A stretch of 63,982 bases of DNA, the filler included, from Limisphaerales bacterium (GTDB lineage: Bacteria; Verrucomicrobiota; Verrucomicrobiia; Limisphaerales; SIBE01): assembly GCA_044225505.1 (NCBI GenBank). It is 3 parts of 3 records of this genome, joined end to end, with 100 filler letters (N's around TTAATTAATTAA, not from the genome) between each part and the next. Parts side by side here need not be neighbours in the genome. Positions count along the whole stretch, not along the records: positions 25,857 to 49,428 come from JBGAIN010000132.1; 2 more parts are not named here. One strand, written 5' to 3'. Position 1 is the first letter of the stretch; every line of letters starts with the position of its first letter. This document shows, in pieces, positions 1 to 63,982 of the stretch. The notes below the pieces were generated by a model. That model had not been told where the DNA came from and did not search any database. It was given only the letters and a program-made list of their open reading frames with translations. The position numbers and the translations under genes were made by a program.

Positions 1-1580
1 AGTTCACTGCGCGAACCGCTGCCCGGAGGATTCATTGCCGTGTCGCTGTTGGACGCGGCCAACGCCGCGCTGATTGAGGACGATACAATGGCGCACCCCT
101 TCGATTCTCCAGAGGGGAGGCAACGACTGTGCGGGTGGCTTTCGAGCCGGGACCCTGACGAATTCAGCTACGCGCACAGTGCGACAGCGGCGTTGCCGTT
201 CATCTCCGATCCCGAGCGCAACGCATTGCTGCAGATCGCAATGAACCATCCGGATACCGGCGTGCAAATCGAGGCGGCTTGGGCGGCGGCCAAGATCGGC
301 CGTGAGGACGGGTATCAAAGGTTGGTACAACATTGCCTCGATTTCAGAACCGCTGAAGTCGCCAAGCGATACTTGGCTGAGCTCGGCCGCGAAGATGTCA
401 TCCCACCTGAAACTCACGAACCCGATTTTGCAGCGTTGTCTGAGTTTGCGCAGTGGCTTTCCCATCCCAACGAACTCGGTCGTTCGCCCGATGAATTGGA
501 AGTGGCAGTCATCGTGAATTACCTGGCAGAGCAAAGTTGAAACCATTTTGGCCGATCAAAATACCTTCCGCGACAGCAGGACTGCAAGGTGACGTGGAGT
601 GCGGTTTGATGGCAGCGTAATCTCCTTTATCTCCTACAGGCAGCGTCGCCACGGGTGCTATGCAGTTCTATTGAGGTGGAGCAAAATGGGCTAATCGAAG
701 AAACGGATGTTCGAGAAGAGGAGGCAAGCGATTATGAGAATTTGCTGGGACAATGGTGTGGCCGCCCGTTGGAAAACCCTCAACTTCTATTCGTAGCTGA
801 AATCTCGCCGGATCTCGAATACCCAGAGCGGCTCGTTGGACTGGCGTCTGCAAAATTGGATAGCGAAGCCGGATGGGTGATTCTTGATGGGACGCACAGC
901 GAGTGGTATCCAAAAGCCGAGCAACCCAACGGCGCTTACGAAAGCGTAGTTCTCTAAGATTCACATTGGTCGGCGTCTGCTGGGGTTGACCGAAAGGACC
1001 TGGAGAGGAAGAAATTCTTTCCCCGGCAAGTCCCTGCGGTCGCCCGAACACATTATCGCCTACGAGAAGTTGTTGAGTGAAGCCGAGCATGCTGAGAACA
1101 GAAAGAAGCGATGCGGCGTTCAGCAGTTTCTGACCGCTTGAAAGCATTTCGATCACATTGATGCGCTGTATCACTCCGGGCGCGCTAAAGACGTCCGGAA
1201 CCTTTCTGGCACCGCACTGGGGGCGCACAGAAGGTTACTCGAAGCTGGGAAACGCCGCGTTCAAATGCGAGCAACTTGATCTCGCAAACCAATTCTTCCT
1301 TAAGTATCACGAATGCTGCGTTAACTACGAACGCGGCGAGGAGATGGGATTGCTCGCGGAGATTTGGTGCCGAGACGGAAAACCGGAATCGGCAAGGGAC
1401 TTGTTGCTTGACTGTTTACACAGGCTCGTTGCTGGGAGCGAATCGGCCAGCGGTTCAGATGAGGCGCTCTTCGAGAAGTGGTTTCAGAACCAACGCGGGA
1501 AGTTCTTGAAGTTGTTCCCCGGTGAAGAGGCTCTGCTGGCAACTCAAGGGATTCCCGCTTCCACCTTGCGCCAGAGCTGA
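1..1580 (+). pseudogene. Fragmented helical-repeat (HEAT/TPR-like) hypothetical protein, 5'-truncated by the window
   Basis: The frame of ORF 40..540 is open from base 1. ORFs 655..957 and 1158..1580 continue a similar acidic, helical protein in other frames. The breaks could be sequencing errors. Confidence 0.5.
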
Positions 1581-1666
1581 CTTGGATTTGCATGCCAACC
1601 GGAAACACTGGTCGAGGGAACTGCGTGAAGCTTGACAGCGATACAGCGCTTGAGCTTTGTGCACGT

Positions 1667-2347
1667 TCATTTTCCGACATGAAGCTCCGAAGTCTGAGGT
1701 GCCGCCTGCATTGGTAACACGATGAGCTTGTCGCTGGTGAGCATCGCGTTGACAGGGGATCCATGCGGTAGCGCGTGGAGGGCGACCTCGGGGAACCAGC
1801 CTCTCCAACCGCGATCATACCATCGCATGGCGGTCCTCAGCCTGGGACCGGGCTTGTGACAACTTAAAGCGAATTCCCATGCAGTAACGTCGGATGGAAG
1901 CCAAATGGTTAAATCCACCGCCTTGGCAATGTCGAGCATACCGGGGGCTCCACTAAGCCTGATTCCCGAACATTCTTCCCAGGTAGATTGTCTTTCAACT
2001 CGGCACCCGTAATATGGCACATGACCATCCCAGCTCTCGAAGGCAATGGGCTGAGTTCCTGTATTCTTGAGCCTGACTCGAACGAGCAGGACCCCGGCAT
2101 TGGTCTGCACGTTCAATCCAGGATCTAGCGGCGACGTGCTGAACCGTAACGACGGTGTGCCCGAGTCTATCTGATCCTCCTTTGGTTCAGCGCCGGTGTA
2201 ACTGGTTACGTTCGTTCGACTATATTCCAGCACCGTGAGCGTTGCTCGGGGAATGAACAGGTTATCTCGCTTCTTCTCAACCACCCAGAAGACTACGAGC
2301 ATGAGTAGGCCACAGAAGACAAGCGCGATGGTGGTCCTACTTCGCAT
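1667..2347 (-). CDS. Hypothetical protein with N-terminal membrane anchor (cassette-like gene)
   Basis: ATG at 2347 (MRSRTTIALVFCGLLMLVVFWVV) followed by a soluble domain; no recognised family. Confidence 0.65.
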   Translation of the reverse strand: MRSRTTIALVFCGLLMLVVFWVVEKKRDNLFIPRATLTVLEYSRTNVTSYTGAEPKEDQIDSGTPSLRFSTSPLDPGLNVQTNAGVLLVRVRLKNTGTQPIAFESWDGHVPYYGCRVERQSTWEECSGIRLSGAPGMLDIAKAVDLTIWLPSDVTAWEFALSCHKPGPRLRTAMRWYDRGWRGWFPEVALHALPHGSPVNAMLTSDKLIVLPMQAAPQTSELHVGK

Positions 2348-2527
2348 ATCAGTGAGCTGACTGACTGCCGCCGCCAAATGGAAAACTCCAGAAGCCAGTC
2401 AGGCGTTCAGCAACCGCGATGGCGCTTGCGGTTGGTCGGTTGGATCGCTGGCTGGGCTTCATTTCCCGAAGATGCTGACGCAACCGCGAAAAAACCGGGA
2501 AGCGGCAGTCAGTGTCGATCCCTGGCC
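2344..2527 (-). mobile_element. Highly degenerate attC-like inverted repeat
   Basis: Perfect 12-bp inverted repeat ACTGACTGCCGC (2360-2371) / GCGGCAGTCAGT (2502-2513). The R'-like GATATGC overlaps the next ATG. No clean R'' box. Confidence 0.3.
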
Positions 2528-2537
2528 AACGGAGTAT

Positions 2538-2912
2538 TTAAAGAGCATAGCGCGAAATGCACATCGCATTAGTTCCGTTGAGGTTGACAGTAACGATTCG
2601 GCATCGCCGAAGCGCGTTGGTGAAGTAGAACGCGCCGTTTGTCGCCGTTTTGCGGTGAAAGTAGACGTCCGGCAGTCGGGCCTGCGGTGCGCTACGCGGC
2701 TTCCATTCCGCGAGGTTCAATCCTGACATATCCATGACCTGCCGCGCGATTGGCAGGGCTTGTTCTTCGGAGAGGTTGACTGCTCCAGTAGGAAGCCCAA
2801 TCGTGCACTGCACCTTTGTAAATTCGGCGTAAAGATGTGGGAAGGCTGCAACAAGCAAACAGATCACCGCCGCAGCAAGGACCATGACTGTCCGTCGTGG
2901 CGACTTGTCCAT
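2538..2912 (-). CDS. Hypothetical protein with N-terminal hydrophobic segment
   Basis: ATG at 2912 (MDKSPRRTVMVLAAAVICLLVAAF), 8 nt after the stop of the upstream gene. Confidence 0.55.
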   Translation of the reverse strand: MDKSPRRTVMVLAAAVICLLVAAFPHLYAEFTKVQCTIGLPTGAVNLSEEQALPIARQVMDMSGLNLAEWKPRSAPQARLPDVYFHRKTATNGAFYFTNALRRCRIVTVNLNGTNAMCISRYAL

Positions 2913-2920
2913 GCCTTTAG

Positions 2921-3466
2921 TCACTTCTGCCCGCGAAGTGGCGGGCAAACCTTGCTCACCAGAACAGGGTGCCCCACCCAGTGCAACCAAAGCTCGCAAT
3001 TCCGGGTGAAAGCGTCAGCGCCCTCAACCACGACGGAATACTCGCGCCCTGCCTGAACTAGTCCGTCGAGCGCACCATTGGCGTATCGCTCACGATCCGT
3101 CAACACCACGCAGCTGCGCTCGTGCCGAGTTAGCCAATTGTTGGTGTGCCACGAAAGGCTGCTGATTTCCTTCGAAAAGAGTCGCACCCGATTCGAGAGG
3201 ACCGTGATGCGGAACGAAACGTTTGTCCGGCTCGCGGTCGCCATGAGCTGCTCGGAGCACGCCAGGAGAATATCGCAACGGTCACCGCGAGGGCATTTGA
3301 AGCTCCAGGTATTCGAAGTTCCGATTGCGACAGTCAGCCTCTCAGTCCGCGACACCGGATTTCCCAGGGGCAATAGGATGAAGAAGAGCACGACGAGCAC
3401 TCCAACAATCCAGGACCACCGCCGTTTAGAATTAGCGATCAATGCTGACGCTTTGAATCGGTTCAT
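2921..3466 (-). CDS. Hypothetical protein with N-terminal membrane anchor
   Basis: 181-aa ORF with TM segment WSWIVGVLVVLFFILLPL. Confidence 0.6.
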   Translation of the reverse strand: MNRFKASALIANSKRRWSWIVGVLVVLFFILLPLGNPVSRTERLTVAIGTSNTWSFKCPRGDRCDILLACSEQLMATASRTNVSFRITVLSNRVRLFSKEISSLSWHTNNWLTRHERSCVVLTDRERYANGALDGLVQAGREYSVVVEGADAFTRNCELWLHWVGHPVLVSKVCPPLRGQK

Positions 3467-3484
3467 TAAACCCTGGGGTTTGCT

Positions 3485-3572
3485 GCTGCACGGTCCAAAT
3501 CATCGACCCCGTCCTGTTGACGTGGAATCGACCAAGGCAGACGGCGATGTTTGATGTATTTGATTGTTGAAC
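3485..3572 (-). mobile_element. attC-like site (degenerate R')
   Basis: Minus strand reads GTTCAAC (RYYYAAC), 5 nt, L'' AATACATC, inner stem CCGTC/GACGG, L' GATGATT (L'' has one extra base), 6 nt, GTGCAGC. It lies between a stop codon and the next ATG. Confidence 0.45.
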
Positions 3573-3580
3573 GTCAGGCA

Positions 3581-4075
3581 TCATTTGTTAGGCGCCTTTC
3601 GCCAAAGCGACAGGCCTCTCTGTTTCGAAGAGAGCCAGATCGAAGCCGGAGGAGTGGGCATCTGTTCAAACTCCATCTCGAGTTGATATGAGTGGCCTGG
3701 CCTCAAAGCGCTGCTGAGTGATTCATCTCCGTTGGCAGCCGAATCTAGAATAAAGCCTCCTGCTGCGGCGGCACGCGGCAAGTCAGCCCAAAGCTGCGAG
3801 TTCGTCGAGTCGAACAGCCTCCTGGTTATAGATTCATCTCGCAGGGTTGCCCAACCCCGGAATGGCGGAAGCGGGCCAGTTGGAGGAATTTCACGACCAA
3901 AGGCAATGGCGATATGAAAATTCTTGCCTTGTGGACAAACAAAGTAGTTCGTTATGCGCGGACCAGACACATCACCGATCTTTGCGGCTGTCGAATAATA
4001 TTGCATCAAACTCGTCAGAACTACCCACAGAACGAAGGCGAAAATCCCGCAAATAAGCAGCTTCATGGCGTTCAC
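3581..4075 (-). CDS. Hypothetical protein with N-terminal membrane anchor
   Basis: 164-aa ORF with MKLLICGIFAFVLWVVLTSL; ends ...APNK* across a GCCTAAC motif. Confidence 0.65.
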   Translation of the reverse strand: MNAMKLLICGIFAFVLWVVLTSLMQYYSTAAKIGDVSGPRITNYFVCPQGKNFHIAIAFGREIPPTGPLPPFRGWATLRDESITRRLFDSTNSQLWADLPRAAAAGGFILDSAANGDESLSSALRPGHSYQLEMEFEQMPTPPASIWLSSKQRGLSLWRKAPNK

Positions 4076-4116
4076 AGCCGACTATCGCAGTGGTTTGCGC
4101 ATGAGTTCACGATTAC

Positions 4117-4210
4117 GTCCAATGGCAACCTAACCGACAGCGCCGCTTGAACGCGATCAACTCGCGCACGCGGATTCGCTGCTGCTGGTCGGTTTAGGAC
4201 TGCGTTAGAA
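4117..4210 (-). mobile_element. attC-like recombination site
   Basis: Minus strand reads TTCTAAC, 5 nt, CCTAAACCGAC ... GTCGGTTAGG, 5 nt, ATTGGAC. It has an extra base in L'', an inner stem, and begins 6 nt after the upstream stop. R' carries a G-to-A change. Confidence 0.6.
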
Positions 4211-4216
4211 CGATGT

Positions 4217-4447
4217 CTAGTCACTTCCCGCCATCCAGTCTCGCAACCGAACTCTGCCATCGGCAACAGTCCAGAGCTGCGATAGGCGGTGGATCTGGTA
4301 GCGACGGAGGACTGCGTCTACCCAGGCGGGGGCATCGGACCAAATTACAAACGCGCGAAAGACCAGGAGCGGTGCGACGATCACAAGAAAAAGGCAAGCA
4401 CCGAGTTGCTCCAGCAAGCGAGTGGTAGGTGAATTATTCACGGGCAA
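4217..4447 (-). CDS. Small putative membrane protein
   Basis: 76-aa ORF with one hydrophobic stretch; its stop abuts the attC-like site. Confidence 0.35.
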   Translation of the reverse strand: MPVNNSPTTRLLEQLGACLFLVIVAPLLVFRAFVIWSDAPAWVDAVLRRYQIHRLSQLWTVADGRVRLRDWMAGSD

Positions 4448-4724
4448 ACCTTACTTCCATCTGATTATCCGCCAGCCAGGCGTTTGCTGGATCTTCCGAC
4501 CCAAGGCCGCTTCTTACCCTTGGAGGCGAAGCCGGGTTCGGTAGTCCACTGGGGATGTTCATGCTGAACTTCCATACCCTTTCCAACGTGCTATTGCCAG
4601 TTTCATCGTGTCTCTTGGCCAAAAAGTATGGGAAATTGACATCAGGATTCGATGGCTGCCCATGCATTGCCCGTCGTGTTCCCATCAGAAATCCCGGCAT
4701 GCCTGCGGTGTATCGGATCAGTTT

Positions 4725-5450
4725 TCATCCGTTGAAATAGCCAACGAAGATCATCCAGATATGAAAACCGACGAAAACAACACCGGCCACGATGGATGCT
4801 GCGAAAAAGAGTCGCTCTGTCGCTGCCGTCCTTGAACCACTGGCGAGAATCAACGCCCTATAGGTTCCCGGAAGAATCATCGCCAGCACCAGTAAATAGC
4901 GTAGCAACGGCAGCGGCTTTGCCGCGATAGCCATGGCAATCCCAGTTTTCACGCTTGGGTTAAACTCGCTGCTGGTGTTCCAAAACCGGCTCGGCCATTG
5001 GGCGTTAGCCATCCAGTGGATCACATGACTAAATCCCGCAAGTAGGGACCATGCGAGCCCAAGTGTGGCCGCACCGCACAAGGCGATTCTGACTGCGCTC
5101 AGCCAACCACTTTCCTCGCGCAGAAAGGCGACGATGAAGACGCAGTACAGCAAAGTGACCCCGGCAAAGGTGGGATGCCAAAAGGCGGATCGCTGGGGAA
5201 GGCGCTCGGAGTAACCATTGTCGAAGTCTCTTTTCTCCTGCTCGATCTCCTTGTCGGTTTGCTCCCTGAGATACTTCCGCGCTGCCGTATTCGTCCACGT
5301 GATCCCACTATCGTCAGAGCGCAAGAGTATTGCTGAGTCAACCAGGACATACTTGCGGGGTCCGTGACGGAGATTCGTTGTTGCACTGTCGGGAAGAATG
5401 CCACCTGGAAAAGTTGAGAAACTGTCGCCCGCGTTGGTGCTCACGGCCAT
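4725..5450 (-). CDS. Multi-TM membrane protein with a BNR-like motif, 5'-truncated at the N
   Basis: LLRSDDSGITW (Asp-box) followed by about 4 TM helices; the reading frame runs into the N at 5451. Confidence 0.6.
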   Translation of the reverse strand: MAVSTNAGDSFSTFPGGILPDSATTNLRHGPRKYVLVDSAILLRSDDSGITWTNTAARKYLREQTDKEIEQEKRDFDNGYSERLPQRSAFWHPTFAGVTLLYCVFIVAFLREESGWLSAVRIALCGAATLGLAWSLLAGFSHVIHWMANAQWPSRFWNTSSEFNPSVKTGIAMAIAAKPLPLLRYLLVLAMILPGTYRALILASGSRTAATERLFFAASIVAGVVFVGFHIWMIFVGYFNG

Positions 5451-5451
5451 N

Positions 5452-5567
5452 AGACCAGGTGGTAATGGCACCCACCTTCCTCGGCAGCGAACCGGTCCAC
5501 ACCCAAACCGGCAAGTATGCGGGCAACGTCATCCTCCAGGACGAACAGAGCAGCAGAGCACGTTCGC
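5452..5567 (+). pseudogene. Short fragment resembling DUF3500-family proteins
   Basis: [15 protein letters not shown]...[13 protein letters not shown], recognised from memory of the family. It is joined abruptly to the kinase relic. Confidence 0.4.
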
Positions 5568-5808
5568 TGACGCAGGCGTTCGTAGCCGCCGAGGTCAGGA
5601 GCGGACGTCGGGAGATGCCGAGGAATCCGCTTCCTCACGTCAGCGGCTACAGGATGAGTTGCACCAGCTCAACGGCGATCTTGATTGGATCGTCATAAAG
5701 TGTCTCGAGAAGGATCGACAACGTCGCTAGGACACCGCCAACACTCTTTTTTGGGGATTGATCCTTCGTCCGCGGGAGGAAGACCTGTCGGACACTCGGC
5801 CCGAACTT
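5568..5808 (+). repeat. Direct repeat copy 1: Ser/Thr kinase relic containing a GTAG-type palindrome
   Basis: Matches 6185-6412 except for a 13-nt indel (AGGAGCGGACGTC) and one substitution. Encodes ...[22 protein letters not shown]. Confidence 0.9.
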
Positions 5809-6184
5809 TTGCGCCAGGTGGGAGAAGGCAAGGAATGCAGTTGGGCAGTGGTCAATCTCCGCTTCATGCGTTCCCAATGGGCCTATCCGAGGAATGATTA
5901 CGAGGAGGCGCTGCGCTTACTCCATGACTCTCTCTGACGAATGAACCTTGCCCCAGGGCAAGTTGTGGCTATCGGCCAATGACGGATCGTCACTGGCGTC
6001 CATTGCGTTTGTGCGACTTACGCGCGCGGCGCTATCGCGAAACAACTTATTTCCAAGACCTTGCGCTGCCATCCACAATTGTGGACGACGGGAAACCGCG
6101 CGTCAGAAGTAACGGTTGCCCTTAATGCGACCATTCCGTCAATCTCGATCCGCGAGAAAGAGCCGGTCCGTCCGAGCAGGCGCT

Positions 6185-6412
6185 TGACGCAGGCGTTCGT
6201 AGCCGCCGAGGTCGGGAGATGCCGAGGAATCCGCTTCCTCACGTCAGCGGCTACAGGATGAGTTGCACCAGCTCAAAGGCGATCTTGATTGGATCGTCAT
6301 AAAGTGTCTCGAGAAGGATCGACAACGTCGCTAGGACACCGCCAACACTCTTTTTTGGGGATTGATCCTTCGTCCGCGGGAGGAAGACCTGTCGGACACT
6401 CGGCCCGAACTT
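6185..6412 (+). repeat. Direct repeat copy 2: Ser/Thr kinase relic containing a GTAG-type palindrome
   Basis: Preceded by the kinase motif IREKEPVRPSRRL; the palindrome spans 6199-6254. Confidence 0.9.
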
Positions 6413-6554
6413 GAACAACGCGATTACAGCTCGGCGACGCCCGGATGCGGGGCAGTTTGGCAATCACCCAGGCAAGCGGAGTTACACGATCCGGCAAAAC
6501 GAGTTTGGAATGACCGTGACAACTGAATTCGACAGCGCGATCATTTGCCGAAGC

Positions 6555-8657
6555 ATGAAGTTGTTCGGTCGATGGCTGATTAACTTGCGTATTCTGCTGC
6601 CTGTTCGGAGTTTGCGCCAGCCGGAATCTTTTCCTCGAGTTTCGTTCATCGTCGTCCTGCTCAGTGCTTGGCTTGGGGCGAATTTGCTAGCGGAGGATTT
6701 AGCTGATAACTGGACGTGGCGAGGCCCGATCCCGACATCGAATCCGCTTTACGGCATCACTTTTGGCAACGATCTCTTTATCGCAGTAGGAGGCAATGAA
6801 GGGCCTGGCGGGATCATCACTTCATCGGACGGGCTTCAGTGGAGCACCCGCGCAAACCCCACCGACAAGAGTCTGTTCGGCGTCTCGTACGGCGACCACC
6901 AGTTTGTGGCCGTTGGTGAAGCGGGCACCATCATAACGTCACCGGACGGCGTTCTTTGGACAGCTCGAGAGTCCGGTTCGACGAACTCTCTGTCCGCTAT
7001 CTGCTACGGAGGTGGAACGTTCGTAGCGGTTGGAGACAACGGAACCATCTTGAGCTCGGCGGACGCGCTGAATTGGCAGACGCATCATCCAGACACCAGC
7101 CACGACTTAAAGGCCGTGACCTATGGTAATGGGGTTTTTGTCAGTGTGGCCGCCTATCGGACTTTCTTAAGGTCTACAGACGGGATCGCTTGGACTCTGG
7201 TAGAATCCGGCCAAGAATACGTAAACCATCAAATAACCGATGTTACGTTTGGCAATGGGCTCTTTGTTGCAGCTGGAAATGACGCCATCCTGGGAAACGC
7301 CATTGTCACTTCATCAGATGGAATTCAATGGGCCGAGACAACTACTCGATGTTTCACTCTCCATGGAATTGCATATGGCGGCGGGCAGTTTGTCGCCGTT
7401 CCCGACTACGGATCGGGCGCGACTTCAAAAGACGGTAAGAATTGGACCTGCGGCAGCGCGATAGAATCTTCACAATCGCTTTACCGCGTAGCGTATGGAC
7501 TAGGGAGATACGTCGCCGTTGGGAATCGCGGCGCATTGTTCACCTCGGTGGACGGGCTAAGTTGGAGCAATCTGCAGACCGGTGCATCTGGTTCATTGTT
7601 CGATGTGGCGTGGGGCAATAACACTCTGATTGCGGTCGGTGCGACGACGACGATTTACGACTCATCCGATTCAGAATCCCAAGGCATTCTAACGTCGCTC
7701 AACGGACTCGAGTGGCGCCAAGAAGCGGGAATTAAGTATTCGCCATTCCTTTGGGGAGTAACCTTTGGCTCCGGGAGATTTGTGGCGGTTTCTCAGTGGG
7801 CAGACGTGGGCTCGAGCCAGGTATCTGTTAACGGTTCTCAATGGCAGAATAATGTTCTTTTTGGTCCCCAGGGTGGCTCAAGCGTGACGTATGGTAATGG
7901 GGTATTTGTAACTGTTGGTTCCACTGCAACCGGAATCGGAGAGTTCAGGCCAGCAATTGCTACTTCCGACAATGGATTGACCTGGAAGCAAGTTGCTGTG
8001 ACCAACTACCTGAACGGTATCGGGTTCGGGGGTGGGACCTTCGTCGCTGTGGGATGGCAGGGCGCTCTACTCGTTTCTGCCAATGCAACCAATTGGTCTT
8101 ACGCCTCGTCGGGCACAAACGTGAGACTGAACCGCGTAGGATACGGCGGTGGCAGGTTTATTGTTACCGGCGAGAACGGCACTATATTAACTTCGCAAGA
8201 CGGTCATTTTTGGTCCACAGCAGTCTCTGGCACTACGAATACTCTTCAAGGTATTGCTTATGGCGCTGATCAATACGTCGTCGTGGGCGCGAAGGGGACG
8301 ATTCTGGCGTCTACAGACGGATTCACTTGGAGCAGGAAAGTGTCCGGCACGCACAACGACCTATTTGGTGCCGTGTACGCGCGCGAGACCTTCTTCATCG
8401 TAGGCAATGCTGGAACCATCCTTCAGTCTGGAACTAAGCCTTTCAACCTGCGTTTCCACGACCTTCGCCTGCATCCAGACGGTATGGAAATGCACCTTAC
8501 CGGGGAATTAGGTCGGAGCTTTCGAATCGAGTCATCCACAAACCTTCTGGATTGGTCTGAAAGTTCCGTTCTTACATCGGCTAAGGACGGGGTGCTCTAC
8601 CTAGATGCGAGTCCGCCGACTCAGACTTTCAAGTTCGACCGAGCCGTTGCTCCCTGA
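6555..8657 (+). CDS. Secreted beta-propeller protein with BNR/Asp-box (WD40/YVTN-like) repeats
   Basis: Many repeats of L-x-x-V-x-YG-x-G-x-FVAVG-x-x-G-T-I-L-x-S-x-DG-x-x-W, a signal-like N-terminus, and a short C-terminal beta domain. Likely start is ATG 6555; the frame is open from 6411. Confidence 0.85.
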   Translation: MKLFGRWLINLRILLPVRSLRQPESFPRVSFIVVLLSAWLGANLLAEDLADNWTWRGPIPTSNPLYGITFGNDLFIAVGGNEGPGGIITSSDGLQWSTRANPTDKSLFGVSYGDHQFVAVGEAGTIITSPDGVLWTARESGSTNSLSAICYGGGTFVAVGDNGTILSSADALNWQTHHPDTSHDLKAVTYGNGVFVSVAAYRTFLRSTDGIAWTLVESGQEYVNHQITDVTFGNGLFVAAGNDAILGNAIVTSSDGIQWAETTTRCFTLHGIAYGGGQFVAVPDYGSGATSKDGKNWTCGSAIESSQSLYRVAYGLGRYVAVGNRGALFTSVDGLSWSNLQTGASGSLFDVAWGNNTLIAVGATTTIYDSSDSESQGILTSLNGLEWRQEAGIKYSPFLWGVTFGSGRFVAVSQWADVGSSQVSVNGSQWQNNVLFGPQGGSSVTYGNGVFVTVGSTATGIGEFRPAIATSDNGLTWKQVAVTNYLNGIGFGGGTFVAVGWQGALLVSANATNWSYASSGTNVRLNRVGYGGGRFIVTGENGTILTSQDGHFWSTAVSGTTNTLQGIAYGADQYVVVGAKGTILASTDGFTWSRKVSGTHNDLFGAVYARETFFIVGNAGTILQSGTKPFNLRFHDLRLHPDGMEMHLTGELGRSFRIESSTNLLDWSESSVLTSAKDGVLYLDASPPTQTFKFDRAVAP

Positions 8658-9047
8658 GCGAATTGCCAAGAAAGGAGTTTCGGCCCGACTGGATTGCGAT
8701 GATGGTCGCAGTTGGGAGTGCTATCGCGTGACTGCATTTCGCTGTTTCATTACCCAAGTTCATAAGGCAGGGCGGGGAGGGTCCTGCATTTCTGTAGATT
8801 GCGCGGCAGAAGTTGGTTCTGCTGGAGCTGGCTACGGATTCATTATCAATGCGGGCGCGAGCGCCGTGCTCTGCCTTAACCTTGCGTTTGTGCTGGTGCT
8901 GCGTGAGGAGCCTGGCGACGTCTTGTCCAAGATAGAAATGCTTGTCAGCGGCAGCGCTAAGCACAGAGCCACCGGCAAAAGAAATCGCTGACGTTTGGCA
9001 CCTTCTCCGCGGTGAGGCAGCTGAATGCCAGTTAATTCAAAGCGTTC

Positions 9048-10534
9048 ATGACCTGCAGACTTGATCCGTCAGCCGCCCTTAGCTTCCGAAGCGCAGCTCT
9101 ATGGGGAACCTTGGGAGTGGCTGGGTTCCACTTGGCATACATTTCCAGTTTATTCAGTGCTGCGATCCTTTTGTTTCTCTACGCTTTGGCAACGCTCGCG
9201 AGGTTGTCCAGTCCCCGCGCATCCTTTTATGCGGGATTCGTCGTGGGGAATGGCTGTTTATGCCTCGCAATTGGCTTCTTTGTCTATCTTCGGCCCTCCA
9301 GCGATAACAATACCTCTGGCAGTCCTAGCGTTTTGGATCGGCTCATTTGTGTTGCTTGCCCATTACGCGCGGAGACAATTCGCTTTGACAATCGCCGCTG
9401 GCAATCCCTCTCCTCTGGATGGGTCTCGAGTATTTCAGGAGCGAATTGTATTACCTCCGATTCGCATGGCTCAGCCCCGGTTTTGCCTTTTCGAACAGCG
9501 TTGGATTACCGGTTTTCGCTAGGGCCGGTGTTTACGGTGTCGGCTTTGCCTTGATGGCTCTGGCATCCGCGCTGGCGCTGGTGACGCCGCGACGCGCCGC
9601 GGTCATCGGTGGTGCGGCCGCGATGCTGGCCATTTCGCTGTTAAGCCAACGGCCGCTTCCAACAACTCTGCGATCGGAACTGGGCACAAACGTTGTGGTC
9701 GCGGCGGTGCAAGTCGAGTTTCCCGTGGAGCTGGAAGTGCCGGAGCTTCTGGATAAGGCACTGGTGCAATGTCCAGGTGCGCAGCTGTTCATGCTTAGTG
9801 AATACGCCTTCGACGGTCCCGTGCCGAAGCAAGTCAGGGAATGGTGCAAGAAAAACAGGCGCTATTTAGTGGCCGGCGGCAAGGATGTGTTGAGCTCGTC
9901 GGAGTATTTCAACACCGCTTTCGTGATTGGTCCATCGGGAGACGTCGTCTTTCAGCAGGCCAAGAGCGTTCCGATTCAGTTCTTCAAAGACGGCCTTCCG
10001 GCCAAGGATCGTCGCCTCTGGGATTCTCCATGGGGAAAGCTCGGGATCTGCATCTGCTACGATCTTAGCTATTCACGAGTCACGGATGATCTGATTCGCC
10101 AAGGAGCCCAAGCACTGTTGGTTCCCACCATGGACGTGGCGGACTGGGGTGTCCACCAACACAATTTGCACGCGCGGGTTGCACCCATGCGCGCTGCGGA
10201 ATACCGCGTCCCCATCCTTCGCGTTGCGAGCTCTGGCGTCTCGCAGCTCGTCACTCGCTCGGGGACCACTTCGGCCTCCGTTCCATTCGGGCAGGCCGGG
10301 GCGATCATTTCGGGATCGCTCAGCCTTGGAGAGCCCGGGCGACTGCCGTGGGACCGCTATGTGGCGCCGTTGGCAACGGTGTTCAGCGGGCTTTTTGCGC
10401 TTTGGCTGCTTGGGAGATTCGCTGTCGCCCATGTCGGCAACCGCGGCAACCGATCGTTGATCAAGATCACGAGGGAGCGCGTCCGCGCTGGCTCCGATTC
10501 GCGTTTCCCTTGCCTTCACGTTGCCTCCTGCTGA
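9048..10534 (+). CDS. lnt: Apolipoprotein N-acyltransferase-like protein (nitrilase family), frameshifted as sequenced
   Basis: N-terminal TM part is split over three frames. C-terminal CN-hydrolase domain has Glu (SEY), Lys (AKS) and Cys (ICYDL), and MRAAEYRVPILRVASSGVS. Confidence 0.75.
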
Positions 10535-10836
10535 AAGGCACGCCAAGGGAATTGATTCCTGCGTCGACGCTTGCCCGCCCTGGGTGACAGCGATATACAA
10601 ATTCCTTGCGTGGCGGAGTCCGTTTCCTGACTGGACTTTCAACTCCTTGCCCGCATCGCCGGACATGGGCAAGCGCAGGTTCATCTTGTTCATTCTTGAG
10701 AGATCCGGCTGGCACCTCGAGGAGCCGGTGGAAGAATCAGCATAGGCGATGTTTCCAAGGAAAAAGGCTGACTGACGCGTGCTGTTCAGAGACTGGGCGT
10801 CTACCGTCCTTGACAAAACCGGGGCGCCTAGCGGTG

Positions 10837-10873
10837 GACTAAGTTGACTAAGTCATGCTTCATCGATTAACCT
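10837..10873 (+). promoter_or_regulatory. Putative sigma70 promoter and antitoxin operator of the TA operon
   Basis: TTGACT (10844), 18 nt, TAACCT (10868). Tandem GACTAAGT and the palindrome TGACT-A-AGTCA (10845-10855) overlap the -35 element. Confidence 0.55.
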
Positions 10874-10881
10874 TTTAGGCG

Positions 10882-11124
10882 GTGAAGACGATTTCGACAC
10901 ATGATGCCAAGACCCATCTTTCCCGCTATCTGGTAGCGGTTGAAGCCGGGGAGGAATTCATCATCGCCCGAGGCAAGCGCGCGGTCGCGCGGTTAGTCCC
11001 ACTGCACCGCAGGGATGGGCCGAAGCGACCGAAAGTTGGCCGCATGATTACAAAGCCGTTTCATATCCCCGAAAAGGCGCTGCAACCGTTCACCCCTGAA
11101 GAACTCAAGAGCTGGGGCTTATGA
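10882..11124 (+). CDS. Phd/YefM-family antitoxin
   Basis: MKTISTHDAKTHLSRYL...GEEFIIARGKRAVARLVP; overlaps the toxin gene by 4 nt. Confidence 0.9.
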   Translation: MKTISTHDAKTHLSRYLVAVEAGEEFIIARGKRAVARLVPLHRRDGPKRPKVGRMITKPFHIPEKALQPFTPEELKSWGL

Positions 11125-11507
11125 ATCTTCTCCTCGACACGTGCGTTTTTCTCTGGCTCGCGGCCGAACCGAGCCGATTATCGAAGGCCGCCAGGGCAGC
11201 TTTGAATGACCCGTCGAATCAGTTGGTGCTGAGTGACGTGACGCTCTGGGAAATTGTGCTGAAAAACCAGACTGGGAAGTTACCGATGCCGGAGGCGCCA
11301 CGAACCTGGATTCCAAAGCAGATTGCTTTCTTCCAATTGCAGCCCGAGCCGATCGACTCCGAGTCTATCTTTCGGAGTGGCGACCTGCCCGCGAGCCACC
11401 GTGATCCTTTCGATCGGTTGCTCTGCGCGCTGGCGGTGGTCCATCGGTTGACCGTCGTAACCCCGGACCCACCTTTCCGTGAATTGGGTGCCTCAACGCT
11501 CTGGTAG
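11121..11507 (+). CDS. vapC: PIN-domain VapC toxin
   Basis: LLLDTCVFLW, SDVTLWEI, HRDPFDRLL, VTPD motifs. Confidence 0.92.
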   Translation: MNLLLDTCVFLWLAAEPSRLSKAARAALNDPSNQLVLSDVTLWEIVLKNQTGKLPMPEAPRTWIPKQIAFFQLQPEPIDSESIFRSGDLPASHRDPFDRLLCALAVVHRLTVVTPDPPFRELGASTLW

Positions 11508-11729
11508 ACTAGGCGCTTTGCCGGCGAGCCATCCAGCGCCAAACGGGCGAATCGGCAGTCGCTGGGGTGCCGTTTAGCGCGGCACGGAAAGAGCCGTTGG
11601 GGACGGTCGTTCGTACGCGGGGAGGGGTTGGAGCTGAGCAAACAATTGAGGGAAAGCAGCTTGAAAATTAACGGCTGCCGAACGAATCTAGCGGCATCCT
11701 TAGATCGTCATCGATTGGCGATCCGTCTT

Positions 11730-11939
11730 ATGAAACGTCACCTGGCACCTGGCGCACTCTTCGCCGCTTCGGTACTGATCGGTTGGTGGCTGGGGCGCGC
11801 TGGCGGAACGGATGGGCTGCTCATCGACGCCGGGGCGGTCGGCCCGGTTCTAATGGCGGCGATGTGGGCTTGGGACGAGCGATGTCGCCGTCACGAGGAC
11901 ACTCCATCGGCTCCGACCGAAACGGCACCCGATCGATGA
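11730..11939 (+). CDS. Small 2-TM membrane protein
   Basis: ATG at 11730; two hydrophobic segments. Confidence 0.45.
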   Translation: MKRHLAPGALFAASVLIGWWLGRAGGTDGLLIDAGAVGPVLMAAMWAWDERCRRHEDTPSAPTETAPDR

Positions 11940-12010
11940 GCCTTGGGGTGTCTCAGTCGCGCCAGGGAAGAGTGTTCCTCTGGACCAGAGTGACCGCATC
12001 GGGCTTACGC

Positions 12011-12703
12011 ATGAAATTCCTGAGCCGATTATTTCTGTCATCACTGGTGCTGACCTTGTGGTCTGGGTGCACGATCCTGGTGGAGCCGCGCGGGGCACCG
12101 GTGGTTCAGCCAACGCTAAACCTCTCGGACCCGGTCCTGAATCAGAGGCGCGTTTTTGTGGTGGGGAATATCACGGCGGCCAGCGCGGCGGAGACGATTC
12201 GGCAGCTCCTGTTCCTGGATGCGGGGAGCGACCAGGCGATCACGCTTTATCTCATGACGCCCGGTGGAGATCTGCATGCAGCTTTTGCCGTGGAGCGCGC
12301 GATGCGCCAGTTGCGCTCCCCAGTAAACACCTGCGCGATAGGGGAATGCAACTCGGGTGGAGTGTTATTGCTGGCGGCTGGCACCGGCAAGCGGACGGCC
12401 TTCACGGATACCACGCTGGTTATTCATGGCATTGAGCTCAAAAACAAACCACCGCCCAAGTATGTCCGGAGCGCCCAGAATGCCTACACCACATTCTGGC
12501 GTCAGCACGCCCGGTTGCCTCAAGGCTGGTTACCTATTCCACTGGGTAAAATCGTGGTTTTGACATCTCAAGAGGCACTGGACTACGGGATTATCGACGC
12601 GATCCTAACGCAACCCGGCCGAAACACCGATCTTGGTGGAGGTGCCAAATCCGACGATCGGGCTCCGGTCCCAAGTCAGCCGCCCGTCGCGCCGGTTCGC
12701 TGA
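12011..12703 (+). CDS. ClpP-like (peptidase S14) protein with lipoprotein signal
   Basis: LNQRRVFVVGNI, LYLMTPGG, GECNSGGVLLLAAG, VIHG, SQEALDYGIIDAI; N-terminus MKFLSRLFLSSLVLTLWSG|C. Confidence 0.8.
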   Translation: MKFLSRLFLSSLVLTLWSGCTILVEPRGAPVVQPTLNLSDPVLNQRRVFVVGNITAASAAETIRQLLFLDAGSDQAITLYLMTPGGDLHAAFAVERAMRQLRSPVNTCAIGECNSGGVLLLAAGTGKRTAFTDTTLVIHGIELKNKPPPKYVRSAQNAYTTFWRQHARLPQGWLPIPLGKIVVLTSQEALDYGIIDAILTQPGRNTDLGGGAKSDDRAPVPSQPPVAPVR

Positions 12704-13076
12704 GCCTGAATGCGCGGAGTTCTATGTCTGACCACGCGTTTATGCTGCAACGGCCCGCTTTGTGATCAGTGTGTCATGGGCATCCAATTCGCGCGGCTTC
12801 CATCGATCGACATTTGGAAACGAAGCGGCTCGATGAGGGTCGCGTCGCTGCCGTCCGGGCGGATGACCCAAACGGGTCGCTTGTCGGCAGGCTCAACAGG
12901 GCAAAGGAAAGGAAGAGCAGTTTCATTTCATGCGGGAGGAAGCGGTGGAAATGAGTTTGTTGGCCATGCTGTTAGAACGGAGTCTGCCGCTGTGGCGGTC
13001 ACGAATGCGTCTATGCCAGGCAGGGAGGGCAAGGTCAGCGTGTCTCGTAAGAGTGGGGTGAGGGCCATAAATCCAC

Positions 13077-13790
13077 TCAGTCGTTCGGTGGCGCCCAGCG
13101 AAACATCATGACGTGGTTCAAACCGGCGTTTTCCAGAAACATGACGTACTCGCCGTTTTTGCGAAGAGTGACGTTCAGGGCGTTGTCCGAGTCCACGCAA
13201 CCGCCACTGCCTTTGAAGCCGTTGATGTCTGGTCGAAGCGTGCCGACATAGCTGCCGTCCAGTCGATGGACGCGAATGAGACCATAGCCGTAGGCGACGA
13301 AAAGGTATTTGCCGCAGGCCTGCATCGCCAGGCCGCGAATCTTGCCGCCGGTGATCGCTGTGCGATTATAGGCCTCGTCTCCAAGACGCGTACGGAAAAG
13401 GCCGACCTCAGTGCCTATGTAAACGTAATGGTCGTCCACAGCGACTGAGGACGCGCTGCTGCCAAAACCGCTATCGTAGTCGTATTTGGTTACGAACTGG
13501 CCATTCTTGTACGAGGCCACCCCGCCGTAGCCTTCAGCCACTCCGGCCGAAAAGACGGTCCCATTCGGTGCCACGGCGATGGCAATGGCTGTGATCGGTA
13601 CTGAGTGATGCCCCTTTTCCCGGCTGAACGAGTTGGCCAGCCAGGAATGAATCACTGAGCCTGGCAGATCGCCATCCGTTGGGGTTTGCACCGCGGCTAC
13701 TTGACTTGGGTCGGCCGCCCCTACGCGACTTTCGGCGTAATGCACCACGCCAACAACCAGTAGGATATGGATAAAGAAAGTGTACTTCAT
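13077..13790 (-). CDS. Secreted hypothetical protein; short paralog of 14589..16454
   Basis: Shares SWLxNSFS at the N-terminus and RKxGEYxxFxE...VxMxRW at the C-terminus. Confidence 0.65.
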   Translation of the reverse strand: MKYTFFIHILLVVGVVHYAESRVGAADPSQVAAVQTPTDGDLPGSVIHSWLANSFSREKGHHSVPITAIAIAVAPNGTVFSAGVAEGYGGVASYKNGQFVTKYDYDSGFGSSASSVAVDDHYVYIGTEVGLFRTRLGDEAYNRTAITGGKIRGLAMQACGKYLFVAYGYGLIRVHRLDGSYVGTLRPDINGFKGSGGCVDSDNALNVTLRKNGEYVMFLENAGLNHVMMFRWAPPND

Positions 13791-13833
13791 TGTTTATGCT
13801 GGGCGCGCTTGGTCGTTTTATGTAGGGCTAAGT

Positions 13834-14601
13834 TCATTGAATTGCGGAAAACGCCGTCGGCGTGAGTGTATAGGCGGTGACGCCGGAACGGAGTTTGCCG
13901 TTGGCTTCGGTTTTCTTCTCAACACGGGTCCACTCCGCATCTTTGTGAAACTCGCTGATTGATTTCTGAATCGACGGAATGCTTTCGCCCACCAGCAGGC
14001 TGGTAAATTGATCATTTCCGTCGGCGTCCTTTTGCTCCGCGACCCACCAGCCAACGCTGTGCAAGCCGTGTCGCTCATAAATCGGCACTGCGACGTCACG
14101 CCAGCGATCGCGGAAGGCGTCGAGCTTGCCCGGGAGAACGGAGTAAATGCGCAGGTCGAAGACCCGAGGCGTCTTGCTCGTGGCGAAATCGAACTTCGCT
14201 GTGACGTCCACCTTTAGCGGCAGCGAGACAATTTTGTCCACCGTCTTGCCGTGTTTCGAGAGCGAGGCGGCATAGCCCTCCTTGAACTGCGCGTCCGCGC
14301 TGAATGCCTTCTCGCGCTCTTGCAGTTCCGCCTGGCTTGCCGCCGCCATCAGGTAAATGAATTTTGCGCGATTGGTTTCGCCTGCCGTCCAGTAGCCGAT
14401 GGTCGTGATGCCTTGCTTGCGTCGCACTGGGTCCACCGTGTCGCAGAAGCGTTCGACCACACCGCTAAGCTTGTTTGAAGTTACATCGTAGATGCGCAGT
14501 TCGTAGTAGCCTCTGTCTGGCGTTTCAGCTGCACGGATACCAAAGAGACCTGCGGCCATGGCGATGCCAACGAAGAGTAGTGTTTTGCTCATGGTCTCCA
14601 C
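13834..14601 (-). CDS. Secreted tandem NIPSNAP-domain protein
   Basis: Two YELRIY/FDLRIY...GYW/GWW units and a signal peptide. Confidence 0.85.
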   Translation of the reverse strand: METMSKTLLFVGIAMAAGLFGIRAAETPDRGYYELRIYDVTSNKLSGVVERFCDTVDPVRRKQGITTIGYWTAGETNRAKFIYLMAAASQAELQEREKAFSADAQFKEGYAASLSKHGKTVDKIVSLPLKVDVTAKFDFATSKTPRVFDLRIYSVLPGKLDAFRDRWRDVAVPIYERHGLHSVGWWVAEQKDADGNDQFTSLLVGESIPSIQKSISEFHKDAEWTRVEKKTEANGKLRSGVTAYTLTPTAFSAIQ

Positions 14602-16454
14602 CTATACATCAATACCTTGGCCTTGTAGTCTTCTTCGACGAACACGAGATACTCGCCGTCCTTGCGTCGGTGCGCGGTGATACCAGTGAGGATGTCCATC
14701 CAGCCGGTGTTGTGGTTGCCACCGACGATCTCGCCAGGGTCCAAGACCCCGACTTCCGCGCCATCGCTCAGGCGATTTACACCAATGCGGCCGCGTTCCT
14801 TCCAGCCCCCGGTGAAGACATAATCGCCGACCGCCGCCACGCAGCCGGCTTCCTTGCCGGCGGGTGGAGCGAACGACGTGGTCTCGCGGTTTCCCTGAAG
14901 GTAATTCTTGCAGATGAAGACGCGGCTGATGTGCCGCATATCCGTGCCTTCTTCAGCGACGATAAGTGTGTCGCGGTCGTCCAGATACACGACTCGCGCA
15001 ACTTTGTTCACGCCCCGCGGCTTCTCGAGAACGGTGGTTTTGTCGGCGGCGTAGATGGGATTGCCATTCTCGTCCAGGCCCTGAAAATCGTAGCGAAAGA
15101 ATCCGTAGGCCATCCAGATGTTACCAGCCTTATCCACCCAAAACGGGCCTGGCTTCACGCGGTCGGTGTTCGGCTCGAACTCGTTGGCCTGGTAATCGCC
15201 GTCCCCGTTGGTGTCGCGCCAGATGCTCGCGCCCTTCGGCTTGTTCGGAGGCCATTTTTGTTCGGTACGATAGAGATCGTTGCCCCATTGCAGAATCAGG
15301 CCTGAGGGAATCGCCACCTCGCCGTCGTAGCGGAAGATGTTGATAAAGTTGCTGGCGAACATGCCGCCCACAAAAAGGAAGCGTTTGCCGTTTAAATACA
15401 CAACTTGTGGTGAGGTAAGTCCGTGCTCTCCATTCTGCTTAACGAAAGTAAGACCGCGCGGGTCGTTCGGATACTTGTGACGGTTGAGTGAGTAGCCAAC
15501 GAGCCTTGATTCGCGCCCCACAGGCTGCGAGTAGTCCATTCGGAAATGCTCCTGCACACCCCAGACGTCGAGCGCATCTGTCGTCGGATCGGCGCTCACC
15601 ACGTCGACAAAGAAATCGCCGCGCAGTTCCCAGAGGAGTTTTCCATCCGGCGCGAATTTCCGTAGGCAGGACCCCATCTCGCTCATAGCGACATAGATGT
15701 TTCCCCCCGCGTCCATGCCGAGGCCACGGATGCCCCAGAATTTCGACGGCGTCACTTCGCCTGGCTTGCCGCTGTCAATGCCACCCTGGTCACCGAACGC
15801 TCGCGTCAGCTTCGGCCTATTCGAGTCGGTGATGTCGTAGAACAAAACCTGTTGTCGAGGGCTGGTCTGCGAATCGGCGACCATAAGTTGCCCATCGTTG
15901 GCCAGTGCAAGCGCCATTGGTTCGAACAAACCTGGGAACTCCACGGACTTGCCGTCACAGGTAATGCCCTTCGGCTTGAGGTCATACTCGTGAAACTTCG
16001 GCTCCGCGTAAACGAACTCGATTTTCCAACTGCGTCCCGACTTGTCTAGTACGGCGAGACTGTTGGGACTGACGTTTGTGTTTCCAATGACATCGCCATC
16101 CTTGTAAACACCGAACTTCTTCCCGCCCTCATCCCAGTGGCTCCACGTGTTCACGGTTCCATCGGGTTGCACTGTGGTATGAATAAAGAAGTTCTGCACC
16201 CACCGGTTGCTCGCGCCGGAGAAGGAGTTTCCGAGCCATGAGACGTTGTATTGGAGCGGTCCTTCTGCCCCAATTGTGGTGGTGGCAGACAATACGATTG
16301 CGGCCAAGAGCTTGATGTTACGTTTGGTGATGAGAAACCAAGGATCGTTGGACAGTTTGAAGCCTGGCCGCGGCCCAGCCTGGATGCCAGCGGGCCAGAG
16401 CACGGAGGCGAAAAGGTGCGGCAATGGCTTCATGGCCGAAAAAATGCCCGCCAA
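14589..16454 (-). CDS. Secreted beta-propeller (NHL-like) hypothetical protein
   Basis: 621-aa ORF with propeller-like blades and a WRDTNGDGDY motif; start uncertain. Confidence 0.75.
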   Translation of the reverse strand: MAGIFSAMKPLPHLFASVLWPAGIQAGPRPGFKLSNDPWFLITKRNIKLLAAIVLSATTTIGAEGPLQYNVSWLGNSFSGASNRWVQNFFIHTTVQPDGTVNTWSHWDEGGKKFGVYKDGDVIGNTNVSPNSLAVLDKSGRSWKIEFVYAEPKFHEYDLKPKGITCDGKSVEFPGLFEPMALALANDGQLMVADSQTSPRQQVLFYDITDSNRPKLTRAFGDQGGIDSGKPGEVTPSKFWGIRGLGMDAGGNIYVAMSEMGSCLRKFAPDGKLLWELRGDFFVDVVSADPTTDALDVWGVQEHFRMDYSQPVGRESRLVGYSLNRHKYPNDPRGLTFVKQNGEHGLTSPQVVYLNGKRFLFVGGMFASNFINIFRYDGEVAIPSGLILQWGNDLYRTEQKWPPNKPKGASIWRDTNGDGDYQANEFEPNTDRVKPGPFWVDKAGNIWMAYGFFRYDFQGLDENGNPIYAADKTTVLEKPRGVNKVARVVYLDDRDTLIVAEEGTDMRHISRVFICKNYLQGNRETTSFAPPAGKEAGCVAAVGDYVFTGGWKERGRIGVNRLSDGAEVGVLDPGEIVGGNHNTGWMDILTGITAHRRKDGEYLVFVEEDYKAKVLMYRWRP

Positions 16455-16634
16455 GTCGCTCCGCGGCTAGGACAGGAAAGTGTAAATCTTGGACAAATTT
16501 TACCCTGGCAGATTAGTCCGAAATTCCTGCGACGTCTTTGTCCTTTGGCGGATCAAATCTCGTTTCTTCAGTGGAGCCAGCCTGTTCGCCATTGAAAATA
16601 GGACGGCCTCTTGGCTTGCGGGGATTGTAACCAG

Positions 16635-16862
16635 ATGGAACATGCCTCAAAGGAAATGCGCGTTTTCACGGAAGCGCTCGCTCTTCCGCCAGCGGAGCGT
16701 GCCGACTATTTGGACCGTGCTTGCGTGGACGATGCGGAACTCCGTCGTAAGATAGAGGCGTTACTGAAGGCTCACGACCGGGTCGGGAGCTTTATGGAGA
16801 GACCTTCCTCGGGGTTAAAGGAAGGCAGGGCCGGGACAAATAACCATTCATCGGAGGAATGA
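16635..16862 (+). CDS. Stand-alone N-terminal domain of ECF-associated Ser/Thr kinases
   Basis: VFTEALALPPAERADYLDRACVDDAELRRKIEALLKAH matches the N-terminus of kinase 54612..58283. Confidence 0.7.
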   Translation: MEHASKEMRVFTEALALPPAERADYLDRACVDDAELRRKIEALLKAHDRVGSFMERPSSGLKEGRAGTNNHSSEE

Positions 16863-16995
16863 TAACCACCTTTCAACATCAACATAGCTTCCGCCGAAGC
16901 ACTCCGCAGAGGCAGTTGCGGTGAAAGAGATTAAAGGTGCGTTATGTTCAGGAATTGAGATGATTTTGAAGGCCAACCCGTGCCGGCCCGACCCT

Positions 16996-17550
16996 ATGAG
17001 CGATGCCACCGTCATGTTAGCCGCTGTCGAACAAGGCGACCCGACTGCCGCGGAGCACTTGCTTGAAATTGTTTACGAAGAATTGCGTCAGCTCGCGGCT
17101 TCGAAAATGGCTCAAGCAACTCCAGGCCAGACGTTACAACCCACGGCACTAGTGCATGAGGCGTGGTTGCGTTTGGTCGGCACGGGGAGTCCGACATTCA
17201 AGGATCGGACTCATTTCTTTCGCGCGGCAGCGGAGGCAATGCGGCACATTCTCATCGATCGAGCGCGTCGAAAATCGACGAAGCGTCATGGCGGAGGCTG
17301 CCAGCGGGTGGACATGGAAGGGTTGGATCTGGCCGCCCCTGATACCGATGACGAGGTCCTCGCGGTGCATGTCGCGCTGGAAAAACTCGCGCGCGAATAC
17401 CCCGTCCAAGCCGAACTAGTCAAACTGCGATACTTTGCCGGCATGACCAATGAGGAAGCCTCGCTCGTGCTTGGATTTTCCGTTTCGACGGCAAAGAATT
17501 ACTGGAACTTTTCCCGGGCGTGGCTGCTGAACGAAATCGAGAATCAGTGA
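16996..17550 (+). CDS. ECF sigma factor (TIGR02999-like)
   Basis: VYEELRQLA, TLQPTALVHEAWLRL, LVKLRYFAG motifs. Confidence 0.93.
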   Translation: MSDATVMLAAVEQGDPTAAEHLLEIVYEELRQLAASKMAQATPGQTLQPTALVHEAWLRLVGTGSPTFKDRTHFFRAAAEAMRHILIDRARRKSTKRHGGGCQRVDMEGLDLAAPDTDDEVLAVHVALEKLAREYPVQAELVKLRYFAGMTNEEASLVLGFSVSTAKNYWNFSRAWLLNEIENQ

Positions 17551-17562
17551 GGTGGCCATGGC

Positions 17563-17754
17563 GTGAATAACGCTTCCGATCGCGAGCGAGCCGTGGCCAC
17601 GCGAAGGAGCTAATGCCACGGGCTTGACGCAAGCGCTCGTCGGCGGCGAGGTAAGGAGACGGACCTCAAGAATTGCCGAAACATGCGCCTCCTCACGTTA
17701 GCGTCTACAGGAATAGGTACGCCCGTTCGAGGCGATCTCGACTGGATTGTCACG
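17563..17754 (+). pseudogene. Collapsed Ser/Thr kinase relic with a third copy of the palindrome
   Basis: Kinase-like start (MNNASDRERAV), then LTQALVGGEVRRRTS...ASSR*RLQE, then VRGDLDWIVT after a 1-nt shift. Confidence 0.7.
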
Positions 17755-18070
17755 TCACTCCCGCGAGCATTGCCGAAGACCTCGGGAACGCGTGGATAGG
17801 GCGGCTCTTGGCTCGCGTTCCACTGGACGAAGCCATAGCGCTCATGCGGTCGGGTATAGCTCGAACAATCCGTAGCGATATTTCGTTCGAAGGGCTTCTC
17901 TCCGGGGGGGGGAGCGAGTGTTACTGACTGGCTTTAAACTGAACGACACCACCGTCGCGTGAAAGATGGAATTTTCTTCGACTTGAGTTGTCCTTTTCTC
18001 CGGGCGTTCTCGTTTCTAAGAGCATGGACAGCCGCATGAACGTTCACACCGAATAAGCCATAATATATCC

Positions 18071-18901
18071 ATGAGTTACCTAACCACGAAAGACGGCACG
18101 AGCATTTACTACAAGGATTGGGGTTCGAAAAGCGCTCCGGTGATCAGTTTCAGTCACGGCTGGCCATTGAGTTCCGACGCTTGGGAAGCGCAGATGTTCT
18201 TTCTCGCATCGAACGGATTCCGCTGCGTGGCACACGACCGCCGCGGGCACGGCCGTTCCAGCCAGCCGTGGGATGGCAATCACATGGATCAGTACGCAGA
18301 TGACGTGGCCGAGTTGTTCGAGAAACTCGATTTGAAGAACGTCCTGATGATCGGGCACTCCACCGGTGGCGGGGAAGTTGCGCGATATATCGGGCGCCAC
18401 GGGACGAAACGCGTGTCGAAGGCCGTGCTCATGGGGGCCGTGCCGCCCATTATGGTCAAGACGCCAGCAAATCCTGGTGGATTGCCCATCGAGGTCTTCG
18501 ATGGATTTCGCAAAGCCTATCTCGAGGATCGCGCGCAATTCTTCCTCAATGTTGCCAGCGGGCCGTTCTTCAACTTCAACCGACCGGGCGCCAAGGTTTC
18601 ACAAGGACTCATTCAATCATGGTGGATGCAGGGCATGATGTGCGGCCACAAGAACGGCTACGATTGCATCAAAGCGTTTTCTGAAACGGACTTTACCGAA
18701 GACCTCAAGAAGTTCGACGTGCCCACGCTCATCATCCACGGCGAAGACGACCAAATCGTGCCGATCGATGCTTCCGCAAAGCTATCGGCTAAGCTCGTGA
18801 GGAATTCAGTCTTGAAGATTTATCCCGGCGGATCCCACAGCCTGGGCGACACCAGCAAAGAACAACTTAACCAGGACCTGCTCCAGTTCGCCAAGGCCTG
18901 A
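18071..18901 (+). CDS. cpo: Non-heme chloroperoxidase / alpha-beta hydrolase
   Basis: [37 protein letters not shown]. Confidence 0.9.
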
Positions 18902-18917
18902 AGGACCGGCCGCGCTT

Positions 18918-19754
18918 ATGGAACACGCCAAAAAGACCATTCTCCTCATTCATGGCTTGTGGGTGACGCCCACGAGTTGGGGAAAATTCCGACAGCGATA
19001 TCAGAGCATGGGTCACAATGTGATCGCTGCGCCCTGGCCCGGTATCAACGGTGACGTAGTCGCAACGCGGCGCGACCCATCCGGTTTGAACGGCATCGGC
19101 ATTGCCGAGGTGCTTGGACACTACACCAAGATCATTCGCGGTCTCCCCGAACCTCCGATCATCATGGGACATTCGTATGGTGGACTCATCACTCAACTCC
19201 TGATCGATCGCGGATTTGGTGCTGCGGGAGTGGCTATTGATTCCGTTCCGCCGAAAGGCATCCTTATCTTGCCGTTGTCCACCTACATGGCATTGACCCC
19301 GGCCTTTTTAAAGCCAACCACGTTCCAAACGACCTTCGCGTTCACCTTCAAGCAGTGGTGGAAGGTTTTCGCTAACACGCTGTCCGAAGCGGAAGCGCAA
19401 GCGGAATACGAGCGCGAAGTGATTCCCGCGTCGGGACGTTCGATCTTTCAGGCGGCACTCTCCAACATCACTCCCCATTCGTTAGCGACGATCAACTTCC
19501 ACAACGGCTCGCGCGCGCCGTTGCTGTTTATCGGAGGCGAAAAGGACGTGATCATGCCGGCGGCGCTCAATCGAAAGAATTACCGGAAATACCAGGTCAG
19601 TTCTGCTGTGACCGAATACAAGGAGTTTCCCCAACGTAGCCACTACATCATCGCCGAGAAGGGCTGGGAAGAGGTGGCCCAATACGCCCTCGTCTGGGCA
19701 TTGGGCAAGTCCGCTAGATCTGAAGCAACAAACCAACGATTAATTCACGCATGA
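18918..19754 (+). CDS. Alpha/beta hydrolase
   Basis: LIHGLW, GHSYGG, GEKDVIMP, RSH. Confidence 0.88.
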   Translation: MEHAKKTILLIHGLWVTPTSWGKFRQRYQSMGHNVIAAPWPGINGDVVATRRDPSGLNGIGIAEVLGHYTKIIRGLPEPPIIMGHSYGGLITQLLIDRGFGAAGVAIDSVPPKGILILPLSTYMALTPAFLKPTTFQTTFAFTFKQWWKVFANTLSEAEAQAEYEREVIPASGRSIFQAALSNITPHSLATINFHNGSRAPLLFIGGEKDVIMPAALNRKNYRKYQVSSAVTEYKEFPQRSHYIIAEKGWEEVAQYALVWALGKSARSEATNQRLIHA

Positions 19755-20497
19755 GCACCAAACTCTCCGGCAAGGTTGCCGTTGTCACGGGGGCGTCCAA
19801 AGGCATCGGCGCCGCCATCGCGAAACACCTCGCGGCAGCGGGCGCGTCTGTCATTGTCAATTATGCGTCCAGCAAGAATGGCGCGGACAAGGTCGTGACG
19901 GAGATTGCAGGCGCGGGCGGGAAGGCCGTCGCGGTGCAGGGCGATGTCTCGAGGCAACCTGACATCGAACGCCTATTTGTGGAGACGAAACGGGCTTTTG
20001 GCAGGCTCGACGTCCTGGTCAACAACGCCGGGATTTACGAAGGCCAACCACTCGGCAGCATTACCGAGGAGAACTTCCACCGCCATTTCAATCTCAATGT
20101 CCTGGGCCTCGTTCTGACCACGCAGGAGGCACTGAAGTATTTTGGAGCCGAAGGGGGCACGATCGTCAATGTAAGCTCGGTCGTCAGCACGCTTTCGCTG
20201 CCCAATACCGCGGTCTACAACGCGACCAAATCCGCGGTTGATGCGCTCACTCGCACGTTTGCCAAAGAACTGGGCGCGCGAAAGATTCGCGTCAATTCAG
20301 TCAATCCGGGTCCTATTGAAACGGAGGGCACGCACGCCGCTGGGTTTGTCGATCAATTTCAGGCGTTCGCGGCCATGACCCCACTCGGCCGCGTCGGTCA
20401 GCCTGACGACATCGCGCCCGCCGTGGTTTTTCTGGCCTCGCCGGAGTCCGGGTGGATCACTGGCGAATCCCTCTTCGTGACAGGCGGATTGCGGTGA
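19751..20497 (+). CDS. Short-chain dehydrogenase/reductase
   Basis: TGASKGIG, NNAG, YNATK. Confidence 0.93.
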   Translation: MSTKLSGKVAVVTGASKGIGAAIAKHLAAAGASVIVNYASSKNGADKVVTEIAGAGGKAVAVQGDVSRQPDIERLFVETKRAFGRLDVLVNNAGIYEGQPLGSITEENFHRHFNLNVLGLVLTTQEALKYFGAEGGTIVNVSSVVSTLSLPNTAVYNATKSAVDALTRTFAKELGARKIRVNSVNPGPIETEGTHAAGFVDQFQAFAAMTPLGRVGQPDDIAPAVVFLASPESGWITGESLFVTGGLR

Positions 20498-20570
20498 CCT
20501 CAGGGGCGTAATGCGCTCGTAGCTTTTCAGAAAACAACCAATCGGGATTGAAGCAAAGAACGGAGACAAC

Positions 20571-21248
20571 ATGTCGAACTATCATAAACTGTATACTGCC
20601 CAGGACAGCGCCGTCGTGTTCATCGATCACCAGCCGCAGATGACCTTTGGCGTCTCGAATATCGATCGCGCCACGCTCATCAATAACGTGACACTTCTTG
20701 CCAAGGTCGCGAAGGAGTTCCAAGTGCCCACGATTCTGTCGTCGGTGGAGACGGAGTCGTTCAGCGGGTATATCTGGCCGCAGCTCCTGGATGTGTTCCC
20801 CGGCCAGGACGTGGTCGAGCGCACTTCGATGAACGCTTGGGACGACGCTGGGTTTCGGAAAGCGGTGGAAGCGACCGGGAAGAAGAATGTTCTCGTGACC
20901 GGGCTCTGGACGGAAGTTTGCGTCACATGGCCGACTATTGAAATGATCGGTGCGGGTTACAATATTTACGTCGTCGAAGATTGCTGCGGTGCTACGTCCC
21001 AAGTGGCGCATGAAGCGGCGCTGTCGCGAATGGTTCAGGCGGGGGCGGTCCGACTCACCACCATTGCTGCACTGCTCGAATGGCAGCGCGATTGGGCGCG
21101 GCGCGATCATTACGACGCCCTCATGGGGCTGATCAAACAGCAAGGCGGGGCTTATGGCGCGGGCATTGAATACGCCTACACGATGGTTCACAAAGCCCCG
21201 CAGTCTGCGAAGAAGCCGCAACTCGTGCCGAAGAAGGGCGGTCATTAA
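20571..21248 (+). CDS. YcaC-like isochorismatase-family hydrolase
   Basis: FIDHQPQM, GLWTEVC, LEWQRDW. Confidence 0.88.
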   Translation: MSNYHKLYTAQDSAVVFIDHQPQMTFGVSNIDRATLINNVTLLAKVAKEFQVPTILSSVETESFSGYIWPQLLDVFPGQDVVERTSMNAWDDAGFRKAVEATGKKNVLVTGLWTEVCVTWPTIEMIGAGYNIYVVEDCCGATSQVAHEAALSRMVQAGAVRLTTIAALLEWQRDWARRDHYDALMGLIKQQGGAYGAGIEYAYTMVHKAPQSAKKPQLVPKKGGH

Positions 21249-21312
21249 GGTATTCGTGCCGGGGGTGGGGGGGCTTGCCACCCGCCCTTGAGTCGGACAA
21301 TTCGGCCTCGTT

Positions 21313-21852
21313 ATGCCTATTCATGTTGCCATTACCCGGCGAGTGCGGGCTGGGTGCGAAGCTGAATTCCAACAGGCGCTTCGCGAGTTTTTCCAGACCT
21401 CTTTCGCCCATGGCGGCGTGCTTGGCGCGACGATGATCGTGCCTCCGCCCGGCTCGGATGCGCGCGAATTCGGTATCCTGCGCTCGTTCGCCAACGAGAA
21501 GGAGCGCGATGATTTCTATGCCTCGCCCATCTTCAAGGAATGGGAGAGGAAGTGCGAACCGCTGACGGAATCGAATTCCTGGACGTACCGGCCGTTGCAT
21601 GGACTGGAAGCGTGGTTTCGCTCGCCGCACAATCCGCCCCCGAGATGGAAGATGGCGGTTGCCACCTTCCTCGGCGTTTTCCCTCTGGCGATGCTTTTGA
21701 ATCTGACCCTTGGCCCGATCATTCGCGAATGGCCTTTCGTGCTGCGCAACGCGGTGTTCAATGCGTTCGTGGTCACCTTGTTGGCCTGGGTTGTTATGCC
21801 CATGGTCACCCGAGTGTTGCGCGGCTGGCTACAACCCGGCTCCAAAGAATAA
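21313..21852 (+). CDS. Antibiotic biosynthesis monooxygenase-like protein with C-terminal TM helices
   Basis: ABM-like N-terminus, GLEAWF...PPRWKMA, two TM segments. Confidence 0.8.
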   Translation: MPIHVAITRRVRAGCEAEFQQALREFFQTSFAHGGVLGATMIVPPPGSDAREFGILRSFANEKERDDFYASPIFKEWERKCEPLTESNSWTYRPLHGLEAWFRSPHNPPPRWKMAVATFLGVFPLAMLLNLTLGPIIREWPFVLRNAVFNAFVVTLLAWVVMPMVTRVLRGWLQPGSKE

Positions 21853-21857
21853 ACGCT

Positions 21858-23735
21858 ATGAATTCCAACACCGCTCCCGACCTGATTTTGCGCAACGGGC
21901 GCATATCCACCCTCGACCCAAAGCATCCCGAAGCGCGCGACGTCGCGATCAAAGATGGACGCATCGTGGGTGTGGATAACGTCGACGCGTTCGAGCGCGG
22001 GCCAGAGACCAAGACCATTGATCTCAAGGGGCGTCGTGTGATCCCTGGTCTGAACGACTCGCATCTCCATGTCATTCGCGGCGGATTGAACTACAACTTG
22101 GAACTCCGCTGGGACGGTGTGCCCTCGCTCGCGGATGCGTTGCGGATGCTGAAGGCACAAGCGCAACGCACGCCCCCAGGCAGGCCAATGGGTGCGCGTC
22201 GTCGGCGGCTGGAGCGAGTTTCACTCCGCCGAACGCCGGATGCCGACGCTCGAAGAGATTAACGCGGCGGCGCCGGAAACGCCTGTATTTATACTGCATC
22301 TCTATTGCCGCGCATTGCTCAATCAAGCGCTCTGCGCGCCTGCGGTTACACGAAAGAGACGCCAAATCCTCCCGGTGGTGAAATCCAGCGGGATGGCGCG
22401 GGGAATCCCACGGGGCTGCTGATTGCGCGGCCAAACGCCACGATTCTCTACGCGACGCTCGCGAAAGGGCCGAAGCTGCCGCCCGAACATCAGTTAAATT
22501 CCACGCGACACTTTATGCGTGAGCTGAATCGGCTCGGGCTGACCAGCATCATTGACGCCGGTGGCGGTTTTCAGAATTACCCGGAGGATTACGCGGTGAT
22601 TGATGCATTGCACCAGCGTGGGGAGATGACCTTGCGCATCGCTTACAATCTGTTCACGCAAAAGCCAAAGGGGGAGAAGGAAGACTTCAAACGCTGGATC
22701 AAAATGACGGCACCTGGCCACGGTGATGATTTCCTCCGCTGCAAACGGCGCGGGTGAGATGTTTGTCTTTTCGGCGGCGGATTTCGAAGACTTCCTGGAA
22801 CCACGCCCCGACCTGAACGCTTCACTGGAAGGCGAACTTAGAGAAGTCGTGTCGCTACTGGCCGCGAACCGGTGGCCATTCCGCTTGCATGCGACCTACG
22901 ACGAGAGCATTTCGCGTTTCCTGAACGTGTTTGAAGATGTGAACCGTGAGGTGCCGTTCCAAGGTCTTAACTGGTTCTTCGACCACTGCGAGACGATTTC
23001 CGATCGCAACCTGGAGCGCGTCCGAGCGCTGGGGGGAGTGCATCGCCAGCAGCACCGGATGGCTTATCAAGGCGAGTATCTATGGAGCCCGCGGGGCAGC
23101 AGGCCGCGGCGCGCACTTCCGCCTGTCCGCAAAATGCTGGAGCTTGGTGTGCCTGCGGGCGCTGGCACAGATGCAACGCGTGTCGCCAGCTATAACCCGT
23201 GGGTGTCGCCCTCTATTGGCTCACGACTAAAACTGTTGGAGGTGTTCCGATGTATCCGGACGCGAATTGTCTGAGTCGTGAAGAAGCGTTGCGTCTCTAC
23301 ACTCAGGGCAGCAGCGACGCTGAACGAGAGCGGAAGAAGGGAGCCATCGCGGTCGGCCAGTTCGCGGACCTCGTGGCACTCACCGACGATTACTTTGCTG
23401 TGCTTGACGAAGAGATCAAAAGTATCGAATCGGTGTCACCCTTGTTGGTGGCAAAGTTGTTCACGCCACGAATGAATTTGCCTCGCACGCACCTCCCGCG
23501 ATCCCGGTGCTGCCAGAGTGGTCGCCAGAAAGTCTTTGGGGGCTATGGCGCGCCGCTTGATACCCGAAAAGCGGTGCGTGCAGGGGTCCCCATGCCAGAG
23601 CATCGCCACAATGCCACGTGTCACGAGCTGACGCTTTTACTCATGCTTGGCAATTGATGTTCTTCGGCTGCCGAGGCCGCACGGAATCGCTACTCTGGAT
23701 TCTTTGGCCTCGGTTGCGACCGCTTCGCGTTTTGA
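21858..23735 (+). CDS. YtcJ-like amidohydrolase, multiply frameshifted as sequenced
   Basis: PGLNDSHLH, PFRLHATY, FDHCE, GTDATRVASYNPW, ending FFGLGCDRFAF*; spread over several frames. Confidence 0.8.
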
Positions 23736-24007
23736 CACTGCGCCATGCGCAATCTCCTTCGCACAAAAGCTGGAACGACCTTCTCGAACTCACTCGACCG
23801 AAGATCGCTTGCCTCTCAGGCACGCAACACGATGTCGCGGCGCGGGGTTGTGCTGGCCAGAGTCGGAGCGTCCGCGCGCGCGGGGATGCGGACAACCGGG
23901 AGGGGCGGCGATACAGACACCGCCCATGAGCTCAGGGAAGTGGCGCCCGACCTGGGCAGATGGCTTTGGCGGATTGGCGCCCGCGCGCAGAGAAAGGAGT
24001 GGTTGGC

Positions 24008-25157
24008 ATGAAAGCAAAACCCTTCGCTTGGCTACGCTCATACCGACGTTGCTGTTCGCGGCGTGTGGGAAACATCCACAGCCAACAACTCCACCTGCCC
24101 CGACGGTCTCCGTTGTTCGACCTGTAGAGCGCGAGGTGGTCGAGTGGGACGAATTCATTGGACGGTTGGAATCGTCGAAACAGTCGAGATCAAAGCGCGT
24201 GTGAGCGGGTATCTCGACAAGATTCATTTCCAAGGAGGGTAAAGAGGTCAACAAAGGCGACCTTCTCTTGTTCACCGTCGATCCGCGTCCATACCAAGCG
24301 GAAGCACGACCGGGCGGAAGCCGAGCATCAACGTGCGGAAAGTCAGGCGGATCTCGCAAAGAACGACGCGCGGAGCGTGCCAAGCGGCTTATCGCCACGA
24401 AAGCTATCTCGGAAGAGGACTTCGACACAAAAACCCGGAGCTATATTTCCGCGCTCGCGGCGCTGAGGGCCGCTCACGCAGCCGTCGAATCCGCGAAGTT
24501 GAATTTAGAGTTTACCGAGGTTCGCTCGCCCATTCAGGGGCGGACCAGCCGGGCTATCGTTACCGAGGGCAACCTCGATTAGCGGTGGCGTATCGGGCGC
24601 GGGGGGCGACTTTGCTCACGACGGTGGTTTCGCAGGATCCGTTGTATTGCTATGTGGATGTGGATGAGCGTTCGATCTTGAAATACATCCAGCTCCGTCG
24701 GGAGGGCAAACGCGAAAGTGCGCTCGATAAACCAATACCGACAGAGATGGCGCTGGCAGACGAGGTGGGCTATCCGCATAAAGGATTTACCGACTTCGTG
24801 GACAACAAGGTTGATCCCAAGCACGGGCACCCTCCGGTGTCGGGGCGTGTTTCCCAATCCCGAACGCGTGCTCGGACCAGGATTTTTCGCGCGCATGCGC
24901 ATTCCTGGCAGTGGCAAATACCTGGCATTGCTGATCCCGGACCGAGCACTGGCCGCGGATCAGGCGCAGAAGTTTGTTTATGTTGTCAACGCGGAGAAGA
25001 AAGTGGAGTTCCGCCCAGTGAAGGTGGGTCCGATGATTGACGGGTTGCGCGTCGTGAAGGAGGGGCTCAAGGCGGGGGAACAGGTCATCGCAGAAGGTTT
25101 GATGCGCGTGCGTCCCGCATTGTGTGGTGGACGCGAAACTTGCGGAGACGAAAATGA
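24008..25157 (+). CDS. RND efflux membrane fusion protein, multiply frameshifted
   Basis: RBS AAGGAG, lipobox FAAC, DPRPYQA, LEFTEVRSPI, LIPDRAL..DQ; the end is approximate. Confidence 0.8.
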
Positions 25158-25756
25158 GCTTCTCCCACTCTTCATCCGCCGGCCGATTTTGCAGCGGTCC
25201 TCTCTATCGTGATCGTGCTGATCGGTGGGATTGCTATGTTTCAACTGCCCATCGCGCAGTATCCCAACGTGGTGCCGCCGACAGTTGTGGTGCGCGCAGT
25301 TTATCCGGGCGCGAACCCCCAAAGTGCTGGCCGAAACGGTCGCCACGCCCATCGAGCAGGAGGTCAACGGTGTCGAGAACATGCTCTACATGGCGAGCAC
25401 GCCGACCAGCGATGGCGTGATGTCGCTGATCCTCACGTTCAAGCTCGGCACAGATTTGAACACGGCGCAGGTGCTGGTGCAAAAACCGCGTTGCCATCGC
25501 CTTCCGAAGTTGCCGGAGGAAGTGCGCCGCATCGGAGTGACCACCACGAAGAAATCGTCTGATCTGACGATGGTGGCGCATCTCATCTCGCCGGATGACA
25601 CGCGATGAACTTTACATAGGTAACTACGCCTTCCTGCAAGTGAAGGATCAATCCCGCCCGCATCCCGGGCGTTGGGGAGGTGACTGTGTTCGGGGCACGC
25701 GACTATTCGATGCGCGTATGGCTCGACCCGGAACGCCTGGCCTCACGCAGCCTGAC
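25154..25756 (+). CDS. AcrB-family RND transporter, N-terminal part (frameshifted, cut by gap)
   Basis: LPIAQYPNVVPPTV, ETVATPIEQEVNGVENMLYM, YSMRVWLDP. Confidence 0.85.
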
Positions 25757-25856
25757 NNNNNNNNNNNNNNNNNNNNNNNNNNNNNNNNNNNNNNNNNNNN
25801 TTAATTAATTAANNNNNNNNNNNNNNNNNNNNNNNNNNNNNNNNNNNNNNNNNNNN
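25757..25856. other. Scaffold gap with six-frame stop linker
   Basis: Ns flanking TTAATTAATTAA. Confidence 0.98.
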
Positions 25857-26304
25857 TGGAGAAAGTCGTGGCCATATGAATCATGATGGGCAAGCCGTGT
25901 TTCTGGCAGTAAGCGTAAATCTCTCGATAACGCGGATCCAACGGATGCACTCCCTGATAAATCGGCGCCACCTTCACGCCTTGGCAACGCAACGCCTGGT
26001 GACAACGGCGAAGCTCTTCCTGAAATCCTTCGCGCCCAGGATCGATCGAGGCAAAAAAGATGAGGCGCTCCGGCGCTAGAGCTGCGTGCCGTGCCACATC
26101 ATCGTTCGGAACATGCCAACCGGTGGCGGCCGCTTCGATGCCAAAAACGATGGCAATATCCGCTGAACGTGTCGTCGTCAGGTGGCGATCATATACGTCC
26201 CCCCAGCTCTCGGATTGAATCCCGCAACGCTCTAGGTCCGCCACCAAGCGCGGCCCAAAGTCCGTCTTTGGCTGAAAAACATGGGTGTGGACGTCGACGA
26301 TCAT
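25857..26304 (-). CDS. Amidohydrolase_2 family protein, 3'-truncated by gap
   Basis: MIVDVHTH, GVKVAPIYQ, PIMIHM. Confidence 0.85.
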
Positions 26305-27563
26305 AGCCTTGTGCTTGCCTGACTCCCGCTGCGTAATCGGTCACTGGAGGCCACCTTATCCGGGAATCGGATCACTTGCCAGCCCTCAGCCCCAAGCCGA
26401 ATATCGCGCTCGACGAATTCCCATACGACCACCTTTTTCCCTTTCAACAAATGGGACCGCCGAAACAATTCCTGCCGCACCAATGTTGACGCCCCCCCGT
26501 CGCTGACGATGGAGGCGAGCGGTTGGCCTAGTTCTCGGGCAAGATGCGCCACGAACCCGGCGCCCCCAGGATCGTCGTTCTGGAAAACCCGCAAGAAACT
26601 ATCGCCCAGAACCAAAACCTGCCCATTCGGATCATCCTGGTAAAGAGCGGAAGTGCCAGAGTTCAGGACCTGCTCGCAGATAATCGTTTCCGCCCCGGTG
26701 CGTCGCTCCAGAGCGGGGACCTGCAGCATCCGAAGGATATCGCCGACGCGCCGGACTTCGATCGGCCGCTGCTGATACACAACGTTGCCAGCGCTCACTC
26801 GACCCGACTCGCGGATGCGCGCGGCGACCGCCTGCGCGGCCAGACGCACCCCAGCGGGTGACCAATGGCTGTCTTCCACAAGGTAGAGCGCCTCTGAGTT
26901 GGTGGAAGCTGCGGCACGGGCAGACGCAAAGAGCCGAAACAGGTTGACGACGGGCACTTGCGCCACTTCGAGTCGAGACAAGAGCTCGCTCGCGGCCAGG
27001 GACGGGGCACCGCCGGTGCCGCCAACACGCGTCGTCAAACGGTCTGGGTAGACGCTTTCCTTGTTGGGAGCAATCACAATCAACAATTCAATCCCAAGGC
27101 GCGCCAAGTCTTCGCGAAACGCTTGAATGGCTGGTAACGGGTCTGTCGTCAATCCTGCCATTGTGCCGTGCCGCGGAGTTCCGATTGCAACGTCAATGCC
27201 CGGCCGATAAAATAACCAACCATCAAGTCCAATCACGGCCTTTTCCCCACCCTCTCCAAGCCAAGCAAAGTGGGCAAACTGAACCATGGGCCGGACCATC
27301 TGCTCGATAATGCTCCCCGACTCAAGCTCGCGCTCGAAAGCGCGCAGCCGCGTAGCGGTCGGCATTTCTTGGAAAACTCGCAAAACGCGCGGCTTTTCCC
27401 GTCGGGCGAGTTCGTGGACCAACTGGATCAAAGGAACGCCGACGACGATCGCCAGAAATAAGGCGAGGAGTGCCCATGACGCATTGTTGGGGCGTGCCGA
27501 GGCCGAATGAACCGCCTCCTCAGGTGCCTCAGGCGTCGGGAAGGTTGGCATCGGAGTTTCCAT
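26301..27563 (-). CDS. AlgJ/AlgX-like SGNH O-acetyltransferase
   Basis: GLDGWLFY, APNKESVYPD, DSHWS, VLGDSF, VWEFVERD; N-terminal TM. Confidence 0.85.
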   Translation of the reverse strand: METPMPTFPTPEAPEEAVHSASARPNNASWALLALFLAIVVGVPLIQLVHELARREKPRVLRVFQEMPTATRLRAFERELESGSIIEQMVRPMVQFAHFAWLGEGGEKAVIGLDGWLFYRPGIDVAIGTPRHGTMAGLTTDPLPAIQAFREDLARLGIELLIVIAPNKESVYPDRLTTRVGGTGGAPSLAASELLSRLEVAQVPVVNLFRLFASARAAASTNSEALYLVEDSHWSPAGVRLAAQAVAARIRESGRVSAGNVVYQQRPIEVRRVGDILRMLQVPALERRTGAETIICEQVLNSGTSALYQDDPNGQVLVLGDSFLRVFQNDDPGGAGFVAHLARELGQPLASIVSDGGASTLVRQELFRRSHLLKGKKVVVWEFVERDIRLGAEGWQVIRFPDKVASSDRLRSGSQASTRL

Positions 27564-27569
27564 GCGCGT

Positions 27570-29003
27570 TCAAAACTGAAAGTAAAGAAACGGATTGAAC
27601 GACTGGGCCGCCATGGCCATGAGAGCCACAACAAAAAGCGGGCCCAGCACCGAAACCCGGCCCCAGTGGACGGGGCGCAAAGCCCAGTCGTGAGCCTGAA
27701 GGCTCTGAAAGACGAGGCATCCGCAGAGACTCACGGCCAGCAGGTGATAAGGCGTATATAAAACTGCCCCGAGCAAACCCGCGTTGGGTGAGGCGGGAAT
27801 AATCCCGAACAATGCACCGTAGAAGCGCAGCGCGGCGGGAAGCGACTCTGCCCGGAATAATACCCAGGACATCAACACCAGAAAAAAGGTCAAGCTGATC
27901 CGAGCCGCCTTGGGCAAAGCGTGATAAATGCTTCGCTTCCGGTTCCAACGCTCTAAAGCTAACAACCCTCCATGATAGGCACCCCACAAAACGAAGGTCC
28001 ATTGAGCCCCATGCCAAAGCCCTCCAAGCAGCATGACCACCGTCAGGTTTACATAGGTGCGTGTGGGTCCCTTGCGATTACCACCCAAAGGCAAATAGAG
28101 ATAGTCACGTAGAACGCTGGAAAGCGAAATGTGCCACCGACGCCACAGATCGGTAATATTCTCCGCGCGATAAGGGGCATCGAAATTCCTGGGGAACTCA
28201 AAGCCGAGCAATCGTCCCAGACCAACCGCCATGTCGGAGTAGCCGCAGAAATCGAAATAGATCTGAAAAGCGTAGGCGAGCAAACCCATCCACGCATCGA
28301 TCGGCAACGGTTGGTCTGCGGCAAAGACCGAGTCAGCCACCGCTCCAACCGGATTGGCCAACAAGATTTTCTTGGCAAAGCCGACGATGAATATAGTGAT
28401 ACCCGATGTGAATCGCGGGAGGGTATGAGTGCGAGCGGCTAATTGCGCGGCCAAAGTCTTGTAGCGGATAATAGGCCCGGCAACTAGGTCCGGAAACAAC
28501 GCCACAAAGGCCGAAAAATCGGTGAACGACTTTGCCGGAGTCGCATCGCCACGATACAGATCGATAATATAGGTGAGCGAATGGAACGTGTAGAACGAAA
28601 TACCAATAGGTAATACCACCTGCCAAACATGAAACGTCTCCTGCCCCATGGCCGCGAGCACACGATTCAAGTTCTCCGCCGCGAACATGTAATATTTGAA
28701 AAAACCTAGAAAACCGAGGTTGGTAACCACGCATGCAATGACGGACCCCTTGCGTTGAAAGGGCGTCGCCCCAGGCCGAGTGATGATGCGTCCCCACACG
28801 AAATCCATGCACGTGGTGAACATCATCAGACAGACAAACCATGGCTCCCACCAGCCGTAAAAGACGTAGCTGGCTAACGTGATCCAGAGATTGCGCCAAC
28901 GAGGCGCAAGGCTGAAGTAGATCAGCAGAAAAACCGGCAAATAATAAAAGATGAAAATGTGACTGGTGAAAACCATGTCAAACAACGGCCCGAGCGCAGC
29001 CAA
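27570..29003 (-). CDS. algI: AlgI-like MBOAT O-acyltransferase
   Basis: LPIGISFYTF, QIYFDFCGYSDMA, WRRWHISLS, GLWHGA, NPFLYFQF; probable start ATG near 28976. Confidence 0.9.
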   Translation of the reverse strand: MAALGPLFDMVFTSHIFIFYYLPVFLLIYFSLAPRWRNLWITLASYVFYGWWEPWFVCLMMFTTCMDFVWGRIITRPGATPFQRKGSVIACVVTNLGFLGFFKYYMFAAENLNRVLAAMGQETFHVWQVVLPIGISFYTFHSLTYIIDLYRGDATPAKSFTDFSAFVALFPDLVAGPIIRYKTLAAQLAARTHTLPRFTSGITIFIVGFAKKILLANPVGAVADSVFAADQPLPIDAWMGLLAYAFQIYFDFCGYSDMAVGLGRLLGFEFPRNFDAPYRAENITDLWRRWHISLSSVLRDYLYLPLGGNRKGPTRTYVNLTVVMLLGGLWHGAQWTFVLWGAYHGGLLALERWNRKRSIYHALPKAARISLTFFLVLMSWVLFRAESLPAALRFYGALFGIIPASPNAGLLGAVLYTPYHLLAVSLCGCLVFQSLQAHDWALRPVHWGRVSVLGPLFVVALMAMAAQSFNPFLYFQF

Positions 29004-29056
29004 AGCAGCAAACTGAAGGCGCTTTCACAGCGACGGTGCCCCGATCGGCCCCGGCC

Positions 29057-29617
29057 CTAAGGACTTTCCTCGACGGTCCACACCGCCCAATAGATCGGGT
29101 CCGAGCTTTGGCCGAAGTATTTGTTCACAATGCCGCCCATAAAATGATCCTCGATCGGAACCTCCAGCGCTAAGTGATGGACTTCGCCAACGCGGAATTC
29201 ACTGACATCTCCCCCGATCACTTTCACCCGCTCGTCAGCGGCTTCGCGACGCGGCTTGAACGGGTTATACTGGCCTATATAAAGCACATTCGTTTTCACG
29301 TCACCGCGGTGAACCTTGAGCACTTGATACTTGAGAACCGTGGCATAATCGTAAAGTTCCCGCTTGAAAATGGCGCCTTGAGGAATCTCCAACAATTTCG
29401 CCGTCACTTCCACAGTCCCATTGGTTTGGAGATGAGGGTCCGCTTTGGAATTCCCTGTCGCTGGTTTGGAGTCGCAAGCCGTCATGAGTAGCGCCAAGAC
29501 CGCACCACTCACAAACCGCAGCAGTTTAGAAGGTCGTATGCTCTCGAAGCGGTGCAGCCGAGAGGTCAGCTGGAAGTGGCGATTCCATCCTTTGAAGGTC
29601 GTGTAAAAGCGTTTCAT
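29057..29617 (-). CDS. Hypothetical lipoprotein
   Basis: LALLMTA|C lipobox; in an operon with algI. Confidence 0.7.
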   Translation of the reverse strand: MKRFYTTFKGWNRHFQLTSRLHRFESIRPSKLLRFVSGAVLALLMTACDSKPATGNSKADPHLQTNGTVEVTAKLLEIPQGAIFKRELYDYATVLKYQVLKVHRGDVKTNVLYIGQYNPFKPRREAADERVKVIGGDVSEFRVGEVHHLALEVPIEDHFMGGIVNKYFGQSSDPIYWAVWTVEESP

Positions 29618-31689
29618 GGCACACTGGGTTGTCTCGTCCGGCCAATTTCAGCCATTGTCCAATGGGGCTCCCACCCGCGGCCCAAATCGAGACGATCACG
29701 AAGGGCACCTCCATCCAACGAGCTCGCGACCGTCACCGCGTCTTTCGTCGGGCAGCGTATGATCGCCATTTCAATCGCCCCGACTTTCCCGAGATCCTCC
29801 TTGCTACGCGTGAAAAGGAGGTAGCGACCATCCGGCGATGCGCATGCGCCATAAATGTGGCGCCCCGCTTCCGCGTAAACGCAGTGCCGCTCCTGCCCGT
29901 CCGCCGTCGCGACCCATAACTCCGCGCGCCCTTCCTGTTGCGGGACAATTCCACGCGCGTAAACGACTCGCTGCGAATCAGGCATCCAATCGGGAGTGCA
30001 ATTGTAACGGTTGGTTTCGCTCAGAGCTAGGATGCCCCCGGCTTGCGAATCGATGCAGCCAATATTCCAGTATGGTCCAAGTCCGTTCGCTGTGCCGACA
30101 AATCGCCTTCCGTCCGGAGAACAGATCAATTGCTGGACAATGCCTCGTCTTGGGAATTGGCGAAGCAACTTTCCATTCGACAAGTCCACCACCTGGATGC
30201 CCTTCGGAGATAAACAGTAAATTTCCTGGCTGTTCGGCCCCCAGGAAGCCCACGCGTAGTCTCTCCCATACGTGGTGGGCTCAGATCCATCAGCCCGGGC
30301 GATGATCAGCTCAAACGTCCCGTAGGTATTATTGTCGACCTCCACCGCCTTTGGCATCCGATAGTAGAGCAATCGCTTGCCGTCCGGGGAAAAGCGCGCT
30401 CCAGCCTCGTTCCATTCCGGCGTCTCAGTGACAGGGTATCGTTCGGTCCCGTCCGGGCGCATCGCAAATAGATCCCAGTCGCCGCGGTCGGTCTGAGCGC
30501 TATAGATCAACCAACCGCTCCGGTGCAATTCCAGCGCCATGGATGAGGCGGCAGTTGAATCGCGTGGCGTTGCGAGCGGCCGTCTTGTCACATCCTCGGA
30601 GTCGGCCGCCGGGGAAAGCTTGGCAGCTGTCCAAACTGGCTCCCATCCCGGAGGGAGGGTCAAGACGGGGCCACTCTTAGCTAGCGGGTGTTTGGCACGC
30701 AATTCCGGACTCGGCCCTCCTATGATTGGAGCATCCCGGAGGCGCATCAGTCCCATCGGGGCACCTGCATTGCCCGGATCGCCATCCTCGCGCATATTTC
30801 CAGTGAACAACACGTATTGGCCGTCCGGTGAAACCTGTCCTCCGTAGACGTGGCGACCATCTTCTCCGTAGATTAATGTCCGGGTATGCCCGTCCACGTC
30901 GGCTTGCCAAAGTTGAGTCCAGCCATATCCATTATTCCCGGCCTGGCCCGGTGGACGCCACGAGAAGACGACGCCGTGGGAATCTGGAAACCAATCGGGC
31001 GTACAGCAATCGACCGTGTTGACCGCTTGGACCTGACCGGAGGTGACATTCAGTCGCGCGATACTCCAGCCAGTTCCAAAGGAATTCGCAACGCCGCAGA
31101 TCCATTGGCCATCCGGGGACCAAGTCGTTTGCTGAAAAAAACCTTTACGCGGCAAGGTTCGCACCACCCGAGCACTTTCGAGATCAACGAACACGATCCC
31201 ATGAATCGAGAGGCACGCGATCTGAGTTCCGTCCGGACTCCAACTCGCCCAAGGAAAATCGCCCGACTTTCCCATCACTCTCTTGGCGGTGCCGTCGCTT
31301 CGCGCTACGACTAGACTTCCCTGTTCGCCAGACCGGTTGTTGTCGATCTTTTCGTGGGACGGAATCTGACGGTAGAGCAATTGTTTTCCGTCGCGGGAGA
31401 ACTGGGGGGCAAACTCGTTCAGGGTCGGGGTGCGAGTGAGGGGGCGCAAGCTGGAACCGTCTGGTCGAGCGAGAAACAAGTCCCAATCTCCAGAGCCGCC
31501 TCGAGCTCCAAACGCGATCCACCCGCGGTTTTGAACTTCTGCCGCCAACTCGGCCGCAGCGTCGTCGACAACGGTTGCCCTCAGCTCAATCCCAGCGGAC
31601 AGGCCGCTCAGCATGGCCAGCCGAAAGATTGAACGCAGATTCAGGCAACGCCGGAGAAATGTTCCAATCATACATCCAACGACCGGCAC
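29614..31689 (-). CDS. TolB-like PD40 propeller protein with two homologous halves
   Basis: Twice GWxxxxA...GDWDLFxxRPDG, FSxDGKxLLY, WASW, CTPDW, GRHxYG, GWEPxWT. Confidence 0.85.
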   Translation of the reverse strand: MPVVGCMIGTFLRRCLNLRSIFRLAMLSGLSAGIELRATVVDDAAAELAAEVQNRGWIAFGARGGSGDWDLFLARPDGSSLRPLTRTPTLNEFAPQFSRDGKQLLYRQIPSHEKIDNNRSGEQGSLVVARSDGTAKRVMGKSGDFPWASWSPDGTQIACLSIHGIVFVDLESARVVRTLPRKGFFQQTTWSPDGQWICGVANSFGTGWSIARLNVTSGQVQAVNTVDCCTPDWFPDSHGVVFSWRPPGQAGNNGYGWTQLWQADVDGHTRTLIYGEDGRHVYGGQVSPDGQYVLFTGNMREDGDPGNAGAPMGLMRLRDAPIIGGPSPELRAKHPLAKSGPVLTLPPGWEPVWTAAKLSPAADSEDVTRRPLATPRDSTAASSMALELHRSGWLIYSAQTDRGDWDLFAMRPDGTERYPVTETPEWNEAGARFSPDGKRLLYYRMPKAVEVDNNTYGTFELIIARADGSEPTTYGRDYAWASWGPNSQEIYCLSPKGIQVVDLSNGKLLRQFPRRGIVQQLICSPDGRRFVGTANGLGPYWNIGCIDSQAGGILALSETNRYNCTPDWMPDSQRVVYARGIVPQQEGRAELWVATADGQERHCVYAEAGRHIYGACASPDGRYLLFTRSKEDLGKVGAIEMAIIRCPTKDAVTVASSLDGGALRDRLDLGRGWEPHWTMAEIGRTRQPSVP

Positions 31690-31843
31690 CGAGATTGCCA
31701 GAAGTTGAACGGCAATGAAAGAGCCAATTCTATATCCGCGAAGAAAGCTATCTCAGCGATCTGAAGCGTCGGAGAATTGCGGCAACGGCGAAAACTCTCC
31801 GAGGGAAGCCGGATCGGCAATTCTCCCGGGTGACACCGGTCCG

Positions 31844-32314
31844 TCACCCTTTCAAGAAACTCTTCAGCATCCAAATGGTCTTCTGGTGCAGGGTGACTCG
31901 ACCGATCATTAGATCTTCACTCTCCGGGTCGTTCGCTTCGCCAGCTAAGTCCCGGGCGCGTTCCGCATCGGTCACGAGCTTTTCGTTGGCTTGGATCAGC
32001 ATTCGCACATAGTCCTCTTGGCTGAGCGGGGCCATAAACTCCTTCATTTGGGCGGTTTGGGCGAGTTTCCCTAAACCGCCAATCGCATAAGAGCCCAACG
32101 CACGGACGCGTTCCGCGATTTCGTCAGCGGCCGTGAACAACTCTTCATATTGCGTTTGGAAAGCGGTGTGCAGCGCGAAAAAGCCGGGGCCTTCGACATT
32201 CCAATGGGCCAAATGCGTCAGAGACATAAGTGCATAGGAATCGGCCAGCACTTGATTCAGGCTTTGCGCGAGCGTTGCTTGAGTCTTTTCCTTAACAGCT
32301 TTGGTGGTTTTCAT
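31844..32314 (-). CDS. dps: DNA starvation/stationary phase protection protein Dps
   Basis: HWNVEGPGFFALH, DEIAER, KTIWML. Confidence 0.95.
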   Translation of the reverse strand: MKTTKAVKEKTQATLAQSLNQVLADSYALMSLTHLAHWNVEGPGFFALHTAFQTQYEELFTAADEIAERVRALGSYAIGGLGKLAQTAQMKEFMAPLSQEDYVRMLIQANEKLVTDAERARDLAGEANDPESEDLMIGRVTLHQKTIWMLKSFLKG

Positions 32315-32440
32315 AGGATCGTATAACGTCTGCCTCGTAATAACGGATTATTCCCTGAACTTCAACGCTGGCCTCGCGCTTGGTCCGCTTTCTGAACGGT
32401 CCGAGCCTCCACCGTCCCAAGAGTAACTGGGATTCGAAAG

Positions 32441-33484
32441 TTACGGGTAAACCAGCAAGTCCATCAAACTGATGCCGGCATTCGTTAACTCCCAACGCCC
32501 GCGGATCCGCGCCACTAATTTCCGGCAGGGATGATCTTGCTCCTCGCCCTCGTTCACCGAAAGCAGTTGATACTTCGGTCCCGAGCCAATCTCCGAGGGT
32601 GCGCGAGGAACCAGCTGGAACGGAACGCCGTTGTAGTTAAGCGCGATTTCGTAAGCCGCAGCACCCTCCCGCTCCGCAACCGGATTCCGACGGATCAACG
32701 AGGTATACCTTCGGAGCCAAGGAAAGTTCGCACTGCGCACGAGCACACGGCATAGCTCCGCTTGCTCACGAACAAAACGCAAGAGACTGAATTCCGCCCC
32801 TTGCGACTGCTGAGTGAGCAGCAGCAACCTCGGATCCAAGCCCAATAAATTCAGCCCGTTCCACGCGCCGTGGTCGTTGCGTTGCCCCGGGAAGGTCGAT
32901 CGGTACCACGCTGGGAATCGTTCATTGACCAGGAGGTCCAGCTCGAAATGGACGTGCGCACGGTCTTTGCTGATTCCTTGCTGCGTGTTTGCGGTGTGCC
33001 CCATCGTAGCGACGACTTCGCCCGCTTTTACCGTATCGCCCACTCGCAGCCCCGCGCGCACCTGGCTAAGATGCGCGTAGAGTGAATAAATTTCGAGGCC
33101 TTCAATACGGTGGCGAAGAATTAGATACTTTCCGTAATTGGAGAGGCCCGCGCGCGTGTTGATATAGGAGACCGTTCCATCGGCCGTGGCCATGATCGGG
33201 TCTAGAGGTTCCCCGCGTCGGTCCCGTTGGATAGCCTTGATGTCGAGACCTTCATGCATCTGATGGCCGTCGCTCCGAACGCAGCCAAAGCGGCCGCTTG
33301 TATAAGGCTTGCCAACAGTCCCCACCAGGAATCGCTCCTCTCCCCCAGGCTCGAATAGCGCGCGATTGGCCGTCGGCAATCGAAAGGTCTCCGCGTTGAG
33401 CAGTTGAGTTCCGCTGGCAACGACGAAACCAAGCAACAACACTTTGACCGTGATTGGCAGCGCTTGATTAGATGGAATGCGCAT
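32441..33484 (-). CDS. M23 family metallopeptidase
   Basis: HEGLD, LYAHL and HVHF motifs; signal peptide. Confidence 0.9.
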   Translation of the reverse strand: MRIPSNQALPITVKVLLLGFVVASGTQLLNAETFRLPTANRALFEPGGEERFLVGTVGKPYTSGRFGCVRSDGHQMHEGLDIKAIQRDRRGEPLDPIMATADGTVSYINTRAGLSNYGKYLILRHRIEGLEIYSLYAHLSQVRAGLRVGDTVKAGEVVATMGHTANTQQGISKDRAHVHFELDLLVNERFPAWYRSTFPGQRNDHGAWNGLNLLGLDPRLLLLTQQSQGAEFSLLRFVREQAELCRVLVRSANFPWLRRYTSLIRRNPVAEREGAAAYEIALNYNGVPFQLVPRAPSEIGSGPKYQLLSVNEGEEQDHPCRKLVARIRGRWELTNAGISLMDLLVYP

Positions 33485-33739
33485 GATGTCAGAGCTGAGT
33501 CGTCATCGAAATTGGGAAAACCTCGTCACTGTCAGAAACGGGCTCAAAGCGATCACGTCTCGGACCAGACAGAAAGCCTGGACCGCCGTACTCGCCGAGA
33601 CTCCAAACCGGTGCGCACAGAACTATTCGACACGCTGAGAATGGCGGCTCAAACAGCGGCGTTGGCAGGAATTGGGCCACACATGTAAGCCCGCTGGGAC
33701 ACAGAGCTGCGCCGCGGCATCGATAGAGGCTCGCTCTTT

Positions 33740-34267
33740 TCAAAAGCCGCTCGTCTTCTTCTTGATCTTAGCGACCAGATTGTTCAAGCCGCGAACGATC
33801 CGTTCCGATTCCTCTCGGGTCGCATCAGGCGTGAAGACGAACAAACCGTTGCTAATCCGCCTGGTGATCAACGGTGCAGCCAGCCAGCGGGATTCGCCAA
33901 AATCACTCCGCGCAACCAAGCGTTGGCCCTTGTGCGCGACGGTTGCTCCTTCCAAAACGAGAGCGCCATGCCCATTAAATTGGACTTGAATCGCGTAGCC
34001 CCCTGGCATGTCGACGACCGACGCGGAATCGACATCTCCTTCGTTTAGGAATGGCTCGCGCTCTACATTCACGTAGACTGGGCTTTGCCGATAAACGGCC
34101 ACTCCGCTCCGTTGGTTGCTTCCCCCTTCTCTGGGCCCTTCTAAATAAAGACGGAATGTCGATGCTTCTTTGGCGTGCTGACGTTCCTCTGTGGTTTTAC
34201 ACCCGACCCACCACAAGGTTGTGATCAGCAGCAAATAGAGATTGATGCGAACGAGTCGGACCTTCAT
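33740..34267 (-). CDS. Lipoprotein with SecDF P1 head-like domain
   Basis: WVG|C lipobox; IQVQFNGHGA...T..HKGQRL...LAAPLI..RISNG. Confidence 0.7.
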   Translation of the reverse strand: MKVRLVRINLYLLLITTLWWVGCKTTEERQHAKEASTFRLYLEGPREGGSNQRSGVAVYRQSPVYVNVEREPFLNEGDVDSASVVDMPGGYAIQVQFNGHGALVLEGATVAHKGQRLVARSDFGESRWLAAPLITRRISNGLFVFTPDATREESERIVRGLNNLVAKIKKKTSGF

Positions 34268-34312
34268 ATTTGCCCGCTACCAAACCCAATCGGGTAAGTA
34301 AAGTAAAGCGAT

Positions 34313-34432
34313 ATGAGCAAACAGTATAATAAAGCCGAAAAACGTCAGCGCCGCACCCGTTACCTGAAACGAAAACGCGACAAGGCAAAATCCAAGCCGG
34401 CCAGCGGCGCGAAATCGTCCGCCGCGAGTTAA
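34313..34432 (+). CDS. 39-aa highly basic small protein (below the ORF-track cutoff)
   Basis: MSKQYNKAEKRQRRTRYLKRKRDKAKSKPASGAKSSAAS*, preceded by an A-rich leader. Confidence 0.6.
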   Translation: MSKQYNKAEKRQRRTRYLKRKRDKAKSKPASGAKSSAAS

Positions 34433-35001
34433 GTCGCCTGGAAGGGCGGTGGCCCAGCCGCAACCCCGGTCCTGTCAACTTCATTTCCCGGGTTGGGCTC
34501 CGTTCGAACTTCGGCGTCTTTCGCCCGTTTTTGACGCGCTGCTCTGGCACGATCACCGCCGAGCGCGCGCTGTCATCGGTAATTTCGGGTGATCACTGGG
34601 CGTCCCAAACCCAATCGAGGTTGTCGAGGTCGTTGGCTGGAGGCGATGGCTGCAGCTGATCTAGATCCCCGCGGACAGGGCTGTCCCGAGCGTTATTCCT
34701 TGACCCCCAGCTCGCTCCTTGGTTTGGATGGAGGCCAAGCCCGTCATCTAGACCTCCCCCTGGGTCCACGCGTCGAAGCAGCGTCAGACGGTGAATCTGC
34801 GCTAGCATCCCGTCGAACGGACCGACTCTTCAGGCTGTCTGATTTGAATCGTGGCAGAAAGGCCTGGGAAGGGGCTCCCACGGTAGGGCAAGAACGAAAG
34901 CAACTCTGCTTATGGTGAATCGAAAAAAGGCTTGCGATCCTGTAACAGAGAGCCCCATATGAGTCGAGTTAACCAGAGTTTTTCACCGCAAGATTCGAAT
35001 T

Positions 35002-35985
35002 ATGGGTGGCATTTATAACAACATTGTCGAAACAGTGGGACGCACCCCGTTGGTGCGATTGAACAAGGTGACCGCGGGTCTGGACGCGACCGTCCTGCTC
35101 AAGTGCGAATTCTTTAATCCGCTAGGAAGCGTGAAGGACCGAATCGGCATGGCCATGATCGCAGACGCAGAACAGCGCGGTTTGATCGACACGAACACGA
35201 CGATTATCGAGCCGACCAGCGGGAACACGGGAATTGCGCTAGCCTTTGTCGCGGCAGCCAAAGGTTATAAGTTGATCCTCACCATGCCGGAGACGATGTC
35301 CCTGGAACGGCGAACACTCCTGGCCATGTTGGGCGCCAAACTCGTGCTGACGCCCGGAACCGAAGGGATGCGCGGCGCGATCGCCCGAGCTGAGCAATTA
35401 GCCAAAGACATTCCAAACTCTTGGATTCCGCAACAATTTGAAAACCCAGCCAATCCTGACATTCATCGGAAGACAACAGCAGAGGAGATTTGGCAGGACA
35501 CAGATGGGAAGGTCGACATTCTCGTCGCCGCGGTCGGGACGGGGGGCACGATCACTGGCTGTTACGAAGTGATCAAGGGACGCCGCCCGTCCTTCCAGGC
35601 CATTGCGGTAGAACCGAAAGATTCCCCGGTTATTTCACAGACTCTGGCAGGGCAACCGGTTAAGCCTGGTCCGCATAAGATCCAGGGGACGGGGGCTGGA
35701 TTTGTGCCTCGAAACCTTCGGCTCAAAGATGAAAAGGGTAATCCTCAGATCACTGAGTGTGTCCAGGTGACGAACGACGATGCATTCGCGATGGCACGGC
35801 GTTTGGCCAAGGAGGAAGGGATCCTCGTGGGCATTTCATCCGGGGCCAATGTCTGGGCAGCTATTGAAATTGCGAAACGCCCGGCCAATCGTGGAAAAAT
35901 GATTGTGACCGTCGCTTGCTCAACGGGAGAACGCTATTTGAGCACGCCACTCGCCGCGGAAGCGAAGGCAGAAGTGGGCGGCTAG
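35002..35985 (+). CDS. cysK: Cysteine synthase A
   Basis: [34 protein letters not shown]. Confidence 0.96.
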
Positions 35986-36046
35986 GTTCAACAGCGATGG
36001 GTCCGGCGGGTTAAAAACCGGCGAGGGAAGTCGGTTGAATTTCAGC

Positions 36047-36080
36047 GGCTCTGCTTGTCTTTTTGAAGCTGGGCAGAGCC
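36047..36080. terminator. Stem-loop after cysK
   Basis: GGCTCTGC...GCAGAGCC inverted repeat; no clear U-tract. Confidence 0.3.
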
Positions 36081-36305
36081 CGGGGGAGTTCCGATTGAGC
36101 TTAAATTAGGCGAGGCACGATTTGTGAAAATAATAGTTGCGCGCCTGCAGTTTCAGCCGTAATAGATAAAAGTCACAGGTCTAACTGACTGTGCCCAACG
36201 ATTAAGTCGTAGCTTTTCGGGTCAGCGGTTCTCCCTAATTCAAATTCAGTTTGGAATCATACACAGGGCTTAAGCCTTGGGAAACATACTTCGGAGAGAA
36301 GAAAC

Positions 36306-37439
36306 GTGAAGAACATGAGCGCAGGCAGTAGCACCGGGACGGATTTTGGATCTGGGTATCTGGAAATTTCCGAAAAGGGGTTTGGTTTCTTGCGATCGAA
36401 GGACAACCATTTTCAACCGAAACCGACCGACATTTTCGTCACGCCTGACACGATCAAGAAGAACTTTCTCCGCGAAGGTTGTCTGGTTGGCGGCCCGACT
36501 CAACCTCCGCACCGAGGCACGAGCCCGCAACTGCGTGAAGTTGAGATGGTGAATGAAATGCCCTTTTCGCAGTACACCAAAGCCGTCCGTTTTGAAAACC
36601 TCACAACCATTGATCCGTTCGAGAAATTTGCTCTGGAAACAACGCCGGAACTAATCGAAACCCGGATTATCGATTTAGTCACTCCGATCGGCAAGGGAAC
36701 ACGTGGCTTGATCGTCGCCCCTCCGCGAACGGGCAAGACGACGATTTTAAAGCAGATCGCTAATGCGGTAACAGCGAATCATCCAGAAGTTCATGTGATG
36801 GTGTTGCTGATTGATGAACGTCCGGAGGAGGTCACAGATTTTCAGCGGTCCGTAAAAGCCGAAGTGGTTGCTTCTTCGAACGATCAGGATTTGGAGACGC
36901 ACGTGCGCCTTTCCCGGTTCATGATCGAACGTTGCCGACGCATGGTCGAGTCCGGCCGAGATGTCTTTGTCCTGCTCGATTCGATTACACGCGTCGCCCG
37001 GGCTTACAACAGTGTGCATGGCGGCAGCGGAAGGACTATGACGGGCGGCGTCGACGCGCGTGCTTTGGAGATTCCTCGTAAGATGTTCGCTTCGGCTCGA
37101 AAAATCGAGGAAGGAGGGTCCCTGACGATCATTGCGACAGCCTTGGTCGATACGGGTTCGCGAATGGACGAATTGATTTTCCAGGAGTTTAAAGGAACGG
37201 GAAATATGGAGTTGATCCTGGAGCGTAAACTAGCCGACCGGAGACTCTTTCCTTCCATTGATATTCCGAAGAGTGGGACTCGGAAAGAAGAGAAGCTGTT
37301 TGCAGGCAAACATCTCGAAGCCATTCGGAAATTGCGTCGAACGATGGTGGATCTGAACCCCGTGGAAGCGATGGAGACACTGATCGCCGCGCTGAAGAAG
37401 CACAAAACGAACGACGAACTGCTCTCGAAGCTCGTCTAG
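36306..37439 (+). CDS. rho: Transcription termination factor Rho (short form)
   Basis: GFGFLR, APPRTGKT, LIDERPEEVTD, LDSITR, FKGTGNME, SGTRKEE. Confidence 0.96.
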   Translation: MKNMSAGSSTGTDFGSGYLEISEKGFGFLRSKDNHFQPKPTDIFVTPDTIKKNFLREGCLVGGPTQPPHRGTSPQLREVEMVNEMPFSQYTKAVRFENLTTIDPFEKFALETTPELIETRIIDLVTPIGKGTRGLIVAPPRTGKTTILKQIANAVTANHPEVHVMVLLIDERPEEVTDFQRSVKAEVVASSNDQDLETHVRLSRFMIERCRRMVESGRDVFVLLDSITRVARAYNSVHGGSGRTMTGGVDARALEIPRKMFASARKIEEGGSLTIIATALVDTGSRMDELIFQEFKGTGNMELILERKLADRRLFPSIDIPKSGTRKEEKLFAGKHLEAIRKLRRTMVDLNPVEAMETLIAALKKHKTNDELLSKLV

Positions 37440-37536
37440 GCACGTCCGGTCGCCTCTTCCAGAGATGGCTCGCGGGACGAGGCTTTGGTAAGCTCGGGGG
37501 AGCGGTGTGTCAGCGGTGGACGCTGCTCTCTATTTT

Positions 37537-38553
37537 ATGCCTCCCAAAGCACCGCCGGATCGACTCTCTCGCCCCCCTGTTGAGCGGATGCTCCGCATCC
37601 ATCAAGCGATCCAAGCAGGAACGTTTCCGACCGCCACTCGCCTTGCTCGCGAACTGGAAGTTTCTGCCAAATCGATCTACCGCGACCTCGAGTTTATGCG
37701 GGATCGACTTGAGTTGCCATTGGAGTACGACAGCAAACGGGGTGGGTTCACTTATACCGAAGAAGTCAGTTCGTTTCCCACGCTGCAAATTACGGAAGGC
37801 GAGCTGGTTGCTCTGCTCATCGCAGAAAAGGCTCTCCAGCAATACCGCGGAACTTCGTTCGAAAGGCCGCTGGTGAGCGCGTTCCGGAAGATGGCGGCCT
37901 CGCTTCCTGAGACCATCTCGTTGAATCTCGAAGATTGGGAACAAACGATTTCCTTCCGAACCAGTGCCGAGTCGATCTTGGATTTGAGCGTGTTCGACAC
38001 GCTTGCCAAAGCCACTGCCCAACGACAACAGCTGCTCCTGACTTACCGAAAACCGTCGCGCCAGGACGCGGAGGAACGTAAAGTGGATCCTTACCATTTG
38101 GCCAACATCAACGGCGAATGGTTTCTGTTTGCCTATTGCCACTTGAGGAAAGACGTCCGCACGTTTGTCCCAAGCCGCATTCAAGCGATCGCTCCGACCG
38201 GGGAAAAATTCATGCGCCCTGAAGGATTCTCCTTAAAACGTCGGCTCCGCGACAGTTTTGGGGTCCATTCGGGCCAAGGCCAATTTGACATCCGGCTGCG
38301 ATTCGCCGAGACAGTCGCTGATTATATTCGAGAGAAGAAGTGGCACCCCTCGCAAAGTCTGCAGGAGTTCCCGGACGGTAGCTTAGAGCTTTCACTCAGA
38401 CTCTCCAGTCTGGTGGAGATTCAAAGATGGGTTCTGGGATGGGGCGGGTTTGCGACGGTCTTGCATCCCCCTGAACTAGCGGCCGCTGTCGCGGAGGCGG
38501 CGCGACGCATTCTGGACGGGAGTCAAATGACGGCAAAGCGGTCAATAGACTAA
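37537..38553 (+). CDS. HTH-WYL-WCX transcriptional regulator (PafB/PafC-like)
   Basis: LARELEVSAKSIYRDLEFM (wHTH), RKVDPYHL, GEWFLFAYC, RTFVPSRI, WHPSQ, VLHPPEL. Confidence 0.92.
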   Translation: MPPKAPPDRLSRPPVERMLRIHQAIQAGTFPTATRLARELEVSAKSIYRDLEFMRDRLELPLEYDSKRGGFTYTEEVSSFPTLQITEGELVALLIAEKALQQYRGTSFERPLVSAFRKMAASLPETISLNLEDWEQTISFRTSAESILDLSVFDTLAKATAQRQQLLLTYRKPSRQDAEERKVDPYHLANINGEWFLFAYCHLRKDVRTFVPSRIQAIAPTGEKFMRPEGFSLKRRLRDSFGVHSGQGQFDIRLRFAETVADYIREKKWHPSQSLQEFPDGSLELSLRLSSLVEIQRWVLGWGGFATVLHPPELAAAVAEAARRILDGSQMTAKRSID

Positions 38554-38610
38554 GCCGGGGGTTTCCATCGCCGACATTTGCAAAAGTTTCGTCGCGAGTT
38601 AACTTCCTCC

Positions 38611-40323
38611 ATGGCCGAGCCGAAAAAGAAGTCGATACCAACCGCGGGCATCAACAAAAGTTCGGTTGGTGCATCGGATAGCCAGTCGCCTTTGAGCGAC
38701 CTCCTTTCGCGTGAAGAGTTGGATACCCTCTCCACGCTGCAACTGGTCGATTTAATCGTCAGTAAATTACCTCCGAGACACCCCTCGATCCTCGACATCG
38801 TCTACCTGCGCGAACGCATCGCAAGCATGGAAGAGATGAATTTCCAAGCCCAGGAAGCACTGTCCAAACTAGACGCGATTGTCGAAAAACTGCGCTCTCC
38901 CGCATTTCGAGTCGGCACGTTTATCATGCCAGTGGAGCCGGATAAGGCTCATGTTTGCACTGGCGGCAGCGACTATGTCTGCCGAGTCGATCCGCAGATT
39001 CCGTTATCGAGCCTTCAAGTCGGCCAGCGAGTGTTGTGCAACGAAGCGTTTGCTGTCGTGCAAGCACTGGGCTTTGACCGGAATGGCCCTATCGTCCGTA
39101 TCGATGAACTGCTCTCAGACGGCCGGTTACGAATTGGGCAGGAGAGCGGGTTAATGTCACTCGTGCTGCTGCGGTCAGCGCTTCTTGCGAAGGAGAAACT
39201 CAAGCCGGGCTTGGAAGTGCGTTTAGACGTCAACCAACGGGTCGCTTTGGAAGTGGTGGGAATGGGCAAACGGGTAGACCGCTCATTAGAGACTGTTTCC
39301 CAACTACCTTGGTCATCGATCGGCGGGCAGGATGCCGCTGTTCAGGCGATTCGTGACACGATCGAGATGCCATTCTTGCACAAGGACCTTTTTAAGCGCT
39401 TTCAACACAATGTCCCGAAGGGGTTTCTGCTTTATGGGCCCCCCGGCTGTGGCAAGACCTTGTTAGGGAAAGCGACCGCCTACAATCTTCGTCAGCAGAT
39501 CAAGCACGAAACTGGGGTTGATCATCCGGAGTTCTTCCTTCATGTGAAGGGGCCGGAGATTTTGAACATGTGGGTCGGTGAATCTGAACGTCAGGTGCGC
39601 GATCTGTTCACTCAATGCCGAGAGCGCGCCAGCGATGGCGCCCTGGCCTTTCTTTTCATCGACGAAGCCGAGTCAATACTCGGAACCCGCCGCGCCGGGC
39701 GTCACCACAGCATTTTGAGCACGTTAGTTCCAATGTTCTGCACAGAAATGGACGGGATCGAACCCCTCCAAAACGTCGTTGTCATTCTTGCGTCCAACCG
39801 GGCGGACTTGATTGATCCGGCAATCCTTCGTCCAGGGCGTATCGATCGCAAAATCAAAGTAAATCGTCCCGACCGGGCAGGCGTACAGCGGATTTTTGAG
39901 ATTTATCTCCCGGATACCTTGCCTTTGGCCGAGCCCAAGGCGGAGTTGGCAGCGGCAGTCACGGAAGCGCAGTTTGCCCGGACGCCTGACAATCAGTTTC
40001 TCGAGGTCGTCTATCGCAGCGGGAAAAAGGATCTCCTCTACCGCGGGGACTTAGCCAGCGGAGCCATCATCGCCGCCATTGTGGAGCGAGGCAAGAGCCT
40101 AGCCATCAAGCGCTCAATTCAAACCCAACAAGAGACGGTGTTGACTCGCGACGATCTCATCCAAGCGATGCGCGCCGAGTTTTCGGAGAACGACTTGTTC
40201 CCGACCACTGATATCACCGAGGATTGGATGAAGTTGACCGATTTCGATCCGGACAACGTGATTCGACTTGGGCCAATTCGGCCGCGCAAGTCTGAGTCAG
40301 GTGGCGGAGGAGGCATCGTCTGA
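38611..40323 (+). CDS. arc: Proteasome-associated AAA ATPase ARC/Mpa
   Basis: Coiled coil ending LRSP, tandem OB region, GPPGCGKT, KGPEILNMWVGESE, FIDEAES, ASNRADLIDPAILRPGRID. Confidence 0.93.
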   Translation: MAEPKKKSIPTAGINKSSVGASDSQSPLSDLLSREELDTLSTLQLVDLIVSKLPPRHPSILDIVYLRERIASMEEMNFQAQEALSKLDAIVEKLRSPAFRVGTFIMPVEPDKAHVCTGGSDYVCRVDPQIPLSSLQVGQRVLCNEAFAVVQALGFDRNGPIVRIDELLSDGRLRIGQESGLMSLVLLRSALLAKEKLKPGLEVRLDVNQRVALEVVGMGKRVDRSLETVSQLPWSSIGGQDAAVQAIRDTIEMPFLHKDLFKRFQHNVPKGFLLYGPPGCGKTLLGKATAYNLRQQIKHETGVDHPEFFLHVKGPEILNMWVGESERQVRDLFTQCRERASDGALAFLFIDEAESILGTRRAGRHHSILSTLVPMFCTEMDGIEPLQNVVVILASNRADLIDPAILRPGRIDRKIKVNRPDRAGVQRIFEIYLPDTLPLAEPKAELAAAVTEAQFARTPDNQFLEVVYRSGKKDLLYRGDLASGAIIAAIVERGKSLAIKRSIQTQQETVLTRDDLIQAMRAEFSENDLFPTTDITEDWMKLTDFDPDNVIRLGPIRPRKSESGGGGGIV

Positions 40324-40408
40324 ATCGGAACTCGCACTCGATTTCAGGGGCGCCCTTTTCTCACCTCCAACATGCCTCGTCACTAGAGCTATCAAGCCAA
40401 CCCCATTA

Positions 40409-41944
40409 ATGCCGGGACCTCCTGTGATATCGCCGATTATCCAATTCGGACTCGAAACCGAGTTTGGAATATCACGTGACGGCAGCGATGATGTCGACGT
40501 CGTGGCCGAATCCATCGCACTCGTAAGGAGCGCCACGGAACCTGGCGTTTGGATGTGCTGGGATTATGACAGCGAGGATCCGCACGCGGATATGCGAGGA
40601 TTCCGCGTCAGTCAACTGCGTCAGGACTCGGACGAATCCAACTATTTCGCCCAGGATGCGGAGCGCGAATTGAGCTTTGTGGAAATCAAAAGCGACCTCG
40701 TTTTGGGGAACGGAGCACGCTTCTACAATGACCATGCGCACCCAGAGTATTGCACTCCGGAATGTCATTCGGCGCACGATTTGGTTTTGCACGACCGTGC
40801 GGGTGAACGGATTCTGATGGCCTGCGCGCAGCATCTTTCCGAACAACGCCAAACCAAGGTTCGAATTTACAAGAACAACACCGACTTCTTCGGACACAGT
40901 TACGGATGCCACGAAAACTACCTTTTGCCACGATCGCTGCCTTGGGAGCCGCTAGCTCAAGGAATGCAGGCATTCCTGATCACTCGCCAAATCGTGGCTG
41001 GAGCTGGGAAGTTCGCGATCGAATCAGAAGACAAATTTGTTTCGGAAGGGTTTCAACTTTCACAGCGAAGCGACTTTTTCAGCGAATTGCAGAGCGTCGA
41101 CACGATGCAGCGTCGGCCGATTATAAATACACGGGACGAACCGCACGCGAACCCGAAGTTATACAGGCGATTTCACGTTATTTTGGGCGACGCGAACATG
41201 TCGCCGTTCGCCACATGGTTGAAAGTCGGCACGACGGCATTGACTTTGGAAGCGCTCGTGCGAGACCCAAAGCGGGTCCTCCCGAAAGTGGCTGACCCGC
41301 TCCTCGCGTTACAGGAGATTTCTCGGGACGTAAAGTTCCGCTGGAACGTGAAATTGGATGGCGATGTTAACACGACGGCTTTAGCAATCCAGCGCACTTA
41401 CCTGCAAGCAGTCCGCGAGCTCTGTGACTTAAGCAATGTTGAAAAAGCGCAACTCGTTCAAGAGTGGGAAACGGTTTTAAACGATCTTGAGACGGATTAC
41501 CTGCGATGTCGGGATCGCTTGGATTGGGTAGCAAAGTTAGCGTTGATTCGCGAATTCCAGGAAGCACAGAACTTGTCGCACGATGATCCATGGCTACGCA
41601 GTTTTGACTTGGAGTACCATCGGCTGGATTTTACAGAAGGCTTATATTATGGCTTGGAGCAGTCCGGGGTGATGCGCGGCGTGCCAAGCGAAGCAGCGGT
41701 TCGGGACGCCATTAAGCACCCTCCAACCTCACGTGCCTATGTGCGTGGCAAGTGCATCCAAAAGTTTGCGAACTATGTTACTTCCGCCCAGTGGGATCAC
41801 ATCACCCTTCAAGGTAGCACAGGGCCGATTAAGATTTCTTTGCTAGATTTGTTCGCACCCGAGGAGATCGTGCGCTATGCTAAGATTATCAATGCCGCTC
41901 GTTCACCAGATGATTTGCGAACCCTGCCGAACGTGGCAACTTAA
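40409..41944 (+). CDS. dop: Dop-like deamidase/deconjugase
   Basis: GLETEFGI, Dop loop WDYDSEDPHADMRGF, NGARFYNDHAHPEY, YKNNTD, GCHENY, NTRDEPHA. Confidence 0.9.
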   Translation: MPGPPVISPIIQFGLETEFGISRDGSDDVDVVAESIALVRSATEPGVWMCWDYDSEDPHADMRGFRVSQLRQDSDESNYFAQDAERELSFVEIKSDLVLGNGARFYNDHAHPEYCTPECHSAHDLVLHDRAGERILMACAQHLSEQRQTKVRIYKNNTDFFGHSYGCHENYLLPRSLPWEPLAQGMQAFLITRQIVAGAGKFAIESEDKFVSEGFQLSQRSDFFSELQSVDTMQRRPIINTRDEPHANPKLYRRFHVILGDANMSPFATWLKVGTTALTLEALVRDPKRVLPKVADPLLALQEISRDVKFRWNVKLDGDVNTTALAIQRTYLQAVRELCDLSNVEKAQLVQEWETVLNDLETDYLRCRDRLDWVAKLALIREFQEAQNLSHDDPWLRSFDLEYHRLDFTEGLYYGLEQSGVMRGVPSEAAVRDAIKHPPTSRAYVRGKCIQKFANYVTSAQWDHITLQGSTGPIKISLLDLFAPEEIVRYAKIINAARSPDDLRTLPNVAT

Positions 41945-41957
41945 CACCGTAACCATT

Positions 41958-42128
41958 ATGCCAGACCAAGCTCAGAAGCAACGGCCGCTCACGCCGGGAC
42001 CAAGCGGTGGCGGAGATGGCCCATCCTCTCCCAAAGTCGATAAACCGAACGTCGAAGAGCTGATGAAGCGCATGCGTAAGGTCGATCCGGATCAAGCCAA
42101 ACGTTACCGGCAGCGCACCGGCCAATGA
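41958..42128 (+). CDS. ubact: Ubiquitin-like modifier UBact (Pup analog)
   Basis: 56 aa with a disordered N-terminus, ending YRQRTGQ (R[T/S]G[E/Q]); sits between dop and prcB. Confidence 0.92.
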   Translation: MPDQAQKQRPLTPGPSGGGDGPSSPKVDKPNVEELMKRMRKVDPDQAKRYRQRTGQ

Positions 42129-42927
42129 GCGCGTCGCCTAGGATCGCTGGGGACTTCATCTCACTGCTCGCTGACCAACGAATCGCTCCGTTGCGCCTCG
42201 ATACAAGCAACGCTCCGGTCCAGACTCAAGCAACCACCGTCTTCGCCTTTCATTTCGCCGAAGGGGTCTTAATGGCGGGTGACCGTCGCGCAACGGCTGG
42301 GAACGTCATCGTCACTGACCGGGTCGATAAGGTGATCGACATTGACGCTTCTTCAATCCTGGCCATCGCGGGTGTTCCAGCCACAGCGTTTGAGATGGCT
42401 CGCGTTTTGCAGACATCCTTCGAGTATTACCGACGCAGTCAGTTGCAGCCTCTTTCCTTGCCGGCCAAAGTGCGGGCCCTAGCGAGACTGCTGCGAGAGA
42501 ACTTGCCCATGACGATGCAAGGTGTGGGCGTGGTGATGCCGTTATTCGCGGGAGTTGATTATTCCGCCAACCCCGCCCAGGCTCAGATCTACTTTTATGA
42601 CCCGCTCGGCGCGCAGTTTCAGGCGGTCGGTTACGCCGCTTCCGGATCAGGTTCCGGAACGATTCGGAGCATCTTGAGTTTCCAAGAGCATTATGGCACT
42701 GCATCTTGAGTTTCCAAGAGCATTATGGCACTCCGCGCCCGACCGACATGACGCTCCAACAAGCGGTGCAGTTTGCTCTGCGTGTCCTGATGGTGGCTTC
42801 GGAATTTGATGCTGCCACTGGCGGTATCAATCCGGGAACACAAACGTTTGCCACGATCAAAGTGCTGCGTCCCAGTGGAGTTGAAACGCTCAGTTCCGGA
42901 CAACAGTCGGAGTTTTTGACCGCATGA
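42125..42927 (+). CDS. prcB: 20S proteasome beta subunit, frameshifted by a 32-bp tandem duplication
   Basis: Mature T1, D17 and K33 in exact register, and SGSG. Removing one copy of the duplication gives 771 nt (256 aa). Confidence 0.9.
42669..42732 (+). repeat. Perfect 32-bp tandem duplication inside prcB
   Basis: GCATCTTGAGTTTCCAAGAGCATTATGGCACT x2. Confidence 0.97.
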
Positions 42928-43658
42928 TTGAGGAACCGTATCGTTGGCTCGAGGCGATTGGGAATCGCCGCGAGTATGTTTATGAACAACTTAAAGGAGG
43001 TTCTCCTGTCTTCGCCGTCAGCCTCCCGGACGGAATCGTTTTGCTCGGTGTTGGGACCGGGAATTCCAAGGTATTTGAGCTGTTTGACCGTCATGCGTTG
43101 GCGGGTCTAGGGCATCCCGCAGACATTGAAAAGATCCGTCAAGCCGCGATCGATGCTGCACATACGGAGGCGTTTACTCGCGCGCCCGAAGACGTAAGCA
43201 TGCGGCGCTTGGTTGCATTCGGCTTGAGCCCTCAGTTGAAGACGAATTTTGAGCAAATTTTCAGCGCTCCTTTTCTTGTGGAGCTCATCCTGACGGAACT
43301 GGGTGCCACTCCCGATCATGACGTTCTTATGCGCCTGCATTTCGATGGAGGTTTCCAGCTCGGCGCGAAAGGAATTGCCATTGCAACAGGGAAACCCGAG
43401 TCTGAAATCGCGACTCACACTTGGCTAGAGAATGCCCTCGCAGGCAGAACGAATAGAAAAGAGGTCATCGATATCTTGCTCCAGGCGTGGTGGGGTTTGA
43501 TCGAAAACAAGCCTTTGGCGGAGGCAAGCGAAGACGAACGGCGCTCCGGCTGGAGAACCGGACTCGCTGGAAAAATCGTGGAAATTGGATGGCTAGCTCG
43601 AAACAGCGCGCGAGCCGTCCGCTTTGAACCGCTTTCCCTTGGAGAATTGGGACTTTGA
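42924..43658 (+). CDS. prcA: 20S proteasome alpha subunit
   Basis: RREYVYEQLKGGSPV, SKVFELFDR, DVSMRRL, F....PFLVEL; overlaps the prcB stop. Confidence 0.88.
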   Translation: MIEEPYRWLEAIGNRREYVYEQLKGGSPVFAVSLPDGIVLLGVGTGNSKVFELFDRHALAGLGHPADIEKIRQAAIDAAHTEAFTRAPEDVSMRRLVAFGLSPQLKTNFEQIFSAPFLVELILTELGATPDHDVLMRLHFDGGFQLGAKGIAIATGKPESEIATHTWLENALAGRTNRKEVIDILLQAWWGLIENKPLAEASEDERRSGWRTGLAGKIVEIGWLARNSARAVRFEPLSLGELGL

Positions 43659-43805
43659 TCAAAGGTTCGGGGCATTTCTTCGTCCTCACTTTATCCGCGT
43701 CCAACCTTGACCGGAAAAACCGCGCTCTTTATTCGACGGAGATCTGTCGAGAGACTAGATTGCATCCCTGGAGAGGCAACGGTAACTTGTACAAGCACTG
43801 ACCCT

Positions 43806-45206
43806 ATGAATCGGATTGTTGGTCTGGAAACCGAGTATGGCTGTTTGACAAATGATCCGTCGGGACCTCCCAGCGCCGTAGGCCGCGTTCGCAACTGGAT
43901 ATTTGATCGTGCGCGGTATGGGCTCCCGGACATGCATCAGCGCGATTGGGATGAGCCCGCGGGAAATGGAGGGTTTCTCTTCAACGGTGGTCGTGCCTAT
44001 GTGGACATGGGGCATTTAGAGTATTGCACCCCGGAATGTCTATCTCTGATTGACGTTTTGCGCTACGACCGCGCGGGCGATGCCATCCTTGTGCAAGCCG
44101 TGCGCGATCTGCGGCTCGCCGATCAAGTCAGCTTCATTCGCAACAACATTGACCACTATTCAGGCGCAACCTTTGGCTGTCATGAGAATTACCTCGTGCG
44201 CCGATCCGCGCCATTGACCGAAGCCAATGTATTGTCGCTATTAGCGTTTTTGACGCTGCGTCAGCTCTACGTCGGAGCCGGCCGCGTCGGGGCTACGCCC
44301 GGGGCAGAGCTGCGCGGTGACTTGGTCCGACCGGGAGCAGACAACCACTTTCAGATCAGCCAACGTGCGGACTACATCAATAACGACCTCTTTGAATGGG
44401 TGCAGTTTAATCGCGCCATTATCAATACACGAGACGAACCGCTCGCGGACGCGCGAAAGTATCGGAGGCTTCATCTTCTGCACGGAGATACCAGTGTTTT
44501 GCCAACGACGCTCTTGTTGAAGGTGGGAACCACCTCTCTAGTTCTGGACCTCCTCGAGATGGACCGCATGCCCAAGATGGTTTTAGCCGATGCGGTTCTT
44601 AGCTTCCGGGGGATGTCTCACCAACCTGACGGGCCTTGGTTGGTGACGCTGGCCGATGGCCGAGTCGAAAATGCCGTTGAACTTCTTTTCCAGTTTTATG
44701 AAGCGGCGCGCTATGAATTCAACGGACGCGACGAAGAGACGAGCACGCTGTTGGACGTCTGGCAAGAAACCCTAACCGCCTTGGGCAAGCAGCCGGAAGC
44801 CTTGGTCGGCAAGGTCGATTGGATTACCAAACGTTGGCTTTTCCAACAATTCATTGATCGAGAGAAGATTCCTTGGATTGACCCATGGCTACGATCTCAG
44901 GACCTCGAGTTTCACCATATCGATCCGGCCCGCAATCTCGGACTGGCGTTGGCGCAGACACCGCTGGCTTGGGAGATTTCACCAGCCTCGCAGACGGACG
45001 CCGCTCGGCTAGCTCCAACGAATACCCGCGCTCAGATCCGATCTCACATCATGCACCAGCTGAAACATCATCCGATTCGTTATTTTGTCGATTGGGAAGT
45101 GATTGATGCCGAGGGAATCAACTCCTTGAACCTTCTCAACCCCTTCGATTCCTCGCCATCTTCCGTAGAGAGCTGGTGTCGGCAGCTGAACAGCATCAAG
45201 AGCTAG
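43806..45206 (+). CDS. pafA: PafA-like modifier-protein ligase
   Basis: RIVGLETEYG, FLFNGGRAYVDMGHLEYCTPEC, GCHENY, NTRDEP; no Dop loop. Confidence 0.9.
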   Translation: MNRIVGLETEYGCLTNDPSGPPSAVGRVRNWIFDRARYGLPDMHQRDWDEPAGNGGFLFNGGRAYVDMGHLEYCTPECLSLIDVLRYDRAGDAILVQAVRDLRLADQVSFIRNNIDHYSGATFGCHENYLVRRSAPLTEANVLSLLAFLTLRQLYVGAGRVGATPGAELRGDLVRPGADNHFQISQRADYINNDLFEWVQFNRAIINTRDEPLADARKYRRLHLLHGDTSVLPTTLLLKVGTTSLVLDLLEMDRMPKMVLADAVLSFRGMSHQPDGPWLVTLADGRVENAVELLFQFYEAARYEFNGRDEETSTLLDVWQETLTALGKQPEALVGKVDWITKRWLFQQFIDREKIPWIDPWLRSQDLEFHHIDPARNLGLALAQTPLAWEISPASQTDAARLAPTNTRAQIRSHIMHQLKHHPIRYFVDWEVIDAEGINSLNLLNPFDSSPSSVESWCRQLNSIKS

Positions 45207-45352
45207 CTGGGACAGCCTGGCATCGCGCGTTTGGATATGAGCGCAGCCTCGTGTTTATGGAATCGCCACGGCGAAGACCATAAACGCGATCAGAGATGGC
45301 ACCGCGGCTCTATTGCACCAGCTTCGCAGCGAGGTAGCGCCACCGCCTAAGC

Positions 45353-47344
45353 TCATTGGAAGGTCGGCGCTGTAACCGGTCGGAGTAGAAAACCCGCCCA
45401 ATTAAAGTTCCGATTGAAATAGTTCGTTAACTTCACGGCTATTTCGTTCCGACCTTTTCGCAATGGGATTGACACCCGTACTGCCTCGAAGCCGTTGAAC
45501 TTTTGCAACCCTTCATACACTCGGCTTCCGTTCACCCACAGCTCGATTGGATCATCGTGCGCAAGAATGAACGCCTCGGCTTTGTCGACCTCGGAGTCTA
45601 CGAAGCGTCGCGCGAGAAACGCATGTCCAGTCCCGCCTAACTCAGATTCCGGATCGATCCGGGTTCCATGGCGGGCCACGTAGGTCAAGTTCAACATTGG
45701 CCCCACAGTCCATTCCTTCATCCAGCCAGTAACGAACTTCTCTTTCACTAACGTGCAAACAAACTTCTGCCCGGCGTCCAGCTCACGAAGAGATGGCAAG
45801 ATGGCCAGCCCTTCACTGCCACGAGGTCCATTGGCTTCCGCTGGGATCGCCATCGGACCGAAGACATCCCATTCGACCGATTCCTGGCGTGCGCCGTCGT
45901 CGAGTGTCGTGTCGACCGGTGTGTCCTGATACCATACCGCAACGCTTTCTGGACTAAGACCGGCAAAGGCCCCCCATTCGAGTGCAAGCGACTTTTGAAA
46001 AGGATAGACATTCTCGAAGTGGTGGCGATACCGCCCCTCATCGTTCGCGTGGGCGACGGCATAAGGATGGTGTCCACCTTTCCCAAACCACGCAAACGTG
46101 AAATAGTCCTCGCCGTTGACGCCGTGAAGGAAGCTCGGGGATTCTCCTTCCCCGTCGAGAACGGCAAAATCCCCTCCCCCATGGTCGTGCCCGGTGCGAA
46201 AAAGCGTCATACCCAACCAATGTCCCCGACCGCGCAAATAAACCACCTGATGGAGTCGGTGTCCATCTGTCTGGTCAGTCCTCCGGTGGAGCGCGTGAAG
46301 ATAGCCCCAATCATTTCCGAACACTGGGACTTTTTCGAGGGTGATTTCGGCTGAAACAACGGCATCCTTTGTTCCCTCGTTGGCAATCCAAACTTCGCAG
46401 CGTTGCCGGAATGGCATAGGTAGGTAACAGCTGTGATCGCCTGGCCGATGCTGATAAAAAGATGCGCCTTGGAACGGGCCAAAGAACTCGGCAACAGGTG
46501 AGTTTATCGCAAACGAGCCAGCCTCGTCGTATCGAGTCAAGAGACGAAGCGTCGCGTTGGTGTTCCATTTGGCTCGCAATTCTCGGACAATTCCTGGCCC
46601 CATTGCGTTAACCAGTGCGACGCGCTCGCCCGGTCTGATGCGCCGCTCCGGCGAGGCTAAGACGGCGCGAGGCAAATCCGAGCTTGCAGCACTTCTTTGC
46701 TGCTGAGCCAATCCGACGTAAGAGAACACAAGGTTCGTACCGCGTTCTTCGCTAACCAGACGCGCGCCGTGGAATGTACGATCATGCAACCGATAATCCA
46801 TCTGACAAAACCAGAGCCAAAAGGTTGGCGTCTTCTGAACCACATCCACGCGCAGTCTCCGTTCAAATGGAACAGGCAAATAAAAGTTGAAAGCTCGATT
46901 ATGGACTGGGATCCAATTCAAAGGAGCCACAGGTAGTGGAAATTCGGCGGCCGCGTTCACCAATTGAACATCCGTTCCTCGAATGCTCGGTTCGGTTTCC
47001 CCATCGACGTAAAACTCCCAATCGAAAAACGGTTCCCCGCCAGCTCGAGTCGTCCAGATGTGCCTTAAGGAACCTTGCCCTTCGACATCGAGCAGAGTGT
47101 AGCGAAAACCTTTCCCGGTCCACAGGCCGCCATGTCGTTCGGGACTCTCGACAAAGCTGTTCTTGCCCGCTCGAAAATCCTGGATCACGAAGATGTCCGC
47201 CAAAGCCGTTTGTCGCACTTGTTCCAGGGACAACTCCGCGGATGCAAGCGGCGTGGGCCAGATTCTTAGAACCGCAGTCAGGAGGACTAACCCCAGCAAA
47301 AGTCGGCGCGATGACGGATTTCGGGTGGGTAATTCGTTTCTCAC
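45353..47344 (-). CDS. Secreted DUF2961 (GH172-like) protein
   Basis: GSLRHIWTT, CYLPMPF, GRGHWLG, GEDYF; signal peptide. Confidence 0.75.
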   Translation of the reverse strand: MRNELPTRNPSSRRLLLGLVLLTAVLRIWPTPLASAELSLEQVRQTALADIFVIQDFRAGKNSFVESPERHGGLWTGKGFRYTLLDVEGQGSLRHIWTTRAGGEPFFDWEFYVDGETEPSIRGTDVQLVNAAAEFPLPVAPLNWIPVHNRAFNFYLPVPFERRLRVDVVQKTPTFWLWFCQMDYRLHDRTFHGARLVSEERGTNLVFSYVGLAQQQRSAASSDLPRAVLASPERRIRPGERVALVNAMGPGIVRELRAKWNTNATLRLLTRYDEAGSFAINSPVAEFFGPFQGASFYQHRPGDHSCYLPMPFRQRCEVWIANEGTKDAVVSAEITLEKVPVFGNDWGYLHALHRRTDQTDGHRLHQVVYLRGRGHWLGMTLFRTGHDHGGGDFAVLDGEGESPSFLHGVNGEDYFTFAWFGKGGHHPYAVAHANDEGRYRHHFENVYPFQKSLALEWGAFAGLSPESVAVWYQDTPVDTTLDDGARQESVEWDVFGPMAIPAEANGPRGSEGLAILPSLRELDAGQKFVCTLVKEKFVTGWMKEWTVGPMLNLTYVARHGTRIDPESELGGTGHAFLARRFVDSEVDKAEAFILAHDDPIELWVNGSRVYEGLQKFNGFEAVRVSIPLRKGRNEIAVKLTNYFNRNFNWAGFLLRPVTAPTFQ

Positions 47345-47607
47345 GGTGATCTAGCGAAGCTAACGCCGATCAAAGAACGCTCACAAGTATTTTCCAGGGC
47401 CAAGGCATTGGCGATGCGCTTCGCCACGATGCACAAGAGGCACGTCGAAGCGTTCCTTTGCCTTGGCACCGCGCCAGGACCACGAGCGGTCAGGGCAGGA
47501 AAAGTTGCCGAGCGTCTTTGTCCTAACGGAGAGGCGGAGAGGGACGACGCAGGGCTCGTTAGGGTTCAACCCCAGCGTTGTTCCGTCTTCGCTCGAACGG
47601 CAAGCGA

Positions 47608-48942
47608 CTAGGACGCCATCCGCAGCCTCCCAAGAGACGGTTCGACTGTCGTGGGCTGTTCCTTACAGACGCGATTGACCGGTTCCGGAACTTTTTGAAC
47701 GGCGGGCTGAATAGCACGCGCCGGCTCAGGTGCGACCGGTTTCGTCCGGGAGCGAGGCGACAGAATATGGAGCAACGCGCGGGCGGCGAGTTCGGCAGGA
47801 CAAAACGGCTTTCGAATGAAGTCGTCGGCACCGCTCATGATGGAGAGAGCTCGGCTCTCGAGATTGGTTAGTCCCGTGACGAAGATCACAGGAAGATTCT
47901 TTGTGGCCGGCATCTCGCGCAGCTTTTTGCAGAGCTGGAAGCCATTACCACCGGGCATATCGACGTCTAGAAATACAAGATCCACTGGATTGGTCGCGAG
48001 CACCTCCAAAACGGTGCTGGGCTCGTTCTGTGACATACAACGCAGTCCAATACGTTCGATCGCATTTGAAATTAGTCGTCGGGAAACAGCGTCATCGTCC
48101 AAAATGAACACCAGTGAACTCTTCGGAGGATCGACTTTTCCGCGTGCGGCACTGCCAAGCAGAGTGTCTAAACAATCCAGTCCTTGCGCCAAGGCGCGTA
48201 CCGCGTCGGAACTATTAGCGCCGGCCCGACCGCGACCGTCTTTGGCAAGAGATTCCAAAACGCTGGCCATCTGCCCGATTGCGCCCAGTTGGGCTTCCCG
48301 CGCCTGTTTGGTGAGCTCCCCCAATTTGACAGCGAGTTCAGCCCAATGCGACAAACGAGCCTCATCCGAATCGCTCTTAGCGAGTCCTAGCAGTTTTCTT
48401 CGCGCTTCGCTCAGGATTTGTGATGCGTTCGCCAACAGCGGCTCCAAAACGTCCGACGCAATGGCGGTGGGAGCCTCGACCGGAGCGGGTGGCGCCGGAG
48501 CAACCGCCTCCGCAACGGTGGCTGCCAGAGACCCGCTCGCTTCCGTCGGGCTCGCCTCGACTGGAAGAGAGGTCTCTGCCACCAGATACCCTAAAACCGT
48601 TTGTACCACCTGCTTCGGGCGACTCTGCGCCTTTGCGACACAGTGGGTCGCCCCACTTCGCAGAGCGTCTCGCATCAGGCTCCCCATATAACCGTTTGTG
48701 AAGACAATGACAGGCAGCTGTCCCAACGCGGGATCTGATCGGATGTGTTTTAAGACCTGGATGCCATTTTTCTTCGGCAGCATGAGATCGAGCAGGATGA
48801 GGTCAGGACGGAACTTGGCGAGGCATTCCAACGCAATCTCGCCGTCCTGTGCCAACTCAACCTCCACTTTTTCGCTGCGCAACAGCCCCTGGTAGATGCG
48901 GGCGATCGTCACATCGTCTTCGACAATCAATACCTTCTTCAT
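47608..48942 (-). CDS. Response regulator with two receiver domains and a helical middle region
   Basis: VEDD..LDLMLP at the N-terminus; LDDD..LDVDMP..KPF at the C-terminus. Confidence 0.88.
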   Translation of the reverse strand: MKKVLIVEDDVTIARIYQGLLRSEKVEVELAQDGEIALECLAKFRPDLILLDLMLPKKNGIQVLKHIRSDPALGQLPVIVFTNGYMGSLMRDALRSGATHCVAKAQSRPKQVVQTVLGYLVAETSLPVEASPTEASGSLAATVAEAVAPAPPAPVEAPTAIASDVLEPLLANASQILSEARRKLLGLAKSDSDEARLSHWAELAVKLGELTKQAREAQLGAIGQMASVLESLAKDGRGRAGANSSDAVRALAQGLDCLDTLLGSAARGKVDPPKSSLVFILDDDAVSRRLISNAIERIGLRCMSQNEPSTVLEVLATNPVDLVFLDVDMPGGNGFQLCKKLREMPATKNLPVIFVTGLTNLESRALSIMSGADDFIRKPFCPAELAARALLHILSPRSRTKPVAPEPARAIQPAVQKVPEPVNRVCKEQPTTVEPSLGRLRMAS

Positions 48943-48952
48943 AAACCAAGGC

Positions 48953-49318
48953 TCACTGACCGGAATTCTCAGGGAATGTGGTGATGAGAAACTGTTCGAC
49001 TTGCTCGTAAATCTGACGCGTTTGCTGGTAGAGCGCCCGGGCCATTTCGGGTGGCAATTGCTGGCGTCGAGCGGAATGCTCCAACTCTCGCAATGGCGTC
49101 ACCAAAGGCTCCATGCCGCAGCTTGCGCTGCAGCCGGCCAAGCGGTGCGCCAAGTGCTCAATTTCCGGAAGCGCACCATCGCGCGCCGCCACTTCCAGGC
49201 GCTGCAGAATCTCGCGCGCCTGATCCATGTAAAGTTGAGCGATAGCCCGCGCCTCGTCCTCAACACCGCCCACCGCTTCCAACAACTGTTCCATATCGAC
49301 TGGAGGTTTCGTATCCAT
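48953..49318 (-). CDS. Stand-alone HPt phosphotransfer protein
   Basis: LAHRLAGCSASCG. Confidence 0.88.
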   Translation of the reverse strand: MDTKPPVDMEQLLEAVGGVEDEARAIAQLYMDQAREILQRLEVAARDGALPEIEHLAHRLAGCSASCGMEPLVTPLRELEHSARRQQLPPEMARALYQQTRQIYEQVEQFLITTFPENSGQ

Positions 49319-49428
49319 AGGTCATCAGGGCTTAAGTTCGTCTTCGGTCAAATTCGGCCTCGGGGCCATGGACATTACTTCCGTTAAGCCCATGGGTCCG
49401 CGAGTCGCTTCGTTCAGGATTAAGGGCT

Positions 49429-49528
49429 NNNNNNNNNNNNNNNNNNNNNNNNNNNNNNNNNNNNNNNNNNNNTTAATTAATTAANNNNNNNNNNNNNNNN
49501 NNNNNNNNNNNNNNNNNNNNNNNNNNNN
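49429..49528. other. Scaffold gap with six-frame stop linker
   Basis: Ns flanking TTAATTAATTAA. Confidence 0.98.
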
Positions 49529-50332
49529 GATAGCCCCGAGGGCGTAAATATCGCTGGCAGTCGTCGCGAACGCAGCTCCCCCAGAGGCAACTTCGGGAGC
49601 GAGATAAGCAACGGTGCCGAGAACGGAATGCGTGAGAGTAAGGGAGCTTTCGTGTTCGAGAATACGCGCGAGACCGAAATCCGTGACGAAAGGTTCGTCG
49701 AGAAAAGAGGCTGGACTCGATACCCCTCCGCCAAGGCTGGGGACAGCAGGCAATGACGGAGAGAGCAGAATGTTGCCGGGTTTCAGGTCGCGGTGGAGAA
49801 TCCCGCGTCGGTGGGCGTGTTCGACGGCGGCTGCGATGGTCCTGAGGAGGCGAGCGGCGTCGCGTGGATTGGGTCGCCCGCGCGCGATCAGGCCTTGGAG
49901 GGTGCCGCCCTCGAGGTAGCGCATCGCGAGGAAATGTGCGCCTTCGTGCTCACCAAACTCATAGACGGGCACGATGTTCGGGTGCTCGAGGGCGGCGGCA
50001 GCGGCGGCTTCAGTGTGGAAACGGTGAACGAAGTCCCGTCCGGCCGCCGGGCCGTTGCAGAGCAGTTTGAGCGCGACAATCCGATTGACTCCGAGTTGGC
50101 GTGCTTTGAACACAATTCCGCTGCCGCCACGACCCAACTCGTCGAGGATTTCGTAATCGCCAAAAAATCGCTGGTGCCCGAAGTGTTCTGGACGGTTCGG
50201 AGAGGTTGAGGGCGCATCGGTAACGAGCAGCGCAAGGCAACGAGAGCAGAGACCTTCCAGGGATGAGCTAGGAAATGTCGCGTGACACCTCGGACACGTG
50301 CTTTTTTCGGTTTTGATTCCAGGAACGGTCAT
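49529..50332 (-). CDS. Ser/Thr protein kinase with N-terminal Cys4 motif, cut by gap
   Basis: CPRC...CSRC, GRGGSG, VALK, HRDLKPGN, DFG, APE, SDIY. Confidence 0.9.
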
Positions 50333-50644
50333 GCCCACATTGTGCGTTGCACCTGCTACTTCGAGAATTCGGAAAATTAGTAACAAAGAATCTTGAGCAA
50401 GGGAGCGGCGCAACCACTGAAGGGTACGGTTCGGTGTATCGAGGAGGCCGTGTGAAGCGGAGTGGTATTTAGTGCTCTCAGGCGAAGATCAGCTACGTCT
50501 TTGATGGTCTTTAGGGCGGGGGCTCCGGTTGGAGAGCGCTCACCGATAGTCGCCTTCCAATCTCCAAATACACTCCTCCGCCCGTTCTACCAGCACCAAA
50601 ACTGTCCTGGCGCTAACGCCATCCAACTTGGCTCGCAAGGTCCG

Positions 50645-51379
50645 TCAGCCGGCGAGAATTTGGCGGAATGACTGGAGCTCAACCTCTAACTCGGCCTGTG
50701 TCCCAACCGTTTCCGCAAGCTCCTGCCGCGCTATGGCGCGAAAGCGCTGGCGCATGCGAGTCACCATCATTTTCGCAGCGCTTTCGGCGATACTCAGTTC
50801 CCGGGCAGCGTCCGCAAAGGAATTGGTTTCTTCGCCAGTCAGAAAGCCTTTGAGCCGATCATAGAGACGGCCGCGACCCGAAAGCTGATACTCTTCACGC
50901 AGGCGCGTGAGGCTGCGCTCAAGCACGGACAGGGCCCAATCCTTGTCAAATTGCTGATCGGGCGGCAATTGGGAAGAAGGACTTGAATCGGCCATGACGG
51001 TATCGAATTGGAGGAACTGCAAGCGTCCGCCGCGTTTCTGCGCGTTGGCGCGCTTCTGCTCGTCCGCCAAAAAATATTTTGCTGCGCCTAATAGAAACGA
51101 GCGAAAGTGTCCCCGGTCTGGCGTGGCCCGTGCGTATGAGCGCGATTCAAGGAAATCGATAAAGAATGCCTGAGTGAAGTCTCGGGCTTGCTCCTGATTC
51201 CCGACACTCCGCGCAAAGTAGTGAAAGACCGGTTGCCAATAGTCAGCGCAGAGCTTTTCGAGAGCCTGCCTGGCCGTGGAGCTATCCAGAGCATTGGCAG
51301 CTCGCACAATGCTCCAGCGAGTTGTGACAAACAAAGATCCGCGCTGTTCACAAGTTGCCTGGTCCCGGGCTGCTGGCAT
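50645..51379 (-). CDS. ECF sigma factor (kinase-associated type)
   Basis: FVTTRWS, YWQPV, FRSFLL, AQKRGG, VTRMRQRF. Confidence 0.88.
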   Translation of the reverse strand: MPAARDQATCEQRGSLFVTTRWSIVRAANALDSSTARQALEKLCADYWQPVFHYFARSVGNQEQARDFTQAFFIDFLESRSYARATPDRGHFRSFLLGAAKYFLADEQKRANAQKRGGRLQFLQFDTVMADSSPSSQLPPDQQFDKDWALSVLERSLTRLREEYQLSGRGRLYDRLKGFLTGEETNSFADAARELSIAESAAKMMVTRMRQRFRAIARQELAETVGTQAELEVELQSFRQILAG

Positions 51380-51566
51380 TTCTTGAAACTAGCATAAGGG
51401 GCTTGGAGAAGCGAGGCGGCCTGACCGGCGCGCCCGTCCGCAATTTGCGGACGCCGTGTGCGACAAATCTGGGGCTACCCAGCCTTCTGAGGACGGCCCA
51501 GCTCCAATTCCTCGGCCGTCGGTGACAAAAAGTCACCAGCGACGCGTATCTTCGATCTTGGAATGA

Positions 51567-52985
51567 GTGGTTGTTCAGCCATTCTCTCCGGTGCCGATGC
51601 GAACTCTATCTTACCCTGCCAACGCGCTAACAACGGCATTGGAACAGTGTTGCAAATGTTTCGCAGGCGCCGCGATCGCCCTGACCGGACTATTGATCCC
51701 TGGAATATTTCAAGTCGCGGGCGCCTCCACAGCTTGGCCCATAAAGGTCAGCAACAACGGCCGCTACCTGGTCGACCGGAACAACACGCCGTTTCTCTAC
51801 ACCGCCGATACCTCCTGGACGCTGCTCTCGATGCTCAGCGTCGCGGACGCGAAAAAATATATCGACCTTCGAAAAGCGCAGGGATTCAACGCCATTCAGA
51901 CGATTGCAACCGGCTGGAACAGAAATGGCGCCGGCCCGCGCGGCGCGTTTTTCGAGAGCGGCGACATTGCTCGACCGATCGAGTCTTACTTCGCCGGAGT
52001 CGATGAGATTCTGGCCTACGCCAAATCCCAAGACATGTTGCTGACGGTCGTTTTGCTCTGGCTCGCGAATAACGGAGGTTGGAGCGGCGGCACGGCTGTC
52101 TCTCCGGCTCAATTCGCCGAATACGCTCGCTGGATGGGCCATCGCTACCAGGGTAAAGGCAACCTGATTTGGTTTCTGGGTGGAGACGAGGAGATTTCCG
52201 TGCACACGGAAGCAACTAAAACGGCGGCAGCCGCGTTGAGGTCAGCGGATCCCAATCACTTGATTTCCTATCACCCGCGATCGCGAGCGTTCGAATTGCG
52301 CTCCGCACCTTGGTTAGCCTTCCACTCGTTTCAGTGGAATGCCCATTCGCCGCCTTACACTTACCAGAGCATACGCCAGGGTTATTTTCTGGAACCCGCC
52401 AAGCCAATCCTGGATGCCGAGCCAGCGTATGATCCCAGCCCATGTTGCGGAGAAGACCGTATGACCACACCCCTAAAAGTTCGACGTAATGGTTGGTGGG
52501 CGATGCTCTCCGGGGCGATGGGCGTGGTCTATGGAGGTCCCGAAGGCACCTGGAACATCGGCACTTCGCGCGCACCGGACTGGTCCCAGCTCCAGCGCCC
52601 GGCGGCCATTCATACAGGGAACATTCGGAAGATTCTGGAACCGCTTCCTTGGAATCGGCTGGTCCCGGATTTTGGAAACAGTACGGTCGCGGGCGGTGGC
52701 AGCGAGGGCAGCACAAACTATGTGGCGACCTCGGTCGCGAATGACGGGTCGTTGATTGCCGCCTACAGCCCTGCAACAACGACGCTGCGGGTGGATCTCA
52801 CGAAACTATCCGGGCCCGGAGCGGCCCAGTGGTTCGACCCCGCATCAGGGCAAGCACAAGGCCCCCCGATGCCGATCGAGCCGGTGGGCTCCACGAACTT
52901 CACGACGCCAGGCGTGAACTCCGATGGAGCCGCGGATTGGGTGTTAATTCTCAAGACCAAAAGCCGGCTTTCGGTTGTCCCGTAA
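51567..52985 (+). CDS. DUF4038 (GH140-like) protein with C-terminal collagen-binding-like domain
   Basis: PFLYTADTSW, RKAQGFN, WFLGGD, EPAY, WFDP, DWVLIL; start uncertain. Confidence 0.8.
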   Translation: MVVQPFSPVPMRTLSYPANALTTALEQCCKCFAGAAIALTGLLIPGIFQVAGASTAWPIKVSNNGRYLVDRNNTPFLYTADTSWTLLSMLSVADAKKYIDLRKAQGFNAIQTIATGWNRNGAGPRGAFFESGDIARPIESYFAGVDEILAYAKSQDMLLTVVLLWLANNGGWSGGTAVSPAQFAEYARWMGHRYQGKGNLIWFLGGDEEISVHTEATKTAAAALRSADPNHLISYHPRSRAFELRSAPWLAFHSFQWNAHSPPYTYQSIRQGYFLEPAKPILDAEPAYDPSPCCGEDRMTTPLKVRRNGWWAMLSGAMGVVYGGPEGTWNIGTSRAPDWSQLQRPAAIHTGNIRKILEPLPWNRLVPDFGNSTVAGGGSEGSTNYVATSVANDGSLIAAYSPATTTLRVDLTKLSGPGAAQWFDPASGQAQGPPMPIEPVGSTNFTTPGVNSDGAADWVLILKTKSRLSVVP

Positions 52986-53463
52986 GCGAACGAAGCTCAG
53001 ATAGCTCCAGCACTTCCAACGCACGTCGCAACTCAACAACCGATTTCTCGAGAGCAAGGCTCTTTGAAGAAAGCCCGATGCCGTTGGCAACCCCAGTATA
53101 TTGAGGGTCACGCCTCGGAGTAACTCTTGCCTCACATCACGCGGTCCATGAATCGCTTCATGGTTTCAAGTGCGAGAGCAGGCGTTAAAACGCGGCCTGG
53201 AGACTAGGGGATCTAGTAACGACGACGCGATCCTTGCTCGGGCGGTCAAGCGCGGTCTAGCTGAAACAGTTTTTTCTAGAATAGCTGGATTCAGGACATA
53301 CGATTCTCTGCCCAATTTCGCTAACGTTGGTATGGCCGACTTGGAAAGACCAGCTTCGGAAATTCAACCACCTCCGTGGGCACGCCAGTCGGTCAATCCA
53401 ACAGGAAGCGCTCATACCCCCACCTCGAGGCCCACCTCTCGAGGCACGGTAACGGTCGTCGGC

Positions 53464-53946
53464 ATGTCGCTCGGCGGCGGCGGCGGCTTCCAACTTACGG
53501 GTAGCTTTTCCGGTGCGGTCGTCGGGGCACTGCTTGGATTTCTGGTGGCCTGGAGAACGTTGGAATGGCGGTCTAGATACAGAGGCGAGGCAGGTGTTTG
53601 TCGCGCGTGGCCCAGCGCGTTGCTAGGCCTGATTCTGGCCACTTCGGCGTGGATAGTTGCTGTTCTCGTCTTGCTTTGGGTGACAAGCAGGCCGCCTGGA
53701 ACATTTCACGATCAGGGCGGGATGCTTATCACTTTCATCGTTCTGCCTGTGCTTCTCTTGTGTTGGTTAACGGGCGGCCTTGTCGCCTCGGTGGCTGGCC
53801 ATTATGGGATAAGCCAGATTAAGGAGGGTAAGCGTCCCAAGTCCGAGCTCTGGTTGGCGCGGAGTGCCCTTGTCCTCAGTTGGCCGATGCTATTGATGCC
53901 GCTGGCCGTTATCTTAGAACGCCTGCTAGCTGGGTTTTCCTGGTGA
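53464..53946 (+). CDS. Hypothetical multi-TM membrane protein
   Basis: Four hydrophobic segments; the frame is open from 53170. Confidence 0.55.
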   Translation: MSLGGGGGFQLTGSFSGAVVGALLGFLVAWRTLEWRSRYRGEAGVCRAWPSALLGLILATSAWIVAVLVLLWVTSRPPGTFHDQGGMLITFIVLPVLLLCWLTGGLVASVAGHYGISQIKEGKRPKSELWLARSALVLSWPMLLMPLAVILERLLAGFSW

Positions 53947-54133
53947 GAAAGATGCCGAGACGCCCGTTCCCTTTTTAGCGATGCACCGGACAACGCACCG
54001 TCCATGCCAGCAGCAAGCGGGACTCAGACTGGAACGTCCTCTCGGCCCAGTGGGATTTGGGTTCAATCCACGGGATTCCCATTGAGCCCACAAAACGATG
54101 AACGAAGGCAAACTCCAAACAGAAGCCATCTCT

Positions 54134-54577
54134 ATGAGAATACCAATGATAGCGACGGGATTTATTGTGTTTGCGACTGGGTGTCTCTCTCCTGCCCCCA
54201 GCTCAACCAGTCAAAGTACCACTGGAGCAAACGCTGAATCGGTGCCCCAGATCGAGAGGGCGTTTCGACCCCAGGTAATGATCGAGGGCCGCAATACCTA
54301 TTTCATGGCCGATTTGGAAAAGCTGAAAACTGGTCGAGGAGGAGCGGGACGGCCTCCAGTGTCCCGCGCGAAAGCGGAAAAATTGGCCAGGAAATGGTTG
54401 GCGGAAAATGCTCCGCATCTTAAAAACTCCCCAAAAGCAAGCGGACCGCATCAGGTCGGAGGAGTGCCGAGTTCGGCGTATTACCTCGTGGACTTAGGGA
54501 CCAGCGACCCGTCGGTCAGGTTTCAGGAAGTGCTTGTCTTGATGGATTCGACGATCGTCCCGAGCGAGTTGAAGTAG
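54134..54577 (+). CDS. Hypothetical lipoprotein
   Basis: FIVFATG|C lipobox and a Ser/Thr-rich linker. Confidence 0.65.
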   Translation: MRIPMIATGFIVFATGCLSPAPSSTSQSTTGANAESVPQIERAFRPQVMIEGRNTYFMADLEKLKTGRGGAGRPPVSRAKAEKLARKWLAENAPHLKNSPKASGPHQVGGVPSSAYYLVDLGTSDPSVRFQEVLVLMDSTIVPSELK

Positions 54578-54611
54578 CCCAGGTTGACTGAAGCCTTCGT
54601 TCCGCCAGAGC

Positions 54612-57600
54612 TCAGAATGCCCCATTGAGTCTCGATCTGTCTGCTTGATCGGCAGAGCCGACCGCAGTGCTCTCCGAGAGAACCGAAGGAGCGCTAATGG
54701 CCGTCGCGGTCGCCAGCGAGCGGTCGTCCGCGTCATTGCTTGCGCGAGCTGATCCAACGGGAGCATCCGACAAGCTCCAGTCGAGGTTAAGCCTTCCAAG
54801 CTCGGCGCGAATTACAGGCAAGTTCCAAGCGACGGTCTCGCCATCGTCCCTCGCGGCCAAGAGCCACTGACCATCCGCACTGAACTTCAACGCCTCGGAA
54901 CCTTTGATCGGCGCTGGATTTGGCGGAGAAAGCGTGGCCAATTCGCGACCCGTTGCGGTCTCGTAAAGGCGCACATGCGTTCGGTTGAGCGAAACGGCAA
55001 ACACTTCGCTGTCAGGCGAAAACGCGACGGGCGGAGCTGCACCGGGAACTTCCAATTCAATGGCTGGATAGGCACGGAACAGCGGCTCGAGGGAATAAAT
55101 CTGCACCGTGGTGCGGGTGGCGACCGAAAACCAACGGCTGTTCGGGCTGAGCTTGATCTGACTAAATGGTTCCACACTATAGATCAGCCGCCCGTGCCGC
55201 CGGTCCCATAGCTGAGGTTGCTCGTGATGCCGCATGGTTGCGATCCAGCGACCATCGTCGGTGAGACTCAAGGCGTGCGCAGTTTTCGCCCAGGTCTGCC
55301 GCGGTCGCTCGCCTTGGATATCAAGGAAGATCACGGCATCAGTCGCCGCGATGACAAGTGTCCGCCCGTCCCCAGCCAGAGTTCCAGTATTGATTTTTTC
55401 CCCTGGCTCACCTCGATAAACCTCCCTTCCGATGTGCCAGGATGCAGGCGGATTGGCCAGCACTTCCGGGCTAACGTCGTAACTGTTCACCCGATTGCCG
55501 TGGAAAGCTTCGAACGTGAAGAGCGTCCTGCTATCCGCGCTGAACTGAGCCCAAATGCCCTTGAGCCTGGCAATTTCCCGGCTGCGCGCAAGATCCCACA
55601 AGAAACAGTCGCCTTCGATGCCGGTCACTACCGAGACGCAGCCAACCACGGCCAAGCGTTGGTCCGAACTAATCCAAACCCCAAGTGTCTCACGAGTCCG
55701 CCCTGCCCATGCCACCGTCCGGTAGCCTGTCTGCCGCAGCAAAGTCGCAACGGATTCCGACGCGGGCCACTCGCGCAAGCCGATCAGGCGATCGCCGACG
55801 GAGCTAACAGCCGAGAGACCAAGCCGCGTTTCCCGCAACAACGCCCGGCCGGAAACCAAATCCCAAATGATGCTGGACTGATCCCACGCATAGCTCAGGA
55901 GCATGGAGCCGTCAGGAGTGAATTGAAGGCGGTCGACATAGGCCTGATGACCGTGCAATTCAAGCACGGCGCCGGTCACATGGGCACTTCCACGATTGGA
56001 CTCAACCCCTCGCAATGCCAACCGTCCGCGGTCGCCGGCCAAAGCCAGACGTCTTCCATCAGGTTGCCAGACGAGCTGTTTCGGCGGAAAATCCAAGGTA
56101 AATGAAGTCCGAGTGCGCCCAGACTCGGCATCCCAGATTTCGACGCTTCCCCCTGGGTCGGCAGGCAGAACGGCAATCTGACTGGAATCTGGAGAAAACG
56201 CCGCGGCCAGGGCTGGACGGCCTGGCTGCAATCGGCGCGCTTCGATAGTCTGGCGAAGCGGTTGCACAACCACCCCACTCGGGGTCAACAGAAGGACGGA
56301 ATGGCTGTCCGGAGACACCTCGATTCGGTCGACACCTTCTAAGCTTAGAACCGCTTCGTCAGAGCCCTCAGCTTCCCAGGCCCGGACCAGCCCCGCCCCA
56401 TGCTCCAAGTGCACAACGAGAAACTCTGCATTGGGTGTGAAGAGTGCCTGGTCCACCGTCGCGCCAGCCGGAATCTGGAAAGATCGAACAACCCGCTCCG
56501 ATGGGAACTCGCAGATGGAAAGTGCACCTGCGCCTGAGCTACGGACAAACCGCTCCAGCGGAGCGTCCCAACCGAGCAGATACAAGGATTGCTTCGAAAT
56601 CCAATTCGTCGGGACGGCGATATCCACGAGCGCGAGCTGGCCGATCGCTTCCTGCCGCAGCGCCAGAACCTGGGCCTGGCCGAGCTGCGTGCGCCTGCTC
56701 AATTGATGTAAGAGTGCTGCGCTGGCCACCCGGGCGCCAGGACCGCCAGCAAATCGGAGCGCCTTGGCTTCGCTCAGCCGAGACTTCCAAAGCTCCGTCT
56801 CTGCGCGATCACGTTCGCGCGTGGCCGTTTGACCGGCCGCCTCGGCCTTGGAGCGCGCTAACGCCTGGTCGTGCTCGGCGATCATGGCCCGGGCGCGGTC
56901 TGATCGAGCCTTGAACAGCGCCACGGTAGAGATTCCTAAGCCAATGATCAGCGCCGTGGTCACAGCCGCTCCAGCAGCGAAGACCAGCTTGTGCCGCTTC
57001 CAGGAGGTCTGAATTCGGTAAGCCGGACTGGGCGGGCGCGCGACAACGGGTTCATGGTTCAGGTACCGCTTGAGATCGGCCGCCACGCCGTTGGCCGTCT
57101 CGTATCGCCGGGCTCGGTCTTTCTCCAAACATTTCATCACAATCCAGTCCAAATCTCCGCGGAGAAGGCGAATCAAAGCCGCGGAATCGGCAGCACACGG
57201 GCTGGAAGTGCCGGCGTGTTCCCTGTTCCGCAAGGACGCCAGCTTAGTGCTTGGTCGGACTGGTGCTCGTTCGCAGATTATCTGGCGCATTCCGTCCACG
57301 CCAGAGGCCAACAGCTCGGTAGCATCAAATGGAGGCTTGCCCGTGAGCAGTTCATAAAGCAGCACTCCCAGACTGTAAATGTCGCTGCGCGTGTCCACAT
57401 CCAGGCCGCCTAATTGCGCCTGCTCCGGACTCATGTAAGCGGGCGTGCCGACGAACTGATTGAGTTGGGTGCAAACCGTGGCTTCGGTGAGCCGACCCTC
57501 GATCGCTTTGGCGATCCCGAAGTCAATCACCTTGGGAACCGCCACCCCGTCGTGAAGTGCCACCAGAATATTCGAAGGCTTGATATCGCGATGGATAATT

Positions 57601-58283
57601 CCTTTTTGATGGGCATGCTGAATCGCCTGGCAGACGCGAATGAAGAGATCCAAGCGTTCTCGGGTCGACAAGTGGTTCTGATCGCAATACTCGGTGATCC
57701 GGACGCCGCGCACCAGTTCCATCACAAAGTAAGGACGTCCGGTAACGCCGGCCTTCCATTCGGCCCGTCGTGTCGAGGGAGATTCGCCCGCTGGGAGTGA
57801 GTCATCCGGTTCCTGCGTATGGATCGTCCCCGCGTCCAGGACTTTCGCAATGTTGGGGTGGTCCATCAGCGCCAAGGCTTGCCGCTCGGCCTCAAAACGG
57901 GCGACCACCTGTTTGGTGTCCATGCCCAACTTGATGACCTTCAAAGCGACACGGCGGCGGATCGGCTCGGTCTGCTCCGCGATATAAACCACCCCGCAGC
58001 CGCCTTCACCAATCTTCTCCAGCAATCGAAATCGGCCAATCGTCTGCCCCAAAGCCTCCTCGTGGAGCCCGGGAGAACCAAGGTCCAATCTCTCATAAAG
58101 GGACTTACTTGCGTCGGCCATCAAGCTGCCGGAGTCCTCATGGGCGGCAAGCAAAGCCTCGAGACGCCGTTTCAAGAGCGTATCGTCACCGCATTCGCGG
58201 TCCAGAAACCTGGCGCGCTCGGCCCCCGTGAGTTCGGCCGCGCCCTGGAACAGAATCTCCTCGCGTGGCGGTAGTGGCGTCAT
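54612..58283 (-). CDS. Ser/Thr protein kinase with TM helix and WD40-like propellers
   Basis: GEGGCG, VALK, HRDIKPSN, DFG, SPE, GDLDWIVMK, TM segment, FSPD repeats; ATG 58283 just after the ECF gene. Confidence 0.93.
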   Translation of the reverse strand: MTPLPPREEILFQGAAELTGAERARFLDRECGDDTLLKRRLEALLAAHEDSGSLMADASKSLYERLDLGSPGLHEEALGQTIGRFRLLEKIGEGGCGVVYIAEQTEPIRRRVALKVIKLGMDTKQVVARFEAERQALALMDHPNIAKVLDAGTIHTQEPDDSLPAGESPSTRRAEWKAGVTGRPYFVMELVRGVRITEYCDQNHLSTRERLDLFIRVCQAIQHAHQKGIIHRDIKPSNILVALHDGVAVPKVIDFGIAKAIEGRLTEATVCTQLNQFVGTPAYMSPEQAQLGGLDVDTRSDIYSLGVLLYELLTGKPPFDATELLASGVDGMRQIICERAPVRPSTKLASLRNREHAGTSSPCAADSAALIRLLRGDLDWIVMKCLEKDRARRYETANGVAADLKRYLNHEPVVARPPSPAYRIQTSWKRHKLVFAAGAAVTTALIIGLGISTVALFKARSDRARAMIAEHDQALARSKAEAAGQTATRERDRAETELWKSRLSEAKALRFAGGPGARVASAALLHQLSRRTQLGQAQVLALRQEAIGQLALVDIAVPTNWISKQSLYLLGWDAPLERFVRSSGAGALSICEFPSERVVRSFQIPAGATVDQALFTPNAEFLVVHLEHGAGLVRAWEAEGSDEAVLSLEGVDRIEVSPDSHSVLLLTPSGVVVQPLRQTIEARRLQPGRPALAAAFSPDSSQIAVLPADPGGSVEIWDAESGRTRTSFTLDFPPKQLVWQPDGRRLALAGDRGRLALRGVESNRGSAHVTGAVLELHGHQAYVDRLQFTPDGSMLLSYAWDQSSIIWDLVSGRALLRETRLGLSAVSSVGDRLIGLREWPASESVATLLRQTGYRTVAWAGRTRETLGVWISSDQRLAVVGCVSVVTGIEGDCFLWDLARSREIARLKGIWAQFSADSRTLFTFEAFHGNRVNSYDVSPEVLANPPASWHIGREVYRGEPGEKINTGTLAGDGRTLVIAATDAVIFLDIQGERPRQTWAKTAHALSLTDDGRWIATMRHHEQPQLWDRRHGRLIYSVEPFSQIKLSPNSRWFSVATRTTVQIYSLEPLFRAYPAIELEVPGAAPPVAFSPDSEVFAVSLNRTHVRLYETATGRELATLSPPNPAPIKGSEALKFSADGQWLLAARDDGETVAWNLPVIRAELGRLNLDWSLSDAPVGSARASNDADDRSLATATAISAPSVLSESTAVGSADQADRSRLNGAF

Positions 58284-58288
58284 CCGAC

Positions 58289-58870
58289 CTACGGGCCGCC
58301 GGGCGACCCGACCTTCGCTCTCCCTGCGATCTCGACCTTCAGCCAGGACCGGGCGTAGCTCCACCACTGTTTCGCCGTGGGCACGGCGATGCCCAGCACT
58401 TCGGCTGCCTCCTCAAACTTAAGCCCGACGAAGTAGCGCAGCTTTACCAGCTCAGCTTTCCGGAAATCCACGGCCGCAAGTTTTTCGAGCGCGTCATGGA
58501 CTGCCAGCAACTGATCGTCCGCCGCAGGCGCGGGAATGTCCACCTCGTCTAAATCGCTCCGAGGCGCCCCGGCACCACGTTTCACAGCCTGACGACGACG
58601 AGCTCGATCCACGAGAATACACCGCATGGCCTCGGCAGCCGTGGCGAAGAAATGCTGGCGTCCTTGCCAGTCCGGTTGGTCCTTGCCTGCGATTCTGAGC
58701 CATGCCTCGTGGACCAGGGCAGTTGGCTGCAACGTGTGTTCCTGCGGTTCGTTGGATAAACGGCGCGCGGCCAAGTGGCGCAGTTCGTTATAGACCAGCG
58801 GTAACAATTCGGTCGCTGCTTTGCTGTCGCCCTCCGCGGCAGCCTGAAGCAATTGAGTCACCTCGTTCAT
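58289..58870 (-). CDS. ECF sigma factor (TIGR02999-like)
   Basis: VYNELR, TLQPTALVHEAWLR, LVKLRYF; paralog of 16996..17550. Confidence 0.93.
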   Translation of the reverse strand: MNEVTQLLQAAAEGDSKAATELLPLVYNELRHLAARRLSNEPQEHTLQPTALVHEAWLRIAGKDQPDWQGRQHFFATAAEAMRCILVDRARRRQAVKRGAGAPRSDLDEVDIPAPAADDQLLAVHDALEKLAAVDFRKAELVKLRYFVGLKFEEAAEVLGIAVPTAKQWWSYARSWLKVEIAGRAKVGSPGGP

Positions 58871-59271
58871 GAGAGCCTTTCCCGGAAACTGGTCGACCGG
58901 TAAGGGTCAGTTTAACAGGTGAGAGCACCCCGCAAAGCATTAATTCACTTTTCCATATCAGGGTTTTGGGCAACTCCCCGCGGAGGCAGCACTTAATTGC
59001 GCCATGAAAACAGAACCATCAGCCTGAACGGTCAACCGTGCTCTTAATGCGCTGCCGAAGGGAAGAGTTTCCCCCACACTTTCAGTTGGAGAATCGCCGC
59101 GGTGTTCGAATGGCGCAGGCAAGACCTACGGCATTCCGCAGCAAATTGAAGGCGCGTTAGACAATCTCAGAAGCAAACCCCGTCGCCATCGGCACCCCCG
59201 TGGACGGCGAACCTCGTGTCCAAAGCTCGAACTGGCAGCGGTCCGCCCCTGATGAGGCGCTTGCGCATCCC

Positions 59272-61845
59272 TCACTGGCTTTGCATTTCCCGCCTTAAAA
59301 GACGAAAATACAAAGCGCTGCCGAACGCGGTATTTGTGAGGGTAAATCGGGTGCCGACCAGCCTGGGCACATCCGAGGAGTCGGTCCAGGTCGCAGGCGA
59401 ATTCAACCGTAGGGCTGTTTGGAGAGTCCATCCAACGCCATCGTTAGGCCAGGACAGGACAATGCCATTTCCGTTAGAGCTTACGCGCAAGGCCAAGGGT
59501 CCTGGGATGCGGGTTCCAATAAGCGCAACCGTGTGTTGACGTCCCGCAGAAACCGCCGTTACTGGCATCAAGTGTTCGGGCACCAAGCTCTGATGATCTT
59601 CGTCTAGTCCCCATCCCACCAGTGTGCCAGCGTCCTGCAAGGCCACCGAATGATATGCTCCAGCGGCAATGGCCTGAATCCCGCGCTGCGCCGAAATGGG
59701 AACAGTTGCCTGGCCATACTTATTATCTCCCCAAGCCACGACTGAACCATCGTTCTTCAACGCTACAGTGTGGCCTTCGCCAGCTGCGATCGCCATCACG
59801 GCGCTCTGGGCCGCCGCGGGCACCGTCGTCTGGCCGGACGCATTCCATCCCCACGCGATCACTGACCCGTCGTCCTTCAATGCGACGACGTGCTTCTCTC
59901 CGGCGGCGATGGCAACTATTCCGCTCTGCGCCTCGACTGGCACGCTGGTCTGGCCAAAATCGTTGATCCCCCACGCGATGACTTTCCCAGCCTCGGATAA
60001 GGCGACCGTGCAATTCCAGCCCGCCGCAATCCCCACGATCCCGTTCCGAGCTTCGAGCGGCACGCTTCTCTGGCCCGAGCGATTATCGCCCCACGCCACC
60101 ACGCTTCCCTCGCTGGTCAGAGCCACACTGTGATTTCGTCCCGCGGCAATCGATGCCACTCCGGTCTGAGCCGCTTCGGGAATCCTGGTTTGACCAACAT
60201 GATTATTTCCCCAAGCCACCACGCTTCCGCGGCTCGTCAAAGCGAGAGTGTGAAACCCACCCGCGGCAACCGCCACGACCCCACTTCGCGCCGTCATAGG
60301 TATCGTGATCAAACCGTCCCCGTCGTCACCCACATCATCTCCCCAGGCTACGACTGTTCCGGGGACGATGGAACTGCTCACCGTCAGTTCGGCCGGGGGC
60401 GCGCTGGTCACACTCCCCGCCAGGTTCCTCACGACCACCGTGTAGCTCCCGGCCTGATTGGTTTGCACGAGAGTTAGCTTGTAGACCGCCTGCGTTGCAC
60501 CGATCAGATCCACCCCGTTCTTGCGCCACTGGTAGTTCAACGGATGGCCTGTGGCATCAACGTTCAAACTCGTTGTGTTCCACACGTGAACCGACTGATT
60601 CCGAGGGGGTGTCGTGATCGCCGGTGCAGTCGGGCTGACCAGGACAACCGTATGAAACCCTCCAGCCGCGATTGCCGTCACACCCCCGCGCGCCGCGGCG
60701 GGGACACTGGTTTGCCCGGATGCGTTGTCTCCCCACGCCACAATGGTCCCGTCGTCCTTTAAAGCCACCGTGTGAAACTCACCGGCCGCAATTGCCGTCA
60801 CGCCACTGCGGGCAGCGGTGGGAACATTCGTTTGGCCGTAGGCGTTCCATCCCCATGCGACCACGGAGCCATCGTTTTTTAAGGCCACGGTGTGACGCGA
60901 GCCGGCCGCGATCTTTATTACACCGGTCTGCGCCGCAATGGGCACGCTCGACTGGCCGAAGATATTCCATCCCCACGCCACCACCGAACCGTTACTCTTC
61001 AAAGCCACCGTGTGAGCCCATCCAGCAGCAATCGCGGTCACGCCGGTCTGCGCACTGGCAGGAACTTGCGACTGGCCAAGGTCCGGAATGAACTCCGTGG
61101 CATTGATTCCTGCTCCCCAGGCCACGACCGAGCCGTCGTTTTTCAGCGCCACGGTGTGCGCCCACCCTGCGGCAATCGCGGTCACACCGCTCCGGGCCTG
61201 GGAAGGAACCGCTGTTTGGCCGCTGCCGCCAAATCCCCAGGCAACAGCCGAACCGTCCTCCATGAGGGCTACGGAATGACTTCCCCCCGCCGCAACCGCT
61301 ATCACTCCGGTCAGAGCATCTGGAGGAACGTACGTCTGCCCCCAATCGGTGGAACCCCAGGCCAGGACTGAACCGTCATTCTTCAATGCCAAGGTATGCG
61401 CCTCGCCTGCGGCAATCGCAGTCACACCGCTTTGGGCTGCGACCGGGATATTCGTTTGACCAGATTTGTTACTGCCCCATACCAACACCGTCTCGAGAGA
61501 GGAGGTCTGCCCCACCGCAGCGCGCAGACTTCCACCAAGGATGAGAAGCACCGCCGAGAACGCACCTTGCATTCTTTGACGCAGTCTTCGTGGCGGACTG
61601 TCGCGGCAGAAAGTTCTCAGGTCCGATGAGACTTCGTCGAATCCGACAGTGCGTTGGGCCGCGACGTTGCACGTGCTCTGACCCGAGATCGTCAGGCCAT
61701 ACCCTCGGGCGGAGGGTCTGAGCCAGTCGTCTGGCGATCGGCCGCCCACGGATTCAGCCAATCGGCCAACCGCAACTCCCATGACGTACCGTTGCCCATC
61801 TTGCGAATCGGTCCACTTCAAGCGCAGCATTTTCATCATTCCCAC
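59272..61845 (-). CDS. Secreted RCC1-repeat protein with a central Ig domain
   Basis: Repeats of VTAIAAGxxHTVALKxDGSVVAWGxNxxGQ and Ig motif YQWRKNG...AGSYTVVV; the true start may be 61572. Confidence 0.9.
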   Translation of the reverse strand: MGMMKMLRLKWTDSQDGQRYVMGVAVGRLAESVGGRSPDDWLRPSARGYGLTISGQSTCNVAAQRTVGFDEVSSDLRTFCRDSPPRRLRQRMQGAFSAVLLILGGSLRAAVGQTSSLETVLVWGSNKSGQTNIPVAAQSGVTAIAAGEAHTLALKNDGSVLAWGSTDWGQTYVPPDALTGVIAVAAGGSHSVALMEDGSAVAWGFGGSGQTAVPSQARSGVTAIAAGWAHTVALKNDGSVVAWGAGINATEFIPDLGQSQVPASAQTGVTAIAAGWAHTVALKSNGSVVAWGWNIFGQSSVPIAAQTGVIKIAAGSRHTVALKNDGSVVAWGWNAYGQTNVPTAARSGVTAIAAGEFHTVALKDDGTIVAWGDNASGQTSVPAAARGGVTAIAAGGFHTVVLVSPTAPAITTPPRNQSVHVWNTTSLNVDATGHPLNYQWRKNGVDLIGATQAVYKLTLVQTNQAGSYTVVVRNLAGSVTSAPPAELTVSSSIVPGTVVAWGDDVGDDGDGLITIPMTARSGVVAVAAGGFHTLALTSRGSVVAWGNNHVGQTRIPEAAQTGVASIAAGRNHSVALTSEGSVVAWGDNRSGQRSVPLEARNGIVGIAAGWNCTVALSEAGKVIAWGINDFGQTSVPVEAQSGIVAIAAGEKHVVALKDDGSVIAWGWNASGQTTVPAAAQSAVMAIAAGEGHTVALKNDGSVVAWGDNKYGQATVPISAQRGIQAIAAGAYHSVALQDAGTLVGWGLDEDHQSLVPEHLMPVTAVSAGRQHTVALIGTRIPGPLALRVSSNGNGIVLSWPNDGVGWTLQTALRLNSPATWTDSSDVPRLVGTRFTLTNTAFGSALYFRLLRREMQSQ

Positions 61846-62120
61846 CTACAGAAGCGACAAAGCCGACGAAAAAGTATGTTCACGCCCGTCGACATATATT
61901 CCCGCCCGGAGCCGCAACCGTTTCCCGCCGGAGATTCGGCTGCCTGTGGCCGTGCTCTTTATGGCCGTCGCCACAACAGTGATGACTTCGCCCATCTTCG
62001 ATCTATTGATCCGGACGAGAGAGCCGCCGATTGCCGATGAGCCGAACGCTTCGATCGCCGTCGCTCCGAACTTCAATTCCCTCGCCAAAGTATGACTCAT
62101 GACGACGAGGCCATTCGGAC

Positions 62121-62163
62121 CAAGGCCGGTGCAAGGCCGGTGCAAGGCCGGTGCAAGGCCGGT
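62121..62163. repeat. 11-bp tandem repeat (CAAGGCCGGTG) x about 4
   Basis: Three full copies plus a 10-bp fourth copy. Confidence 0.95.
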
Positions 62164-62541
62164 CGCTGAGCGGCACTGCTCCGGGGTTGGTCCGGCAGAA
62201 CATCCCGTTTGCTGCGCTCCGACTTCCCGTCTCCCACGGCAATTCCCCCTTCGTTCTCAAGACATTCTTGTCCGCCACCTTGCATTTGAGATTGCGACCT
62301 TGCACGCCACCCCGAAAACAGCGACAACTCGCAAACCCAGGGAAATGTCTCACACTCTGTCCACAAATTGTTCTCGAAGTGTGCGACATTTGCCGTCTTC
62401 CCTTTCCAAACTTGATGTAAAAGTGGCAGGAGCGTTCACAGACGAGGTGCTCGCAGGTCCGTACGGTTAAAATTTGAGAAACAACGCTAAACAAATTCCC
62501 GGAACTGCCGATGAAGGTGAGGTGGTTTTTGACCGTTCCGT

Positions 62542-63982
62542 ATGATCCGCCGTATCGCGCACGTCGTTTGGTTCACAGTCGGCCTGGCTGTGGCTTACCC
62601 CAGTCTCACTCTCGTCACACACGCTCAGACCGTTCCTGCCTACGGAGGGCGCCCGTTTATTCGGATCGCCCAACCTGGCCTGGCCGATTCCGTCGCCGGC
62701 GTTTATTCAGGGTTCGGCCGAGCGCAGCTCATCGGGAACGCGGTGGTGTTCGCCACAATGAACGGTCCAAACGTGGGCGGCATATTTCGCGGCCGCGGCG
62801 GCCCGTTGGAGAAGGTGGTCGTGCCCGGGTCGAGTGTTTCCGGAGTGACTCTCCAATCGATTCACTATGGCTTTGCGAGAGATACCGGCGCGAGTTCCAT
62901 GGTGCTCGCCGCTGGGCCCGCCCAGGCGGACGCACTGCAACTGACGGACGGGAGCACGTTGACCACGCTCTTGCCGCCAGGAAGCATCCTTCCGCATTCG
63001 GGCGAGAAAGCAGCCAACGTGCTGGGGGAGCCATTTTACGCTCAAGGTAAGGTCGCCGTCATTGCGTGGCATGCACCGGCCAGTGGAGGGGTGAGCTTTC
63101 GTGGGGTTTACCGAGTGCAAAACAGCACTTTAGAACCGGTTGCCGACACCGCCACGGCGTTGCCCGGCAGTGTTGGGATCCCCGACACTTTTAGCAGCCA
63201 GGTCGGCTTCGACGGCGGGACGCTCGCTTTCTGGGCTAGTCGCGGTCCGTTTAGCGAAGCCGAAGGCATATTCGTTCAATCCGCGGCAGGGGACGTTGTC
63301 AAAATTGCGCAGAACGGCGACCCCTTTCCGGATGGCGGCACGATGGACGGCTTTATCAGTCCGCCGTTTGTCTCCAATGGAACGGTTTACTTCTTTGCGT
63401 TTGATGCCTCTTCCCAGACCCGTTTGTTGAAATATGAAAGCGGGACGCTCAGCGTACTGGTGCAAGACGGCACTGCGGCGCCAGAAGGCGGCACCCTCAA
63501 GAGCCTGGGCCAGTTCGGCCTGGGGGTTGAGGACGGCAAGATCTTCTTCCCGGCGCTCACCGATCGAGGCGCAGGATTATACGTGATCGCCGGCGGAACC
63601 TTGCAGACTATCATCCCGTCTGGAACCGGTATTGAAGGATTCGTGCCGACATCGCTGGTTTTGCAGGACGTTGCCCACGCCACCCTGGTGCTCGAGGCCG
63701 CCAACGGTTTTGGCCGGCGTTTGATCGCGAACCTGGACGCCCCCGCTGTCCCGGTGATTGTGTCCGATCTCACACCTCAGACTGTGAAGCCGGGCGGCCG
63801 GGCCGAGTTCAAGGTCACCGCTGTGGGCGATGCGCCGCTGACGTATTACTGGACCTTTGGAACGACAAACTACCCGCCTGTGACTTCCGGGACTTTCGTG
63901 ATTGAAAATGCTCAGGCGGCGCACATTGGAAATTACCGGGTGACCGTTTCAAACGCGGTAGGACGCGCCTTCTCGAAGAGCG
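62542..63982 (+). CDS. Secreted protein with beta-repeat region and Ig domain, 3'-truncated by the window
   Basis: Read manually: MIRRIAHVVWFTVGLAVAYPSLTLVTHA|Q... with no stop to the window end; Ig motif AEFKVTAVGDAPLTYYW...GNYRVTVSN. Absent from the ORF track. Confidence 0.85.
   Translation, partial: MIRRIAHVVWFTVGLAVAYPSLTLVTHAQTVPAYGGRPFIRIAQPGLADSVAGVYSGFGRAQLIGNAVVFATMNGPNVGGIFRGRGGPLEKVVVPGSSVSGVTLQSIHYGFARDTGASSMVLAAGPAQADALQLTDGSTLTTLLPPGSILPHSGEKAANVLGEPFYAQGKVAVIAWHAPASGGVSFRGVYRVQNSTLEPVADTATALPGSVGIPDTFSSQVGFDGGTLAFWASRGPFSEAEGIFVQSAAGDVVKIAQNGDPFPDGGTMDGFISPPFVSNGTVYFFAFDASSQTRLLKYESGTLSVLVQDGTAAPEGGTLKSLGQFGLGVEDGKIFFPALTDRGAGLYVIAGGTLQTIIPSGTGIEGFVPTSLVLQDVAHATLVLEAANGFGRRLIANLDAPAVPVIVSDLTPQTVKPGGRAEFKVTAVGDAPLTYYWTFGTTNYPPVTSGTFVIENAQAAHIGNYRVTVSNAVGRAFSKS

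Follow-up and report, generated by a model that had tools for sequence, protein, structure and literature searches.

A UBact-proteasome gene cluster and its predicted tagging pathway in a verrucomicrobial genome

The window, meaning the whole stretch of DNA analysed (63,982 nucleotides), carries six genes that were located by profile searches on the + strand of one verrucomicrobial genome, in the order arc-dop-ubact-prcB-prcA-pafA (table 1). The host belongs to the Verrucomicrobiota, with its order (Limisphaerales/Pedosphaerales) judged from nearest relatives, and its genome is 95% complete. Intergenic gaps are 85 bp for arc/dop, 13 bp for dop/ubact, -4 bp for both ubact/prcB and prcB/prcA, and 147 bp for prcA/ligase, where the prcB/prcA value takes prcB as read through to 42927. 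The initial annotation had reported six co-oriented genes in this order in a non-actinobacterial genome, which is confirmed for all six, and the profile searches that it proposed were run and matched the UBact, Pup-ligase, proteasome and ARC families at the locus. Its operon coordinates of 37537-45206 do enclose the six genes, but the segment 37537-38553 is a seventh gene encoding an HTH-WYL-WCX regulator. The six-gene order is that of the actinobacterial Pup-proteasome genes and is common to most relatives, and clustering of 3798 ORFs from 87 loci yielded no additional partner gene tied to the operon. Short contigs from RNA run X15 lie over WYL, arc, ubact-prcB and ligase at a depth of 2.5-4.4; DNA carry-over is possible and there is no silent control, and these contigs are not counted as evidence.

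Table 1. Features of the UBact-proteasome locus, with positions along the window.
Feature	Position	Strand	Model, match or basis
HTH-WYL-WCX transcription regulator, 338 aa, PafB/PafC-like architecture; neighbour gene	37537..38553	+	PF13280, PF25583, HTH_11
Sigma-70-like promoter site, TTGCAA, 16 nt, TAACTT; ends 5 nt before arc ATG	38578..38605	+	conserved pattern
arc/mpa, proteasomal AAA+ ATPase, 570 aa; C-terminus GGIV, without the Tyr of GQYL	38611..40323	+	PF17758, PF16450, PF00004
dop, Dop-type deamidase/de-conjugase, 511 aa, with Dop loop	40409..41944	+	TIGR03688 (best-scoring model)
ubact, UBact modifier, 56 aa; C-terminus RTGQ	41958..42128	+	NF033388, PF20513
prcB, 20S beta subunit, 36-aa propeptide, catalytic Thr37, Asp53, Lys69; frameshifted in assembly	42125..42927	+	PF00227
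Exact 32-bp tandem duplication breaking prcB	42669..42732	+	absent from contigs of two sequencing runs
prcA, diverged 20S alpha subunit, 244 aa	42924..43658	+	TIGR03691, PDB 1Q5Q
Presumed UBact ligase, 466 aa, PafA position in operon, own clade of Pup-ligase family	43806..45206	+	PF03136

The modifier scores 79.3 bits against NF033388 (cut-off 35) and 79.7 bits against PF20513 (cut-off 27.8), bearing out its earlier identification as a UBact ending in RTGQ, and 511 of 511 UBact candidates proved to be homologues. Among 80 related loci, 47 tags were identified, ending in RTGQ (37) or RTGE (10), and Dop is kept in the Glu-ending loci L040, L060 and L061. The Pup model PF05639 has zero matches in the host genome and matched in a control genome. 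UBact is said to have been defined by Lehmann in 2017 through a C-terminal R[T/S]G[E/Q], a definition that the RTGQ tail fits. After trypsin, UBact is predicted to leave TGE (+287.11 Da) on lysine, where Pup leaves GGE (+243.09 Da).

Only two Pup-ligase-family genes are present in the host genome, both at this locus, and genomes with split loci likewise have two each (5/5). The first paralogue scores 436.3 bits against TIGR03688 (Dop) versus 330.1 against TIGR03686 (PafA), below the curated TIGR03688 cut-off of 492.3, and against PDB proteins it scores 331.9 bits for Dop and 223.7 for PafA. The Dop active-site residues E16/E18, W51, D108-H109, H168, H256 and W462 are kept, and counterparts are present of the Dop residues named in PMC8599861 (W47, D94, H95, H155, H241 and W453). 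The Dop loop claimed by the initial annotation is there, the segment with its W-D-Y motif spanning 77 residues in this protein and 44 in the second paralogue. By score it is not an actinobacterial-type Dop; judged by its residues, it is still predicted to work like one. UBact would be synthesised with a C-terminal Gln, which the Dop paralogue would deamidate to Glu; it would also remove tags. As had been proposed, we infer deamidation followed by ligation as the best reading of the Dop loop and active site, the mix of Gln- and Glu-ending tags (37/10) and the presence of only two paralogues.

The second paralogue would then use ATP to phosphorylate the gamma-carboxylate of the Glu and join it to substrate lysines. 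Its earlier naming as PafA agrees with its Pup-ligase family, operon position and missing Dop loop, but this identity is less secure, since the PafA and Dop models tie (TIGR03686 273.9 bits, TIGR03688 273.7), both far below the curated cut-offs of 551.3 and 492.3; diagnostic motifs, which the initial annotation had ascribed to all six genes, thus hold for Dop, ARC and prcB and not for the ligase. The sequence is slightly nearer Dop (214 bits versus 200 for PafA), and the structural model (pLDDT 93.3) matches the fold of Dop at Z 45.5 and that of PafA at Z 42.2. Residues E8, E10, R63, D67, E72, H126, R209 and H223 are kept, the Dop His is absent, as is the LxVGS insertion near the catalytic Asp, and the protein is strongly conserved, at 88-94% identity in most family members. 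The alpha-loop is unlike that of both PafA and Dop and lacks two Thr that PafA requires for full speed; given a substrate loop unlike that of PafA, a different substrate range is likely. The strand-plus-loop shape of the alpha-loop in the AlphaFold model was dropped as a Dop-like sign, because a PafA above the curated cut-off models identically.

At positions 4, 7 and 46 in Table 1 of Hecht (PMC7947786) the ligase has the PafA-type residues F33, F57 and D429; its V66 and P76 are of the Dop type. At the Dop-loop site it carries an insertion of about 11 residues that is specific to its clade. Such mixed features could mean that the protein is not a plain PafA and evolved separately, conjugating UBact-Gln directly (by transamidation) or only together with Dop; deamidation would then be unneeded and Dop mainly an eraser. 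A Dop-to-ligase mutant did use Pup-Gln directly (PMC7947786), yet that mutant retained the full Dop loop, whereas the second paralogue has none, and natural Glu-ending tags are found with the same ligase clade. A heterodimer was proposed by Iyer 2008 (PMC2588565). In bootstrap trees built from 37 rows with no outgroup, the ligase joins UBact Dops in 294 of 1000 and PafA-type proteins in 706 (support 71/60, not starred), the latter split being contained, weakly supported, in the best tree; the ligase forms a separate clade with a unique substrate loop. We consider this alternative role of the ligase unlikely and retain deamidation followed by ligation.

For the ligation step, the modelled ligase-UBact complex scored 0.85, against 0.00 for the best of 3 controls, the pass mark being one that 116 of 157 solved pairs attain, as do 2 of 215 mismatched ones. 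At least 52% of contacts are common to the runs, the partner pLDDT is 52 or more, and UBact residues 42-56 contact ligase E10, D67-H70 and H126 in the model. The pass may have its source in likeness to solved Pup-PafA/Dop complexes.

The 20S alpha subunit is diverged. The prcA product scores 53.8 bits against TIGR03691, below the cut-off of 139.05, and matches the PDB alpha subunit 1Q5Q at E 2.6e-6. In the beta subunit, T37, D53 and K69 are residues that we take to correspond to catalytic Thr1, Asp17 and Lys33; Ala directly precedes the catalytic Thr in 47/47, where Gly is usual. The initial annotation described the operon as complete, which does not hold as written: it overlooked the duplication that frameshifts prcB, which as assembled stops at 42709 after 194 aa, while a single repeat copy gives 256 aa and TIGR03690 matches both pieces. 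The frameshift is probably an assembly artefact, because two sequencing runs lack the duplication: contigs of X1, which may be the source run, and of X6, from a different study, cross the site without the 32 bases, with at least 255 letters on each side. At the site, X5 contigs are broken and X15 has no coverage. That the duplication is genuine, making prcB a pseudogene and leaving the strain without a proteasome core, is highly improbable. In its favour, the repeat sits within contig C227, away from a scaffold gap, conservation is lower in prcA than in the other genes, and the 12 other exact duplications tested (25-139 bp) mostly show no clear frame rescue when one copy is removed; set against it are the single-copy contigs, the five other intact operon genes and the lack of any stop inside the prcB match in all 23 relatives with such a match (40 searched). 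The genome holds 59 exact tandem duplications, with no length in excess; when one copy was removed from 13 of them, the open frame became clearly longer in just three cases, prcB included. These results do not point to a general assembler fault. Contigs lose rare variants, and a minority strain with the duplication may exist. The prcB case illustrates that broken-gene calls in such assemblies require read support.

The ATPase has an OB-OB-AAA+ architecture with intact Walker A (276) and Walker B (349); its best PDB match is a proteasome-associated ATPase (E 1e-95), and it scores 420.8 bits against TIGR03689, below the cut-off of 504.75. ARC would bind the tagged protein, unfold it and thread it into the PrcA/PrcB 20S particle, its C-terminal carboxylate docking on a conserved alpha Lys without the mycobacterial Tyr-Arg contact. 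The absence of that contact could be read differently, with UBact tagging real and not mainly a proteasome signal, and ARC unfolding or remodelling proteins without 20S docking. Mpa/ARC proteins dock through a C-terminal GQYL/HbYX motif (PMC8223512), and none of 22 complete ARC C-termini (0/19 in an overlapping set) has the penultimate Tyr. Likewise, none of 51 related alpha segments has Arg or Lys at the position of Arg26, a contact on which PafE-driven degradation depends in mycobacteria (bioRxiv 249060), and arc-dop is frequently separated from ubact-prcB-prcA-ligase among related loci. The host prcA product likewise lacks an Arg26 equivalent. Docking is nonetheless favoured by the equivalent of the carboxylate-binding Lys52, present in the host subunit and kept in 51/51 related segments, by a basic residue one place before the Arg26 position in 47/51, by ARC tails of conserved length with a hydrophobic residue at the end, and by the 4 bases shared by ubact and prcB. 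A search of the host genome, weak for want of a positive control, matched no Bpa-family alternative activator. We find a pathway that bypasses the 20S particle very unlikely and favour degradation by the docked ATPase and proteasome.

Upstream of arc, by 57 bp and on the same strand, lies the WYL gene, the only WYL match in the host genome. Its nearest solved relatives are PafBC (6SJ9, E 3e-13), and it shares the HTH-WYL-WCX architecture of PafBC/DriD-type regulators, from which it differs as a single gene placed before arc and not after pafA. In actinobacteria pafBC sit in the proteasome locus (PMC8223512), and the WYL gene, which adjoins arc in 12 of 30 loci (host included), might similarly correspond to PafBC and link the operon to the DNA-damage response, which would be compatible with the favoured pathway. 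We judge this quite improbable: the similarity is weak and at family level, and the gene adjoins rho in 24 of the 30 loci. Moreover, an orthologue (at least 56% identity) occurs order-wide, with or without detected proteasome genes: 37 of 41 genomes have it, among them 14 of the 17 that lack a prcB match, while a 96%-complete genome of the same genus (G002) has the operon and only a 41% WYL paralogue. An obligate link as dedicated operon regulator was rejected on this distribution and the rho neighbourhood; by its genomic context the gene is linked to rho rather than to the proteasome genes, and its operon membership is putative.

With or without the WYL gene, arc has its own promoter-like site, a further point against a PafBC-like role of that gene. 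Of 35 distinct upstream regions, 26 have the pattern ahead of an arc ATG in frame, versus 0.2% of shuffles; the pattern was defined post hoc from sequences already inspected, and its position suggests a leaderless transcript starting at arc. A generic promoter/terminator scan returned nothing useful on the + strand and missed this site. A further candidate promoter upstream of the ligase, at 43760-43788, was discarded, a looser pattern being found in only 2 of 87 relatives' ligase upstream regions.

The genes, their order, family membership, catalytic residues, conservation and modelled tag-ligase binding are established here; by homology to pupylation, we infer all four chemical and physical steps. 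Taken together, the locus is likely to be a working UBact-proteasome tag-and-degrade operon, probably with a promoter just before arc and with the prcB frameshift an artefact. A bolder reading, which we hold only tentatively and think rather unlikely, is that UBact is a parallel form of pupylation with its own chemistry, in which the ligase arose from a Dop-like ancestor separately from PafA, with a different substrate loop and perhaps direct use of the Gln tag, and the ATPase and 20S ring jointly swapped the Tyr-Arg contact for tyrosine-free gate opening.

UBact-proteasome loci of Gram-negative phyla were reportedly named in 2017 by Lehmann, Udasin, Livneh and Ciechanover (BBRC 483:946); the present locus shares with them the RTGQ tag above the equivalog cut-off, the six-gene set and order, and the phylum Verrucomicrobiota. 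From other verrucomicrobial UBact copies it differs only by the probable assembly frameshift and its local rho-WYL neighbours. In verrucomicrobia and nitrospirae, Iyer, Burroughs and Aravind (2008; PMC2588565) had already described small modifiers with a G[EQ] terminus, together with a pair of PafA paralogues and linked proteasome genes. They called the modifier Pup; the Pfam Pup model matches nothing in the host genome. With the actinobacterial Pup-proteasome it shares homologues of all five enzymes and subunits, the Dop loop and catalytic residues; it differs in its tag and lysine remnant, in a ligase of separate clade with another alpha-loop, in an ARC without GQYL and an alpha subunit without an Arg26 equivalent, in the Ala before the beta catalytic Thr, and in the lack of Bpa matches (the search without positive control) and of any PAC2 match in the 95%-complete genome. 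The locus is thus an ordinary member of a known system, whose presence in verrucomicrobia was predicted in 2008, which received the name UBact in 2017 and which is catalogued in Pfam/NCBIfam.

A literature search, with most subscription papers outside its reach, found no experimental study of UBact, and the value of the locus is as a test case for UBact biology. The +287.11 Da remnant on lysine provides a search mass for existing sludge or soil metaproteomes, and the ligase, with its substrate loop unlike that of PafA, and the ARC/alpha pair, without the tyrosine-arginine contact of mycobacterial activators, offer handles for testing. If the differences in ligase and docking are functional, they would show that Pup-type tagging and the opening of a 20S proteasome can each be achieved in a second way.

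The six genes arc, dop, ubact, prcB, prcA and ligase lie on the + strand in the order proposed by the initial annotation and are listed with their surroundings in the table below. The interval that it gave for them begins instead with a seventh gene, encoding an HTH-WYL-WCX regulator. The small open reading frame was correctly named as UBact, scoring 79.3 against an NCBIfam equivalog cut-off of 35; when profiles for the remaining families were searched as the annotation had proposed, the five larger proteins stayed below the NCBIfam cut-offs, their best matches being actinobacteria-type models. The genome comprises 9.04 Mb (57% GC, 95% complete), and the metagenomes that contain this DNA and have a stated habitat come from activated sludge, bioreactor, wastewater and biofilm. 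Since the window consists of three contigs (C226, C227 and C306) joined at runs of N (25757–25856 and 49429–49528), genes on either side of a join need not be neighbours in the genome.

Features of the operon, its flanks and the contigs joined to it
Feature	Position	Strand	Description
Repeat, C226	5601–5808 and 6205–6412		208 bp, 98.6% identity
rho	36306–37439		Short transcription terminator Rho, 377 aa, directly 5′ of the WYL gene
WYL gene	37537–38553		HTH-WYL-WCX regulator
arc	within 38611–45206	+	570 aa; two OB domains and AAA
dop	within 38611–45206	+	First Pup-ligase-family paralogue, 511 aa; has Dop loop
ubact	within 38611–45206	+	56-aa ORF, C-terminal RTGQ
prcB	within 38611–45206	+	20S beta subunit
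Residue before prcB catalytic Thr	42230–42235		Ala
prcB duplication	42669–42732		Exact 32-bp tandem duplication
prcA	within 38611–45206	+	20S alpha subunit, 244 aa
prcA–ligase gap	43659–43805		147 bp
Promoter-like site in gap	43760–43788		Resembles the site before arc
ligase	within 38611–45206	+	Second Pup-ligase-family gene, 466 aa
Ligase insertion	~43920–43973		Residues 39–56; conserved, clade-specific, ~11 residues; Arg-Asp-aromatic motif
DUF2961 gene	45353–47344	−	663 aa; convergent with the 3′ end of the operon
Kinase gene, C306	54612–58367	−	1251 aa; fusion of a Ser/Thr kinase with WD40 propellers
RCC1 gene, C306	59272–61845	−	RCC1-repeat and Ig protein, 857 aa
Short element	62111–62223		Similar copies on ~10 other contigs

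The operon had been described as complete, but prcB as written is broken by the tandem duplication: its frame stops at 194 aa, and the C-terminal remainder lies in a different frame, to 42927. With a single repeat copy, prcB encodes 256 aa. Four sequencing runs were aligned over this region; contigs of X1 (a possible source of the assembly) and X6 (from another study) omit exactly the duplicated 32 bases and extend for 255 or more letters to either side, while the contig of X5 breaks at the duplication and RNA run X15 has no coverage there. Among 40 relatives searched, none of the 23 with a prcB match has a stop inside it. We take the duplication to be an assembly artefact, a minority allele being compatible with the contig data, and consider a real loss of prcB extremely unlikely; the genome's other duplications did not reveal a general assembler fault. 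Frameshifts found in related loci (prcA and ligase in L025:9621–11889, prcB in L089, arc and dop in L129) are probably sequencing errors. Proteasome beta subunits usually have Gly before the catalytic Thr. All 47 related beta subunits compared share the Ala of prcB; a few others carry Ser or Gly there. The Ala may influence self-processing.

The most likely reading of the locus, and one that we hold to be probable, is tagging and degradation by a UBact-proteasome. Dop would deamidate UBact-Gln to UBact-Glu, the second paralogue would use ATP to join UBact-Glu to lysines, ARC would unfold the tagged protein and feed it into the 20S particle, and Dop would recycle the tag. All of these reactions are inferred by analogy to pupylation; the genes, residues and conservation are observed. 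The first paralogue is Dop-like, both by profile (436 bits with the Dop model versus 330 with the PafA model) and against solved structures (332 bits for Dop versus 224 for PafA). The Dop loop attributed to it is confirmed by a 77-residue segment with a conserved Trp, at which PafA-type proteins mostly have ~33 residues, and counterparts were found for the residues named in PMC8599861. The tags found in 80 loci end in Gln (37 of 47) or Glu (10 of 47), and Dop is kept in loci whose tags end in Glu. Residues, loop and tag endings are together consistent with a deamidase doubling as an eraser; that a Gln-ended tag is used directly, or that Dop and the ligase act as a pair, seems improbable.

The least secure assignment is that of the second paralogue as the presumed ligase of this tag-and-degrade pathway. 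Its plainest justification is that tagging requires a ligase, and the Pup-ligase family has just two members in this genome; genomes with split loci also have two each (5/5). The protein ties the PafA and Dop models (273.9 versus 273.7) and is marginally nearer Dop by sequence and fold. At the positions distinguishing PafA from Dop according to Hecht et al. (PMC7947786), it has neither Dop loop nor Dop His and carries three PafA-type residues; by the same source, it also has no insertion beside the catalytic Asp and shows Dop-type Val and Pro. Its alpha-loop matches neither PafA nor Dop and is nearly invariant among close relatives, and the corresponding loop of PafA makes substrate contacts (bioRxiv 10.64898/2026.04.10.717840). 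The shape of this loop in a single-chain model was dropped as evidence, the PafA control model being identical in look. The clade-specific insertion, which occupies the Dop-loop site, is possibly a remnant of that loop.

Trees were built with FastTree (138 rows) and IQ-TREE (37 rows, of which 36 were picked from those by motif group and one is a shorter Dop); both are without an outgroup, and the taxonomy of their rows is mostly unconfirmed. Each contains four well-supported groups, namely UBact ligases, UBact Dops, PafA-type and Dop-type proteins, and curated cut-offs are passed by 7/9 PafA-type and 9/10 Dop-type rows. In the IQ-TREE analysis, the branch uniting the two ligase groups has support of 71/60 and appears in 706 of 1000 bootstrap trees, the rival grouping of UBact ligase with UBact Dop appearing in 294 of 1000. 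Orthology of the ligase with PafA is favoured rather than shown, and separate evolution of the ligase, with its own docking mode, is possible, if unlikely. The ligase clade is also present in proteins labelled Gemmatimonadota. About 50 representatives of the Pup-ligase family (within P0121–P0270) match the motifs of neither enzyme, Dop or PafA, and fall into additional deep clades.

When the ligase was modelled together with UBact, the complex scored 0.85, and the best of the controls 0.00; the score mark is reached by 116/157 solved pairs and 2/215 mismatched pairs. Contact agreement is at least 52% and partner pLDDT at least 52, and the UBact tail contacts ligase residues E10, D67–H70 and H126. 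This pass may be attributable to likeness to solved Pup complexes and, since Dop is expected to bind too, the model is no proof of ligation.

Mycobacterial activators end in GQYL, the Tyr contacting Arg26 of PrcA and the carboxylate binding Lys52 (bioRxiv 249060). The ARC C-terminus here is GGIV, and the docking Tyr occurs in none of the 22 complete ARC tails among the 80 loci. Across 51 distinct alpha-subunit segments, in a register taken from one alignment, the Lys52 equivalent is invariant, the Arg26 position holds neither Arg nor Lys in any (0/51), and a basic residue stands one place before it in 47. The paired absence of Tyr and Arg suggests a docking contact that is altered, rather than lost. 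UBact tagging uncoupled from the 20S particle appears very doubtful. Bpa, PAC2 and Pup had no match in the genome, the Bpa search being without a positive control.

All 12 genomes searched from the family have prcB, as do 11/28 others of the order, and a sample of 301 genomes across the phylum yielded UBact in 10, this genome counted. The best 80 ligase loci are nearly all titled Verrucomicrobiota, several of them Limisphaerales or Pedosphaera, and a few have other or uninformative labels. The six-gene order is common among relatives and split forms are frequent; in the relatives' loci, neither a further conserved gene nor a DUF2961 orthologue was found beside the operon. A sigma-70-like site ending 4–8 nt 5′ of the arc start is present in 26/35 distinct upstream regions versus 0.2% of shuffles, which indicates conservation rather than function, since the pattern was derived from the same sequences. 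Its place suggests that arc may be the start of a leaderless transcript, independent of genes upstream. At the prcA–ligase gap, many family members have an overlapping stop and start; the promoter-like site within it is not conserved among relatives.

The link between the WYL gene and the operon was examined because the actinobacterial WYL regulators PafBC, which govern a DNA-damage response, sit in the proteasome locus (PMC8223512). PafBC are the best solved relatives of the WYL protein, as weak matches. An orthologue (at least 56% identity) is present in 37/41 genomes, including 14/17 without a prcB match, and the gene adjoins rho in 24/30 loci and arc in 12/30; a genome of the same genus has the operon and, as its nearest WYL gene, a paralogue at 41%. 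The association with the operon is local and not an obligate one, and control of the operon by the WYL protein, compatible as it is with the main mechanism, is distinctly improbable. A second Rho in the genome (contig C74) has 52% identity.

UBact was reportedly named by Lehmann et al. in 2017. The family is catalogued in Pfam and NCBIfam and, as the initial annotation stated, had a prior description in Verrucomicrobia. Iyer et al. 2008 (PMC2588565) already report such neighbourhoods in verrucomicrobia. The literature searched contained no experimental study of UBact, although subscription papers may differ, and its accessible parts made no mention of a distinct ligase clade or tyrosine-free docking, which supplements or subscription papers may cover. 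The locus is a further example of a system already described.
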